Shown: positions 1-27,551 of the stretch, piece by piece
How the letters are laid out: each line of letters starts with the position of its first letter
Position numbering within the stretch: position 1 is the first letter of the stretch
Assembly: GCA_964465215.1 (NCBI GenBank)
Contig: CAYXHO010000002.1
Location: forward strand, 1-27,551
DNA length: 27,551 bases
DNA from: an uncultured Candidatus Saccharibacteria bacterium
Lineage (GTDB): Bacteria; Patescibacteriota; Saccharimonadia; Saccharimonadales; AWTP1-31
Direction of reading: 5' to 3'
Translations under genes and position numbers: made by a program
Notes under the pieces: model-generated
Told to the model about the DNA's origin: nothing
What the model saw: the letters and a program-made list of their open reading frames with translations, nothing else
The model's database searches: none

Positions 1-777
1 TTTAGACAAGGGATAGTCGATGTCGAAATATTCACGATAGTAGTCAAGGCAGCGCACAGCAGTTTCTAAAGCAAAATCGGTGAACGCCACATTATCTGGC
101 GTCGCATACGTGCGAACAGTCACACCTCGCTTAGTCTTTGCTTCTTTATAGCCAAGTTCGCCGTATACGAAGGCCAGCAAATAGGTACTCATGATTGGAG
201 TTTTTTCAAATGTAGTCAGCTGCAGCTTGGTGCCTTTTAATAATTCTTGTGATTGTATCGGCGTATTGGAAATAACCCTTTCTCCGACAGGCGTAGTAAG
301 ACTGAGCTGAAACGTAGCTTTTGCTGCCGGCTCATCAATACAAGGAAATACATCACGAGCATGATGACTTTCAAACTGGGTGGCGATTAATTGTTTTTCT
401 ACATCGTCATGCGTAAAGGTACAAGGATATATGCCATCCATATTGTCAGTAATGACGCCAGAAAATTCTACAGTAATAGTATAGGCACCAGGGTAAAGTA
501 ACTCCGCGGTATGCAGACGTACTTCATTAAAGGTCTGTTGAACGTTTACCCGAGATACTACAATCGTTTGGTTGGTTTCTTTGCCATGTCGCACAATACT
601 GGCGGATGAAATTTTGAGTTTATTTTGATGCAGGGTAATACGTTTGCTGGGTCGACCAACTTTTTGGCCCGAGATAATTACTGTACCCGTAAACGTTTTT
701 TGCTCGCGGTCAGGGACAATATTAAGAGTATAATGGTCAGGTTTAAACTGGCTTAGTAGCCTTATAACTCGTTTCAT
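1..777 (-). CDS. pepN: M1-family aminopeptidase (PepN/aminopeptidase N), 5' part; runs off the window start
   Basis: Translated by hand from ATG at 777: MKRVIRLLSQFKPDHYTLNIVP...LIATQFESHHARDVFPCIDEPAAKATF...FEKTPIMSTYLLAF...YFDIDYPLSK. The frame is open to base 1, and TQFE..AR..FPC.DEP..KATF and TP.MSTYLLA are M1 N-terminal motifs. Absent from the supplied ORF track because it has no stop in the window. Confidence 0.93.
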   Translation of the reverse strand, partial: MKRVIRLLSQFKPDHYTLNIVPDREQKTFTGTVIISGQKVGRPSKRITLHQNKLKISSASIVRHGKETNQTIVVSRVNVQQTFNEVRLHTAELLYPGAYTITVEFSGVITDNMDGIYPCTFTHDDVEKQLIATQFESHHARDVFPCIDEPAAKATFQLSLTTPVGERVISNTPIQSQELLKGTKLQLTTFEKTPIMSTYLLAFVYGELGYKEAKTKRGVTVRTYATPDNVAFTDFALETAVRCLDYYREYFDIDYPLSK

Positions 778-784
778 ATCTGGT

Positions 785-793
785 AGTGTAGCA
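785..793 (-). promoter_or_regulatory. Extended -10 promoter (TGcTACACT) for pepN, probably leaderless
   Basis: Minus strand reads TGC-TACACT, then 7 nt, then ATG(777). Confidence 0.6.
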
Positions 794-829
794 TACGGTG
801 AGCAGAGATTGAGGGGCATTTTAAACCTC

Positions 830-859
830 TTGCCAAGAAGTACTGGAGTACGCTATACT
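830..859 (+). promoter_or_regulatory. Sigma70-type promoter for nusA
   Basis: TTGCCA (830-835), 18 nt, TATACT (854-859). Confidence 0.65.
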
Positions 860-870
860 AGTGGTAGTTC

Positions 871-895
871 ATCCGGCCAGCAGGTCGGATTTTTT
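871..895 (+). terminator. Terminator-like hairpin in the nusA 5' leader (putative attenuator)
   Basis: ATCCGGCC-AGCA-GGTCGGAT is an 8-bp stem with one G-U pair, followed by TTTTTAATC. It lies between the promoter and the nusA RBS. Confidence 0.6.
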
Positions 896-923
896 AATCA
901 AATACGATAAAGGAGACAAAATT

Positions 924-2090
924 ATGGAACTAGATATGAAAGGATTGGCACTCGCCGTCCGTACTATCGCAGAAGAAAAAAATTTACCAGAGGAGACGGT
1001 TCAAGAAATAGTTGAACAAGCACTTGCTGCAGCCTATCGCCGTGATTTTGGTGATCGCGAGCAAGAAGTGCGTATTACCATGAACCTCAATACCGGTGAT
1101 GTTGACGCTTATATTACTAAGGAAGTTGTTGAACGCGTTGGTGATGAGCACTTCGAGATTGAACTTGGCCAAGCACAAGTCATGCGCAAAGATGCCAAAA
1201 TCGGTGATATGATTGAAATTCATGAAAAGGTAGAGAACTTTGGCCGTGTTGCTGCTCAAACAGCCAAGCAAGTGATCTTGCAAAGACTCCGCGAAGCCGA
1301 ACGAGAAATAGTCATGGCTGAATATGATGACAAGATAGGTACCGTCATTAACGGTATCGTCAGCCGCGTCGAAGGCATGATTGTACGCATAGATCTTGGC
1401 AAAGCACAAGGTATTATGCCAAAGAGCGAACAAATCCAGGGTGAACGCTACTACCCAGGACAGCGTCTAAAGGTTTACCTTAAGGATGTCGAACGTGGCT
1501 TCCGTGGCCCACAGCTGGTTGTCAGCCGTGGCTCAACAGAATTCATTCGTGACTTATTTGCCAATGAAGTTCCAGAAATGGAAAATGGTTCGGTTGAAAT
1601 TAAAGCAATTGCACGAGAAGCAGGTGTTCGAAGCAAAATTGCTGTTTCCAGCAGTATCCCTGGGATTGATCCAGTTGGAACATTTGTTGGTGGTCATGGA
1701 ACGCGCGTAAATGCCGTCATGAGCGAGATAGGTGAGCAAGAAAAGATAGACATCGTAGTATTTGATGAAGACACTAAGAAGTTTATTACAAACGCATTGA
1801 ACCCGACCAAGGTTCTTAAAGTCACTCTTTTTGAAGCAGATAAGAAAGCAAGGGTTATAGTTGCCGAAGATCAACTAAGTATTGCTATTGGTAAGGGCGG
1901 TCAAAATGTCCGACTAGCCAGCAAGCTTACTGGATACACTATTGATGTATCTGCTGAAGAAGAAAAACCAGTTGAAAAGCCAGTTGAAAAACCTGCTGCA
2001 CCAGCTGAGCCAAAAGCTGCTCCAAAGATTAAGCGAAAAGAACAGCTCGAAAGTAGCCTTCTTGACGCCATCGAAGAACACGGCGAATAG
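924..2090 (+). CDS. nusA: Transcription termination/antitermination factor NusA
   Basis: FGRVAAQTAKQVI, S1 domain, KH domains (AREAGVRSKIAV, DPVGTFVG, AIGKGGQNVRLASKLTG). Start placed at ATG 924 behind AAGGAG (910-915) rather than GTG 861. Confidence 0.97.
   Translation: MELDMKGLALAVRTIAEEKNLPEETVQEIVEQALAAAYRRDFGDREQEVRITMNLNTGDVDAYITKEVVERVGDEHFEIELGQAQVMRKDAKIGDMIEIHEKVENFGRVAAQTAKQVILQRLREAEREIVMAEYDDKIGTVINGIVSRVEGMIVRIDLGKAQGIMPKSEQIQGERYYPGQRLKVYLKDVERGFRGPQLVVSRGSTEFIRDLFANEVPEMENGSVEIKAIAREAGVRSKIAVSSSIPGIDPVGTFVGGHGTRVNAVMSEIGEQEKIDIVVFDEDTKKFITNALNPTKVLKVTLFEADKKARVIVAEDQLSIAIGKGGQNVRLASKLTGYTIDVSAEEEKPVEKPVEKPAAPAEPKAAPKIKRKEQLESSLLDAIEEHGE
1962..1994 (+). repeat. Short in-frame 12-nt tandem repeat (EKPV-EKPV-EKP) in the NusA C-terminal tail
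   Basis: gaaaaaccagtt gaaaagccagtt gaaaaacct. Confidence 0.7.
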
Positions 2091-2117
2091 ATAAATCTCT
2101 TGATAATTTAAGAAATG

Positions 2118-2144
2118 TTAGCACTCTTGCATGTGGAGTGCTAA
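2118..2144 (+). promoter_or_regulatory. CIRCE element (HrcA operator) upstream of clpC
   Basis: Perfect TTAGCACTC-N9-GAGTGCTAA. It overlaps TTGCAT (2127-2132), which lies 17 nt before an extended -10 TGtTATTAT (2147-2155). Confidence 0.96.
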
Positions 2145-2191
2145 CTTGTTATTATGGATTTATGTGATGAATAGCGTCACCAGGGGGAACC

Positions 2192-4666
2192 ATGCAAGAT
2201 ACACCAGACTTTCAAGAATTTCTTAATCATTTGACCGACAACGCGTTGCAAAGCCTCAAGCATGCCGATGCAATTGCTCGTGGTTTTGGTAGTCCATATA
2301 TTGGTACTGAACATCTACTGCTTGGCGTCTTGGCTCAAGACGGTAGCATGGGTGCTAAACTGCTGGATGGAGCTGGTGTAACGCTTGATCGTGCACGCCT
2401 CGCACTCAACCTAACTCCTAAAACTGCAACCGTCAGTAATGCTGGTGCAAAGGGTCTTAGTGAAATGTCTAAGCTCACCCTCAAAATGGCCTATGACGTT
2501 GCTCAAGACTTTGCTCAAGATTACTGTGGAACCGAACATATTCTCTATAGTATTCTTACGCAAAAGAATGCTCGGGCTACAATTTTACTCCGCGACATGA
2601 ACATTAATGTTGATATGCTAACTGCCGAGCTCGAACACTTTTTAAATCGTCAACAAATGGCTGACGATCCTACTGGAACTGGTCAGAAAACTGGTCGACG
2701 TAAACGTAAAACTGCGCTCGATTTTTTCGGTACTGATCTGACGTCCCTGGCGCGGAGTGGCAAACTTGATCCAGTCGTGGGGCGTGAAAAGCAAATAGCT
2801 CGAGTAATTACCATCCTCAATAGACGCACAAAGAATAATCCCGTACTCATTGGAGAACCGGGCGTTGGTAAAACTGCTATTGTAGAAGGGCTCGCTCAAC
2901 GAATAGTATCTGAAGACGTGCCGGATAGCCTCCTTGACAAGCGCATTGTTATGCTAGATCTGGCAGGTATGATAGCTGGCACCAAGTATCGTGGCGAATT
3001 CGAAGAACGCCTTAAAAAAGTCATGGCCGAACTGGAAGAAGATAATCATGTTATTGTCTTCATTGACGAGCTACACCTCATCGTTGGAGCTGGATCAGCT
3101 GAAGGTGCTATGGATGCTGGTAATATCCTTAAGCCGGCACTTGCACGCGGCAAAATGCAGCTCATTGGCGCCACTACCACAACTGAATACACTAAACATA
3201 TCGAAAAAGACGCCGCACTGGAGCGACGCTTCCAACCTGTTCAGGTGCCAGAAACAACTGTGCCCGAGACTCTTGCCATCTTAAAGGGTCTCCGCAAGCA
3301 TTACGAAGATTTTCATGGTGTGACGGTAAGTGACGAAGTACTTGGGGATATCGTAACGTTTGCAGATCGCTATATTAATGATCGATTTATGCCTGATAAA
3401 GCAATCGATCTCCTTGATGAAACAGCTGCTCACCTCCGGGTAGGCAAAGGTAAAACACCACCAGAAATCCGCAATCTAAAGAAAGAGCTTAAGCTGGTCA
3501 ATGCCCGTAAAGAAGAAGCAGGCGAAAACGAAGACTACGAGAAAGCTGCAGAGTATAAAACCCGAGCCAGCCAGATCGAAGAAGAACTTAAAAACTTGCA
3601 GTCAAGTGCCAAACATGCCGACCAGCTAACGCTCACCAGTGATGACGTTGCTGAAGTTGTAGCTCGTATGACTGGTGTGCCGGTAAAACGTGTCGTCAAA
3701 TCAGAAGCTAAGCATTTACTTACTCTTGAGAAAACGCTGGCTAAGCATGTTATTGGTCAAGACGAGGCGGTAACAGCTGTTTCGCGCGCAATTCGTCGTA
3801 GTCGCTCTGGCATTGCCAGCAGCAGGCGCCCAATTGGTTCATTCATATTCCTTGGCCCAACCGGTGTGGGTAAAACTGAACTTGCTCGTGTTCTTGCAGA
3901 TCACTTCTTTGGTAGTCGCGACGCACTTATTAAGATAGATATGAGCGAATTTAGTGAACGTCACACTGCGGCTCGCTTAGTTGGTGCTCCAGCCGGGTAT
4001 GTAGGATATGAAGATGGCGGTCAATTAACCGATAAAGTACGTCGTCAACCCTATAGCCTAATCTTGTTTGACGAAATAGAAAAGGCTCACCCTGAAATAT
4101 TTAATATGCTCTTGCAGATCCTCGAGGACGGTGTTCTTACAGATGCTAAGGGGCGCAAAATCGATTTCACAAACACGATCATCATTATGACCAGTAACGT
4201 TGGAGCCGATAAGCTGCAACAAGAAGCAAGTCTTGGTTTTCAGGTAGATTCGAAAGCTGATCAAAAAGACTTAGACGCGCTCCATGCTCGCAACAAAGAC
4301 AAAGTTCGCGATGAACTCAAAAAACTAATGCGTCCTGAATTACTCAATCGACTAGATAAAGTAATCGTCTTTAGAGCTCTCACCAAAGATAATGCCCTTA
4401 AAATTGTTGACTTACAACTCGACGAGCTAAGTCAAAGACTCATTAAGCATGGTATTGGACTCCAAGTGAGTATGGCAGCTAAGAAAGTTCTCTTAGAAGA
4501 AGGCTATGACGCGAAAAATGGTGTCCGTCCACTACGACGCCTTATACAAGACACCATCGAAGATCATATTGCCGACGAAGTGTTGAAACAATCATATAGC
4601 AAGGGAACGATGGTGAAAGTTGGGGCAAAAGGTACGACCCTGACATATTCATCTGACGCCGAATAA
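2192..4666 (+). CDS. clpC: ATP-dependent Clp protease ATPase subunit, ClpC type
   Basis: Two Clp-N repeats ([18 protein letters not shown]), Walker A GEPGVGKT and [19 protein letters not shown], a UVR-like coiled middle domain, and the ClpP-binding LGF loop (EASLGFQ). Confidence 0.95.
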
Positions 4667-4679
4667 CGCCCAAGTACGC

Positions 4680-4685
4680 TATACT
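4680..4685 (+). promoter_or_regulatory. -10 hexamer TATACT, leaderless promoter for the 4692 ORF
   Basis: 6 nt before the ATG, with no SD. The 15-mer AGTACGCTATACTAG (4673-4687) is identical to 847-861 in the nusA promoter. Confidence 0.65.
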
Positions 4686-4691
4686 AGAATC

Positions 4692-5681
4692 ATGCAAACA
4701 CAAGCGTTTTCTGGGCAACGACGCTCATACAAAAGGCTTCTAGGCTCATTATTACTAATTGCCATCTGTACTGGCGTATTCTGGCAAAGGCAGAATATTT
4801 TAGATTGGTGGAATCTGAGAAATTACACTCCAAGTGTCAATGCTGCACAGCTGGCTACCGAAACAACTATGACGAATTATGGTCGACGGATCTTTTATGT
4901 GCAAAAGCCAGAACTCCAAGAGAAAGCCGCCTTTTATAAAAGTTGCGAAGAAGGCGAAACTACAATTGTCCTTGGATGCTTTAAACCAAATAACGGTATT
5001 TACATTTTAAATGTTACCGATGATCGGCTGCATGGAGTCGAGCAAGTAACCGCCGCCCATGAAATGCTTCACGCTGCATATGCACGCTTAAGTTATCGAG
5101 ATCAGCAACGACTTAGCACCCAACTCACTAACGCTTATGCTGCTGTACGAGATACAAACATCAGAAGTAAAATTGATTTATATCGTACCAGTGGAGCTGA
5201 TGTTTCCAATGAATTACATTCTATTTTAGCAACAGAAGTTGCGACATTGCCAGATGAATTAGAGTCATATTACTCAAAATTCTTTTCAGAGCGTAAAAAA
5301 ATCGTTAATTTTGCGGTTGCCTATCAATCCGAATTTACTCGTCGAAAAGAGATGGTCGATACACTCGACGCCAAGCTCAAAGAGTTAGAGACAACCATAG
5401 TTGCTAACAATAAAGCATTAGACGAACAGCAAGCAGCAATTCAGGCTGAAGGCAAACGCCTTGACTCACTCTTAAATCAAGGTCAAATTGAAGCATATAA
5501 CAGTGGTGTAGCTGCTTACAACAAAAGTCTGATTCCATTTCGGAGTGCAATCGCACAGACCAAACAACTCGTAGAACAGTACAAGACAATTTTAAGTCAA
5601 CGTAACCAAGTTGCCGCTGAGGCTCAAGAACTAGAAAAAGCACTAGACAGTCGCATACAAACAACCATCGAAAATATCTAG
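4692..5681 (+). CDS. Membrane-anchored protein with HEXXH zinc-metallopeptidase motif and C-terminal coiled coil
   Basis: Basic N-terminus plus hydrophobic segment (LLGSLLLIAICTGVFW), AAHEMLHAAY at 5058-5072, a Cys pair, and a heptad-rich C-terminal third. Confidence 0.75.
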   Translation: MQTQAFSGQRRSYKRLLGSLLLIAICTGVFWQRQNILDWWNLRNYTPSVNAAQLATETTMTNYGRRIFYVQKPELQEKAAFYKSCEEGETTIVLGCFKPNNGIYILNVTDDRLHGVEQVTAAHEMLHAAYARLSYRDQQRLSTQLTNAYAAVRDTNIRSKIDLYRTSGADVSNELHSILATEVATLPDELESYYSKFFSERKKIVNFAVAYQSEFTRRKEMVDTLDAKLKELETTIVANNKALDEQQAAIQAEGKRLDSLLNQGQIEAYNSGVAAYNKSLIPFRSAIAQTKQLVEQYKTILSQRNQVAAEAQELEKALDSRIQTTIENI

Positions 5682-5690
5682 CCCCGAATT

Positions 5691-5699
5691 TGTTACAAT
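5691..5699 (+). promoter_or_regulatory. Extended -10 promoter (TGtTACAAT) for radA
   Basis: Followed by SD AAGGAGG and ATG 5720. Confidence 0.6.
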
Positions 5700-5719
5700 A
5701 GCAACATAAAGGAGGGCGT

Positions 5720-7066
5720 ATGGCTAAATCATCGGTACGTTATGAATGTAGTAATTGCGGCGCAATCAGCAGCGCCTGGGCAGGGAGATGTCATTCATGC
5801 GGTGAATGGAACACCCTTCAAGAAGAATTACTCATAGACAACGTTAGTGATGCGACCAAATCGGGTAGGGTGCTCTCTCCGACCTCATTGACGAATGTTC
5901 GTAAACAATCTCGCGAACCTCGACTTACCACACATATGCCTGAAGTCGACATAGTACTTGGGGGCGGTCTCGTTGCCGGTAGCGTTACACTTATTGCTGG
6001 ACAACCCGGCATTGGTAAAAGTACGCTTCTGCTGCAACTCGCTGACGCAGTCGCCTCAGATCAGCCTGTATTATACGTAAGTGGAGAAGAATCGGCTCAC
6101 CAAGTTGCCATGCGTGCAGAGCGGCTTGGAGCAAAGCATACTAAACTTGATATAGTTTCGAGTGATAGCACAGACGATATAGCCAGTACAATTGCCAGCG
6201 GAGCATATCGTTTGGTTATAGTTGACTCTATCCAAACGGTGAGCACCAATAAAATTAGCTCTGCTCCAGGCAGCGTGAGTCAAATAACCAATAGCACCCA
6301 TTTGCTTAGTACGGTTGCCAAAGACACTAACACTGCACTCCTCATTGTCGGGCATGTGACCAAAGAGGGGTCGATTGCCGGTCCAAAGATATTAGAACAC
6401 GTTGTTGACGTTGTATTGCAGCTTGAAGGTGATCGCTATGGCGGTTTTAAAGTACTCCGTAGTATTAAGAACCGCTATGGTTCGACCAATGAAGCAGGAA
6501 TATTTGAAATGCTCGAAACCGGACTTCAACCGGTTTCTAACCCATCTGCCGCGTTGCTAGCCGAACGACAAGTAAGTGATGGCTCAGTAGTTTTAGCTAC
6601 TATAGAGGGTAGTCGACCCTTGCTCGTAGAGGTTCAAGCATTGGTGAATCGAACAAGCTACGGGTATCCCAAGCGTGCAGCAAGCGGAATAGACCTCAAC
6701 CGTGTTAACTTACTTATAGCTATGCTGGAGCGGCGAACCAAGCTTAATCTAGCCGAACAAGATATTTATATTAATGTTGTTGGTGGCATAAAAATATCCG
6801 AACCGGCAGCCGACCTAGCTGTCGTTATGGCAATCGCCAGTGCCAGCAAAGGTATGCAACTTAAACGCAACTCCGTCGTATTTGGAGAACTCGGCTTGAG
6901 CGGCGAAGTACGACACGTACCTTTTATCGAAAAACGCCTAGCGGAAGCTAAGAAACTTGGTTTTGACGGTGCCATCGGACCGGTAGTGCGAAGTGGAAAG
7001 AAGCCGACCGGACTCCACAGCGTTTCCGATGTACGCAGTGCCCTTAATACATACTTAGAAGTTTAA
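5720..7066 (+). CDS. radA: DNA repair protein RadA/Sms
   Basis: C4 zinc finger CSNC...CHSC, Walker A GQPGIGKST, KNRYG motif, Lon-like C-terminal domain (PAADLAV, GELGLSGEVR). Confidence 0.97.
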   Translation: MAKSSVRYECSNCGAISSAWAGRCHSCGEWNTLQEELLIDNVSDATKSGRVLSPTSLTNVRKQSREPRLTTHMPEVDIVLGGGLVAGSVTLIAGQPGIGKSTLLLQLADAVASDQPVLYVSGEESAHQVAMRAERLGAKHTKLDIVSSDSTDDIASTIASGAYRLVIVDSIQTVSTNKISSAPGSVSQITNSTHLLSTVAKDTNTALLIVGHVTKEGSIAGPKILEHVVDVVLQLEGDRYGGFKVLRSIKNRYGSTNEAGIFEMLETGLQPVSNPSAALLAERQVSDGSVVLATIEGSRPLLVEVQALVNRTSYGYPKRAASGIDLNRVNLLIAMLERRTKLNLAEQDIYINVVGGIKISEPAADLAVVMAIASASKGMQLKRNSVVFGELGLSGEVRHVPFIEKRLAEAKKLGFDGAIGPVVRSGKKPTGLHSVSDVRSALNTYLEV

Positions 7067-7077
7067 ATACAAGCTAC

Positions 7078-10000
7078 CTAAGGACCACTGACCGTAACGG
7101 TTGAAGTAGCATCTTTAGCAATCGCTGATCCAGCAAAATTACTAACTGCATACGATCCTGAACAACCAAGCGATGAAGCTAGTGCACTACATATCAAAGT
7201 AGTTCCATTGGAGCGAAAGACCGAGACAGTACCCGTACCGCCGGTCCAGCTTACGGTAGCGTTGCCTCCACCGGCATTGGTTGCCTTAACACTCAGCCCC
7301 GTACCGACACCCGTGACGCTTGATTCCGCGCTGGAAGCGTCGTAGAGGACGCTATCTACAATTTGAGCATAGATGGACTTGGTACCAATAAAGTTTGGCG
7401 TGTAGGTATAGGCTGCGACCGCAAACCCTGGCGCACTGAGTTCAACCGTTTGGACAATTTGGCCATCTACAATGTAATTCACCTTACCTGTAAATTTCTC
7501 GCTCGATATTGGGTGCGTACCTTGCGCGACGTTGGCAGATAACAGGAAACTGCCACCGCTTGGCGTAATGTTAAGTGCAATGGTCGGTTTTGTGTCCGTA
7601 CATAGGTGAACGTCATCTTTGTCATTGGTATCAGTTCCGTTACCACCACCGGCTATCGTATCAACAGAGAATTGGTTAGCAGATGCGCCAGTAGTTTTTT
7701 CTTTTGCTCCTTCGGGTGTACATTCTGAAGCAAGTTTGCCAGATACTTTATCAATCACCTGGTTCGATGCAGTCTTAGGTGTAGCTTTATACCACGATGG
7801 GAATAGATCGGTACTTGGGCTAGGAATGACTGCTCCGGCAGTTTTGTTACTTGGCCGAGAAGTGACAACATAGGCTGGAAGCGTTTGAATGCCAGCTGGT
7901 TTTTGCCAGTCAAATGCAGTTTGGCCGTCATGGGCGCGGTTCATCCAGCCTTGCCAAATTGGCTGCGTCATTGCTTCCATAGTACCGCTCATAACTTTTT
8001 GACGGGTGTGGTAGCCGACCCAAACACCAGCAGCATACTGTGGTGAATAGCCCATCATCCATCCATCTTTGTTATCATTGGTCGTTCCAGTCTTCATAGC
8101 GAACTTCCAACCCTTGTAGCGGTGCGGCTTACGACCGGCAGGAAAATAGCTCGCGTTTGGATCACTGAGCATATCAATCACTATGTAAGCTGAATCTTGC
8201 TTTATGACCTGCGTACCTTTACTTGGCTTCCATTCACTTATTGTTTTACCGGATGAATTCGTAATCTTGAGGATATAGGTTTGGGGAATATTAAGACCGT
8301 TACGTGACAGACTGCCATAGGCATGCACATGCTCGTCGAGGTGCAAGAAGGCACCGTCACCAATAGCAGCTGACAGATAACACTGGGTTTCCTTGGTGTT
8401 TTGTTCGTCAGAGTAACACTTATAACCACTCTTAAGACCAAGCTTTTCGGCAGTGCCAATGGTCTTGTCGACACCAGCCATGAGCATAGACTTAACCGCT
8501 GGAACGTTACGTGAACCGCCTAGTGAATAGCGCAGCGTGAGTGGACCAGGGTAATAGAAGTCGTAATCCCACAAACAATGTCCACTACCGTTTGGATCAT
8601 CCCTTGGTCGCTTCTTATTTGTACATGGATAGCTACCTGCTTCACCACCGTTGATCGGGCCTTGGGTGTCGTAGATAACCGAACCAGCACCAACGTTTTG
8701 TTTGCTATCGATTAAGGCTGCATAGTCGTATGGTTTAAAGCTTGAGCCTGGAGGTAATGGCGAAGTTGCATAGTTATACTTACCAAAATCAGGGTTGTTA
8801 AAGTCGGTGCCACCAACCAGGGCCACCATTTGACCCGTCTTAACATCTTCAGCAGCAAAAGCAGCTACATCCCCACCTTGGCGTCGAACCTGAGCAATAC
8901 CTTTGGCAACTTGTTCTTCAGCGATAGCCTGCTTGTCAAGATCTAGCGTCGTAAGGACGGTCCAACCACCGACCTTTGCGGAATCAACACCGCCACGTTG
9001 TTCTTCAAGCTGTTTCTTAGCAGCCAATACAAACCACGGCGCCTTAATGCCAGCATATTTATTCTGTGGCTGCTCTTTAACTTTAGCGAGCGTATCGACT
9101 TTTTTAGCTTCTTCTAATTGTGCCTTGGTGATCATCTTCTGTTCATACATTAGACCAAGGATATATTGTTGACGGCTCTTTAGCGCAGTCGTCGACTCAA
9201 CAGGATTACTCTTAAAGTAGGCACCGTATGGCGAGTAATAAGAAGGAGACTGCGGGATGGCTGCCATAAAGGCCGCTTCATCCAGGGTTAAATCTTTGGC
9301 TGACTTCTGGAAGTAATCTCGTGTTGCAGCTTCTACGCCATACTGTACGTTTCCGTATGGTGCGGTGTCGAGATAGCCGGCCAAAATTTCTTGCTTAGAA
9401 TAACTTCGTTCCAGCTCAACAGACAAGATAAGCTCTTTTGCTTTACGGGTGTACGAACGATCTTTTGTCCAGTTTTGAGTTAGTTTTACGAGCTGTTGGG
9501 TAATAGTCGAACCACCTTGGGTGTTACCTTTTCCAAGGGCATTACTAATGCCGGCACGCATAATACCGCGTACATCAAAACCACCGTGCTTAAAGAAATC
9601 TTTGTCTTCTATAGCTACGGTCGCATCCCGCATAAACTGATTATGTCCTTCCTGGCCAACGGGTACACGTTTAACAGCGTCATAGTCCTCCCATAGCAGA
9701 ACTTTCTTGGTACGATCTACATAACGAATACTGCCGCCAAACTGATCGCCATTTATGTCGCGAAGGTTTGGCAAGTCTTTACGAAAATAAGCGAAGAGTC
9801 CAACCAACAACAAGAATCCGGCTATTAATCCAACACCGGTAATTTTAAGTGCCATAATGCCGCCATCTCGGCTAAACCAGTACTTGTACATACGACGGGG
9901 CTCGAAATGATACAAGAAACGCTTAAATCGCCCTTTCGGCAATGAAGCGAGGCGTTCTGCTTTTCGAGTCGCTTTAGCATTCTTTTGAGAAGTCAGGCGA

Positions 10001-10104
10001 TCTGCTAAACTACGATTTATTTTAATGGTTTTGCCACTACGAGTGACATGGGTGTTCTTTCGTGGATTGACCGGTCTTCTACTGCCGCTAGTTGGGGTGC
10101 TCAT
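7078..10104 (-). CDS. Class A penicillin-binding protein (transglycosylase + transpeptidase) with C-terminal beta-sandwich extension
   Basis: Single TM, then GT51 motifs EDKDFFKHGG, GGSTITQQLVK, RKAKE. Transpeptidase motifs SSFK, SRN, KTGT. Ser/Thr/Gly-rich Ig-like C-terminus. Confidence 0.95.
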   Translation of the reverse strand: MSTPTSGSRRPVNPRKNTHVTRSGKTIKINRSLADRLTSQKNAKATRKAERLASLPKGRFKRFLYHFEPRRMYKYWFSRDGGIMALKITGVGLIAGFLLLVGLFAYFRKDLPNLRDINGDQFGGSIRYVDRTKKVLLWEDYDAVKRVPVGQEGHNQFMRDATVAIEDKDFFKHGGFDVRGIMRAGISNALGKGNTQGGSTITQQLVKLTQNWTKDRSYTRKAKELILSVELERSYSKQEILAGYLDTAPYGNVQYGVEAATRDYFQKSAKDLTLDEAAFMAAIPQSPSYYSPYGAYFKSNPVESTTALKSRQQYILGLMYEQKMITKAQLEEAKKVDTLAKVKEQPQNKYAGIKAPWFVLAAKKQLEEQRGGVDSAKVGGWTVLTTLDLDKQAIAEEQVAKGIAQVRRQGGDVAAFAAEDVKTGQMVALVGGTDFNNPDFGKYNYATSPLPPGSSFKPYDYAALIDSKQNVGAGSVIYDTQGPINGGEAGSYPCTNKKRPRDDPNGSGHCLWDYDFYYPGPLTLRYSLGGSRNVPAVKSMLMAGVDKTIGTAEKLGLKSGYKCYSDEQNTKETQCYLSAAIGDGAFLHLDEHVHAYGSLSRNGLNIPQTYILKITNSSGKTISEWKPSKGTQVIKQDSAYIVIDMLSDPNASYFPAGRKPHRYKGWKFAMKTGTTNDNKDGWMMGYSPQYAAGVWVGYHTRQKVMSGTMEAMTQPIWQGWMNRAHDGQTAFDWQKPAGIQTLPAYVVTSRPSNKTAGAVIPSPSTDLFPSWYKATPKTASNQVIDKVSGKLASECTPEGAKEKTTGASANQFSVDTIAGGGNGTDTNDKDDVHLCTDTKPTIALNITPSGGSFLLSANVAQGTHPISSEKFTGKVNYIVDGQIVQTVELSAPGFAVAAYTYTPNFIGTKSIYAQIVDSVLYDASSAESSVTGVGTGLSVKATNAGGGNATVSWTGGTGTVSVFRSNGTTLICSALASSLGCSGSYAVSNFAGSAIAKDATSTVTVSGP

Positions 10105-10135
10105 GAGTATTGTTGTACGCTCCTTTGATGCTTGT

Positions 10136-10144
10136 AGTATAGCA
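10136..10144 (-). promoter_or_regulatory. Extended -10 promoter (TGcTATACT) for the PBP gene, divergent from tyrS
   Basis: Minus strand reads TTTGCTATACTACAAGCATCAAAGGAG...ATG(10104). Confidence 0.6.
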
Positions 10145-10193
10145 AATATTCAAGCCTTCAAGTACAAAAACGTGAGCATTCTGTGTGCTCCTG

Positions 10194-10199
10194 TATACT
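10194..10199 (+). promoter_or_regulatory. -10 hexamer TATACT for tyrS
   Basis: 7 nt before ATG 10207. Confidence 0.6.
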
Positions 10200-10206
10200 A
10201 GAGGTC

Positions 10207-11472
10207 ATGAGTACAAAATCAACACCTATGAGCCTCAGCCAAGAGCTGGCTTGGCGAGGCTTCTTTCACCAAACAACCTTTAAGGATGCTTCCACGCTTG
10301 ATGACGAGAAGCGCACATTCTTTTTTGGGGTCGACCCAAGTGCACCATCAATGACCATAGGCAATCTAGCATCAGCAATGATGGTCCGGTGTTTCTTAAA
10401 ACACGGATACACGGGTATCATCTTAGTCGGCGGGGCAACTGGGCTCATTGGCGATCCTGATGGTAAAGCTGATGAGCGTAATCTCAAAAGCATGGAGGAG
10501 ATCGAACGAAACAAACAAGGTATCTTAGGTCAATACAAGACTATCTTTAAAGATTTACCGCACGAGAATGTTGATAACTATGATTGGTTCAAAGATTTTG
10601 GTTATCTTGAATTTTTACGGACAGTCGGCAAGCATGTTCCAATGCGTCAGATGCTCAGCCGAGATTTTGTACAAACCAGGCTCAGTGAGGATGGCTCAGG
10701 CATTAGCTACGCAGAATTTAGTTACTCACTTATTCAAGGTTATGACTTTGTGCATCTTGCCAAAAATAAAGGTGTTACATTGCAATTATGTGGTGCCGAT
10801 CAGTGGGGAAACTGCATTGCTGGCGTTGATTTAGCACGTCGTATGCTCGGGCGTGAAGTACATATTTGGTCAACCCCCCTCATCGTCAACAAATCTACCG
10901 GTATTAAGTTTGGTAAAAGTGAAGAAGGAGCTATCTGGCTGGATGCCTCACTGACTAGCCCGTATAAGTTTTACCAGTTCTGGCTAAACCTCGACGATGA
11001 CGGTGTTGAGGACTACCTTAAGGTTTACACTGAACTAGATAAAGTTCAGATAGACGATATCATGAAGCGATTTAACGAAGATCGTTCTATTCGTTTAGCA
11101 CAGAAAACACTCGCTTTTGAAGTAACTGCCATGATGCATGGCAAAGAAACAGCTGAAAGTGTCACCAGAGTGAGTAAAACTCTATTTGGCGGTGCTTCGT
11201 ATGACAAGTTATCAGCTAACGATTTTGAGGTACTCAAAGCAGAGCTCGGGAGCGTTACAGCAAAGCCAGGTAGTAATCTTGTTGATCTATTAGTTGAAGC
11301 TGGTCTGGCTGCTTCTAAGGGTGAGGCTCGTCGCTTCTTAGAAAGCCGTGCTGTATACGTCAATGGCCAGCAAGTGGCATCAGATAAAGTTTCACTGAGT
11401 GAATCAGATATCATCCATGGTCATTGCGTACTTCGTCGAGGCAAAAACAGCCAAGTTGTTATTGAGCTTTAG
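10207..11472 (+). CDS. tyrS: Tyrosine--tRNA ligase
   Basis: GVDPSAPSMTIGN (HIGH equivalent), GGATGLIGDP, EFSYSLIQGYDF, QLCGADQWGN, KFGKS, C-terminal S4 domain. Start moved from GTG 10183 to ATG 10207 because of the promoter position; ATG 10228 is also possible. Confidence 0.96.
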   Translation: MSTKSTPMSLSQELAWRGFFHQTTFKDASTLDDEKRTFFFGVDPSAPSMTIGNLASAMMVRCFLKHGYTGIILVGGATGLIGDPDGKADERNLKSMEEIERNKQGILGQYKTIFKDLPHENVDNYDWFKDFGYLEFLRTVGKHVPMRQMLSRDFVQTRLSEDGSGISYAEFSYSLIQGYDFVHLAKNKGVTLQLCGADQWGNCIAGVDLARRMLGREVHIWSTPLIVNKSTGIKFGKSEEGAIWLDASLTSPYKFYQFWLNLDDDGVEDYLKVYTELDKVQIDDIMKRFNEDRSIRLAQKTLAFEVTAMMHGKETAESVTRVSKTLFGGASYDKLSANDFEVLKAELGSVTAKPGSNLVDLLVEAGLAASKGEARRFLESRAVYVNGQQVASDKVSLSESDIIHGHCVLRRGKNSQVVIEL

Positions 11473-11529
11473 CAGCCTGACAGCGTACTATACAAGCATT
11501 ACATGTATTAATTTTATAGACAGGAAGAT

Positions 11530-12312
11530 ATGACATCCACACAAACCAAAAAAACTGTAAAGAAAAAAGCTGATCAGTATAATGACAAAAGCCATAATTA
11601 CCTGCGCTATTGGGATGGACGTGATTATGAAAACGAAGCCGAGCGCATTGCGTTACGTCGGTTACTTCGCGGGCAGCACTTCACCCATGCTGCTGATATA
11701 GGCGGAGGCTACGGGCGGCTTTGTGTCTTTTTGGAAGACTATGCCGATAAAGTAACACTTGCCGAACCGAGCCAGCAGCAACTTGATATTGGCAAAGAGT
11801 TTCTAGAAGGTCACCCAACAGTCGAACGACTACTCACTCAAGCAGATGATCTCAAACTTAAAGATAAGAGTGTTGACCTTATCACGATGATTCGTGTAAT
11901 GCACCACTTGCCGGATCCGTCGGCTGAATTTGCCGAAATCAAACGAGTACTTACCGATGACGGAGTTTTCATATTAGAAATCGCCAATAACACGCACTTT
12001 TTGAACCGCATGCGGTATACACTCAAAGGTAAACGTTTGCCAACCGAACCAGTTGACATTCGCAGTCAAGAAAATCGCCGAGATGATGAGATTCCTTTTG
12101 TGAACCACAACCCCCGAACAGTTATCAAACAGCTAGCCCATGCCGGTCTCAAAGTAGATAAAATTCTATCTGTATCTAATCTGCGAAGCCCTGCTCTAAA
12201 GAAACTCGTACCTCGCAGCGCAATGTTGCGCCTTGAAAAAGCTATGCAGCGCCCACTTGCTAAAAGTTTCTTTGGGCCAAGCACTTTCTTGTATATCAAG
12301 AAAGCCCGCTAG
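11530..12312 (+). CDS. Class I SAM-dependent methyltransferase
   Basis: Motif I DIGGGYGR, acidic residue after beta2 (LAEPS), DLITMIRVMHHLPD, LTDDGVFILE. Confidence 0.88.
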   Translation: MTSTQTKKTVKKKADQYNDKSHNYLRYWDGRDYENEAERIALRRLLRGQHFTHAADIGGGYGRLCVFLEDYADKVTLAEPSQQQLDIGKEFLEGHPTVERLLTQADDLKLKDKSVDLITMIRVMHHLPDPSAEFAEIKRVLTDDGVFILEIANNTHFLNRMRYTLKGKRLPTEPVDIRSQENRRDDEIPFVNHNPRTVIKQLAHAGLKVDKILSVSNLRSPALKKLVPRSAMLRLEKAMQRPLAKSFFGPSTFLYIKKAR

Positions 12313-12323
12313 CTCAACTTAGG

Positions 12324-12329
12324 TATACT
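12324..12329 (+). promoter_or_regulatory. -10 hexamer TATACT, leaderless promoter for recG
   Basis: 7 nt before ATG 12337. Confidence 0.6.
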
Positions 12330-12336
12330 AGGGTGC

Positions 12337-14376
12337 ATGACACTCGATGATTCGGTGGAGACTATTAAAGGTGTCGGCCCAGCAGCTGCGGCCGTGTTTG
12401 CAAGTGCGGGAATTAATTCTATAGGTGATCTCATTCATTATTATCCTCGTCGATACGAAGATTATTCTCACATCAGCCCGATAGATACACTACGACCTGG
12501 CAAGGTAACGGTGCGGGCAGTCATTACAAAAGTGTCAGGGCGTTACGTCCGAAGAGGCATGCATGTAACTGAAGCGGTTGCCGAAGACGACAGCGGAAGC
12601 GTCCGTTTGGTGTGGTTCAATCAACCCTACCGGGCAACTGCTATCAAACACGGATCAGCATACTTTATTTCGGGCGATTTTCAGCTGAGCCACCAAAAAT
12701 TAGCCATCATGAATCCGGCTCTCGAACTCGAAAAAGACTTTACACACAATACTGCCCGCATTATTCCGGTATACCGAGAAGCTAGGGGGCTTAAATCTAC
12801 AGCCATTCGAAAAGCTATTGCCGCAGTAGCCTCGCTCATTGCTCGACTTCCCGAAACGCTTCCATCATGGATCATTTCAGACCAGCAACTCATGAGTTAC
12901 AGCAGCGCTGTGTTGGCTCTCCACTTTCCTGACTCCAAAGAACTTCTCGAAGCCGCGCGCACTCGACTCAGTTTTGAAGAAGTATTCGAGTTGACCCTTA
13001 CAGCATTACTCATAAAACATGATGCCCTACAAGAAACAGCTCTTGCCATTCCATTTAATGAAGCTCTGGCTAAGCAATTTGTAGGTCATCTCCCTTTTTC
13101 GTTAACCGATGAACAGCGTAAGGTTATTTGGCAGATTTATACCGACTTGCAGAAATCACAGCCTATGAACCGGCTGGTAGAAGGTGACGTTGGCTCGGGT
13201 AAGACCGTGGTAGCTACCATGGCAGCCCTCATAGCAATTGAGCAAGGATATCAAGTTGCGTTCATGGCTCCAACCGAGTTACTGGCTCGGCAACACGCCG
13301 AGACTATCTATCAGCTGCTACTACCACTTGGACTGGCTAATCACGTGAGTCTATTAGTTGGAGGTATGAAAGCCGCTCAAAAAAAACATGCTCATGCCCA
13401 AATCCGCTCTGGCAATGTTCGACTTATCGTCGGGACACATGCCCTCATCCAAGAACAAGTAGATATGCATAAACTTGGGTTGGTTATAATCGACGAGCAA
13501 CACCGCTTTGGCGTAGAGCAGCGGAAAAAACTGCAGGTCAAGGCTGGGCATATGCCGCACGTCTTATCTATGACCGCTACTCCCATTCCACGAAGTCTAG
13601 CGTTAACTCTATACGGCGAACTTGATATATCTGTCATTGCTCATAAGCCCAAAAATCGAAAACCCATCGCCACCAAACTCATTTCTCCTAATTCTCGAGC
13701 GAGCCTGTACGCTACGATTGACGAGCAGATTGATGCCGGGAGACAAGTTTTTTGGGTCTGTCCACTCATCACAGAGTCAGCAGTGAACAAAGAAACCCAG
13801 TCAGTTGAAGCAGTCTTTAAGACCCTTAAGCAATCAAGCTTTAAGCATCGACGTGTAGCGCTACTTCATGGAAAACTAAAAGCCGATGAAAAAGCCCGTA
13901 TCATGCAGGATTTCGTTGATGGCCACTATGACATTTTAGTCGCTACTACGGTAATCGAAGTAGGTGTTGACGTACCAAATGCAACGGTCATGGTTATCGA
14001 AAGTGCTGACCGCTTTGGTCTTGCGCAATTGCACCAACTACGAGGTCGTGTAGGGCGAAGTGAACATCAAGGTTACTGTTACCCCATACTCAGCGATTCA
14101 AAGCCCCCAACAAAGCGGCTCAAGGCCTTTTCACAAACTTCTGACGGTTTTCGCTTAAGCGAACTAGATCTTGAACTGCGTGGTCCGGGCGCTATCTATG
14201 GCACCCTCCAGCATGGAGCCTTAGACCTGAGGATTGCCTCACTGACCGACACTCAGCTCATCTCGTCAGCTAGAGCACAAGCGCAAGCATTTATCGATCG
14301 AGGCGAAAAACTGGTACAATATAACCATCTTGCCAAGCGTGTGCAAACACTACGAGCTGTCACCAGCTTAAACTAA
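12337..14376 (+). CDS. recG: ATP-dependent DNA helicase RecG
   Basis: KGVGP start, wedge/OB domain, RLVEGDVGSGKT, DEQHRFGV, MTATPIPRSL, QLHQLRGRVGR, DLELRGPG. Confidence 0.97.
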   Translation: MTLDDSVETIKGVGPAAAAVFASAGINSIGDLIHYYPRRYEDYSHISPIDTLRPGKVTVRAVITKVSGRYVRRGMHVTEAVAEDDSGSVRLVWFNQPYRATAIKHGSAYFISGDFQLSHQKLAIMNPALELEKDFTHNTARIIPVYREARGLKSTAIRKAIAAVASLIARLPETLPSWIISDQQLMSYSSAVLALHFPDSKELLEAARTRLSFEEVFELTLTALLIKHDALQETALAIPFNEALAKQFVGHLPFSLTDEQRKVIWQIYTDLQKSQPMNRLVEGDVGSGKTVVATMAALIAIEQGYQVAFMAPTELLARQHAETIYQLLLPLGLANHVSLLVGGMKAAQKKHAHAQIRSGNVRLIVGTHALIQEQVDMHKLGLVIIDEQHRFGVEQRKKLQVKAGHMPHVLSMTATPIPRSLALTLYGELDISVIAHKPKNRKPIATKLISPNSRASLYATIDEQIDAGRQVFWVCPLITESAVNKETQSVEAVFKTLKQSSFKHRRVALLHGKLKADEKARIMQDFVDGHYDILVATTVIEVGVDVPNATVMVIESADRFGLAQLHQLRGRVGRSEHQGYCYPILSDSKPPTKRLKAFSQTSDGFRLSELDLELRGPGAIYGTLQHGALDLRIASLTDTQLISSARAQAQAFIDRGEKLVQYNHLAKRVQTLRAVTSLN

Positions 14377-14383
14377 AACCAAT

Positions 14384-15205
14384 ATGTACTCAGGAACCAT
14401 ACTCAATAAGAAATCCGGCCGCATCATGGGCGCACATCAGAAGATTGATCGTGTTGCACGTAATAACCTGACGGCCTTACTTGCCGACGACAGTTTATTC
14501 CCCAAATCGAGTAAAATCCTCAACTTTGAAGGACTTAATGGCCCAGATGGCATTAAACGTAAAAGTCCCGGCGAAAACGAACCATTTCACTTCTTTAATC
14601 CTTTTGATGACGATGACACCGAAGTGGTCGATATGGTGGCCGACCACTATAAACAACTCGTTGCCGAGCTCAAAGCAAATAACCACGAACGCGTCGCTTT
14701 TGAAGCTGCCTGGTTAGCACACACCATTGTCGATGGCCTTACTCCCGCGCACCATTATCCGTACAAAGAAAAACTGGCCGAACTTCGCGGTGGAGAAGGG
14801 AACGAAACCCGCACCAGCATTAAGCACAAAATCGTCATGCCCGGGGACACCAAACGTGAAAAGGTGAAGAATAATTGGAAGATGTGGGGTCCAAAAGGCC
14901 TCCTCATGTCACACGGCATGTTTGAACTCGGCGTTGCAGCTATCATCGCTCCGCTACCATTTGCCGACAGCAAACCAACACGCGACGAAATAGCTCAGTT
15001 TTTAGAAATGGGCGTGACTGAATGGTTTAAGCGAACAGCCCGGGAAATTGCCGTGCTGGACATGTTTGCGCGGTACCATAAAAACGGATGGACTACGAAG
15101 CTAACTGTTGAAGTCCGTAATAAGCTAACGCCCACCATTATTAAGCATGTCACCCTAGCCTGGTACGCCGCCCTGATTGATGCAAAGGTAATTCAAGATC
15201 TATGA
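14384..15205 (+). CDS. Hypothetical protein, probable zinc-dependent phospholipase C / S1-P1 nuclease fold
   Basis: GAHQKI near the N-terminus, HFFNP, AWLAHTIVDGLTPAHH (HxxxDxxxPxH), SHGMFE. No signal peptide. The stop overlaps the rsmD start (ATGA). Confidence 0.6.
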   Translation: MYSGTILNKKSGRIMGAHQKIDRVARNNLTALLADDSLFPKSSKILNFEGLNGPDGIKRKSPGENEPFHFFNPFDDDDTEVVDMVADHYKQLVAELKANNHERVAFEAAWLAHTIVDGLTPAHHYPYKEKLAELRGGEGNETRTSIKHKIVMPGDTKREKVKNNWKMWGPKGLLMSHGMFELGVAAIIAPLPFADSKPTRDEIAQFLEMGVTEWFKRTAREIAVLDMFARYHKNGWTTKLTVEVRNKLTPTIIKHVTLAWYAALIDAKVIQDL

Positions 15206-15735
15206 GAATTGTTGCCGGTAGCCTAGGCAGCCGCCAATTTGACGCACCAAAAGGTCATCGCACCCACCCCATGGGCGACCGCGTGCGTACCGGCTTATTC
15301 AATACTCTCGGTGATATTACGGGCCTGACCGTGCTTGACGCCTTTGGGGGTAGTGGCGCAATTACGTTGGAAGCACTCAGTCGGGGCGCCACACACGCCA
15401 CTATACTCGAAATTGATCGAGATGCTTACGACGTCATCGAACGCAACATTGCTGCACTAAACCTACGTGATTGCACTAAGCTCATGCACATTAATGCTCG
15501 ATCCTGGTCGTACCGAAACAACACCGAGCGCTTCGATCTAGTTTTCTGCGACCCACCCTATGACAATCTACAAGAAACCATCATTGAAAAGCTTGCCAAA
15601 CACACCAAACCTGGCGGACTTTTCATCTTATCTTTACCCCCGCATGCCGACATAAGGCTCAACGTACAAACATTTGAGCACCTTACGACTAAATCCTATG
15701 GTGATGCAACGCTCCGTTTCTTTCGTCGTCATTAA
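15202..15735 (+). CDS. rsmD: RsmD family 16S rRNA m2G966-type methyltransferase
   Basis: MRIVAGSLGSR, DRVRTGLFNTL, VLDAFGGSGAITLEAL SRGA, FDLVFCDPPY, KSYGDA. Confidence 0.92.
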   Translation: MRIVAGSLGSRQFDAPKGHRTHPMGDRVRTGLFNTLGDITGLTVLDAFGGSGAITLEALSRGATHATILEIDRDAYDVIERNIAALNLRDCTKLMHINARSWSYRNNTERFDLVFCDPPYDNLQETIIEKLAKHTKPGGLFILSLPPHADIRLNVQTFEHLTTKSYGDATLRFFRRH

Positions 15736-15740
15736 TACTG

Positions 15741-15769
15741 TTGCTCTTAACAGAGCTATCCTTTACAAT
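15741..15769 (+). promoter_or_regulatory. Sigma70-type promoter for the 15796 ORF
   Basis: TTGCTC (15741-15746), 17 nt, TACAAT (15764-15769); SD TAAGGAG precedes the ATG. Confidence 0.65.
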
Positions 15770-15795
15770 CTCTCCATCAGTTCTAAGGAGTTCCA

Positions 15796-16329
15796 ATGGC
15801 CCAAAAACAAACTGTTAATGATGTTAACCCTGCATTATGCGAACGTGCCCCAATAGATGTTGGGAGCGACATAGTTATGACTACAGACAATTTCGATGAA
15901 CTAAGACTCCGGATTAGCGAAGAGGCTATAATTCGTTATAATAATTCTTCAGTAGTCTTTAAACGTGATAGATGGGTAGAGAAGCATCCCTTAGTCATAC
16001 CGGTTTTTCAACTTTGGGGATCGGCCGGAGAGCTACCAATCGTTGACGCTGTTCCTGCTGGTCATTCAAGTCGAATTGGCTATGCGACAGCCTGTATTGC
16101 CGCACTACATACACATAATCTTTCACCCGAAAAACTGGATGTACTTGAACAGTTTAGTTACCGCTCCCTCAGGCGTGCTTGCAAAAGTCCAGCAATCCGA
16201 AACAAATTTGAGTATTTTGATGATGATAATGATTTCAAGTTATTAAATCAGCGTCTAGAAAGAGATACTAAACTCTCTCGGATTATACAGTGGGACGGAG
16301 CCGGCACCTGGCTACCTGTTAACTTATAA
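15796..16329 (+). CDS. Hypothetical protein (orphan)
   Basis: 177-aa ORF with its own promoter and strong SD; no family recognised. Confidence 0.7.
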   Translation: MAQKQTVNDVNPALCERAPIDVGSDIVMTTDNFDELRLRISEEAIIRYNNSSVVFKRDRWVEKHPLVIPVFQLWGSAGELPIVDAVPAGHSSRIGYATACIAALHTHNLSPEKLDVLEQFSYRSLRRACKSPAIRNKFEYFDDDNDFKLLNQRLERDTKLSRIIQWDGAGTWLPVNL

Positions 16330-16351
16330 AACAATAGTCGGTCATTATGCT

Positions 16352-16436
16352 TGGTGCGCGAGAAAGGACTTGAACCTTCACGCCTTGCGGCACTAGCTCC
16401 TAAGGCTAGCGTGTCTACCAATTCCACCACTCGCGC
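16352..16436 (-). tRNA. tRNA-Leu, anticodon TAG, CCA encoded
   Basis: Acceptor GCGCGAG/CTCGCGC plus A-CCA, D-arm TGGTGGAATTGGTAGACA, anticodon arm CTAGC-CTTAGGA-GCTAG, long variable arm, T-arm GAAGG-TTCAAGT-CCTTT. Confidence 0.98.
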
Positions 16437-16498
16437 ATAAGTAGTATGAGACGTATGTCATTCTACCATAACACCTTACGACAGCCAATATGCACGAG

Positions 16499-17185
16499 CT
16501 AACGAGTGGCGAGTTCTTTGTAGCGTAACGCGGGCATTAAGGCAGTTATAACTGTAGCCATCAGTGACACAACTTGTCCGGCAATACCGAATACCGAAAA
16601 AGAAGGAATGAGCACGCAGGCAAATAGCAATCCGTACATTGTCCAGATTGGACGCCACTGACCTTTAGTCATAGCAAAACTACTACGCAAAGATTCAAGT
16701 ACTCCGACGTTTTTATCGGCCATGACAAATGGTGCCATTGAAAGGCGAGTAAATACCCAAACAGAGGGCAAGATAAATGCGACAAAACCGAGCAGTATCC
16801 CAAGTCCCATCGCTAGTTGCAGTACAAGCAATGGGAAAAACTGATTTCTTGTAGCTTCCCACAGCGAAAACGCTGAAACACTGCGTTTACGAATAATGGC
16901 TATTTGTAACTGAAGTTGCATAACCTGAAAGACCATCAGCAGAATTAGGAAGGCAATGGTAATCTGGAGATTTAATCCAAAAATTGACTCCATTATTAGA
17001 CGAAGATTTACTGGTTGGCCTTTTTCAAGTACAAAATTGCGACCATGCAATACACTTACCAAACTCAAAATAGATGTTAGTGCATACACTCCAACAACGG
17101 GACGGATATGAGCTTTGATAAGCTCCCAGCTTTTGGCCAGCAGTTCGGTAGCCGGCATATACTGCTTAGTATGTGTGTGTTTCAT
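16499..17185 (-). CDS. Integral membrane protein, resembling YciC/UPF0259/DUF975-type proteins
   Basis: About 5-6 hydrophobic segments; LLAKSWELIK and RLSMAPFVMADKNVGVLESLRSSFAMTKGQW patterns; SD AAGGAG. Family assignment is from memory of the pattern only. Confidence 0.75.
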   Translation of the reverse strand: MKHTHTKQYMPATELLAKSWELIKAHIRPVVGVYALTSILSLVSVLHGRNFVLEKGQPVNLRLIMESIFGLNLQITIAFLILLMVFQVMQLQLQIAIIRKRSVSAFSLWEATRNQFFPLLVLQLAMGLGILLGFVAFILPSVWVFTRLSMAPFVMADKNVGVLESLRSSFAMTKGQWRPIWTMYGLLFACVLIPSFSVFGIAGQVVSLMATVITALMPALRYKELATR

Positions 17186-17237
17186 GAATTCTCCTTAACA
17201 GCATTATGACCGAATAAAGCATTGAATGAAATAGAAG

Positions 17238-17266
17238 TTGCGTTGTAAGTACGTTTATGTTTTACT
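17238..17266 (+). promoter_or_regulatory. Putative promoter of the his leader/hisGE unit
   Basis: TTGCGT (17238-17243), 17 nt, TTTACT (17261-17266) preceded by TG-n; 6 nt before leader ATG 17273. Confidence 0.5.
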
Positions 17267-17272
17267 AGCACT

Positions 17273-17326
17273 ATGATTTTAGTTAGTCAATTACACGTAC
17301 ATATCCGGCCGGATCGTCTCGGTTAG
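17273..17326 (+). CDS. Putative histidine leader peptide MILVSQLHVHIRPDRLG (17 aa)
   Basis: ATG 17273 to TAG 17326, with His codons CAC (17294-17296) and CAT (17300-17302). It sits directly upstream of an antiterminator/terminator pair and hisG. Confidence 0.75.
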   Translation: MILVSQLHVHIRPDRLG

Positions 17327-17359
17327 CTTTGTATTTGTTTTTGCAAACTACGCCGGGGC
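17316..17359 (+). promoter_or_regulatory. Antiterminator hairpin of the attenuator
   Basis: GTCTCGGTTAG (17316-17326) pairs with CTACGCCGGGGC (17348-17359), with G-U pairs and one bulge. The helix continues as TTTGTA (17328-17333) with TGCAAA (17342-17347) and sequesters the 5' arm of the terminator. Folded by eye. Confidence 0.65.
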
Positions 17360-17381
17360 AACCCCGGCGTTTTTTATTTTT
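17350..17381 (+). terminator. Intrinsic terminator (attenuator) upstream of hisG
   Basis: ACGCCGGGG-CAA-CCCCGGCGT is a perfect 9-bp stem followed by TTTTTATTTTT, on the sense strand 35 nt before the hisG ATG. Confidence 0.9.
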
Positions 17382-17415
17382 GTTAACAATTTACTAACTA
17401 TTACAAGGAAAAACT

Positions 17416-18367
17416 ATGAACTATATACCAGGAAATTACTCGGCGGCAGAAATCGTGCGAGCTGGACAAACTATTGCACTACCTAAAGGAAGGGAGACAG
17501 AAGGCGTAGCCGAATGGCTCACCAACATTGGTCTTACCCTGCCGGACTTTGAACGGAGGTGTCTTCACCGTAACTGCACAAAATCGAACTTTCTACCGCT
17601 CGCGAGGTAAAGATATACCCGAAGAGGTTCTAAGAGGAATTGCAGATGTTGGATTTTGCGGCAGTGATGTATTTAACGAGGGATACTTGGCTGGAAAATT
17701 CAAAACTCTAGGCTTTAAAGCTATTACCGGGGCAGGATGTGATTTGGTTCTAGCAGGAAAACCATCTCTCAATTTGCGAAAACCGCTAAGAATTGCAACG
17801 AGCTATCCGCTGCAGGCAATCAAATATTGCATGCAAAGGGGCTATACTATCGATTTGCAAGCTTTAACTGAGTTTGGTGGCGGCATAGAAGGCAAGTTAG
17901 TCTCGGATGCATTCAACGCTATTGTCGATCTTCGGAGCTCTGGCGAAACACTGCGTGACAATGGTCTTGAAGTATTCGACTGCTTTGACACCATCCAATC
18001 CGGCGTCGTCTATAAGCAGCAACCGACTGATTGTGCCGACCTACTTGTGGATCCTTGGCGAATATACGCTGAGGCACAGACTTTGCAAAATCGCTATCAG
18101 CAAGCTCAAATGGCCACAGAAATACCTACTCGTAAATCAACCATACAACTACTCATGGATGGGAATAAACGACGAAAGAATCTTGGTGAAGAAGCTGCCG
18201 AATTAGTTACCGCAGATGCACTTGGCATTGATATCGCAACCGAAGTTGCCGATGTTTCTTTTGCTACCAAGGTTATTGGTTTGGCAAATGGTATTTCACC
18301 TATCCGAGCACTTAACGAAGAGCTACTGCGTAATTCTGTACCTGATTTACCGAATCTACCATGTTAA
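17416..18367 (+). CDS. hisG: Short-form ATP phosphoribosyltransferase (HisG) fused to a phosphoribosyl-ATP pyrophosphatase (HisE)-like domain; split into two frames joined by a putative +1 programmed frameshift at 17563-17569
   Basis: Frame 1 (17416-17610) has IALPKGR. The +1 frame has RGKDIP, GIADVGFCGSDVFNE, RIATSYP and AIVDLRSSGETLRDNGL, then HisE-like KNLGEEAAE...EVAD. Joining after Leu50 (CTT) into ACC 17567 gives 316 aa. A pseudogene or sequencing error cannot be excluded from one sequence. Confidence 0.8.
17555..17569 (+). promoter_or_regulatory. Putative +1 ribosomal frameshift signal GGAGG-TGT-CTT-CAC-C
   Basis: Internal SD-like GGAGG 3 nt before an in-frame CTT, as in prfB (AGGGGG-UAU-CUU-UGA-C). 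The A-site codon is His CAC. Confidence 0.7.
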
Positions 18368-18373
18368 ATAGAG

Positions 18374-18385
18374 TACAATAGGAGC
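18374..18385 (+). promoter_or_regulatory. Possible internal -10 (TACAAT) and SD (AGGAG) for hisS
   Basis: TACAAT 18374-18379 lies 9 nt before ATG 18389; AGGAG follows immediately. Confidence 0.5.
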
Positions 18386-18388
18386 TAT

Positions 18389-19693
18389 ATGTCACTATCT
18401 ACACAACCCTATAAAGGGGCCCGGGATTTCTACCCGGAAGATCAACGATTACAAAACTATATCATCCGCACGTGGAGCAAGGTGCTAGAGCAATTTGGCT
18501 ATGAAGCGTACAACGCTCCGATGCTAGAAAGCATTGATTTATATAAGGCCAAGTCAGGTCAGGAGATAGTCAACGAACAAACCTACACCTTTACCGATCG
18601 AGGTGGTCGTGAAGTGGTTATTCGCCCTGAAATGACTCCTTCAGTCAGTCGCATGGTGGCTGCCCGGCGCCAAGAACTTGCCTACCCGCTACGCTGGTAT
18701 AGCATCCCAAACCTCTGGCGCTATGAGCGAGCTCAGCGCGGTCGGCTTCGCGAACACTGGCAACTCAATGCCGACCTATTTGGTGTTGAAGGGTTAGAAG
18801 GTGAGCACGAGATGATCCTCATTTGTGATGCCATTCTAAAAGCATTTAGTGCTTCTCGCGGAATGTACCAGATCAAGATTAATAGCCGTCAGCTGATGGA
18901 TTCAATCATGTTAACCTATTTGGGCCTTAATAAAGCTCAGGCACATGATCTATCTAAGTTAATCGATCGGTTACACAAAATGCCACGAGCCACATTTGTG
19001 GCTGAAGCAGATGCGCTGTTAACGCCCAGCCAAAAGCAAGCCGGTGTGAGCGAACGGCTTTTAGAAGTACTTGACGTTGATAACCTTGCCGATTTACCGG
19101 AAGGTCTGATGGATAATCCAGCTGTATTAGAGTTACAAAAGCTTTTTGACATGCTTGAAGATGGTGGCGTTACTAACGCCGTGTTCGACATTAGTATCAT
19201 GCGTGGTTTCGACTACTATACCGGCGTCGTCTTTGAACTAACCGATACAGACCCAGAAAACAATCGCTCCATGATGGGTGGTGGACGCTACAATGGATTA
19301 GTTGGGTTGTTTGGCGTTGACCCCGTACCAACCATTGGTTTTGGTTGGGGTGATGTCACGATGATAAACTTCCTATCATCACACGATCTTTTGCCAACAC
19401 TGCCCTCAGAAACGGAAGTGTATGCCATCCTTATTGGAGATGTCTACCAGCAAGCCCAGAAGCTACTGGCTGCACTTCGATCTGAAGAATTAACCGTTGC
19501 CGTTGACGCTAGTGACCGAAAAATGAGTGCCAAGCTCAAAAGTGCTGTCAAAAAGAATATCCGTTTTGCTCTCTTTATTGGCGAAAAAGAACTTGCCGAA
19601 GGTCGCTATAACCTTAAAGATCTTCACAGTGAAACAGAGCAAACACTGAGTCCTGAGAGGATTGTCAGCACTGTTTTAGATGTCCGTAAGTAA
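18389..19693 (+). CDS. hisS: Histidine--tRNA ligase
   Basis: PYKGARDFYP, IRPEMTPS, motif 2 RYERAQRGRLREHWQLNAD, RGFDYYTG, GGGRYNGL, GFGWG, and a C-terminal anticodon-binding domain, which argues for HisS rather than HisZ. Confidence 0.95.
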   Translation: MSLSTQPYKGARDFYPEDQRLQNYIIRTWSKVLEQFGYEAYNAPMLESIDLYKAKSGQEIVNEQTYTFTDRGGREVVIRPEMTPSVSRMVAARRQELAYPLRWYSIPNLWRYERAQRGRLREHWQLNADLFGVEGLEGEHEMILICDAILKAFSASRGMYQIKINSRQLMDSIMLTYLGLNKAQAHDLSKLIDRLHKMPRATFVAEADALLTPSQKQAGVSERLLEVLDVDNLADLPEGLMDNPAVLELQKLFDMLEDGGVTNAVFDISIMRGFDYYTGVVFELTDTDPENNRSMMGGGRYNGLVGLFGVDPVPTIGFGWGDVTMINFLSSHDLLPTLPSETEVYAILIGDVYQQAQKLLAALRSEELTVAVDASDRKMSAKLKSAVKKNIRFALFIGEKELAEGRYNLKDLHSETEQTLSPERIVSTVLDVRK

Positions 19694-19695
19694 GT

Positions 19696-20103
19696 CTAGG
19701 CAGTAGTTGGGTCGGCATATGGTTGGCCCAAAACAACACCTTCGGGTAAATAACTCGGTACCCAATCCTGTGTCAAAACAGCACCCCAAGCCTTGGTGAC
19801 GCGTGTCCAATTTTGTTCATTGACACCGATTGCGCCAAATAGTCTATGAATCTCTGGACCGCGTTGCATATCTACTGCTATTTCTGTGTGTCAAACTGCA
19901 ATTGACCTACCGTCAACAGAGTATCTGGCTATAACGAGTCCATTTGCATACATCGAGCGACACAATTCTGAGATTACATAATACATATCATCAGGAAGCG
20001 CCTCAGTTAATTCAGTACTGCTCATAAAATTGTTTCTGCCCAGTAACTGTTCGTACACTAACTGTTCTCCAGGGTAAATAAATCTGTTTATTTCATCAAT
20101 CAT
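19696..20103 (-). pseudogene. Orphan ORF interrupted by one in-frame TGA (19891-19893): pseudogene, readthrough gene, or two tiny ORFs
   Basis: ATG 20103 lies 7 nt after a perfect TATAAT (plus-strand 20111-20116). 70 codons precede the TGA, and the same frame stays open for 64 more codons to TAG 19696-19698. Confidence 0.55.
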
Positions 20104-20168
20104 GGAAAAGATTATATAACCATTTGCTCCGATTACCATTACCGCTATCTATAGACGCTTGTTTGCTG

Positions 20169-20174
20169 TATACT
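20169..20174 (+). promoter_or_regulatory. -10 hexamer TATACT for tig
   Basis: 9 nt before ATG 20184, no SD; back-to-back with the TATAAT of the divergent minus-strand ORF. Confidence 0.6.
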
Positions 20175-20183
20175 ACTCCAGTT

Positions 20184-21473
20184 ATGCACATCAAACTCAC
20201 CCACAATTCAGACACCAACGTAACTATTAGCGTTGTTGCTGATCTTGAAAATCTGACCAAAATCAAAGAAGCAATCGTCAATCGACTTGGAGCCAGCGTT
20301 AAAATTGCCGGCTTTCGCCCTGGCAAAGCACCTCTTGAAATACTCGAGAAAAACCTTGACCAACAAGTACTCCAAAGTGAGTTTATCGACCAAGTTCTCA
20401 ACTATGGCTATACGCAGGCAGTTGTCAATGAAAAACTACGAACTGTTGGCCAACCAGAAGTTAACTTGAAAAAGTTTGTGCCATTCACCACCTGTGAATT
20501 CGACGTTACTGTTGATGTGCTTGGAGAAGTCGTTCTTCCAGACTACAAAAAAATAAAGAAAACTAAGCCATCGGTAAAAGTTGATACTGCTCAAGTTACT
20601 GAGGTCCTTAAATCTTTGCAGAGCCGTATGGCGTCCAAGACACCTGTAGATCGAGCCGCTAAAGAAGGCGATGAAGTAGTAATCGACTTTAAGGGTGTCG
20701 ACGACAAAGGTAAGCCCGTAAATGGGGCAGATGGTAAAGATTACCCATTAACCCTCGGTAGCAATGCATTCATTCCTGGATTCGAACCAGCTGTTGTTGG
20801 AGTAAAAAAAGGTGAAGCAAAAACCTTTACTATTCCTTTCCCTAAAGACTATGGCGTGGCGGCACTGCAAGGTAAAAAAGTAACTTTCACTATTACTGCT
20901 AAAGAAATAAGCGAACTCACTCCACCCAAACTTGATGACACATTTGCCGAGCAAGCAACCAACGGTCAAATCAAGAACATGACCGACCTCAAAGCAGATA
21001 TTAAACGACAACTAGAACACGAAAAGTCAAATGAAGCCGACCGCGCGTTCGAAACAGAACTGCTGCGAGAAATTGCTGCAAAAGCCAAAGTCGCCATTCC
21101 AGCCAGCGTAATTGATGAGCAAGTACTACGCCTTGAGCAAGATGAAAAGCAAAACCTTATGTACCGAGGCCAGACCTGGGAAGAACACCTGAAGGGCGAG
21201 GGAGTTACTGAAGAAGAACACCGAACTCGAAACCGCAAAGATGCTGAAGAGCAGGTTAAAATTGGTATTGTCATCGGTGCTATTGGCGATCAAGAGAACA
21301 TTGACGTCACTCCCGAAGAACTTGAAGTACGCATTGCGCTTCTAAAGGGTCAATACTCAGACCCAGCCATGCATGCCGAACTCGATAAACCAGAAGGCCG
21401 TCAAGACATCGCCGCGCGCATCCGCAGTGAAAAGATTGTCGCCAAAATCGTCGAATACGCAACAAAGAAATAA
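20184..21473 (+). CDS. tig: Trigger factor
   Basis: Ribosome-binding motif IAGFRPGKAP, FKBP domain (VVIDFKG, LGSNAFIPGFE), C-terminal chaperone domain. Start moved from 20124 to ATG 20184. Confidence 0.96.
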   Translation: MHIKLTHNSDTNVTISVVADLENLTKIKEAIVNRLGASVKIAGFRPGKAPLEILEKNLDQQVLQSEFIDQVLNYGYTQAVVNEKLRTVGQPEVNLKKFVPFTTCEFDVTVDVLGEVVLPDYKKIKKTKPSVKVDTAQVTEVLKSLQSRMASKTPVDRAAKEGDEVVIDFKGVDDKGKPVNGADGKDYPLTLGSNAFIPGFEPAVVGVKKGEAKTFTIPFPKDYGVAALQGKKVTFTITAKEISELTPPKLDDTFAEQATNGQIKNMTDLKADIKRQLEHEKSNEADRAFETELLREIAAKAKVAIPASVIDEQVLRLEQDEKQNLMYRGQTWEEHLKGEGVTEEEHRTRNRKDAEEQVKIGIVIGAIGDQENIDVTPEELEVRIALLKGQYSDPAMHAELDKPEGRQDIAARIRSEKIVAKIVEYATKK

Positions 21474-21476
21474 GAT

Positions 21477-21797
21477 ATGACACCTGAAAGACTCCATTGC
21501 CATAGAGGCTATCGTTTAGAGGGCCCGGAAATCCCACAAGCAGTAAATCTACTGCATCAGTACGGGAGTGTTATTAGTTTGCTCAGATTTGACCGCAGTG
21601 AAGAGGATGCCCAATGGAAATCTGATCTGGATGCTTTACACGGAGCAAACCAGTCAGACGCAGAAAGTGTATGGATTCACCGTCGAACAGGACATTTCTT
21701 GCAAGGTTTATTTGACATGCCAGCCGACGTTGTAGAAGTTGATCATTCGCAAAAACCTGAGCCGCCAATTTTGGAACATACTGGCAAAAAGCCTTAA
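21477..21797 (+). CDS. Hypothetical protein (orphan), probably co-transcribed with tig
   Basis: 106-aa ORF starting 3 nt after the tig stop and filling the tig-clpP gap. Confidence 0.6.
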   Translation: MTPERLHCHRGYRLEGPEIPQAVNLLHQYGSVISLLRFDRSEEDAQWKSDLDALHGANQSDAESVWIHRRTGHFLQGLFDMPADVVEVDHSQKPEPPILEHTGKKP

Positions 21798-21816
21798 CTA
21801 ATCCGCATATCTTTAG

Positions 21817-21843
21817 TTAGCACTCGAACTTGACGAGTGCTAA
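21817..21843 (+). promoter_or_regulatory. CIRCE element (HrcA operator) upstream of clpP
   Basis: Perfect TTAGCACTC-N9-GAGTGCTAA. It overlaps -35 TTGACG (21830-21835); -10 TATACT is at 21852-21857, 8 nt before the ATG. Confidence 0.96.
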
Positions 21844-21865
21844 TTTGTAGCTATACTTTAAAAGT

Positions 21866-22471
21866 ATGAGTAATCTCACTAACTATTCCACACTCGTTCC
21901 AACCGTTATTGAAAGTGACGGTCGTATGGAACGTGCCTATGATATCTACAGCCGATTGTTAAAAGATCGCATCATTTTCCTTGGAGATGGCGTGAATGAA
22001 CACACCGCCAACCTCATTGTTGCCCAACTTTTATTCCTGCACGCCGAAGATGCCAAAAAAGACATCTATTTCTACATCAACAGTCCGGGGGGTAGCGTGT
22101 ACGATGCTTTAGCCATCTACGACACCATGCAATACATCAGCAATGATGTGCAGACTGTCGGTATTGGCATCCAAGCTTCTGCTGCCGCTTTCTTGCTTAG
22201 TTCAGGTACAAAAGGCAAGCGCGTCGTATTACCTAACGCCAGCGTGATGATCCACCAGCCCAGCAGCGGTACCCGAGGTAAGGTAACAGACCAAGAAATT
22301 GATCTGCGTGAGAGCCTTCGTGTAAAAAAACTGCTCGAAGAAATTATGGCCAAAAATACCGGGCAGAAGCTAACCAAAATCCATGAAGACATGGAACGCG
22401 ACAAATGGCTGACTGCTAAAGAAGCTGTTGCCTACGGCATCGCCGATAAAATCATCACCAGCTTAAAATAA
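21866..22471 (+). CDS. clpP: ATP-dependent Clp protease proteolytic subunit
   Basis: [24 protein letters not shown], catalytic Ser in QASAAA, His in [13 protein letters not shown]. Confidence 0.98.
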
Positions 22472-22475
22472 TCAT

Positions 22476-23126
22476 ATGAACATGCTGTACGAACTAGAAT
22501 CCAATCTTAATCAAGATGCTATTGGATCAATTTTTCGAGAACGCGCCGGTATTCTTGCAAGACCTGATAATAAACAACATCTGAGAGAACGGTATTTGAG
22601 TGCAGTCGTAGAGCGGGGCTCTTCAGATGCGCCTGAAAATTTTTCACGATTTTTTAAAGCAGTTCGTACAGGTGACCGAAGTGAACTACGCATGTTTATG
22701 TCTACGACAAACGGCACACTTGATGGATTTGCCACCATCCAGCCAAATCTAGATCTTTCTAGGTGTCGACTTCCATTGCCGCGTGTGATGGGAAAAATTA
22801 TTCCTGCCATATTTGAACAGCTTGATATAATAGCGGATGGTGCATGCAATGTCAGCGGCTATGTGGATGTAACAATGCCGGACGTGCAAAAAAGACTGAC
22901 AGCTATGTTTAAGGCACTTCGGGGACATACACCAGATACTGCAACCTGGACACTTGCTCCCGCACATAATTTTAGCAATTTACACGCCGCCCTTAGTGCT
23001 GCTGGATTTGCACAGAACACAAACTTTCCTCCTGCACGCTATGAAGAGGGTGAAACCCCAGCTCACCGCATAACACCGGTTCAAGCACTTTATGTAGCTA
23101 TGCCACTAGAATCAACCAGATCATAG
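22476..23126 (+). CDS. Hypothetical protein, possibly a degenerate GNAT-like fold
   Basis: 216-aa ORF 4 nt after the clpP stop. MFMSTTNGTLDGFATI and NLHAALSAAGF loosely resemble GNAT elements. The function call is weak. Confidence 0.6.
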   Translation: MNMLYELESNLNQDAIGSIFRERAGILARPDNKQHLRERYLSAVVERGSSDAPENFSRFFKAVRTGDRSELRMFMSTTNGTLDGFATIQPNLDLSRCRLPLPRVMGKIIPAIFEQLDIIADGACNVSGYVDVTMPDVQKRLTAMFKALRGHTPDTATWTLAPAHNFSNLHAALSAAGFAQNTNFPPARYEEGETPAHRITPVQALYVAMPLESTRS

Positions 23127-23155
23127 TTGCACTATACTGTGCTATTTGGTACAGT
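23127..23155 (+). promoter_or_regulatory. Promoter of rpoBC
   Basis: TTGCAC (23127-23132), 17 nt, TACAGT (23150-23155) with TG-n extension. A second TATACT lies at 23133-23138. Confidence 0.55.
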
Positions 23156-23329
23156 AAGTACTAAGAAGTAGAGTAAGTGGGCACTGCCGTGTATCAAAAT
23201 AATACATTAGCATGTTGCACCTCTTAGGTAGTCTTCGCGCGAATAACATCTAAAACAAAAGTCTGCCCGGTTAATCGGGTAAGGTTACAATTTATTACTT
23301 AAGCAATCTAAGCGGGAGAATGCTTGTCT

Positions 23330-26300
23330 ATGGCAAAAGATGTTCAGTCTGCGACCACCAGCAGCAAACGGGTGTTTTATACCAACACCAAAGATCCAAT
23401 CGACCTACCAAATCTGGTCGACCACCAAAATAAATCATGGGACTGGCTCGTAAAAGAAGGACTCGGCGAACTATTAGCCGAAGTAAGTCCAATCGACGAT
23501 TACACCGGTACCAAACTAACCTTGAGCTTCAAAGACTACCGATTTGAAGACCCCAAGATGACCGAGAACGAAGCTCGTGAGAACAACGTCAGCTATGACG
23601 CCCCTCTCAAAGCTACCGTCGTACTCACCAACAAAGTAACCGGTGAAGTAAAAGAACAAGAAATTTACCTCGGCGACTATCCTTGGATGACCAGCCGCGG
23701 TACATTTGTTATTAATGGCGCAGAACGCGTTGTAGTAAGCCAGCTCATTCGATCAGCTGGTGTTTTCTTTACAGCTGATAACAGCGGTAGCGCCAATCGA
23801 TATGGTGCAAAGGTTATTCCAGGCCGAGGTGCATGGCTCGAATTTGAAACCGCAGCCAATGGTGCATTGTATGTAAAGATCGACCGAAAGCGAAAAATCA
23901 CTGTCACAACCTTGCTTCGCGCGCTAGGCATGACAGAGGCTCAGATCAAAGAAACATTTGCAAAGGTCAATAACGGCAGCCTCGACTACGTTAAAGCTAC
24001 CCTGGATAAAGATCCTGCTCGTGGAACCAACGATGCGCTCATTGAAGTATATCGCCGTCTCCGTCCAGGTGACCTGGCAACCGTCGACAACGCCCGCAGC
24101 TTGATCGAAAACATGTTCTACAACTTTAAGCGATTCGACTTCTCCCGAGTTGGACGCTACAAGATTAACAAGCGTCTTAACCTTGACGTGCCAAACACCA
24201 CTGAGAACCGCATTATGCGACTCGAAGATTTGACCGCAATTATTAGCGAGATCATTCGACTTAACAACACGCAAGAACCAGCTGACGACATCGACAGCTT
24301 GGCAAACCGCCGCGTGAAATTGGTAGGTGAACTTGTCCAACGACAATTCCGCATTGGTCTGCTTCGCATGGAGCGTAACACCAAAGACCGCATGAGCATG
24401 AGCGAGATCGAAACTGTAACTCCTGCTCAATTAATTAATGCTCGTCCAATCGTGGCTGCTGTTCGTGAATTCTTTGCAAGCTCACAGCTCAGTCAGTTCA
24501 TGGATCAGATAAACCCACTAGCCGAATTGGCTGTCAAGCGACGCCTGAGCTCTATGGGTCCTGGTGGTCTGTCTCGAGAACGTGCAGGCTTTGAAGTCCG
24601 CGACGCGCACGCTACCCACTATGGTCGTATCTGTGCCGTGGAAACTCCAGAAGGTGCCAACATTGGTTTGGTACTGAACCTTGCTAACTATGCCCGTATT
24701 AACGACTACGGTTTCATTGAAACTCCATATGTCAAAGTGGTAAAGGGTAAAGTTACTGGCGAAGTTGAATATCTTGATGCAGCTGCCGAAGAACATGCCG
24801 TTATCGCCAGCGCCGGTGAAGAAATCACTGCCAAAGGTACGTTTGCCCGCGAACGCGTTAGTGCCCGTCGATACCTAATCGCCGGAGAAGTTGACGCCGA
24901 CGAAGTCACCCATATGGATGCATCTCGTCGCCAAATTATCGGTTCGAGTGCTGGGCTCATTCCATTTATTGAGAAGAACTATGTGTACCGCTCCCTCATG
25001 GGAAGCAATCAGCAACGTCAAGCTGTGCCGCTTATTAAGCCACAAGCTCCAATTGTTGGTACCGGTATGGAAGGTACTGTTGCTCGCAACTCTGGCCAGG
25101 TGGTCATGGCAGAAGCCAATGGCGTCGTTACTAAAGCCACCGGTGATGGCGTAACAGTTAAATACGCCAGTGTCAGCAAAACGTACGAACCATTGCACTT
25201 TATTCGATCTAACGATGGCACCAGCATTAACCAAAAAGTTGTTGTCGAAACCGGTGACAAAGTAAAAGCTGGCGACATCCTTATCGAAGGTATGAGCATC
25301 GAAGATGGTGAATTAGCACTCGGTAAGAACCTCACCGTTGCCTTTATGCCATGGAATGGTTATAACTTTGAAGATGCCATTATCCTCAGTCGTCGTTTAG
25401 TTGAAGACGACACGCTTACCAGCGTTCATATCGTTGACTACATGACTGAAGTTCGTGAAACCAAGCTTGGCCCTGAGGTTGTAACCCAGGATATTCCAAA
25501 CGTTTCCGAAGAAGCCCTGCGTCACCTCGATGAAGATGGTATTGTCCGAATCGGTGCCGAAGTACACCCTGGTGATATCTTGGTTGGTAAGATTACACCA
25601 AAGGGTGAACAAGAACTTAGTTCCGAAGAACGCTTGCTCCGTGCTATCTTTGGTGAAAAAGCCAAAGAAGTGCGCGACACCTCACAACGCATGAGTAACG
25701 GTAAGCACGGTAAAGTTGTTGGTGTTAAAGTTTTCTCTCGAGAAAACGGCCACGAACTTAAAGCCGGCGTGATCATGCAGATCCAAATTTTCGTTGCCCA
25801 AATGCGCAAGATTAGCGTTGGAGACAAGCTTGGTGGTCGTCACGGTAACAAGGGTGTTATTGCCCGCATTCTACCTGTTGAAGACATGCCATTCATGGCT
25901 GACGGTACTCCGGTAGATGTCGTCTTGAACCCACTTGGTGTACCAAGTCGTATGAACGTTGGTCAGTTGTTCGAAACGCACCTTGGAATGGCTGCCAAAG
26001 CCCTTGGTATTAAAGTTGCTACTCCATCTTTTGAAGGTGTAGAAACTTCTAAGATCCGCGAACTACTCACTCAAGCTGGTCTGCCAGATGATGGTAAGCA
26101 ACAGCTTTTTGATGGACGCACTGGTGAACCATTTAGCGAACACACAACTGTCGGTAACATGTACATGATTAAGCTCAACCATATGATTGCCGACAAGATC
26201 CATGCTCGATCTACCGGACCATACACTATGGTTACCCAGCAGCCACTGGGTGGTAAGGCTCAAAACGGTGGTCAGCGCTTTGGAGAAATGGAAGTCTGGG

Positions 26301-26743
26301 CCCTCGAAGCCTATGGCGCATCCAACACGTTGCAAGAAATGCTTACCATCAAGTCTGACGACGTCTATGGACGAAGTAAGGCTTATGAGTCGATCATTAA
26401 AGATACTGAAATTGTTGGACCAAAAGTCCCAGAAAGCTTCAACGTGCTGGTTAAAGAGCTGCAAGGTCTTGGCCTTAAGGTTGACCTCATCGGTTCTGGT
26501 AAAGCTATCGACGCCGAAGAAGTCCTCGCCGAAACAATCAAAGATGAAGCAGGCCATATGCCTACTGTAGACGTACCAGAGCCAACTGTTTCTGAAATTG
26601 ATGTTACTGCCGATGCCGTAGCTGATGAATTTAGTATTATGGACGACCTGGACGATAGCGTTCATGTAGTAACCGATGACAATAGTGATGACGACGCCGT
26701 AGCAGTTTCTGCTGACGACGAAAATGAAAAGGAGGCAAACTAA
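23330..26743 (+). CDS. rpoB: RNA polymerase beta subunit
   Basis: GTFVINGAERVVVSQL, ETPEGANIGL, LMGSNQQRQAVP, GDKLGGRHGNKG, GGQRFGEMEVWALEAYG; acidic tail. Start is ATG 23330 or TTG 23324. Confidence 0.99.
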   Translation: MAKDVQSATTSSKRVFYTNTKDPIDLPNLVDHQNKSWDWLVKEGLGELLAEVSPIDDYTGTKLTLSFKDYRFEDPKMTENEARENNVSYDAPLKATVVLTNKVTGEVKEQEIYLGDYPWMTSRGTFVINGAERVVVSQLIRSAGVFFTADNSGSANRYGAKVIPGRGAWLEFETAANGALYVKIDRKRKITVTTLLRALGMTEAQIKETFAKVNNGSLDYVKATLDKDPARGTNDALIEVYRRLRPGDLATVDNARSLIENMFYNFKRFDFSRVGRYKINKRLNLDVPNTTENRIMRLEDLTAIISEIIRLNNTQEPADDIDSLANRRVKLVGELVQRQFRIGLLRMERNTKDRMSMSEIETVTPAQLINARPIVAAVREFFASSQLSQFMDQINPLAELAVKRRLSSMGPGGLSRERAGFEVRDAHATHYGRICAVETPEGANIGLVLNLANYARINDYGFIETPYVKVVKGKVTGEVEYLDAAAEEHAVIASAGEEITAKGTFARERVSARRYLIAGEVDADEVTHMDASRRQIIGSSAGLIPFIEKNYVYRSLMGSNQQRQAVPLIKPQAPIVGTGMEGTVARNSGQVVMAEANGVVTKATGDGVTVKYASVSKTYEPLHFIRSNDGTSINQKVVVETGDKVKAGDILIEGMSIEDGELALGKNLTVAFMPWNGYNFEDAIILSRRLVEDDTLTSVHIVDYMTEVRETKLGPEVVTQDIPNVSEEALRHLDEDGIVRIGAEVHPGDILVGKITPKGEQELSSEERLLRAIFGEKAKEVRDTSQRMSNGKHGKVVGVKVFSRENGHELKAGVIMQIQIFVAQMRKISVGDKLGGRHGNKGVIARILPVEDMPFMADGTPVDVVLNPLGVPSRMNVGQLFETHLGMAAKALGIKVATPSFEGVETSKIRELLTQAGLPDDGKQQLFDGRTGEPFSEHTTVGNMYMIKLNHMIADKIHARSTGPYTMVTQQPLGGKAQNGGQRFGEMEVWALEAYGASNTLQEMLTIKSDDVYGRSKAYESIIKDTEIVGPKVPESFNVLVKELQGLGLKVDLIGSGKAIDAEEVLAETIKDEAGHMPTVDVPEPTVSEIDVTADAVADEFSIMDDLDDSVHVVTDDNSDDDAVAVSADDENEKEAN

Positions 26744-27551
26744 TGCGACGTTATTCTTCAGGAACCAATATTGCAGACTTTGATGCCGTTCGATTGGCAG
26801 TAGCCAGCCCAGCCGATATTCTCGACTGGTCATATGGCGAAGTTACCAAACCAGAAACTATCAACTACCGAACTCAAAAGCCAGAGCGCGACGGTTTGTT
26901 CTGTGAACGAATCTTTGGACCGGTTAAAGACATTAGCCCGCATGACGCTAAGTTCAAGGGCGTTCGATCTCGAGAAGCAGCTGTTGATAAAAACGGTGAA
27001 GTGGTAACCAAGAGCATTGTTCGTCGTGAACGCATGGCTCATATTAGCTTAGCTAGCCCGGTCGCCCACATCTGGTTCCTTCGTGGAACTCCAAGTGCTA
27101 TGGGCCTTGTACTCGGCTTAACCGTCAAAGCACTCGAGCGAGTAGCGTACTTTGCCAGCTATATCATCAAGAAGGTCGACACTGAAAAGCGTGACCAAAT
27201 GCTTGCTGATCGTGAAGCAGAATTCAATGCCGCAAAAGAAGCTATTCGACTCCGCTACGAAAACGAAGCTAAGGCAGAAGATGCCAACGTCAAAGCTCTA
27301 GCCGAAATGCAAACCAAAGAGCTCGAAGAACTCACCATTGCTTTCGAACAAAACAAAGCACAACTTGAAACGCTTGTACCACTCGGTCTCATCAGCGAGA
27401 CTGATTACCGAGCACTCCCTCGTGAACTTCGAGATCTGATTAGTGTTGGAATGGGTGGAACCGCTCTTAAAGATCTTCTTGATACTGTTGACCTCGGTGA
27501 ACTCATCGAAAATCTATCCAAGGAAGCTGAAGATGCTAAGGGTATGCGCAA
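26743..27551 (+). CDS. rpoC: RNA polymerase beta' subunit, 5' part; runs off the window end
   Basis: ATG overlaps the rpoB stop (TAATG), with SD AAGGAGG. MRRYSSG...WSYGEVTKPETINYRTQKPERDGLFCERIFGP...VRRERMAHI...PVAHIWF. Open to the end of the window. Confidence 0.98.
   Translation, partial: MRRYSSGTNIADFDAVRLAVASPADILDWSYGEVTKPETINYRTQKPERDGLFCERIFGPVKDISPHDAKFKGVRSREAAVDKNGEVVTKSIVRRERMAHISLASPVAHIWFLRGTPSAMGLVLGLTVKALERVAYFASYIIKKVDTEKRDQMLADREAEFNAAKEAIRLRYENEAKAEDANVKALAEMQTKELEELTIAFEQNKAQLETLVPLGLISETDYRALPRELRDLISVGMGGTALKDLLDTVDLGELIENLSKEAEDAKGMR

Follow-up and report, generated by a model that had tools for sequence, protein, structure and literature searches.

A candidate regulatory element lies completely within the 230-nt gap between a minus-strand gene (16499-17185) and the plus-strand start of hisG (17416), and is best read as a His-tRNA-sensing attenuator of a hisS operon in a histidine auxotroph. 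We estimate a probability of about 85% that it is a real His-responsive, ribosome-mediated transcription attenuator, which through a leader peptide would report on charged tRNA-His and control the hisG-hisE/hisS operon. All positions refer to the window, i.e. the whole stretch of 27,551 nt that was analysed. Ribosome-mediated histidine attenuation had been proposed for this site in an earlier note, and the proposal appears to fit all tests run at the sequence level, which concerned the leader ORF, the distance between His codons and stop codon, the terminator, the co-variation of the antiterminator and the promoter.

The gene upstream of the element shows a weak match to UPF0259. Since it is located on the other strand, the terminator described below is not attributable to it. 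Downstream of the element lies a hisG-hisE fusion gene (17416-18367, plus strand) with Pfam matches to HisG and PRA-PH, which is read in two frames (17416-17565, then +1 from 17567). It is followed by hisS (18389-19693, plus strand), encoding a histidyl-tRNA synthetase with an anticodon-binding domain as revealed by Pfam and a search of the own genome, and by tig and then clpP in the window. The source genome is a 0.78-Mb Candidatus Saccharibacteria MAG with a completeness of 94%. It contains a single tRNA-His (GUG), and hisS is the sole HisRS gene above the curated cut-off. Profile searches of this genome gave no match to His_biosynth (hisA/F), histidinol dehydrogenase (hisD), PRA-CH (hisI) or IGPD (hisB); the same searches gave matches in 14 of 14 control genomes. 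Because these pathway genes are without a match, the source organism is almost certainly a histidine auxotroph. Furthermore, the trans-frame HisG-HisE protein contains not a single histidine in any of the 12 complete orthologues (312-320 residues), at a proteome His content of 2.1%, while the chance expectation of zero His is about 0.001 for a single protein of this length. The lack of histidine fits a protein that is needed during histidine shortage.

For comparison, 35 distinct leaders homologous to that of the window were recovered in Saccharibacteria belonging to the same order. The hisG-hisE fusion is present in two genomes of the same family and on ten further contigs identified via the protein database, and 11 distinct leaders are recognisable among these loci, with L027 having a different upstream region. 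These 11 loci were combined with matches to the core pattern CATA-N4-GCCGGA-N6-CGGTTA (at most one mismatch). Among the 401 genomes of the order that were sampled, 76 contain the pattern, each a single time, compared to about 20 for the reversed control; one of the 76 is an unpublished genome (G279), which was counted in this tally only. From the pattern matches 30 loci were fetched, of which 27 are true leaders and three are false positives with one mismatch. The exact core pattern is absent from about 285 genomes of other Patescibacteria orders, a search by which diverged versions would be missed. The earlier note had suggested a search for similar leaders upstream of homologous hisG-hisE genes, which gave the 11 leaders mentioned above.

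The leader ORF of the window (17273-17326, plus strand) comprises 17 codons followed by TAG (17324-17326) and is translated as MILVSQLHVHIRPDRLG. It contains the His-x-His codons CAC GTA CAT at 17294-17302 (plus strand; CAC at 17294-17296 and CAT at 17300-17302), which are the proposed regulatory codons and stall site of the ribosome. Both the ORF and its two His codons had been described before and are indeed conserved. Frame 0 is uninterrupted in all 35 leaders, compared to 7 and 12 leaders in which the other two frames are open. Of the 35 leader ORFs 27 are 18 codons long, and the remaining ones have other whole numbers of codons (11 to 21). Leader peptides of the hisG-hisE loci include MVNLTTQLHLHIQPEHLG, MVYQNNQHHQHILPERRG and MKFISNQHHTHISPERLG, and a core of the form [H/L]-H-x-H-x-x-P-E-x-x-G-stop is kept in all 35. 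The search pattern specified no His codon except the last CAT, so that His at position -8 from the C terminus (35/35) is imposed by it, while positions -10 and -11 were left free. At these free positions His occurs in 30 and 19 of the 35 leaders, respectively, compared to 2.1% His in the proteome. Each leader has one to four His codons (two or three in 31/35), arranged as H-x-H or H-H-x-H, and CAT accounts for 79 of the 87 leader His codons versus 58% genome-wide. The distance from the start of the last His codon to the stop codon is 24 nt in every hisG-hisE leader measured; for loci derived from the pattern this spacing is fixed by the search.

The peptide sequence itself is unevenly conserved. 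Its tail, of the form H-x-H-[I/T]-x-P-E-x-x-G, is nearly constant (P in 33, E in 34 and G in 35 of 35 leaders), whereas the N-terminal half is poorly conserved except for N-Q preceding the His codons. This pattern bears on the possibility that the short ORF is an independent small-protein gene, e.g. for a His-rich metal-binding or signalling peptide, with the hairpin as its own terminator and the downstream genes being expressed by read-through or from another promoter. Strong conservation of the C-terminal half would be expected in this case, and the conserved N-Q has no explanation by RNA pairing. The conserved P-E and G-stop codons, however, coincide exactly with two RNA segments that are predicted to pair, since GCCGGAG (segment 1) and CGGTTAG (segment 2) provide the codons of the tail P-E-x-x-G-stop. 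As the pairing segments encode these residues, constraints on peptide and RNA are inseparable in the tail. The poor conservation of the N-terminal half also speaks against a functional protein, as does the location of the element, which invariably precedes hisS or a hisS-linked gene directly and in the same orientation, in most loci without space for a separate promoter. In addition, the terminator loop co-varies with codons 13-15 of the leader, which a plain terminator would not need. We therefore regard a small-protein gene as very improbable and favour the attenuator.

Folding of the RNA predicts the mutually exclusive structures of an attenuator. The intrinsic terminator (17350-17381, plus strand) consists of a stem formed by 17350-17358 and 17362-17370, a loop at 17359-17361 and a T-rich tract extending to 17381. 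Its sequence is ACGCCGGGG-CAA-CCCCGGCGT, then TTTTTATTTTT, and eight of its nine pairs are G-C (−17.7 kcal/mol). The 5′ strand of the antiterminator, segment 2 (17316-17326, plus strand), comprises the last leader codons and the stop codon and pairs with segment 3 (17348-17359, plus strand), which overlaps the 5′ arm of the terminator (17350-17358) and the first base of its loop. This pairing encloses an inner hairpin (17328-17347, plus strand; 17328-17333 with 17342-17347) that was identified by folding, and most homologues have a predicted small hairpin at the corresponding position. For the antiterminator state 17315-17361 was folded, i.e. the RNA was masked to 12 nt past the last His codon (CAT in the A site) and the 3′ arm of the terminator was omitted. 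The resulting structure has an energy of −19.0 kcal/mol and a z-score of −4.4 against shuffled sequences. According to constrained folding of both states, the antiterminator is thus energetically competitive with the terminator in the window (−19.0 versus −17.7 kcal/mol), and both structures were recovered where the earlier note had placed them, at 17316-17359 over the last leader codons and stop and at 17350-17381. Because the 5′ strand of the antiterminator consists of the last leader codons and the stop codon, a ribosome at TAG would mask it.

A third, weaker structure overlaps the last leader codons. Segment 1 (GGCCGG, 17307-17312, plus strand) is predicted to form a hairpin with 17319-17324 (1:2 hairpin, −5.6 kcal/mol if folded separately). 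Without translation, the predicted structure of the leader consists of the terminator and an upstream hairpin of which this pairing is a part. A ribosome stalled at the His codons would cover segment 1. The 1:2 hairpin is predicted in all 11 leaders examined (4-6 bp, −4.2 to −5.7 kcal/mol); it is short, has many G-U pairs and contains a GCCGG core that is nearly invariant across the family. Since its bases hardly vary, co-variation is uninformative on this hairpin.

Across the homologues the predicted energies range from −4 to −6 kcal/mol for 1:2, from −6 to −19 kcal/mol for 2:3 and from −10 to −19 kcal/mol for 3:4. In several of them the antiterminator is far weaker than the terminator (−6 to −9 versus −14 to −19 kcal/mol), with z-scores near 0. 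In these leaders kinetics must therefore matter, as in classical attenuators. Many homologues also show complementarity between segment 1 (CGCCGGAG) and segment 4 (CUCCGGCG), and the minimum-energy fold of the full-length leader is then a 1:4 stem enclosing 2:3. This fold would also terminate transcription without a ribosome on segment 1, because its GC stem abuts the T tract.

Conservation of the terminator is evident from the comparison of homologues. A GC-rich hairpin and a T tract follow every recognisable hisG-hisE leader. In an alignment of 34 leaders 90.9% of the cells of the terminator stem are paired and three pairs are changed on both sides, e.g. from C-G to U-A or A-U and from A-U to G-C. 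None of 500 shuffles reached this level of pairing and co-variation, and slid registers gave only 38-53% paired cells.

For the antiterminator the proximal part, CGG pairing with CCG and U-G pairs at the flanks, is invariant. In the distal part variable bases of leader codons 13-15 pair with the terminator loop, and the solutions differ by lineage: UCUCGG/CCGGGG, AUCUCGG/CCGGGAU and UGAUCGG/CCGGUCA, and furthermore GCAG..CGG/CCG..CUGC, GCAA-CUCGG/CCGGG-UUGC and GCG..UCGG/CCGG..CGC. In a MAFFT alignment of 11 leaders 75% of the antiterminator was paired (31-47% in slid registers) with three pairs changed on both sides, but the control for this column count was weak, as 36 of 500 shuffles reached the observed score. 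Column-wise counting is unreliable here because the lengths of the terminator loops differ and shift the register. Duplex energies were therefore compared by an alignment-free permutation test, in which segment 2 was combined with its cognate or a non-cognate terminator arm plus loop. Segment 2 pairs with its own arm and loop at a mean of −10.35 kcal/mol and with foreign ones at −8.33 kcal/mol, and none of 50,000 permutations was as good. With one representative for each of nine sequence types the values were −10.32 (cognate) and −8.82 kcal/mol (non-cognate; p = 0.014). Support for 2:3 pairing from co-variation, with relatedness reduced, is thus modest (p about 0.01), and together these comparisons lend moderate support to a predicted antiterminator that excludes the terminator and is freed or masked depending on the position of the ribosome.

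The low stability of the antiterminator in several homologues might also suggest a constitutive partial terminator, which shields the operon from the divergent promoter region or holds its expression at a constant low level and senses no histidine. In its favour, HisRS is essential, so that substantial basal read-through must exist. Such a terminator would account neither for the His codons with their constant spacing from the pairing segments nor for the co-variation of the loop and the His-free product of the first gene, and we consider it hardly credible compared to a His-sensing attenuator.

A terminator with an alternative pairing is also the architecture common to all riboregulators that act independently of ribosomes, in which case the ORF would be incidental and the RNA would bind tRNA, like a T-box, or a protein, like the targets of HutP or TRAP. 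Indeed, hisS is under T-box control in many Firmicutes (PMC2965389). Rfam covariance models (cmscan) were applied to 16900-17700 at E values up to 10 and to the whole window at gathering scores. Neither His_leader (RF00514) nor T-box (RF00230) was detected; the scans gave chance-level sRNA matches alone, and membership in these two families was rejected. Control of the HutP type was rejected as well, since no HutP was found in the genome. A T-box would also need more room than this leader offers, as its predicted 5′ end and its terminator are about 100 nt apart. Furthermore, a frame that is open in 35 of 35 leaders, additional His codons at free positions and the fixed 24-nt distance from His codon to stop codon remain unexplained by a ribosome-independent switch. 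There is little to recommend this alternative, and its probability appears very low compared to that of leader-peptide attenuation.

Translation of the leader ORF is likely to be leaderless. A −35-like hexamer (TTGCGT, 17238-17243, plus strand) was read from the sequence 17 nt upstream of an extended −10-like box (TGT-TTTACT, 17258-17266, plus strand), which ends 6 nt before the leader ATG; the −35 assignment is inferred. Many homologues have TTGACA at the −35 position, and the closest relative (L028) has TGG-TTTACT with identical spacing to the ATG. In 24 of 35 leaders a distance of 6-7 nt separates the end of the −10 box from the ATG, and the box is of the extended type (TGn) in 21 of 35. 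Only one of the 35 leader ORFs is preceded by a Shine-Dalgarno (SD)-like motif, while the structural genes carry AGGA or GGAG, such as the AAGGA (17405-17409, plus strand) read from the sequence upstream of hisG-hisE, with AGGA or GGAG at the equivalent place in homologues. It is the position of the −10 box close to the ATG together with the scarcity of SD-like motifs that makes leaderless translation likely. This geometry equals that of leaderless mRNAs, such as the mapped cases in Deinococcus deserti (PMC4007540) and mycobacteria (10.1101/834739). Nevertheless, the −10 hexamer of the window itself, TTTACT, is non-canonical and lacks the usual A at position 2. The leaderless start proposed in the earlier note is hence backed by the promoter geometry of the family, on which the claim mainly rests, rather than by the window's own −10 box.

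Public RNA runs consist of assembled contigs of low depth. One metatranscriptome contig covers the leader (17101-17389) and ends 8 nt past the T tract, and the same run shows essentially no coverage of hisG. At its other end the contig continues past the ATG for 172 nt in the upstream direction, which may reflect merged divergent transcripts or DNA carry-over. As it runs upstream of the predicted start, it was not counted as evidence.

Taking sequence, folding and comparison together, from which all steps of the mechanism are deduced, the element may work as follows. The transcript probably has its first base at the A of the leader ATG (17273) or beside it, and the ribosome would load directly at the 5′ end of the RNA. 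At an ample supply of His-tRNA the ribosome would reach the TAG (17324-17326) and cover segment 2, so that the 3:4 terminator (17350-17370) could form and RNA polymerase would stop in the T tract. If His-tRNA is scarce, the ribosome would stall at 17294-17302, cover segment 1 (17307-17312) and leave the RNA from 17316 onward free. Segment 2 could then pair with segment 3, no terminator would form and transcription would proceed into hisG-hisE and hisS. When no ribosome is present, the 1:2 hairpin is expected to form and the terminator would still form; in many homologues the alternative 1:4 plus 2:3 fold would likewise set a GC stem beside the T tract. As HisRS itself makes His-tRNA, such a loop would be homeostatic for HisRS activity and histidine supply.

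The genes downstream of the leader differ between loci, with one exception. In at least 20 of the 27 loci hisS is found downstream, and the others end at the flank or at the end of the contig. The leader is directly followed by hisS in eight loci, and elsewhere one variable gene comes first. These first genes encode HisG-HisE, HisG alone, PRA-CH (HisI-like), SLOG/LOG-like proteins, M15 peptidase, GNAT, an AstE/AspA-like enzyme or proteins without a Pfam match. Since hisG-hisE is merely one of several alternative first genes, the constant target, as predicted from these loci, is hisS. It is for this reason that we read the element as an attenuator of the hisS operon: hisS is constantly found downstream and is the sole HisRS gene, while hisG-hisE is variable. 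The earlier note had described a histidine attenuator of hisG-hisE; the logic of histidine sensing is supported, but the conserved regulated gene is hisS and no other genes of the histidine pathway were found. A scan of genome contigs revealed relatives of HisG-HisE only in the two species already known, and a scan of metagenome contigs only one irrelevant locus. A genome-wide scan of the own genome for other leaders with a short ORF and a terminator gave nothing convincing. A Trp-rich leader candidate on another of its contigs (C38) was rejected, as it is located inside a long ORF on the opposite strand.

A second site with a possible role in sensing His-tRNA lies within hisG. The sequence GGAGG-TGT-CTT-CAC-C (17555-17569, plus strand) resembles the +1 frameshift site of prfB and has a conserved His codon where prfB has a stop codon. 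A split of hisG is common to all 13 HisG-HisE loci: a first part of about 50 codons ends with ...R-C-L, and the body of HisG follows in the +1 frame. The junction has the form GGAGG-NNN-CTT-CAC in all 13 loci (AAAGG instead of GGAGG in L003), and an SD-like-NNN-CTT-CAC junction is also present in two HisG-only relatives of about 30% identity. The zero frame stops 4-14 codons past the junction, and the window for the shift that is common to all loci spans 28 nt, from −11 to +17 around CTT. Upstream of the conserved HisG motifs a start codon is lacking from the +1 frame in several loci. In prfB the SD-like element is located three nt before CTT and six nt before the A-site codon (PMC12421855). 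The hisG site has an equal geometry, with the His codon CAC replacing the UGA stop. A tRNA-Leu (GAG), which could re-pair on UUC, is encoded in the genome. A metatranscriptome contig from a related strain spans the hisG junction without an indel. Since the 3′ end of the 16S rRNA is not in the assembly, use of the anti-SD is inferred from SD-like motifs before genes. A search for a prfB frameshift site in the own genome gave no convincing RF2 context, and no paper describing a His-codon frameshift site in hisG was found in the literature. As judged from its sequence, the site is probably a second, translational sensor of His-tRNA that would act after the attenuator.

With somewhat less certainty, the balance of evidence tips slightly towards a combined picture in which two sensors of charged tRNA-His, a leaderless attenuator and a prfB-type +1 frameshift in hisG, act in series and in which the attenuator also defines a small histidine-starvation regulon of an auxotrophic epibiont. 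If this is true, the full-length, His-free HisG-HisE protein would be made only when His-tRNA is scarce, and a natural amino-acid-sensing +1 frameshift would exist in bacteria. The regulon would consist of hisS and interchangeable first genes with roles in scavenging or signalling rather than in biosynthesis. The His-codon frameshift site next to the attenuator would belong to a single coherent response to starvation. How genes are regulated in Patescibacteria (CPR) is hardly understood, and for this group, with its little-studied, ultra-small Saccharibacteria, the leader provides a testable cis-regulatory sensor. Cultivation and genetic manipulation have become possible for some Saccharibacteria (PMC10633639), so that the predictions are directly testable. 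Among the sampled genomes of the order about one in five has a match to the core pattern, and most fetched matches are genuine leaders. According to the sequence-based reading, a histidine auxotroph would still monitor the charging of tRNA-His and tune its sole HisRS gene together with a variable accessory gene. The element would mark genes that are likely to be important when the histidine supply of the host falls short.

Among known systems, the enterobacterial hisL leader contains a run of seven His codons in an SD-led ORF. Like hisL (RF00514), the element would use His codons of a leader peptide to sense His-tRNA and to control a terminator upstream of hisG; unlike hisL, it has one to four His codons per leader, no Rfam match and no histidine pathway downstream. 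In the pheST attenuator of E. coli, an operon for an aminoacyl-tRNA synthetase is controlled by the cognate codons of a leader peptide (pheM), which is SD-led. The system described here differs from it in the amino acid, in the SD-led leader of pheM and in an unrelated sequence. It shares with the hisS T-boxes of Firmicutes the regulated gene, the signal (charging of tRNA-His) and the output (terminator versus antiterminator), whereas T-boxes bind uncharged tRNA directly and need no ribosome, and no T-box match was obtained here.

The trp attenuator of E. coli, whose leader trpL has two Trp codons (PMC4007540), is similar in its short leader peptide with two regulatory codons near the end and in the predicted pairings 1:2, 2:3 (antiterminator) and 3:4 (terminator) of four segments. 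In both systems the position of the ribosome would determine the fold, with termination as the default when translation does not occur. In contrast to trpL, the codons are for His, 5′ UTR and SD are apparently lacking, the operon is that of an aminoacyl-tRNA synthetase in an auxotroph and the sequences are unrelated. A His leader peptide was predicted in bacilli upstream of a hisS paralogue and hisZ (Naville and Gautheret 2010, PMC2965389). As there, comparative analysis predicts an attenuator with His codons in a leader peptide before a gene of the HisRS family outside Proteobacteria, but here it occurs in a different phylum and would control the sole bona fide hisS instead of a paralogue.

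Leaderless leader peptides are known as well. They have been predicted for genes of aminoacyl-tRNA synthetases and amino-acid genes in Deinococcus deserti (PMC4007540), and leaderless poly-Cys sORF attenuators are described for mycobacteria (10.1101/834739); one leaderless example, located upstream of cysS, has 10 residues of which two are Cys (PMC4007540 / 10.1101/834739). As proposed here, these transcripts begin at the AUG of a very short ORF rich in cognate codons, upstream of a gene for an aminoacyl-tRNA synthetase or a biosynthetic enzyme. Their 5′ ends were mapped by RNA-seq, whereas the leaderless start in the window is deduced from promoter spacing, and the amino acid and the lineage (Patescibacteria) are different. 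Neither hisS nor histidyl is mentioned in the paper on leaderless leader peptides used for this comparison (PMC4007540 / 10.1101/834739), and full-text literature searches retrieved no report on leader-peptide attenuation in Patescibacteria. The earlier note had considered an apparently leaderless leader with two His codons unusual for a CPR-like genome, but neither feature is without precedent, given the two codons of trpL and the leaderless leader peptides already described (PMC4007540; 10.1101/834739). In its logic and its components the element corresponds to classical leader-peptide attenuation (trpL, hisL, pheM), and leaders with two codons, without a 5′ UTR or with His codons before genes of the HisRS family are already known. 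The more novel part is the surrounding system, with its orphan His-free HisG-HisE, its variable cargo genes and its frameshift at a His codon.

The leader upstream of hisG-hisE was analysed as one of a family, 35 distinct homologous leaders being compared. In the leaders of L031, L032, L033, L034, L035, L037 and others, segment 1 (CGCCGGAG) is nearly a copy of the 5′ arm of the terminator and is complementary to its 3′ arm (segment 4). Because of this complementarity the minimum-energy fold of these full-length leaders pairs segments 1 and 4 around the antiterminator, formed by segments 2 and 3 (17316-17326 and 17348-17359 in the window), and does not combine the upstream hairpin (1:2) with the terminator (3:4). 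In both folds a GC stem adjoins the T tract. Immediately 5′ of the leader His codons an Asn-Gln pair (AAC CAG) is conserved, with Asn at position −13 in 20 and Gln at position −12 in 25 of the 35 leaders, counted from the C-terminal end. None of the RNA models tested provided a pairing partner for these two codons, which could act on stalling as codon or nascent-peptide context.

Contigs from this organism or close strains are present in wastewater metatranscriptomes (public runs X11 and X12). One of these RNA contigs covers 17101-17389 and thereby spans the leader, ending 8 nt past the T tract.

In related genomes of the order (L038-L067) the same His leader is found upstream of hisS, while the first genes are interchangeable. 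These encode SLOG/LOG-like proteins (L049, L057, L058), an M15 peptidase (L052), a GNAT protein (L045) or proteins without Pfam match sharing an AFAG-PPW motif (L038, L039, L044, L063); an AstE/AspA-like gene occurs as second gene in L038 and L063. The leader-linked genes may represent a set for histidine starvation or scavenging. The same attenuator-controlled slot is occupied in other genera by a PRA-CH (HisI-like) protein that is likewise an orphan (L043). No hisA/F, hisB, hisD or hisI was found in the 94%-complete genome to which the window belongs, so that its HisG-HisE is an orphan enzyme.

The 12 complete orthologues of the trans-frame HisG-HisE protein (312-320 aa) are all devoid of histidine, compared to a mean His content of 2.1% in the proteome and 2-8 His residues in the adjoining HisRS. 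Two loci differ in their organisation. L027, with a HisG-HisE of 80% identity, has no His leader; its upstream region differs and contains a hairpin of its own. In L035 ORF calling splits HisG and PRA-PH into two ORFs of 173 and 70 aa, possibly reflecting a decaying or differently organised copy.

The two reading frames of hisG join at 17555-17569 in a cassette of the form SD-like-NNN-CTT-CAC, which is followed by a zero-frame stop after 4-14 codons. Every one of the 13 HisG-HisE orthologues carries it, as do two relatives of about 30% identity that have HisG only; the loci concerned, besides the window, are L002, L003, L027-L037, L054 and L060. The SD-like part reads GGAGG, or AAAGG in L003. 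A second RNA contig (17455-17628, about 90% identical) spans the frameshift site; it shows no indel there, and the site itself is unchanged. The His codon at this site is CAC in every case. In the leaders 79 of 87 His codons are CAT, compared to 58% CAT genome-wide, and the single tRNA-His of the genome has the anticodon GUG. The hisG element is a conserved, prfB-like +1 frameshift cassette and would probably constitute a programmed frameshift that senses His-tRNA.

Follow-up and report, generated by a model that had tools for sequence, protein, structure and literature searches.

The HisG-HisE-like gene of an uncultured Candidatus Saccharibacteria bacterium encodes a predicted transframe protein of 316 amino acids that contains no His, and it is likely, at a probability of roughly 70%, that this composition is a selected and conserved property of an operon built for expression when charged tRNA-His is scarce. 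The gene lies in a stretch of 27,551 nucleotides, hereafter the window (contig CAYXHO010000002.1 of assembly GCA_964465215.1), in a source genome of 778 kb in 96 contigs that is 94% complete. The transframe product joins the 50 codons of frame A to the 266 codons of frame B, and the only His codon along the reading path is the CAC that sits at the shift site itself. An earlier note on this DNA had counted zero His in 316 residues and had singled out that CAC as the only His codon met, and translation of the 50 and 266 codons confirms both statements. The note had also pointed to an altered His position in the HisE part, and this agrees with the alignment of EVADLWFH in 2A7W to EVADVSFA in the window's protein, where the position is occupied by Ala.

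Gene layout and operon context

The features of the locus are collected in Table 1. The N-terminal HisG motif IAxPKG, encoded by frame A, is kept in 16 loci of the clade that carry the split gene. Positions 2-32 of the HisG model TIGR00070 match frame A and positions 36-172 match frame B from its first codon onwards; since the model coordinates are contiguous across the junction, the two frames are joined correctly. In relatives, the 0 frame that is read without a shift ends 2-14 codons past the His codon.

Table 1. Coordinates of the predicted operon features, numbered from the first letter of the window.
Feature	Position	Strand	Details
Leader peptide ORF	17273..17326	+	17 codons and TAG; His codons CAC 17294-17296 and CAT 17300-17302
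Predicted antiterminator	17316..17359	+	5' strand is the last leader codons and stop; 3' strand is the 5' half of the terminator
Intrinsic terminator	17350..17380	+	9-bp stem, 8 GC pairs, T tract; kept in genomes G009 and G019
Frame A, HisG-like gene	17416..17565	+	ATG 17416; 50 codons, 0 His, ends Arg-Cys-Leu (...ERRCL)
Shift cassette GGAGG-TGT-CTT-CAC-C	17555..17569	+	SD-like GGAGG 17555-17559, 3-nt spacer, P-site CUU 17563-17565, A-site CAC 17566-17568
Frame B	17567..18367	+	266 codons to 18364, then TAA 18365-18367; HisG catalytic core and HisE-like C-terminus
0-frame stop TAA	17608..17610	+	Reached without a shift; 64-aa product
PRPP-loop-like motif of HisG, DLRSSGETL	17927..17953	+	Aligns with DITETGRTL of T. 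maritima HisG (1USY)
HisE-like (PRA-PH) domain	18125..18313	+	EExxE at 18185-18202; canonical His position is Ala, GCT 18263-18265
hisS, bona fide histidyl-tRNA synthetase	18389..19693	+	21 nt downstream; TIGR00442 331.8 bits, cut-off 286.75

The predicted operon order is leader peptide, HisG-HisE-like gene and hisS. Homologous leader peptides (..NQ[H/L]H[L/V]H[I/M]xPExxG-stop) with two or three His codons lie 82-97 nt before the gene start and were found in nearly all loci having enough upstream sequence. The region 17300-17361 folds with a free energy of -21.7 kcal/mol (z -2.7), with CGGTTAG conserved. Searched against Rfam with a permissive threshold, positions 16300-18500 matched only a tRNA-Leu, and the leader yielded neither a T-box nor another type of riboswitch. 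On the minus strand, some 1 kb before the operon, positions 16352-16436 encode a tRNA-Leu(UAG). The leader peptide also precedes the unshifted homologues L022, L026 and L029, and the candidate attenuator is therefore more widespread than the frameshift.

No terminator was found between the HisG-like gene and hisS; in each of the 16 frameshifted loci hisS follows immediately, with gaps of -4 to 354 nt. The neighbouring hisS scores under the cut-off of the hisZ model, and its product in the window holds 6 His in 434 aa. HisRS from the frameshifted loci is itself His-poor, with 0.88% His over 12 orthologues and a minimum of one His in 434 residues, compared with 2.19% in the proteome.

Conservation of the shift site

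The pattern AGG-NNN-CTT-CAY is kept in most of the 16 loci, and the variants are GAG TGT CTT CAC, AGC TTA CTT CAT and AGG TCG GTT CAT. The shift codon is CTT followed by CAY in 15 of the loci and GTT followed by CAT in the remaining one, and the A site holds a His codon, either CAC or CAT, throughout. An SD-like AGG or GAG at 3-nt spacing is present in most loci and is weaker in L017, and AGG-TGT-CTT-CAC-CG is identical in three genera although the flanks diverge. RNA folding predicted nothing significant at the shift site. The genome contains, on contig C53, a tRNA-Leu(GAG) that reads CUU and can re-pair with UUC, and its tRNA-His(GUG) is encoded by a single gene copy.

The HisG-like site has a geometry of the prfB type, with CUU in the P site, an SD-like element at 3 nt and a possible +1 re-pairing, all kept in orthologues. 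Its A-site codon is a His sense codon instead of a stop, and its product is not a release factor. The prfB of the source genome (C16:11830-12870, L035) matches positions 2-352 of the RF2 model in a single open frame; it is unshifted, and an in-genome precedent for such a site is therefore absent. Two other routes to a frame-B product were rejected. Independent initiation in frame B is contradicted by the position of the first frame-B start codons, which lie 54 codons (G009) and 19 codons (G019) past the site and inside conserved motifs, and transcriptional slippage is contradicted by a site without a homopolymer and by contigs without an indel.

His content of the single sequence and of the HisG family

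Zero His in 316 residues has a binomial probability of 9e-4 at the rate of the proteome, for which 760 non-overlapping ORFs of at least 100 aa (2.19% His) served as a proxy. His counts across these ORFs are overdispersed: six of the 367 ORFs of at least 250 aa are His-free (1.4% of the large ORFs other than the transframe product), and when the ORFs are ordered by binomial tail the transframe product comes only 10th of 761. The five other His-free ORFs of this size encode an FtsX/MacB permease, a secreted Ig-domain protein, an S41 peptidase with a PDZ domain, an ABC-2 permease and a pilin-like protein. All five are membrane or secreted proteins, which leaves the HisG-like product as the only one of a cytoplasmic type.

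HisG is a classic example of low cognate bias (Alves and Savageau 2005, as cited in PMC4209129). Among 150 diverse representatives of canonical HisG, the short forms (n=46) contain 0.76% His and the long forms (n=65) 1.06%, with no His at all in 20 of the 46 and 8 of the 65, respectively. A second set of short HisG from Acidobacteria, Alphaproteobacteria and archaea (n=38) contains 1.20% His, and one of its members is His-free. At these short-form rates (0.76-1.2%), the probability of zero His in 316 residues rises to 0.02-0.09, and the absence of His from the source sequence, taken alone, is only marginally unusual. The Poisson estimate of about 0.2% in the earlier note is too strong for a single sequence because the HisG family is His-poor and 21 of 84 canonical short forms over both sets are His-free; the depletion that it was meant to express is nevertheless real at the level of the clade.

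Depletion of His across the clade

Among 401 genomes of the same order, 33 were found by profile search to have a HisG-like gene. The split gene and the same shift site were found in 16 loci from several Saccharibacteria families, and besides these there was one truncated copy and one copy that contains stops. The 16 transframe products are 200-362 aa long and share 26-61% identity with the window's protein. Together they contain three His in 4603 residues (0.065%); 13 of the 16 have none and three have one each, in one case as the last residue of a C-terminal extension. At 88% and 80% identity, two closer relatives, both from other metagenomes, likewise have no His when the correct start is used. 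CAY triplets are nonetheless frequent in the other two frames of the 16 loci, with 104 and 129 off-frame against three in-frame, and Trp, Cys and Met are present in the 16 orthologues at ordinary levels.

The branches of a maximum-likelihood tree built from the 16 proteins add up to 13.2 substitutions per site. Sequence evolution was simulated on this tree with AliSim under the site-homogeneous model LG+F+G, with 300 runs per setting. With a His frequency (piH) of 0.76% and a His-free root, the simulated sets contained a mean of 27 and a minimum of 11 His, and at most nine of their sequences were His-free, compared with 13 observed; the other settings gave still more His. Under a site-homogeneous model, these results support the conclusion that His has been actively kept out of the clade beyond the usual bias of HisG. 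The strong signal therefore lies in conservation across orthologues and not in the statistic for one sequence.

The proposal of the earlier note that the His-free product is under selection is accordingly upheld by the orthologues, the off-frame CAY triplets and the tree simulation. Its expectation that homologues would also lack His was likewise correct for close and distant orthologues alike. Its related expectation that His-free proteins of this length would be uncommon in the proteome held only with a qualification, in that they do occur among the large ORFs and the others are all of membrane or secreted types.

Twelve unshifted HisG-like genes of the same order contain three His in about 2740 residues, with zero or one His each, and this set includes both hisS-linked genes with a leader peptide and canonical genes with an upstream hisZ. 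Since the unshifted homologues are also His-poor, the His-free composition is not tied to the frameshift as such. Within this lineage the trait follows HisG as a whole, and more especially the His-attenuated operon, and some of it may be due to inheritance. Among the unshifted genes, the short hisG of L023-L025 and L033, with zero or one His, is immediately preceded by a canonical hisZ-like gene that shares 28% identity with HisRS. In L022, L026 and L031, the unshifted hisS-linked HisG-like gene lies about 1.3 kb from hisS, with another gene between the two.

Maintenance of both reading frames

Substitutions relative to the 88%-identical relative are distributed over the three codon positions as 5/1/9 in frame A before the site and as 24/12/102 in frame B after it; if the sequence after the site is read in frame A, the distribution becomes 102/24/12. 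The third-position bias thus passes from frame A to frame B, which indicates that purifying selection switches frame exactly at the site. In a collection of 5.8 billion proteins, the close homologues number 13; each is a truncated frame-B call of 167-277 aa, and no full-length unshifted form was found among them. A contig from an RNA library, which belongs to a strain of about 90% identity, bridges the site without an indel, as do independent assemblies. The RNA-library contigs cover parts of the gene and show that the sequence is present, as distinct from its transcription, level or strand, and gaps in their coverage are uninformative.

One locus, L021 (G261:C5), has the site GGG AGG TGT CTT CAC and a profile match that contains one TGA and one TAA, and may be decaying.

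Alternative explanations

Inheritance alone would account for the composition if the protein descends from a His-poor short HisG in which most sites are intolerant of His, without any selection specific to the operon. The His-free members of both canonical short-form sets (20 of 46 and 1 of 38) and the presence of zero or one His in every HisG-like gene sampled in the order, shifted or not, are in keeping with this explanation, but we consider it unlikely. The clade has 0.065% His against 0.76-1.2% in canonical short forms, sets simulated at the lowest family rate always gained at least 11 His even if the root had none, the added HisE domain is without its canonical His in every member, and the co-transcribed HisRS is His-poor too. 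A sampling accident in one genome would agree with the six His-free proteins among the 367 large ORFs and with the rank of the transframe product, 10th of 761; chance is effectively refuted, however, because the absence is conserved across orthologues, recurring in 13 of 16 at 26-61% identity and in the two closer relatives. In addition, every other His-free ORF of this size encodes a membrane or secreted protein.

The gene could also be a decaying pseudogene or split gene, the frameshift being damage and the composition then saying nothing about a translated product. The remaining his pathway was not found in this genome, gene callers predict truncated frame-B products only, stops interrupt the copy in L021, and the frame changes once more ahead of HisE in L012, all of which would suit decay. 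This explanation is nevertheless very improbable: the shift site is kept across families, the third-position bias follows frame A before the site and frame B after it, both frames have stayed open over 13.2 substitutions per site, G009 and G019 lack a usable frame-B start near the site, and neither the independent assemblies nor the RNA-library contig has an indel there. The earlier note's argument against simple pseudogene decay is thus well founded, as the site recurs in all these genomes and the bias switches frame with it. Avoidance of His for a functional reason apart from starvation, such as metal binding or a pH-sensitive residue in a regulator that binds HisRS or histidine, would fit a protein that is orphaned from its pathway and has therefore changed function. 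It is, however, improbable, as the His content of the proteome is ordinary (2.19%), nothing else in the sequence hints at such a function, and the operon's two putative His-codon sensors would give a direct reason for the depletion.

Proposed mechanism

We infer synthesis of the protein under His starvation from the His-codon leader and the shift site. Selection for a His-free product would then act in an operon with two successive His-tRNA checkpoints, attenuation followed by frameshifting, ahead of a product that requires no further His codons. At the first, the two His codons of the leader and the antiterminator and terminator would let transcription proceed only if ribosomes stall for His-tRNA. 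At the second, a ribosome supplied with plentiful His-tRNA would read the CAC and terminate 14 codons on; if His-tRNA is scarce, the ribosome would pause with CUU in the P site, and tRNA-Leu(GAG) could slip +1 onto UUC, so that frame B is read. With no His in the 50 codons before the site or in the 266 after it, a shifted ribosome would meet no more hungry codons, and the protein could therefore be completed in the very condition that triggers its synthesis.

HisG-like and HisE-like domains and possible function

Frame B matches the Pfam HisG family PF01634 (1.9e-21, 77.1 bits, cut-off 25.5), and on its own it scores 79.2 bits against TIGR00070 (cut-off 75.75). The HisE-like part matches PF01503 (PRA-PH; 2.7e-6, 28.1 bits, cut-off 21.3), and its score of 23.1 against TIGR03188 is under the cut-off of 42.7. 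The closest match among solved structures is 1USY (E 1e-11), with common motifs, and the PRPP-loop and acidic residues D121, G126, T128, N132 and E108, which align to 1USY, are invariant or almost so across the clade. The HisE metal motifs GEEAAE and EVAD are present in the product. The canonical HisE His, which follows ADL(L/W)(Y/F), is replaced by A, T, V, G or N in all clade members with the domain; the HisE part is absent from some members and lies in another frame in one (L012). In that locus (G400:C60), the HisE-like segment follows ...AWRMQQ-stop in a different frame, at a point some 30 nt short of where the HisG part ends; the segment is itself without His, and the frame change is either a second shift or an assembly error.

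None of the HisA/F, HisI, HisD and HisB families (PF00977, PF01502, PF00815 and PF00475) was found on searching the 94%-complete genome, although all 14 control genomes were positive. The HisG-HisE-like protein is therefore an orphan of its pathway, and with no other his biosynthesis genes found, its role is probably not histidine synthesis. Ligand binding or catalysis may persist, given that signature residues of both HisG and HisE are kept. We infer that the most likely roles are a starvation function linked to HisRS or a coupling of hisS expression through the frameshift. A partnership with HisRS resembling that of HisZ and HisG would be an attractive idea, and the gene may equally be a spacer whose translation ties hisS expression to the shift. 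A complex prediction for HisRS and the HisG-like protein, entered as two frame pieces, gave a score of 0.00, which speaks neither for nor against such a partnership.

Relation to known systems

Depletion of the cognate amino acid from proteins induced by its starvation is a known statistical tendency, and the present protein resembles such cases in containing little of the amino acid whose shortage would induce it. The canonical HisG of that tendency has 0.76-1.2% His; here the depletion is absolute in the window's protein, has been held over 13 substitutions per site, and spans the fused HisE and partly HisRS. A working cognate pathway is a further mark of low cognate bias, whereas the other his genes were not found in this genome, and the usual rationale of rebuilding the pathway is therefore inapplicable. 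What is new here is an extreme form of a known cognate bias in a new setting: the depletion is absolute and long-held, in an organism that is apparently unable to make histidine.

The shift site resembles that of prfB (RF2), where an SD-like element at 3 nt precedes CUU UGA C, in its geometry, its slow A-site codon and its potential for a +1 slip of tRNA-Leu. In the present site, a His codon (CAC or CAT) replaces the stop, the re-pairing would take place on UUC, and the quantity sensed would be His-tRNA-His and not RF2. The yeast +1 site of Ty1 and ABP140 (CUU AGG C) also relies on a P-site slip at CUU that is driven by a slowly decoded sense codon (PMC5009743). The slow codon in yeast is read by a constitutively rare tRNA, whereas the codon here belongs to the amino acid to which both the leader and hisS point. 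A review of recoding knows of no hungry-codon frameshifting that yields a starvation-specific transframe protein (PMC5009743).

Leader attenuation of hisL and pheST similarly places a short leader ORF with codons for the sensed amino acid before a terminator and antiterminator. The present leader differs in having only two or three His codons, in controlling a synthetase gene together with an orphan HisG-like gene, and in the addition of a second, translational His-codon checkpoint. The best solved relatives of the protein are the short-form HisG(S) enzymes that work with HisZ (T. maritima 1USY, L. lactis 1Z7M and P. arcticus 5M8H), with which it has motifs in common, and its neighbour is likewise of the HisRS family, as HisZ is. 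The neighbour is here a full HisRS, however, HisE is fused, the other his genes were not found in the source genome, and binding to HisRS is hypothetical.

A search of the literature found no work on hisG in Saccharibacteria. With the evidence evenly balanced, the operon may be the first natural case of a programmed +1 frameshift at a sense codon (a hungry codon) that acts as an amino-acid sensor. In such a design, the His-free protein would be made only if His-tRNA-His is limiting; translation up to the hisS start would raise HisRS, as an aminoacyl-tRNA analogue of RF2 autoregulation; and the pair of a full HisRS and a short HisG could show, in a living system, the kind of HisRS-HisG association that gave rise to HisZ-HisG. 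The His-free composition lends independent support to this candidate His-sensing +1 frameshift, a design so far undocumented in nature, in which a single His codon in a prfB-like cassette would decide whether a His-free protein is made. The same composition bears on how ultra-small auxotrophic Saccharibacteria may sense nutrient supply.

Occurrence in environmental datasets

The region 17200-19700 is present nearly whole in wastewater metagenomes from one study and in part in wastewater metatranscriptome contigs from another. Small shares of it were also found in sludge and digester runs.

Follow-up and report, generated by a model that had tools for sequence, protein, structure and literature searches.

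A strongly supported programmed +1 frameshift at a histidine codon in an orphan hisG of Saccharibacteria, possibly governed by the supply of charged tRNA-His

The +1 frameshift site of prfB (SD-UAU-CUU-UGA-C) is the closest described relative of the arrangement studied here. In both, an internal Shine-Dalgarno (SD)-like element lies 3 nt before a P-site CUU, the Leu-tRNA slips (in hisG, would slip) to UUN as long as the A site is unfilled, the full-length product requires the shift, and 3' structure is uninvolved. The two differ in what the A site holds, which is UGA in prfB, where RF2 is sensed, and a His codon (CAC or CAT) in hisG, where His-tRNA-His is the proposed signal. They also differ in their logic, as prfB autoregulates its own product, RF2, whereas the gene at the hisG site encodes HisG-HisE. 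Starved ('hungry') codons have long been shown in the laboratory to provoke frameshifting, reportedly in the experiments of Gallant and, with sense codons placed in RF2-site reporters, in those of Curran and Yarus. As proposed for hisG, the +1 slip on CUU-NNN in these systems competes with the arrival of aminoacyl-tRNA and is raised by starvation, but they are artificial constructs or errors, whereas the hisG arrangement is natural and conserved. Antizyme is a eukaryotic polyamine sensor with a UGA A-site codon and other stimulators. It resembles the proposed hisG switch in that +1 efficiency follows the level of a metabolite and the protein made by the shift acts as the effector, and it differs in being eukaryotic and in its UGA, its stimulators and its ligand.

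The +1 sites of yeast Ty1, ABP140 and EST3 (CUU-AGG-C; PMC5009743) also combine a P-site CUU with a slow A-site sense codon, in a slip of the hungry-codon type. Unlike the hisG site, they are eukaryotic, lack an SD stimulator, depend on a constitutively scarce tRNA and have no amino-acid link to the function of the gene. A 2016 review of recoding states, on starvation-specific transframe proteins, that 'no examples are known' (PMC5009743). The hisG site would, if our reading is true, fill this gap, and it is a strong candidate for being the first frameshift switch in nature that responds to the supply of an amino acid. We found no prior description in the literature on hisG, ATP phosphoribosyltransferase, Saccharibacteria or Patescibacteria combined with programmed frameshifting.

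The window, by which we mean the whole analysed stretch of 27,551 nt, is part of the genome of an uncultured Candidatus Saccharibacteria bacterium (contig CAYXHO010000002.1). Both the sequence and the reading of its ORFs confirm that hisG is split at GGAGG-TGT-CTT-CAC, at 17555-17568 (Table 1). A preliminary description of this DNA had the anatomy of the motif right and its start off by one: the 0-frame codons CGG AGG TGT CTT CAC CGT occupy 17554-17571. It was also right that unshifted translation covers 64 codons up to the TAA. An open +1 frame runs from 17528 to its stop (18365-18367), and skipping C17566 by a +1 slip on CTT would restore the continuous HisG that had been anticipated, as a HisG(short)-HisE protein of 316 aa. 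The CACC at the shift site contains the gene's sole His codon on the translated route to this product.

Table 1. Positions of the features of the hisG locus in the window.
Feature	Position	Strand	Description
Leader ORF, 17 codons	17273..17326	+	His codons CAC 17294-17296 and CAT 17300-17302; stop TAG 17324-17326
Intrinsic terminator	17351..17379	+	8-bp GC stem (17351-17358 pairs with 17362-17369), then a T run
0-frame ORF1	ATG 17416 to TAA 17608-17610	+	64 codons
0-frame part of the gene	17416..17565	+	Codons 1-50; HisG N-terminus with the IALPKGR strand; last codon Leu CTT
Internal Shine-Dalgarno-like stimulator GGAGGTG	17555..17561	+	Core GGAGG 17555-17559, 3 nt upstream of the P-site codon
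TGT spacer	17560-17562	+	Between GGAGG and CTT
Slippery P-site codon CTT	17563..17565	+	Leu-tRNA(GAG) able to re-pair on TTC, 17564-17566
0-frame A-site His codon CAC	17566..17568	+	Proposed gate; C17566 is the skipped base
0-frame tail	17569..17610	+	14 codons to TAA, counting the His codon 17566-17568; proposed no-shift product
+1-frame part of the gene	17567..18367	+	266 codons and stop; remaining HisG catalytic core and HisE (PRA-PH) domain at ~18125-18307
hisS	18389..19693	+	21 nt past the HisG-HisE stop; TIGR00442 332 bits, above cutoff

By sequence and by predicted fold, the transframe product is a bona fide HisG joined to a probable HisE. The 316-aa protein matches the TIGR00070 hisG model with 101.2 bits (cutoff 75.75) over residues 19-188, thus spanning the junction at 50/51, and Pfam HisG with 77 bits, above the cutoff. 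Its HisE domain scores 28.1 bits against PF01503 (cutoff 21.3) and 22.8 bits against TIGR03188, below the cutoff of 42.7. The PRPP loop of HisG is retained, and the HisE domain of the relatives keeps the acidic motifs GEExxE and ExAD. The AF2 model is of one HisG and HisE chain with a mean pLDDT of 93.3, and its best Foldseek matches are HisG(S) chains (TM-score 0.74-0.77 and rmsd 2.2-3 Å for the best-fitting ones). Solved HisG chains align to the joined protein across the junction. The frame break falls at the start of a beta-strand, inside a continuous and confidently modelled domain, and ORF2 alone is left without the first strand and helix of HisG. The fold is thus like that of the HisG(S) of HisZG in P. 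arcticus, L. lactis and T. maritima. The product here differs from those in being fused to HisE, in being His-free, in having no HisZ but only the true HisRS adjoining it, and in lacking the rest of the pathway. HisZ was not found in the genomes examined, in which the HisRS-like genes, one per genome, score as true hisS.

Altogether 28 distinct loci share this split of hisG; they belong to the same Saccharibacteria order and represent 12 or more of its GTDB families. In line with the preliminary description, which had made conservation a test of the site, the break and its nucleotide motif are kept in every relative down to ~30% identity. In-frame relatives without the motif, which it had taken as evidence against a programmed site, do exist, but solely as distant homologues (~30-38% identity or less). 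In the HisG tree, the loci with the frameshift cluster together as a single group (support 91/82), which argues that the site was retained through deep divergence, and synonymous sites are saturated between most pairs of loci. The P-site codon is CTT in 27 loci and GTT in the remaining one, where re-pairing would be poor. The 0-frame A-site codon specifies His in all 28 (CAC in 24, CAT in 4) and is never CAR. Positions +1 to +4 are invariably T, T, C and A, and +5 is only C or T. Upstream, G-A-G-G stands at -7 to -4 in 26 of the 28 loci, the SD being weak in two, and AGG serves as the Arg codon at the site in 26 of 28.

The coding frame changes exactly at this motif. On its 5' side, the change from TGT to TGC in locus L030 is silent in frame 0. 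On its 3' side, the base after CAC can be C, T, A or G, so that the first +1-frame codon remains Thr (ACN, with all four third bases represented among the relatives). Where the His codon is CAT this codon becomes ATC, and the four CAT loci thus keep the identity of His despite a change of the protein from Thr to Ile. The junction residue varies among in-frame homologues, which have K, T, S, I or R there, and the 0-frame tails, of 2-14 codons, are unconserved among relatives. Judging from dN/dS, both halves of the split gene are under purifying selection: the ratio is 0.04-0.19 for the 0-frame half in six pairs of relatives, a seventh pair being saturated at synonymous sites, and 0.006-0.14 for the +1-frame half in the three pairs for which it could be computed. 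One variant of the split gene recurs on 22 contigs from different runs and another on 8, and the exact ORF1 of the window is present on 3 contigs. A protein-pattern scan of metagenome contigs gave no relative, a DNA-pattern scan of them gave 7 matches, all by chance and none to a HisG, and a scan of genome contigs gave two already-known loci and ordinary HisG from other phyla, which we used as outgroups.

The prfB-like anatomy proposed earlier (SD, 3 nt, CUU, a presumably slow A-site codon) is indeed what stands at the break, and the tRNA-Leu(GAG) gene on which the slip would depend is present in the genome. Its anticodon GAG can pair with UUC through G.U, A-U and G-C. We found one tRNA-His(GTG) gene. 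The string GGAGG-N3-CTT-CAY occurs once in the entire 778-kb genome when both strands are scanned. The SD-like GGAGGTG is complementary to the 16S 3' tail ..GGAUUACCUCCUUUCU. This tail was taken from two relatives, one genome of the same family and one of the same order, where it reads ..ACCUCCUUUCU; the 16S rRNA is unassembled in this MAG. For most loci, the energy of the SD:16S duplex lies between -8 and -14 kcal/mol. The prfB of this genome occupies a single frame, without a frameshift, and hence does not demonstrate from within the genome that its ribosomes use sites of this kind. Taken together, the sequence data strongly support a programmed +1 frameshift in this orphan hisG.

Of the attenuator mentioned in the preliminary description, a leader with His codons (H-x-H or HH-x-H) and a terminator are both conserved upstream. 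A homologous leader peptide, with the family consensus ..Q-[LH]-H-x-H-[IT]-x-P-E-x-x-G-stop, is found in 20 of the 28 loci, and most of the others lack upstream sequence. The terminator hairpin is recovered in the RNAalifold consensus of 14 loci, with compensatory changes such as UGCCGG..CCGGCA in L034. Apart from it, the consensus fold contains just a small hairpin where the leader ORF ends, and no clear antiterminator pairing. A search of 16300-18500 against Rfam at a permissive E-value gave tRNA-Leu only; the leader matched neither a T-box nor any other riboswitch. Attenuation of the his operon and T-box control of aminoacyl-tRNA synthetases are similar to the proposed switch in that charged or uncharged tRNA-His is read via the translating ribosome or the tRNA itself. 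They differ from it in acting on transcription termination, whereas the frameshift would act on the frame within the coding sequence. The leader of the his operon has 7 His codons in a row, whereas those found here have 2-3. Downstream, hisS follows in 25 of the 28 loci, the remaining 3 being cut by contig ends. With a His leader and terminator upstream and the sole hisS downstream, the context points to histidine.

The transframe proteins are themselves nearly devoid of His, with none in 25 of 28 and one in 3, so that ribosomes meet no, or hardly any, His codon besides the proposed gate. For comparison, each of 16 short HisG proteins of other phyla contains 2-6 His, His makes up 2.2% of the proteome, and 9 of its 451 proteins of at least 200 aa lack it. 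However, in-frame homologues linked to hisS in other families are equally His-free, and the trait is thus older than the frameshift and not specific to it.

The gene had been taken for one of amino-acid biosynthesis, which is not supported. HisA/F, HisD, HisI (PRA-CH) and IGPD were not found in genomes G000, G009 and G019, and HisA/F is missing from all 18 frameshift-bearing genomes searched for it; it is present in genomes with a canonical in-frame hisG. Since the rest of the pathway is missing, HisG-HisE is an orphan enzyme rather than a biosynthetic first step, and the regulatory logic is left without a known pay-off. Searches of 5 frameshift-bearing genomes gave no RelA/SpoT synthetase domain. 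As a starvation effector, the orphan HisG-HisE, which would convert ATP and PRPP to PR-AMP, might act as a signal or a metabolic brake, or yield an intermediate that is handed on to the host. The locus raises the question of why an epibiont without a histidine pathway keeps its first two steps, under a proposed histidine gate and tied to its only HisRS.

We consider it probable that the site is a conserved programmed +1 ribosomal frameshift through which the enzyme is made when charged tRNA-His is scarce. The ribosome would read 50 His-free codons, after which its P site would carry Leu-tRNA(GAG) paired to CUU and its A site would face CAC. As in prfB, the gene of RF2, the SD-like GGAGG(UG) 3 nt upstream would pair with the tail of the 16S rRNA. 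If His-tRNA-His arrived promptly, CAC would be decoded and a stop 2-14 codons further on would release a useless N-terminal fragment. If the A site stayed empty, the Leu-tRNA would slip from CUU to UUC, Thr-tRNA would read ACC, and the 316-aa HisG(short)-HisE would be completed with no histidine needed. Slipping at an empty A site would in this way turn a scarcity of charged tRNA-His into enzyme synthesis. The frameshift would act after the putative leader-peptide attenuator, on the same signal and on a transcript that also carries hisS. We infer that the shift takes place on the ribosome and that its rate rises as His-tRNA falls, as it should if this reading is true; the roles suggested above for the enzyme are likewise inferences. 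We lean, though only slightly, towards a more specific version, in which the charging of tRNA-His is read as a choice of frame at a single His codon and the His-free HisG-HisE is a histidine-starvation effector, stacked under the His leader attenuator in cells in which we found no histidine pathway and no RelA/SpoT domain.

The most serious competitor, which we hold to be rather unlikely, is a shift that is programmed but constitutive. It would keep HisG-HisE at a constant low level relative to hisS, unresponsive to His-tRNA, and the His codon would be kept by the slippage context, by the +1 residue or by descent. An SD with CUU can drive +1 shifting alone, as in prfB, and CAC, with 41% of the genome's His codons, is common rather than rare, so that basal shifting may be low; if decoding at the site is slow, a shortage of histidine or of tRNA charging would have to be the cause. 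Moreover, the independent changes between CAC and CAT are few and the sequences share a history. CAY could be partly held by constraints other than the sensing of His; anticodon GAG re-pairs best when +3 is C, and the C-to-T change at +5 is a transition seen in few lineages only, among sequences that are not independent. Yet any slow codon would serve a constitutive shift, such as AGG, the rarest Arg codon of the genome (4.7%), and His is found in 28 of 28 loci, including those where CAT alters the protein. A constitutive shift would also leave the His-free product, the His leader and the neighbouring hisS as coincidences, and an indel of 1 nt would mend a frame that has stayed broken in at least 12 families.

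It is very unlikely that two polypeptides are made, a small ORF1 piece and an ORF2 initiated internally from GGAGG, which would assemble as a split HisG. A strong SD does stand directly before the ORF2 frame, and gene callers annotate two ORFs in every assembly. However, there is no ATG, GTG or TTG in any frame within 20 nt downstream of GGAGG, in agreement with the earlier remark that it has no in-frame start codon to serve, and the sole CTG, at 17574, is in the third frame. In the relatives the codons after the SD read GGT GTC TTC ACN, and the starts that gene callers assign to ORF2 vary by locus. The invariant CTT-CAY would serve no purpose in initiation, and the position of the break, at a beta-strand start within one continuous modelled domain, is equally at variance with separate chains.

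We deem it still less credible that the frame is fixed by transcriptional slippage, RNA editing or a -2 shift instead of a +1 slip on CUU. Slippage of transcripts is known in reduced endosymbiont genomes, including in a histidine biosynthetic gene (PMC5009743), but it requires long homopolymer runs, and the longest at the shift site is TT. The conserved SD at 3 nt, the CUU and the slow A-site codon are elements of a ribosomal +1 shift, and no conserved 3' stimulatory structure was found downstream: folding z-scores are ~0, and the consensus pairing there is only a trivial 4-bp GGUG/CACC stem that the ribosome would cover. Least plausible is a pseudogene or an assembly or sequencing error. It might be suggested by the fact that the break is a single base, that the genome is a MAG, reduced and lacking the pathway, and that L036 has an additional break between HisG and HisE. 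Against it stand the identical break in independent assemblies and 28 distinct sequences, the low dN/dS on both of its sides, the intact catalytic motifs, the confident fold and the absence of a homopolymer run. On the grounds given for each, we discarded pseudogene and assembly error, internal initiation, and slippage of the transcript.

The probable +1 site is a compact cassette of ~15 nt, with 28 natural variants, that can be moved into reporters. All the public records that we found give these genes as two fragments or as a truncated HisG. The 13 relatives of ORF2, with 45-100% identity, are all annotated as short proteins (167-277 aa), and the 15 ORF1 peptides, including that of the window, all end in R-[CR]-L-H and a short tail. 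Within the hisG-hisE gene, a second in-frame CTT-C occurs at codon 172.

The hisG gene of this genome (a 778-kb assembly of 96 contigs, 94% complete) is split between ORF1, a 0-frame piece encoding the HisG N-terminus, and ORF2, the +1-frame remainder encoding the HisG core and HisE. The preliminary description had placed the split at a site resembling the autoregulatory +1 frameshift of prfB, and both the reading frames and the matches of the joined protein confirm it; the anatomy proposed for the site stands, but its start coordinate was off by one base. Conceptual translation with omission of C17566 gives a 316-aa protein that matches TIGR00070 hisG with 101 bits (cutoff 75.75) over residues 19-188, uninterrupted across the junction at 50/51, and solved HisG chains align with it through the junction. 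The predicted structure is a single HisG + HisE chain (mean pLDDT 93.3), in which the junction is the start of strand 51-54. Its closest structural matches are short-form HisG chains of HisZG complexes, the best-fitting of which have a TM-score of about 0.75 and an rmsd of 2.2-3 Å. In-frame CTT before a C recurs within ORF2, at 17929-17935 (CTT CGG, within PRPP-loop codons D-L-R); no SD-like block precedes it and it is presumably inert.

Features of the split hisG gene and its upstream region in the window
Feature	Position	Strand	Remarks
tRNA-Leu(TAG)	16352-16436	-	just upstream of the UPF0259-like gene
UPF0259-like membrane protein gene	16499-17185		divergent
Leader ORF and intrinsic terminator	17273-17379		upstream of hisG-hisE
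ORF1	ATG 17416 to TAA 17608-17610		64 codons; HisG N-terminus including the IALPKGR strand
0-frame codons at the site	17554-17571		CGG AGG TGT CTT CAC CGT
+1 frame	open 17528 to 18367		Pfam HisG 77 bits, PRA-PH/HisE 28 bits

The same organization recurs in relatives. The ORF2 protein retrieved 13 of them (45-100% identity), all annotated as short proteins (167-277 aa) and none at the full length of about 316 aa. All 15 small proteins found with an ORF1 profile, the window's own included, end with R-[CR]-L-H and then a few residues. One variant of the split gene is present on 22 contigs that derive from different sequencing runs, another on 8, and the exact ORF1 of the window on 3. Further loci were sought in 401 genomes of the same order, giving a total of 28 distinct frameshift loci from at least 12 GTDB families, in which the frame break and its motif are conserved. 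These loci form one group in the HisG tree (support 91/82), with long internal branches. The dN/dS values are 0.04-0.19 for the 50 0-frame codons and 0.006-0.14 for the +1-frame part, with synonymous sites saturated in most pairs, and both halves are under strong selection. In genome G400 (loci L036 and L056) a stop codon lies between HisG and HisE (ORFs of 173 aa and 70 aa), which represents a natural arrangement in two genes or else decay, and HisG occurs without HisE at L004, L059, L067 and L073.

With positions numbered from the C of CTT (position 0), all 28 loci have T, T, C, A at +1 to +4. At position 0, 27 loci have C and one has G, and a pyrimidine always occupies +5 (C in 24, T in four). 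Positions -7 to -4 are G-A-G-G in 26 loci. The purine blocks (GGAGG in 17, GAGG in 5, AAGGAG in 2, GAAAGG in 1, AAGAGG in 1, weak in 2) complement the 16S 3' tail ..GGAUUACCUCCUUUCU, taken from one same-family and one same-order genome; the partner of the sole GAAAGG variant is the CCUUUC end of this tail. As at prfB, the spacer measures 3 nt. Both AGG and CTT are fixed at the site, although AGG is used for Arg less than any other codon in this genome (4.7%) and CTT is one of six evenly used Leu codons, which argues for selection at the nucleotide level; a conserved Arg a few codons 3' uses several different codons across the same sequences. The base 3' of CAC can be C, T, A or G, none of which alters the Thr (ACN) of the +1 frame, L030 has TGC in place of TGT, a synonymous change in frame 0, and the 0-frame tails after the His codon are unconserved (2-14 codons); the coding frame switches exactly at the site. 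We found no conserved RNA structure 3' of it. GGAGG-N3-CTT-CAY occurs once in the whole genome and plain in-frame CTT-CAY 53 times in other genes, so the heptamer by itself is not avoided. At the level of sequence, these comparisons show a gene that requires a +1 shift between CTT and ACC, a signal with all three parts of the prfB site, and selection on both frames. At L073 (genome G265) the P-site codon is GTT (Val), with poor +1 re-pairing; this locus retains the SD-like AAGAGG and a CAT His codon, and has both the leader and hisS. Of the four loci with CAT, a wobble-read His codon, three (L063, L066 and L073, the fourth being L065) have the weakest SD/anti-SD duplexes, with energies of -5.7 to -6.9 kcal/mol versus -8 to -14, which may mean that slowness in the A site is traded against SD strength.

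Every one of the 28 loci has a His codon in the A site. It is CAT in four, where the +1-frame residue changes from Thr to Ile and His is preserved in frame 0, the frame whose continuation is junk. A distant protein beginning ..GGVFI.. is consistent with the same variant, and the residue at this junction position varies among in-frame homologues. The transframe protein has no His in 25 of the 28 loci and one in the other three, making the gate codon the sole, or nearly sole, His codon met by the ribosome on this path. By comparison, each of 16 short HisG proteins of other phyla has 2-6 His; His makes up 2.2% of the proteome, and 9 of 451 proteins of at least 200 aa are His-free. The conserved leader ORF (17-23 codons) contains H-x-H or HH-x-H, ends in ..P-E-x-x-G-stop and is followed by a GC hairpin and a T run, with compensatory changes. 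The leader has no match among Rfam families; its CGCCGG segment duplicates the terminator's 5' arm, with which it could compete for the 3' arm. The next gene, 21 nt downstream, is hisS, with one HisRS-like gene per genome. Among the tRNA genes of this genome are one for tRNA-Leu(GAG) and just one for tRNA-His, as expected. The RelA/SpoT synthetase domain (PF04607) was not found in five frameshift genomes (G000, the window's own, G009, G019, G180 and G199; 90-98% complete), so ribosome-based sensing may be their main readout of tRNA charging.

We propose that, with CUU in the P site, the short spacer would strain the SD-anti-SD helix as the ribosome awaits His-tRNA. Prompt decoding of His would lead to termination a few codons on; upon delay, Leu-tRNA(GAG) would slip to UUC and Thr-tRNA would then fix the new frame. 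The same His-tRNA condition would act at the leader attenuator to increase transcription of the operon, hisS included, and the frameshift would then limit the enzyme to a genuine shortage of His-tRNA. We rate a programmed +1 shift on the ribosome as very probable. Given the shift, its responsiveness to His is likely, and the full statement, a programmed shift that responds to His, is slightly less so, although we still favor it. The main rival, a constitutive throttle, is considerably less probable. Caveats to a role of His are that the 28 loci share descent, with few independent CAC/CAT changes, that re-pairing by anticodon GAG also favors C at +3, and that in-frame hisS-linked homologues of other families are His-free too, so that His-freeness is older than the frameshift. 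Five observations nevertheless implicate the His codon as what is sensed (the invariant A-site His, the nearly His-free product, the leader, the adjoining hisS and the tRNA genes), and the comparative evidence from the 28 loci supports both the signal and the link to histidine first suggested from the window. Internal initiation, for which the +1 frame of the window has no usable start codon 3' of GGAGG, is unlikely, as is correction at the RNA level. Sequencing or assembly error or decay was rejected, since the same split recurs in independent assemblies and dN/dS is low in both halves.

The hisG site would work like that of prfB, whose A-site codon is a stop whereas that of hisG is not; as the gene is not prfB either, the site lies outside the prfB system. 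Yeast Ty1 (CUU-AGG-C) works likewise, and laboratory hungry-codon experiments match the site. The slippage machinery is familiar; what is new is the input, namely how amply one aminoacyl-tRNA is supplied, together with the gene family and the lineage. Full-text searches yielded no account of programmed frameshifting in hisG or in Saccharibacteria/Patescibacteria, and a 2016 review states of starvation-specific transframe proteins made via hungry codons that 'no examples are known' (PMC5009743). The genome's own prfB (G000:C16:11830-12870, minus strand) is a single open frame of 384 aa, so this genome has no RF2 frameshift.

The biosynthetic rationale initially given for hisG is unsupported: HisA/F, HisD, PRA-CH (HisI) and IGPD were not found in three frameshift genomes (G000, G009 and G019; 90-94% complete), and the same searches had matches in all 14 control genomes. 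Strong HisA/F matches occur in only seven genomes of the order, five of which also show canonical in-frame hisG, with HisA/F close by where both positions are listed, and in none of 18 frameshift genomes. This leaves the product as an orphan HisG(short)-HisE, accompanied by no HisZ, allosteric domain or downstream enzymes. It retains the PRPP loop, the D-x-G-x-x-G-x-D motif and the HisE acidic motifs, and by its chemistry would convert ATP + PRPP to PR-AMP. One can speculate on a starvation signal, an ATP/PRPP brake, a HisRS partnership replacing HisZ or an intermediate that passes to the host. For an unregulated enzyme that uses up ATP and PRPP, tight control of expression by two gates would be sensible.

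Many relatives share the gene order UPF0259, leader, hisG-hisE, hisS, tig. In other families of the order, L005, L006, L068 and L077 are in-frame HisG-like genes without the motif; hisS linkage was seen where the flank was read (L005 and L006), and the His count is zero in those counted (L005, L006 and L007). In L007, hisG adjoins hisD. Finally, the relative protein P0037 (222 aa, 38% identity), in-frame and HisG-only, reads ..N-R-C-Y-T-Y-K.. where the frameshift genes have ..R-R-C-L/T.. (slash at the junction), and may be a revertant or a sister form.

Follow-up and report, generated by a model that had tools for sequence, protein, structure and literature searches.

Why would a histidine auxotroph keep an enzyme for the opening steps of histidine synthesis, and how is this enzyme made from a gene that is divided between two reading frames? 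Both questions are raised by a locus in the window, i.e., the whole 27,551-nucleotide stretch of DNA that was analysed, which comes from an uncultured Candidatus Saccharibacteria bacterium of the order Saccharimonadales. An apparently intact ATP phosphoribosyltransferase (ATP-PRT) and PR-ATP pyrophosphohydrolase has long been kept in histidine auxotrophs, always next to hisS and in many cases with no PRPP synthetase. An answer to this puzzle might uncover a new role for enzymes of the HisG type, or for the old partnership that links them to HisRS-like proteins. On comparison of the related loci, the key feature is a conserved, predicted +1 frameshift of the prfB kind whose A-site codon specifies histidine, and not the HisG-HisE fusion itself. 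The explanation favoured here, with somewhat better than even confidence, is that a predicted and probably active HisG-HisE enzyme is gated by programmed +1 frameshifting, which low charging of tRNA-His probably promotes.

The original prediction placed a fusion of a short HisG with a HisE-like domain at 17567-18367, followed by hisS, and its account of the domains was borne out. The +1-frame open reading frame ending at 18367 contains the catalytic core of HisG (Pfam PF01634, 77.1 bits; cut-off 25.5) and a HisE part (Pfam PRA-PH, PF01503, 28.1 bits; cut-off 21.3) that carries the acidic motifs LGEEAAEL and EVAD. The Pfam search returned HisG and PRA-PH only; in other words, the HisG_C regulatory domain is absent, as had been claimed. 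The +1 part, without the first 50 residues, scored 78.4 bits on TIGR00070 (equivalog cut-off 75.75), and the HisE part scored 23.2 bits on NCBIfam TIGR03188, below the cut-off of 42.7. The downstream gene passes the hisS model (TIGR00442, 332 bits; cut-off 287). The extent of the gene is where the original prediction fell short. Its domains and its neighbour stand, but HisG begins earlier, with 50 codons at 17416-17565 that are read in a different frame. The features of the locus, all on the forward (+) strand, are as follows.

17238-17415, + strand: operon leader with a cluster of His codons, an antiterminator-like segment, and an intrinsic terminator, as read from the sequence.
17416-17565, + strand: frame-0 part of hisG-hisE, 50 codons that begin with ATG and end with the slippery Leu CTT (17563-17565), encoding the N-terminal strand and helix of HisG (IALPKGRE...).
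17555-17568, + strand: candidate frameshift cassette, with the Shine-Dalgarno (SD)-like GGAGGTG (17555-17561), a spacer T, the P-site CTT (17563-17565), and the A-site His codon CAC (17566-17568).
17566-17610, + strand: frame-0 tail past the shift site, a run of 14 non-conserved codons closed by TAA (17608-17610), the end point for ribosomes that do not shift.
17567-18367, + strand: +1-frame part of hisG-hisE, 266 codons and a stop, encoding the remainder of the HisG catalytic core and HisE/PRA-PH.
17603-18022 and 18125-18313, + strand: Pfam matches to HisG and PRA-PH, respectively, both in the +1-frame part.
18389-19693, + strand: hisS, 21 nt 3' of hisG-hisE and the sole histidyl-tRNA synthetase gene of the genome.

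The reading of 17567-18367 as a whole gene also overlooked that no full product arises without a +1 frameshift.

A hisG frame that is broken after 50 codons in a single genome looks like a pseudogene or an assembly error. The same break, however, was found in 24 independent assemblies. The split and the cassette occur at the same motif in all 24 independently assembled Saccharimonadales lineages, some of whose proteins are only ~26% identical; these lineages were collected from contigs encoding family members and from a search of 401 genomes of the order. The arrangement also recurs in two further genera of the same family, and their DNA is ~60% identical elsewhere but invariant in the block AGGTGTCTTCACCG at the junction. 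The +1 frames stay open for ~260 codons. In close pairs the frame-0 part gave a dN of 0.06-0.08 against a dS of more than 1, and over both parts dN was 0.06-0.37 with saturated synonymous sites, indicating purifying selection. Because dS was saturated, dN/dS ratios were uncomputable for most pairs and only the finding that dN is well below dS is relied on; this finding in both parts excludes a pseudogene. Further evidence comes from independent DNA runs, which showed no indel at the shift site, and from a contig of an RNA library that bridges the site with no base gained or lost. This contig belongs to a strain ~90% identical to the window, possibly reflects DNA carry-over, and has partial coverage that is uninformative on expression level. 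DNA of this kind was encountered in sequencing runs from wastewater. Taken as a pseudogene or an assembly error, the break is thus extremely improbable.

Could the two frames instead encode two polypeptides? The cell would then make a 64-aa N-terminal peptide and an independently started +1 C-terminal protein, with GGAGG acting as an ordinary ribosome-binding site. A TTG at 17528 does open the +1 frame, and gene callers report truncated proteins of this kind. No conserved +1 start codon is present past the GGAGG, however, and in one lineage (G009) the +1 frame has none until the middle of HisG. Upstream of the site it is the frame-0 residues that are conserved and not those of the +1 frame, and without its first strand and helix HisG would not be complete. 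The two-polypeptide arrangement is therefore very improbable, if a little less so than a pseudogene or an error.

What the sequences point to is a single protein joined by a frameshift. The frame-0 part matches the N-terminal ends of HisG-HisE proteins that are not split, and the joined product (...R-C-L followed by T-V-T...), which has 316 aa and is histidine-free, is gap-free and collinear with them. The nucleotides at the junction are conserved as a cassette of the form GGAGG-N3-CTT-CAY, whose spacer is three bases in the 24 lineages. The SD-like element is GGAGG, GAGG, or AAGGAG in most lineages (GGAGG-UGU-CUU, GAGG-UGU-CUU, or AAGGAG-UGU-CUU) and weaker in two. Of the 24 lineages, 23 have CTT as the P-site codon and the remaining one has GTT; the next base is always C, so that +1 re-pairing would take place on UUC. 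The A-site codon specifies His in every lineage (CAC in 20, CAT in 4). In the four lineages with CAT, the +1 frame encodes Ile in place of Thr, yet frame 0 still specifies His. Over positions -7 to +5 the information content of the 24 sequences is 1.3-2.0 bits; it drops to <0.6 bits right past the His codon, where the 3' base varies freely. Unsplit homologues carry various residues just after the Leu (V, K, M, R, T, or E), so protein function does not account for the conserved CAY. In the other lineages a frame-0 stop follows 2-14 codons past the His codon.

The geometry is the same as in prfB, whose SD-like element precedes CTTT by 3 nt (PMC12421855). The two have much in common: in prfB, as proposed for the cassette here, the tRNA-Leu on CUU slips to UUN and a slow A site decides the outcome. 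In both, staying in frame means early termination and shifting gives the full-length product, and in both the signal is conserved at the nucleotide level. They differ in what is sensed. A prfB-type shift needs an in-frame UGA in the A site, where RF2 is sensed, but none of the 24 lineages has one; the cassette has CAC or CAT in its place and would sense His-tRNA(His). Moreover, the gene here encodes an enzyme and is followed by hisS.

A tRNA-Leu(GAG) that could re-pair from CUU to UUC is present in the genome, as is a single tRNA-His(GUG). The 16S rRNA of the order ends in ...GGAUUACCUCC, as read from relatives because the genome's own assembly lacks that segment; its anti-SD core CCUCC would therefore be available to the SD-like element. 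The genome's own prfB is unsplit and has no frameshift, so the genome itself holds no proof that its ribosomes use such cassettes. In the favoured mechanism, the leader with its His codons, hisG-hisE, and hisS would form one operon. From the start codon at 17416, ribosomes would translate 50 frame-0 codons until Leu-tRNA(GAG) occupies the P-site CUU, with the SD-like GGAGGUG pairing to the 16S tail 3 nt upstream. When the A-site CAC is decoded normally, frame 0 would be kept and translation would stop 14 codons later. When charged tRNA-His is scarce, the tRNA would more often slip +1 onto UUC and continue with ACC (17567), yielding the 316-aa HisG(short)-HisE protein.

Why should histidine be the signal? 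Several features converge on it. The first is the CAY codon itself, which is kept through synonymous change. The second is composition: the joined proteins of the 24 lineages contain 3 His in 6969 residues, compared with ~152 expected from the 2.2% His of the genome, and only 2 of 101 open reading frames of 280-350 aa in the window's genome are His-free. His is likewise absent from canonical unsplit HisG proteins in this order, so part of the deficit may go back to a biosynthetic ancestor. The third is the leader. Its His codons, in CAC GTA CAT, are at 17294-17302; an antiterminator-like GCCGG...CGGTTAG is also present, as is the hairpin of an intrinsic terminator at 17351-17369, with T-runs to 17381. 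The same layout (His codons, GCCGGAG, and a terminator of the form AACGCCGG..CCGGCGTTTTT) lies upstream of the gene in ~15 related loci. The enterobacterial hisL attenuator is built alike, with leader His codons that precede alternative hairpins and a terminator, all ahead of the operon. Unlike hisL, the leader here has no Rfam match, precedes hisS and an orphan enzyme, and would be followed by a second His-codon checkpoint inside the first gene. The fourth is the neighbour, as each of the 24 lineages has hisS directly 3' of its split hisG(E). From these four features together we infer that the product is expressed when charged tRNA-His is low. Since CAC is not a rare codon in this genome (8.9 per 1000), any slowness at the A site must stem from low charging and not from low tRNA supply.

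There is precedent for the slippage step. In yeast Ty1 (CUU-AGG-C) and in the hungry-codon shifts of E. coli, a P-site CUU slips while an A-site sense codon awaits a limiting aminoacyl-tRNA. Ty1 differs from the cassette in that it relies on a constitutively rare tRNA and not on amino-acid supply. As of a 2016 review of recoding, no natural hungry-codon frameshift was known that makes a starvation-specific trans-frame protein (PMC5009743). The operon is a conserved and easily testable candidate for one, with a prfB-like cassette in which a His codon replaces the stop. If it is a true histidine gauge, no natural frameshift switch before it would have been known to read the supply of an amino acid. 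A literature search found no paper on the gene, on a HisG-HisE fusion in Saccharibacteria, or on a histidine-dependent frameshift.

Is the product an active enzyme? The HisG motifs (R..D, G.D...E, ATSYP, GG.E, and the PRPP loop D....SG.T...N) are invariant in 17 sequences, down to 26% identity. In the same number of sequences the HisE ligands E208/E209, E212, E226, and D229 (EExxE ... ExxD) are invariant or nearly so. An AlphaFold model of the +1 part had a pLDDT of 93.3 and a pTM of 0.85. In a Foldseek search of the PDB all top 50 matches were ATP-PRTs; the top matches were short-form enzymes, with an rmsd of 2.1-2.4 Å over ~140 residues. The conserved motifs and the predicted fold lead one to expect textbook HisG and HisE chemistry, and the fusion very probably retains both the ATP-PRT and the PR-ATP pyrophosphohydrolase reactions (ATP + PRPP to PR-ATP to PR-AMP).

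The protein resembles two known enzyme groups. With the short-form HisG(S) of HisZG (Thermotoga maritima 1USY, Lactococcus lactis 1Z7M/1Z7N, and Psychrobacter arcticus 5M8H/6FCA) it shares the two-domain core at 28-31% identity, the PRPP loop and other motifs, and the lack of a C-terminal histidine-binding domain. Unlike these enzymes, it has a HisE fusion, an N-terminal extension of ~17 residues, no hisZ, hisS as a neighbour, and no pathway. With free HisE/PRA-PH or HisIE proteins it shares the all-helical domain and the EExxE/ExxD ligands; here, however, HisE is joined to HisG and not to HisI, and it falls under the NCBIfam trusted cut-off.

Where is the rest of the pathway? The original prediction saw no other his genes and no hisZ nearby, and inferred an orphan enzyme as one possibility. 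This holds genome-wide. The window's own genome measures 778 kb and is 94.3% complete, and a profile search of it found no match to PRA-CH (HisI), His_biosynth (HisA/F), Histidinol_dh (HisD), or IGPD, and no hisZ; the adjoining hisS is the only gene of the HisRS family. Among other carriers the picture is the same, as HisA/F was not found in 20 carrier genomes (this one and 19 others) and HisI (PRA-CH) was not found in the five carriers tested (this one and four others). Because the downstream pathway genes tested are missing in all carriers searched, the enzyme would not serve histidine synthesis in the cell. In the favoured mechanism it would instead be retained as part of a response to histidine starvation and co-expressed with HisRS.

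The fusion, by contrast, is less unusual than had been supposed. Unsplit HisG-HisE proteins of 305-343 aa are present among 1.84 billion representative proteins, and one of them (P0089 in L065) lies within a genuine operon, hisGE-hisD-hisC-phosphatase-hisI. They have the same domain order, are collinear with the protein here, and are nearly His-free, but they are encoded in a single frame without a cassette and in a pathway operon, whereas the gene here is split and lies beside hisS alone. The Saccharimonadales module probably derives from such a biosynthetic fusion enzyme. The module was found in 3 of the 26 species genomes of the window's own family and is spread over at least 12 families, all without HisA/F. 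Four lineages keep the HisG domain only, and one has a second break before HisE.

This origin is what one would also expect if the module were an eroded relic. An old 1-nt lesion would then be read constitutively at a slippery site present by chance (a "saviour" frameshift), and nothing would be sensed. The gene would be left over from a his operon whose attenuator also served hisS, and its only function would be to keep ribosomes on the mRNA before hisS. Such a history fits the unsplit hisGE in a real his operon, the lineages that have lost HisE or gained a second break, and the sister lineages of the order that keep full operons, where an ordinary unsplit hisG adjoins hisA/hisF and in several cases also a hisZ-like gene. 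What it does not readily explain is the strong purifying selection on both parts, with dS saturated, or catalytic residues that are invariant in both domains down to 26% identity. It likewise leaves unaccounted for a cassette that is conserved at all three codon positions, with the A-site His maintained through changes between CAC and CAT, and the persistence of the module in so many families that lack HisA/F. An eroded relic is accordingly considered unlikely, although it is the strongest of the alternatives to a sensing frameshift.

A sensing frameshift still leaves the role of the enzyme to be accounted for. The strict linkage to hisS, together with kinship to HisZ-dependent enzymes, makes a partnership between HisG-HisE and HisRS plausible. 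One possibility is that HisG(E) serves mainly as a partner of HisRS, i.e., the HisG-HisZ relationship turned around. HisG(E) would bind the catalytic domain of HisRS and modulate aminoacylation or sense histidine; ligand binding would be retained, and net synthesis of PR-AMP would not be the main point. The nearest solved relatives (1USY, 1Z7M, and 5M8H) are HisZ-dependent short forms, HisZ is a paralogue of HisRS, and the HisRS of the window scored 179 bits on the hisZ model. The adjoining hisS in all 24 lineages includes the four with the HisG domain only, and PRPP synthetase was not detected in most carriers. Against this, the HisRS shows no hisZ-specific feature; it passes the hisS cut-off and fails that of hisZ. 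The invariant catalytic residues, including the metal ligands of HisE, would be unneeded for a purely structural role, and shared regulation explains the adjacency of hisS equally well. A complex prediction for the N-terminal fragment, the C-terminal part, and HisRS scored 0.00, which is evidence for neither side. A main role as a HisRS partner is therefore also unlikely, marginally more so than a relic.

The supply of substrate bears on the enzyme's role as well. In 12 of 19 carriers, among them the window's own genome and a single-contig genome, no PRPP synthetase was found, and the PRT-like proteins of the window's genome are ComF-like or weak matches only. With no PRPP synthetase detected in most carriers, the canonical substrate is unexplained and the textbook reaction inside the cell is less secure. 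An enzyme that is feedback-insensitive and HisZ-free, in a cell without the pathway and mostly without PRPP synthetase, could act on host-derived pools or inside the host. In that case PR-AMP would be pushed past the host's feedback-controlled first step, and the host would overproduce histidine for its epibiont. Alternatively, PR-ATP or PR-AMP might be a starvation signal; RelA/SpoT was not found in the cell's genome, which leaves room for a signalling role. The combined proposal that the cassette is a true histidine gauge and that its enzyme acts on the host or makes such a signal is a long shot, less likely than either a relic or a HisRS partner.

The motif occurs once in the window's genome, and a genome-wide scan for the same geometry returned two further matches, one of which resembles an ordinary gene start. 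A scan of genome and metagenome contig collections with the family alignment retrieved only the two relatives already known and unrelated HisG genes. Rfam gave no match near threshold for the shift site or the leader.

Several candidate explanations were considered and dropped. A hairpin GGUG-UCUU-CACC as a stimulator of the shift was set aside because its fourth pair is unconserved, the base past CAC being variable. Transcriptional slippage was discarded because the site has no homopolymer and the RNA-library contig has no indel. A prfB-like pattern match elsewhere in the genome proved to be the start of pyrG. A role in adding G-1 to tRNA-His was rejected because both G-1 and C73 are encoded in the genome. 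Finally, automatic annotation systematically mis-calls the split gene as truncated proteins of 173-285 aa.

The hisG-hisE gene, whose coding sequence lies in frame 0 and then in the +1 frame, is preceded by a conserved leader.

Window 17238-17415: conserved leader of the hisG-hisE operon, in which clustered His codons are followed first by GCCGGAG...CGGTTAG and finally by a terminator.

The same layout is present 5' of the gene in related loci (L006, L007, L016, L018, L019, L021-L023, L033, L035-L038, and L042). The His-codon cluster takes a form such as CAT CAT nnn CAT, and the terminator is AACGCCGG..CCGGCGTTTTT, the 3' arm of which is able to pair with the GCCGGAG segment. The leader looks like a leader-peptide attenuator, which would provide the hisG-hisE operon with a second His-tRNA checkpoint in addition to the frameshift site. 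In seven loci (L018, L021, L022, L033, L035, L038, and L042), the leader is directly preceded by a tRNA gene, whose 3' end (...GGTTCAAGTCC...CACCA) is found about 180-200 nt upstream of the hisG(-hisE) start. The window differs in that the upstream neighbor of its leader is a gene for a UPF0259-like membrane protein on the opposite strand.

The genome of the window (G000), which has the prfB-like cassette in hisG-hisE, lacks the classical prfB frameshift. Its RF2 gene, recognized by the SPF motif, has no frame break. At one other site of this genome, an SD-like element and CTT precede a sequence that soon reaches a stop in frame 0 but stays open over a long stretch in the +1 frame.

G000:C16, about 447-1598, minus strand: RF2 gene, uninterrupted.
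G000:C8, 6292, minus strand: SD-like plus CTT site, AGGAGCGAA-CTT-TGT-TGA.

The C8 site is probably no more than a normal boundary between genes.

Searches of the whole G000 genome found neither a PRPP synthetase N-domain nor a RelA/SpoT domain. PRT-like ORFs of this genome are limited to one that is ComF-like, a fragment weakly resembling pyrE, and one whose protein has no assignment. PRPP synthetase was likewise not found in G009, G019, and most other carriers of the hisG-hisE module.

Saccharimonadales are not uniformly histidine auxotrophs because some members have retained a genuine his operon in which hisG is of the usual unsplit kind and adjoins hisA and hisF (L045, L047, and L049 of family f52; genomes G113 and G151 of family f24). 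In the f52 loci, a hisZ-like HisRS paralogue (27-29% identity) also adjoins hisG. Another HisG(-HisE)-like subtype has no frame break and adjoins hisS (L046 in G057, L056 in G397, L055 in G049, and L050 in G075); no HisA/F above the cut-off was found in these four genomes. Thus, the hisG-hisS link reaches beyond the frameshifted group.

The frameshift-type genes themselves vary. In L024 (G402/G062), a second frame break at about 1105-1192 separates HisG and HisE into a 173-aa ORF and a 70-aa ORF; this break could be a further site of recoding, a stage in the decay of the gene, or an error of assembly. The genes of L041 (G029), L044 (G237), L048 (G264), and L053 (G267) lack the HisE part and end directly after the HisG domain, with hisS still immediately downstream. 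The shift site of L053 is GTT-CAT in place of CTT-CAC.

What the first reader, a model, noticed from the sequence alone, without database searches (positions are those of the whole stretch)
26929..27009. RpoC N-terminal zinc-binding domain has lost all four cysteines
Seen: GPVKD-ISPHDAKFKGVRSREAAVDKNGEVVT aligns without gaps to the E. coli segment recalled as [31 protein letters not shown]. This gives C70/C72/C85/C88 replaced by P/D/V/N, while the flanks are conserved. Known: this C4 ribbon is nearly universal in bacterial RNAP and contacts promoter spacer DNA, the RNA exit channel and termination/antitermination factors. A zinc-free version suggests altered promoter recognition or termination, or zinc sparing.
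Basis: partly seen in the sequence, partly recalled or inferred. Interest (0 to 1): 0.65.

Follow-up and report, generated by a model that had tools for sequence, protein, structure and literature searches.

The report
RNA polymerase without its zinc sites
In this Saccharibacteria (TM7) genome and its whole order, the largest RNA polymerase subunit has replaced the cysteines of both of its normally conserved zinc sites. The ribosome's zinc-ribbon proteins have done the same, so the core gene-expression machinery probably runs without structural zinc.

Summary
rpoC starts at 26743 and runs off the contig end. Its zinc-binding domain (residues 59-89, 26917-27009) aligns without gaps to solved beta' chains. 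The four zinc ligands (E. coli C70, C72, C85, C88) are P66, D68, V81 and N84.

It is not an assembly error. The same Cys-less motif is in every Saccharimonadales genome examined: about 47 by direct sequence and 173 of 173 by score class. It is under strong purifying selection (pN/pS 0.075) and forms one clade in an RpoC tree.

Seven sister-order families of the same class keep all the cysteines. So do 375 other Patescibacteria by score; the ten weakest were read directly.

The second beta' zinc site (C814, C888, C895, C898) is also lost: D, S, G, S in this genome's contig C50.

In eight genomes of the order, ribosomal proteins L36, L31 and S14 are all in the Cys-less form and L33 is in seven. 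This genome's L28, L32 and S4 are Cys-poor too. Sister orders mostly keep the zinc forms of L36 and L31.

Other zinc ribbons (LigA, DnaJ, PriA, NrdR, RadA, Fpg) keep their cysteines. I favour zinc economy in abundant machinery over retuned termination.

This scan has made the same finding on at least ten other Saccharibacteria genomes. I found no paper describing it.

The parts
26743..27551 (+). rpoC, 5' part (269 codons). It runs off the contig end. The rest of the gene is on G000 contig C50 (846 codons, stop ending at C50:3001, minus strand).
   Evidence: PDB beta' chains match at E 2e-51. TIGR02386 matches in three pieces (205, 638 and 225 bits). The NADFDGDQ catalytic motif is in the C50 piece.
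26917..27009 (+). Cys-less counterpart of the beta' zinc-binding domain (ZnI), residues G59-T89. It has the same length as the canonical ribbon.
   Evidence: Gapless HMMER alignment to solved beta' chains. The motif is nearly invariant across the order. pN/pS is 0.075.
26938..26940 (+). Codon P66, at the position of E. coli C70.
26944..26946 (+). Codon D68, at the position of E. coli C72. It is invariant in the order.
26983..26985 (+). Codon V81, at the position of E. coli C85.
26992..26994 (+). Codon N84, at the position of E. coli C88. It is K, R or E in relatives.
23324..26743 (+). rpoB (1139 codons). Its TAA stop overlaps the rpoC ATG by one base (TAATG). It ends in an acidic tail.

Best explanation
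This is the ordinary, single-copy, vertically inherited RNA polymerase beta' gene of a Saccharimonadales bacterium (Saccharibacteria, TM7). On the stem of that order, both structural Zn(Cys)4 sites of beta' were dismantled. These are the N-terminal zinc ribbon at the RNA exit channel and the second site at E. coli C814, C888, C895 and C898. The N-terminal ribbon was not deleted. It was rebuilt at the same length (18 of 30 positions differ from the nearest zinc-binding sister sequence) and then frozen by purifying selection. It most likely still forms its wall of the RNA exit channel, held together by ordinary side-chain contacts instead of a metal. In the eight genomes of the order that were sampled, ribosomal proteins L36, L31 and S14 are all in their Cys-less forms and L33 is in seven of eight. 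The most likely driver is therefore a lower zinc requirement for the most abundant machines, RNA polymerase and the ribosome. This is a permanent version of the zinc-sparing response that other bacteria switch on through Zur. Shown here: the substitutions, their extent across the taxonomy, their single origin, the selection on them, the loss of the second site, the ribosomal protein forms, and the retention of zinc ribbons in low-abundance proteins. Inferred: that no metal is bound, that the domain keeps its fold and role, and that zinc economy was the selective cause.
For: The four ZnI ligands are replaced by P, D, V and N in a gapless alignment to solved structures.

The same motif is in all 46 loci from the family, the order and the nearest matches, in two deep families, and in G053. 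All 173 of 173 order genomes from 24 families fall in the Cys-less score class, against about 110 sister-order genomes in the canonical class.

Seven sister-order families keep all eight cysteines. The order has 0 of 4 at ZnI and 0-1 of 4 at ZnII.

The own ZnII positions are D, S, G, S by MAFFT and by an independent HMMER pairwise alignment to PDB chains.

In the RpoC tree the Cys-less rows are one clade (SH-aLRT 100) nested inside the class, and one change suffices.

pN/pS is 0.075 in the ZBD, against 0.045 and 0.134 in the flanks, with pS about 0.8.

In the phylum screen of 401 genomes, only the order scores low. The ten weakest outsiders still have the cysteines.

Ribosomal proteins, 8 order genomes against 21 sister-order genomes: L36 is C- in 8/8 against C+ in 21/21. 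L31 is C- in 8/8 against C+ in 20/21. S14 is C- in 8/8 against C+ in 11/21. L33 is C- in 7/8. The own L28, L32 and S4 are Cys-poor.

This is not a general purge of cysteine. Conserved non-ligand cysteines of RpoC are kept and two new conserved ones appear.
Against: No metal measurement or structure exists.

AlphaFold2 gave pLDDT of only about 50 for the ZBD segment, in the 269-aa fragment and in a 645-aa construct of a same-family relative. No control with a canonical sequence could be run, so retention of the fold is not supported by modelling.

The genome still encodes many Cys4 ribbons: a C-terminal Cys-rich motif in UvrA and CxxC pairs in LeuRS and ribonucleotide reductase (motif scan), and the LigA, DnaJ, PriA, NrdR, Fpg and RadA zinc domains by Pfam. 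The cell therefore still needs zinc, and the economy argument rests on protein abundance, which was not measured.

C- forms of S14, L33, L32 and S4 also occur in sister orders that keep the beta' sites. Part of the ribosomal pattern is therefore not specific to the order.

A ZnuA-type importer is rare across the whole class, so transporter content gives no independent sign of zinc scarcity specific to the order.
Confidence: 0.7

Rival explanations
1. The exit-channel module was retuned. The ZBD was rebuilt to change how the polymerase handles nascent RNA, hairpin termination, NusA, or phage and host antitermination factors. Loss of zinc was a by-product.
For: 18 of 30 ZBD positions changed together and then froze. 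Counting side chains only, the segment's net charge falls from +5 to +2. In model bacteria the ZBD lines the RNA exit channel, carries the NusA S1 domain and anchors put RNA (PMC8632103). Rho is not found in the class, so one known ZBD partner is missing.
Against: Rho is equally missing in sister orders that keep the four cysteines. This reading does not explain the simultaneous loss of the second zinc site, which lies far from the exit channel, or of the ribosomal zinc ribbons. No partner protein specific to the order was identified.
Confidence: 0.12
2. Oxidation-proofing. Zinc-thiolate clusters in abundant essential machines were replaced because thiolates are vulnerable to oxidants in oxic or host-associated niches.
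For: The pattern predicted is the same as for zinc economy: Cys4 sites are lost in polymerase and ribosome. That zinc-thiolate sites are redox-sensitive is general chemistry and was not tested here.
Against: Oxygen-defence markers are not enriched in the order. Fe/Mn superoxide dismutase is in 6 of 18 order genomes against 25 of 43 sister genomes. Haem-copper oxidase subunit I is in 5 of 18 against 9 of 43. The redox-sensitive DnaJ zinc centre is kept.
Confidence: 0.08
3. Drift followed by compensation. In a small population with a reduced genome, the ligands were lost by chance. Compensatory changes then restored stability, with no adaptive driver.
For: Genomes are tiny (778 kb here). The ZBD carries many accompanying substitutions that could be compensatory. 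The stem branch in the RpoC tree is long (0.22).
Against: About 375 other equally reduced Patescibacteria genomes keep the site. Both beta' zinc sites plus L36 and L31, and S14 relative to the nearest sister families, have their Cys-less state confined to or fixed in this one order, with no reversal in about 200 genomes sampled. That is hard to get by chance.
Confidence: 0.07
4. A metal is still bound by new ligands (His67, Asp68, Asp82, Asn84).
For: D68 and D82 are invariant in the order, and H67 is present in most members.
Against: H67 is Asn in G074 and G084. N84 is K, R or E in many members. P66 and V81 cannot bind metal. Two carboxylates alone are not a structural zinc site. The second site is D, S, G, S in this genome.
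Confidence: 0.03

Closest known systems
Canonical bacterial RNA polymerase beta' with two Zn(Cys)4 sites (E. coli ZBD C70/C72/C85/C88; second site C814/C888/C895/C898)
   Same: It is the same gene, with the same domain order and catalytic motif and the same length and position of the ZBD segment. The flanks are conserved (PETINYRT, ERDGLFCERIFGP, VRRERM, HIWF). Part of the basic patch is kept (K70, K72, R75, R77).
   Different: None of the eight ligand cysteines is present in this genome. 18 of 30 ZBD positions differ from the nearest zinc-binding sister sequence. Three acidic residues are added.
C+ / C- (zinc and zinc-free) forms of zinc-ribbon ribosomal proteins L31, L33, L36 and S14, and the Zur-controlled zinc-sparing response (from my knowledge of Makarova et al. 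2001; recent examples PMC9825181 and PMC5912738 listed)
   Same: A Cys4 ribbon is replaced by a cysteine-free version that keeps the protein's role. This genome carries only the C- forms of those same ribosomal proteins.
   Different: In known cases a second, regulated paralogue is swapped in. Here the only copy of an essential enzyme subunit was converted in place and permanently, at two separate sites. No Zur control was examined.
Earlier reports of this scan on other Saccharibacteria genomes (for example e1-2236338, e1-3967481, e1-5256822)
   Same: They report the same loss of both beta' zinc sites, the same extent across the lineage and the same sign of selection.
   Different: This is another genome of the same order, and those notes are AI-written, not publications. 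Tested here: a contrast of L36, L31, S14 and L33 between the order and its sister orders, a phylum screen with its weakest outliers read directly, and checks of Rho, ZnuA, SOD and oxidase.

Membership tests
Bacterial RNA polymerase beta' (RpoC, TIGR02386) | Full-length similarity to the RpoC family model and to solved beta' chains | tested here: met
   TIGR02386 matches in three pieces covering model positions 2-191 and 354-1144 (205, 638 and 225 bits). No single piece reaches the cut-off, because the gene is split over two contigs. PDB beta' chains match at E 2e-51 and 5e-62.
Bacterial RNA polymerase beta' (RpoC, TIGR02386) | Catalytic NADFDGDQ motif | tested here: met
   NADFDGDQ is at residue 87 of the C50 fragment. 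The motif is invariant in alignment A2.
Bacterial RNA polymerase beta' (RpoC, TIGR02386) | Single copy, directly downstream of rpoB | tested here: met
   There is one N-terminal match in the genome. The rpoB stop overlaps the rpoC start at 26743.
Canonical beta' zinc-binding domain (ZnI, Cys4 ribbon) | Four cysteine ligands, CxC...CxxC | tested here: not met
   The positions hold P66, D68, V81 and N84.
Canonical beta' zinc-binding domain (ZnI, Cys4 ribbon) | Segment of the same length between the conserved flanks GP.KD and VT.S.VRRERM | tested here: met
   The alignment has no gaps and there are no indels across the order.
Canonical beta' zinc-binding domain (ZnI, Cys4 ribbon) | Bound zinc ion and ribbon fold | not testable with these tools
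   AlphaFold2 gave pLDDT of about 50 for the segment. No metal data are available.
Second beta' zinc site (E. coli C814/C888/C895/C898) | Four cysteine ligands | tested here: not met
   The own contig C50 has D, S, G, S. Relatives keep at most the second cysteine.
Zinc-independent (C-) versions of zinc-ribbon proteins | Homologous ribbon segment without the cysteine ligands, kept under selection | tested here: met
   pN/pS is 0.075 and the motif is nearly invariant in about 47 genomes.
Zinc-independent (C-) versions of zinc-ribbon proteins | Occurs together with C- ribosomal proteins in the same genome | tested here: met
   The own S14, L33, L36, L31, L28, L32 and S4 are all Cys-poor.
Zinc-independent (C-) versions of zinc-ribbon proteins | Regulated paralogue expressed under zinc limitation (Zur box) | not tested
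   There is only one copy of each gene, so a regulated swap is not expected. No Zur site search was done.

The most novel reading that the evidence does not exclude
Saccharimonadales may have a core gene-expression apparatus (RNA polymerase plus ribosome) with no structural zinc at all. It would have arisen once, by in-place conversion of two zinc sites long regarded as essential for assembly and function of bacterial RNA polymerase. If so, the beta' zinc sites are dispensable in principle, and this lineage offers a natural template for a metal-free bacterial polymerase.
Probability: 0.6. Interest if true: 0.75.

Novelty: new variant of a known kind. Interest (0 to 1): 0.62.

Why it matters
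The two beta' zinc sites are treated as conserved features of bacterial RNA polymerase. From my own knowledge of the E. coli literature, the first is implicated in termination and antitermination and the second in enzyme assembly. An entire, widespread and partly cultivable order (by that same knowledge it includes the human oral TM7 bacteria) does without either site. This shows the sites are replaceable and points to which residues compensate. Together with the all-C- ribosome, it suggests that metal economy can reshape even the most conserved machines in bacteria with ultra-small genomes. It also matters in practice. Inhibitors, phage factors or host factors that dock on the ZBD may behave differently in these organisms. 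Annotation pipelines name these proteins simply as beta'.

Tried and rejected
Assembly error or a feature private to one strain was rejected: the motif is fixed across the order.

A second, canonical rpoC copy was rejected: there is one N-terminal match in the genome.

Horizontal replacement of rpoC was rejected: the Cys-less clade nests inside its own class in the RpoC tree.

A general purge of cysteine was rejected. Conserved non-ligand cysteines of RpoC are kept, and many other Cys4 motifs are kept.

A link to loss of Rho was rejected: no Rho above the cut-off in 61 genomes of the class, in order and sisters alike.

Zinc-importer content (ZnuA) is rare everywhere in the class and told me nothing.

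Oxygen-defence markers (SOD, COX1) are not enriched in the order.

Two AlphaFold2 runs (own 269 aa; relative 1-645) gave low confidence in the ZBD segment.

phmmer with the 111-aa ZnII region alone found nothing in the PDB. A 291-aa piece worked.

Six literature searches found no paper on this feature.

The search for homologous proteins returned only unnamed metagenomic beta' entries. I therefore could not tie the feature to a named cultured strain with these tools.

Full report
OBSERVATION

The window is the whole of contig C2 of a 778-kb, 96-contig genome that is 94% complete. An ORF starts at 26743 and runs off the end of the contig, giving 269 codons. It is the N-terminus of RNA polymerase beta': phmmer against the PDB gives E 2e-51 to beta' chains.

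HMMER aligns GPVKDISPHDAKFKGVRSREAAVDKNGEVVT (residues 59-89, bases 26917-27009) without gaps to [31 protein letters not shown] of chain 8i23_D. E. coli chains align at a constant offset of +4. The four zinc ligands of the N-terminal zinc-binding domain (ZBD; E. coli C70, C72, C85, C88) are therefore P66, D68, V81 and N84.

The genome holds only this one rpoC N-terminus. The rest of the gene lies on contig C50 as 846 codons that include the NADFDGDQ catalytic motif.

NOT AN ARTEFACT: HOW FAR IT EXTENDS

The titles of the nearest public contigs place the genome in Saccharibacteria, order Saccharimonadales. All 46 loci from the family, the order and the nearest matches carry the same Cys-less motif, DI[SN]PHDAK[FY]KGVRSREAAVDK[NKR]GE[VIL]VT. 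All 65 more distant loci (other Patescibacteria, Chloroflexota, Proteobacteria and others) have CxC...CxxC.

In a sample of 301 genomes of the class, all 173 genomes of the order (24 families) score E 1e-38 to 1e-46 against the Cys-less 73-aa query. The one exception is G053, whose gene is split at a contig end and was confirmed Cys-less by sequence. The roughly 110 sister-order genomes with a match all score far weaker, nearly all at 1e-24 to 1e-30.

Direct reading confirms the split. Seven sister-order families keep the cysteines. Two deep families of the order are Cys-less with variant motifs, DINSNDSKYKGLRSREAAVDKNGELVT and DINPNDPKYRGIRNREVARDHKGEIVT.

I then screened 401 Patescibacteria genomes with a canonical query. 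Only the order scored low (1e-29 to 1e-32, apart from the split G053). The ten weakest outsiders were fetched, and all keep the cysteines that can be seen. The one exception is G619, a contig-end fragment in which the third cysteine is serine.

In an RpoC tree of 78 sequences, the Cys-less rows form one clade (SH-aLRT 100). It is nested in the class and sister to families f35 and f36, and one change suffices. The change therefore arose once, in the vertically inherited gene, on the stem of the order.

THE DOMAIN IS KEPT, NOT DECAYING

Among 45 distinct nucleotide sequences of the order, synonymous differences are saturated (pS about 0.8). Non-synonymous differences in the ZBD are 0.06, giving pN/pS of 0.075. 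The flanks give 0.045 and 0.134. There are no indels.

Against the nearest zinc-binding sister sequence, 18 of 30 positions differ. Three acidic residues are added and four basic ones are kept (K70, K72, R75, R77). The segment was rebuilt and then frozen.

An equivalent metal site made of His and Asp is unlikely. H67 is Asn in two deep families, N84 varies, and P66 and V81 cannot bind metal.

THE SECOND ZINC SITE IS GONE TOO

In a MAFFT alignment of 68 full-length RpoC sequences plus the own C50 fragment, the columns of E. coli C814, C888, C895 and C898 are Cys in 55-56 of 56 outsiders. In the order, only the second position is sometimes still Cys (8 of 12), one row (L037) keeps the first, and the fourth is Ser in 12 of 12.

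The own sequence reads D, S, G, S. An independent HMMER pairwise alignment to solved chains confirms this: ETDDD aligns to ETDCG, and ALSSTSVRGVGQKSYG aligns to VLTCHSEYGVCAKCYG.

Full-length genes from seven sister-order families keep all eight cysteines. G084, G074 and G010 of the order have none or one. Conserved non-ligand cysteines of RpoC are retained, and two new conserved ones appear in the order, so this is not a general avoidance of cysteine. The recovered 1115 residues of the own beta' hold three cysteines.

THE SAME LINEAGE CARRIES THE CYS-LESS RIBOSOMAL FORMS

I compared 8 genomes of the order with 21 from sister orders.

- L36 is Cys-less in 8/8, against CxxC...C..H in 21/21.
- L31 is the long Cys-less type in 8/8, against the Cys4 type in 20/21.
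- S14 is Cys-less in 8/8, against Cys4 in 11/21.
- L33 is Cys-less in 7/8, and mixed in the sisters.

The own L28, L32 and S4 are Cys-poor as well. The nearest sister families (G041, G042) have the zinc forms of L36, L31 and S14 and all eight beta' cysteines. At least five separate zinc sites are thus in the Cys-less state throughout the order and in the zinc state in its nearest sisters.

By contrast, the own genome keeps Cys4 motifs in low-copy proteins. Pfam finds the zinc domains of LigA, DnaJ, PriA, NrdR, Fpg and RadA (RadA is in the window at 5720-7063). A motif scan finds CxxC pairs in UvrA, LeuRS and ribonucleotide reductase. The cell still uses zinc.

INTERPRETATION

The best reading is a polymerase whose beta' binds no structural zinc. 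Its ZBD persists as a metal-independent element of the RNA exit channel. In model bacteria that element lines the channel, carries the NusA S1 domain and anchors put RNA (PMC8632103).

The coordinated loss in polymerase and ribosome, but not in rare proteins, fits a permanent reduction of the zinc quota of the most abundant machines. This resembles the regulated swap of L31 and L36 paralogues under zinc limitation in other bacteria (papers listed). The cause is inferred, not shown.

The rivals fare as follows.

- Retuning of termination or antitermination does not explain the second site or the ribosomal sites. Rho is not found in the whole class, in order and sisters alike.
- Oxidation-proofing gets no support from the distribution of superoxide dismutase (6/18 against 25/43) or oxidase (5/18 against 9/43).
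- Drift alone fits poorly with about 375 equally reduced genomes that keep the sites.
- ZnuA-type importers are rare across the class and do not discriminate.

LIMITS

There are no metal or structural data. AlphaFold2 gave low confidence for the ZBD segment in both runs, and no control could be run. Genomes are samples of their groups. The order of the individual losses on the stem branch is unresolved. I could not tie the feature to a named cultured strain with these tools. That cultured oral TM7 bacteria belong to this order rests on my own knowledge.

NOVELTY

Six full-text searches found no paper that describes a cysteine-free beta' or an all-C- ribosome in Saccharibacteria. Public records name these proteins simply as beta'.

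This scan has already reported the same feature on at least ten other Saccharibacteria genomes. My results were obtained before I read those notes and agree with them.

I class this as a new variant of a known kind: a canonical enzyme with its two structural metal sites replaced, analogous to C- ribosomal proteins.

Noticed in passing
L093 (Dehalococcoidia MAG, contig CBDDPU010000004.1), rpoC: It keeps the four ZnI cysteines, but the second beta' zinc site reads L, C, S, A. This may be an independent partial loss of the second site outside Patescibacteria.
   Followed up: no
L262 (G619:C9:25136-25267, a patescibacterium of another class): This contig-end fragment of rpoC has Ser at the third ZnI cysteine ([13 protein letters not shown]). 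The first two ligand positions are cut off by the contig end.
   Followed up: no
window 20124-26743: The gene order is tig, a 106-aa ORF, clpP, a 216-aa ORF with no Pfam match, rpoB, rpoC. There is no rplKAJL block upstream of rpoB.
   Followed up: partly
window 26741-26745 and 26600-26740: The rpoB stop and the rpoC start overlap as TAATG, preceded by AAGGAGG, which suggests translational coupling. RpoB ends in an acidic Asp-rich tail of about 40 residues.
   Followed up: no
G000:C7:8160-8273 (L36) compared with window 26932-26946: The Cys-less L36 of the order reads KKISPDDKIV where sisters have KKMCxKCKIV. The Cys-less RpoC ZBD reads KDISPHDAK where sisters have KDWxCYCGK. Both knuckles became I-S-P-x-D, which may be a shared structural solution for replacing a zinc knuckle.
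   Followed up: no
G022 (same family): C22:7774-8208 and C1:8409-8822: This genome has two rpoC N-termini, 96% and 83% identical to the query. With 4% contamination, this is most likely a mixed bin and not a duplication.
   Followed up: no
window 5720-7066: A RadA-like protein keeps an N-terminal CxxC...CxxC zinc ribbon (Pfam Zn_ribbon_LapB). Cys4 ribbons therefore survive elsewhere on the same contig.
   Followed up: partly
G061 (sister order, family f43), L31: It is the only sister-order genome of 21 with the Cys-less long form of L31, although its L36 and S14 are the zinc forms.
   Followed up: no
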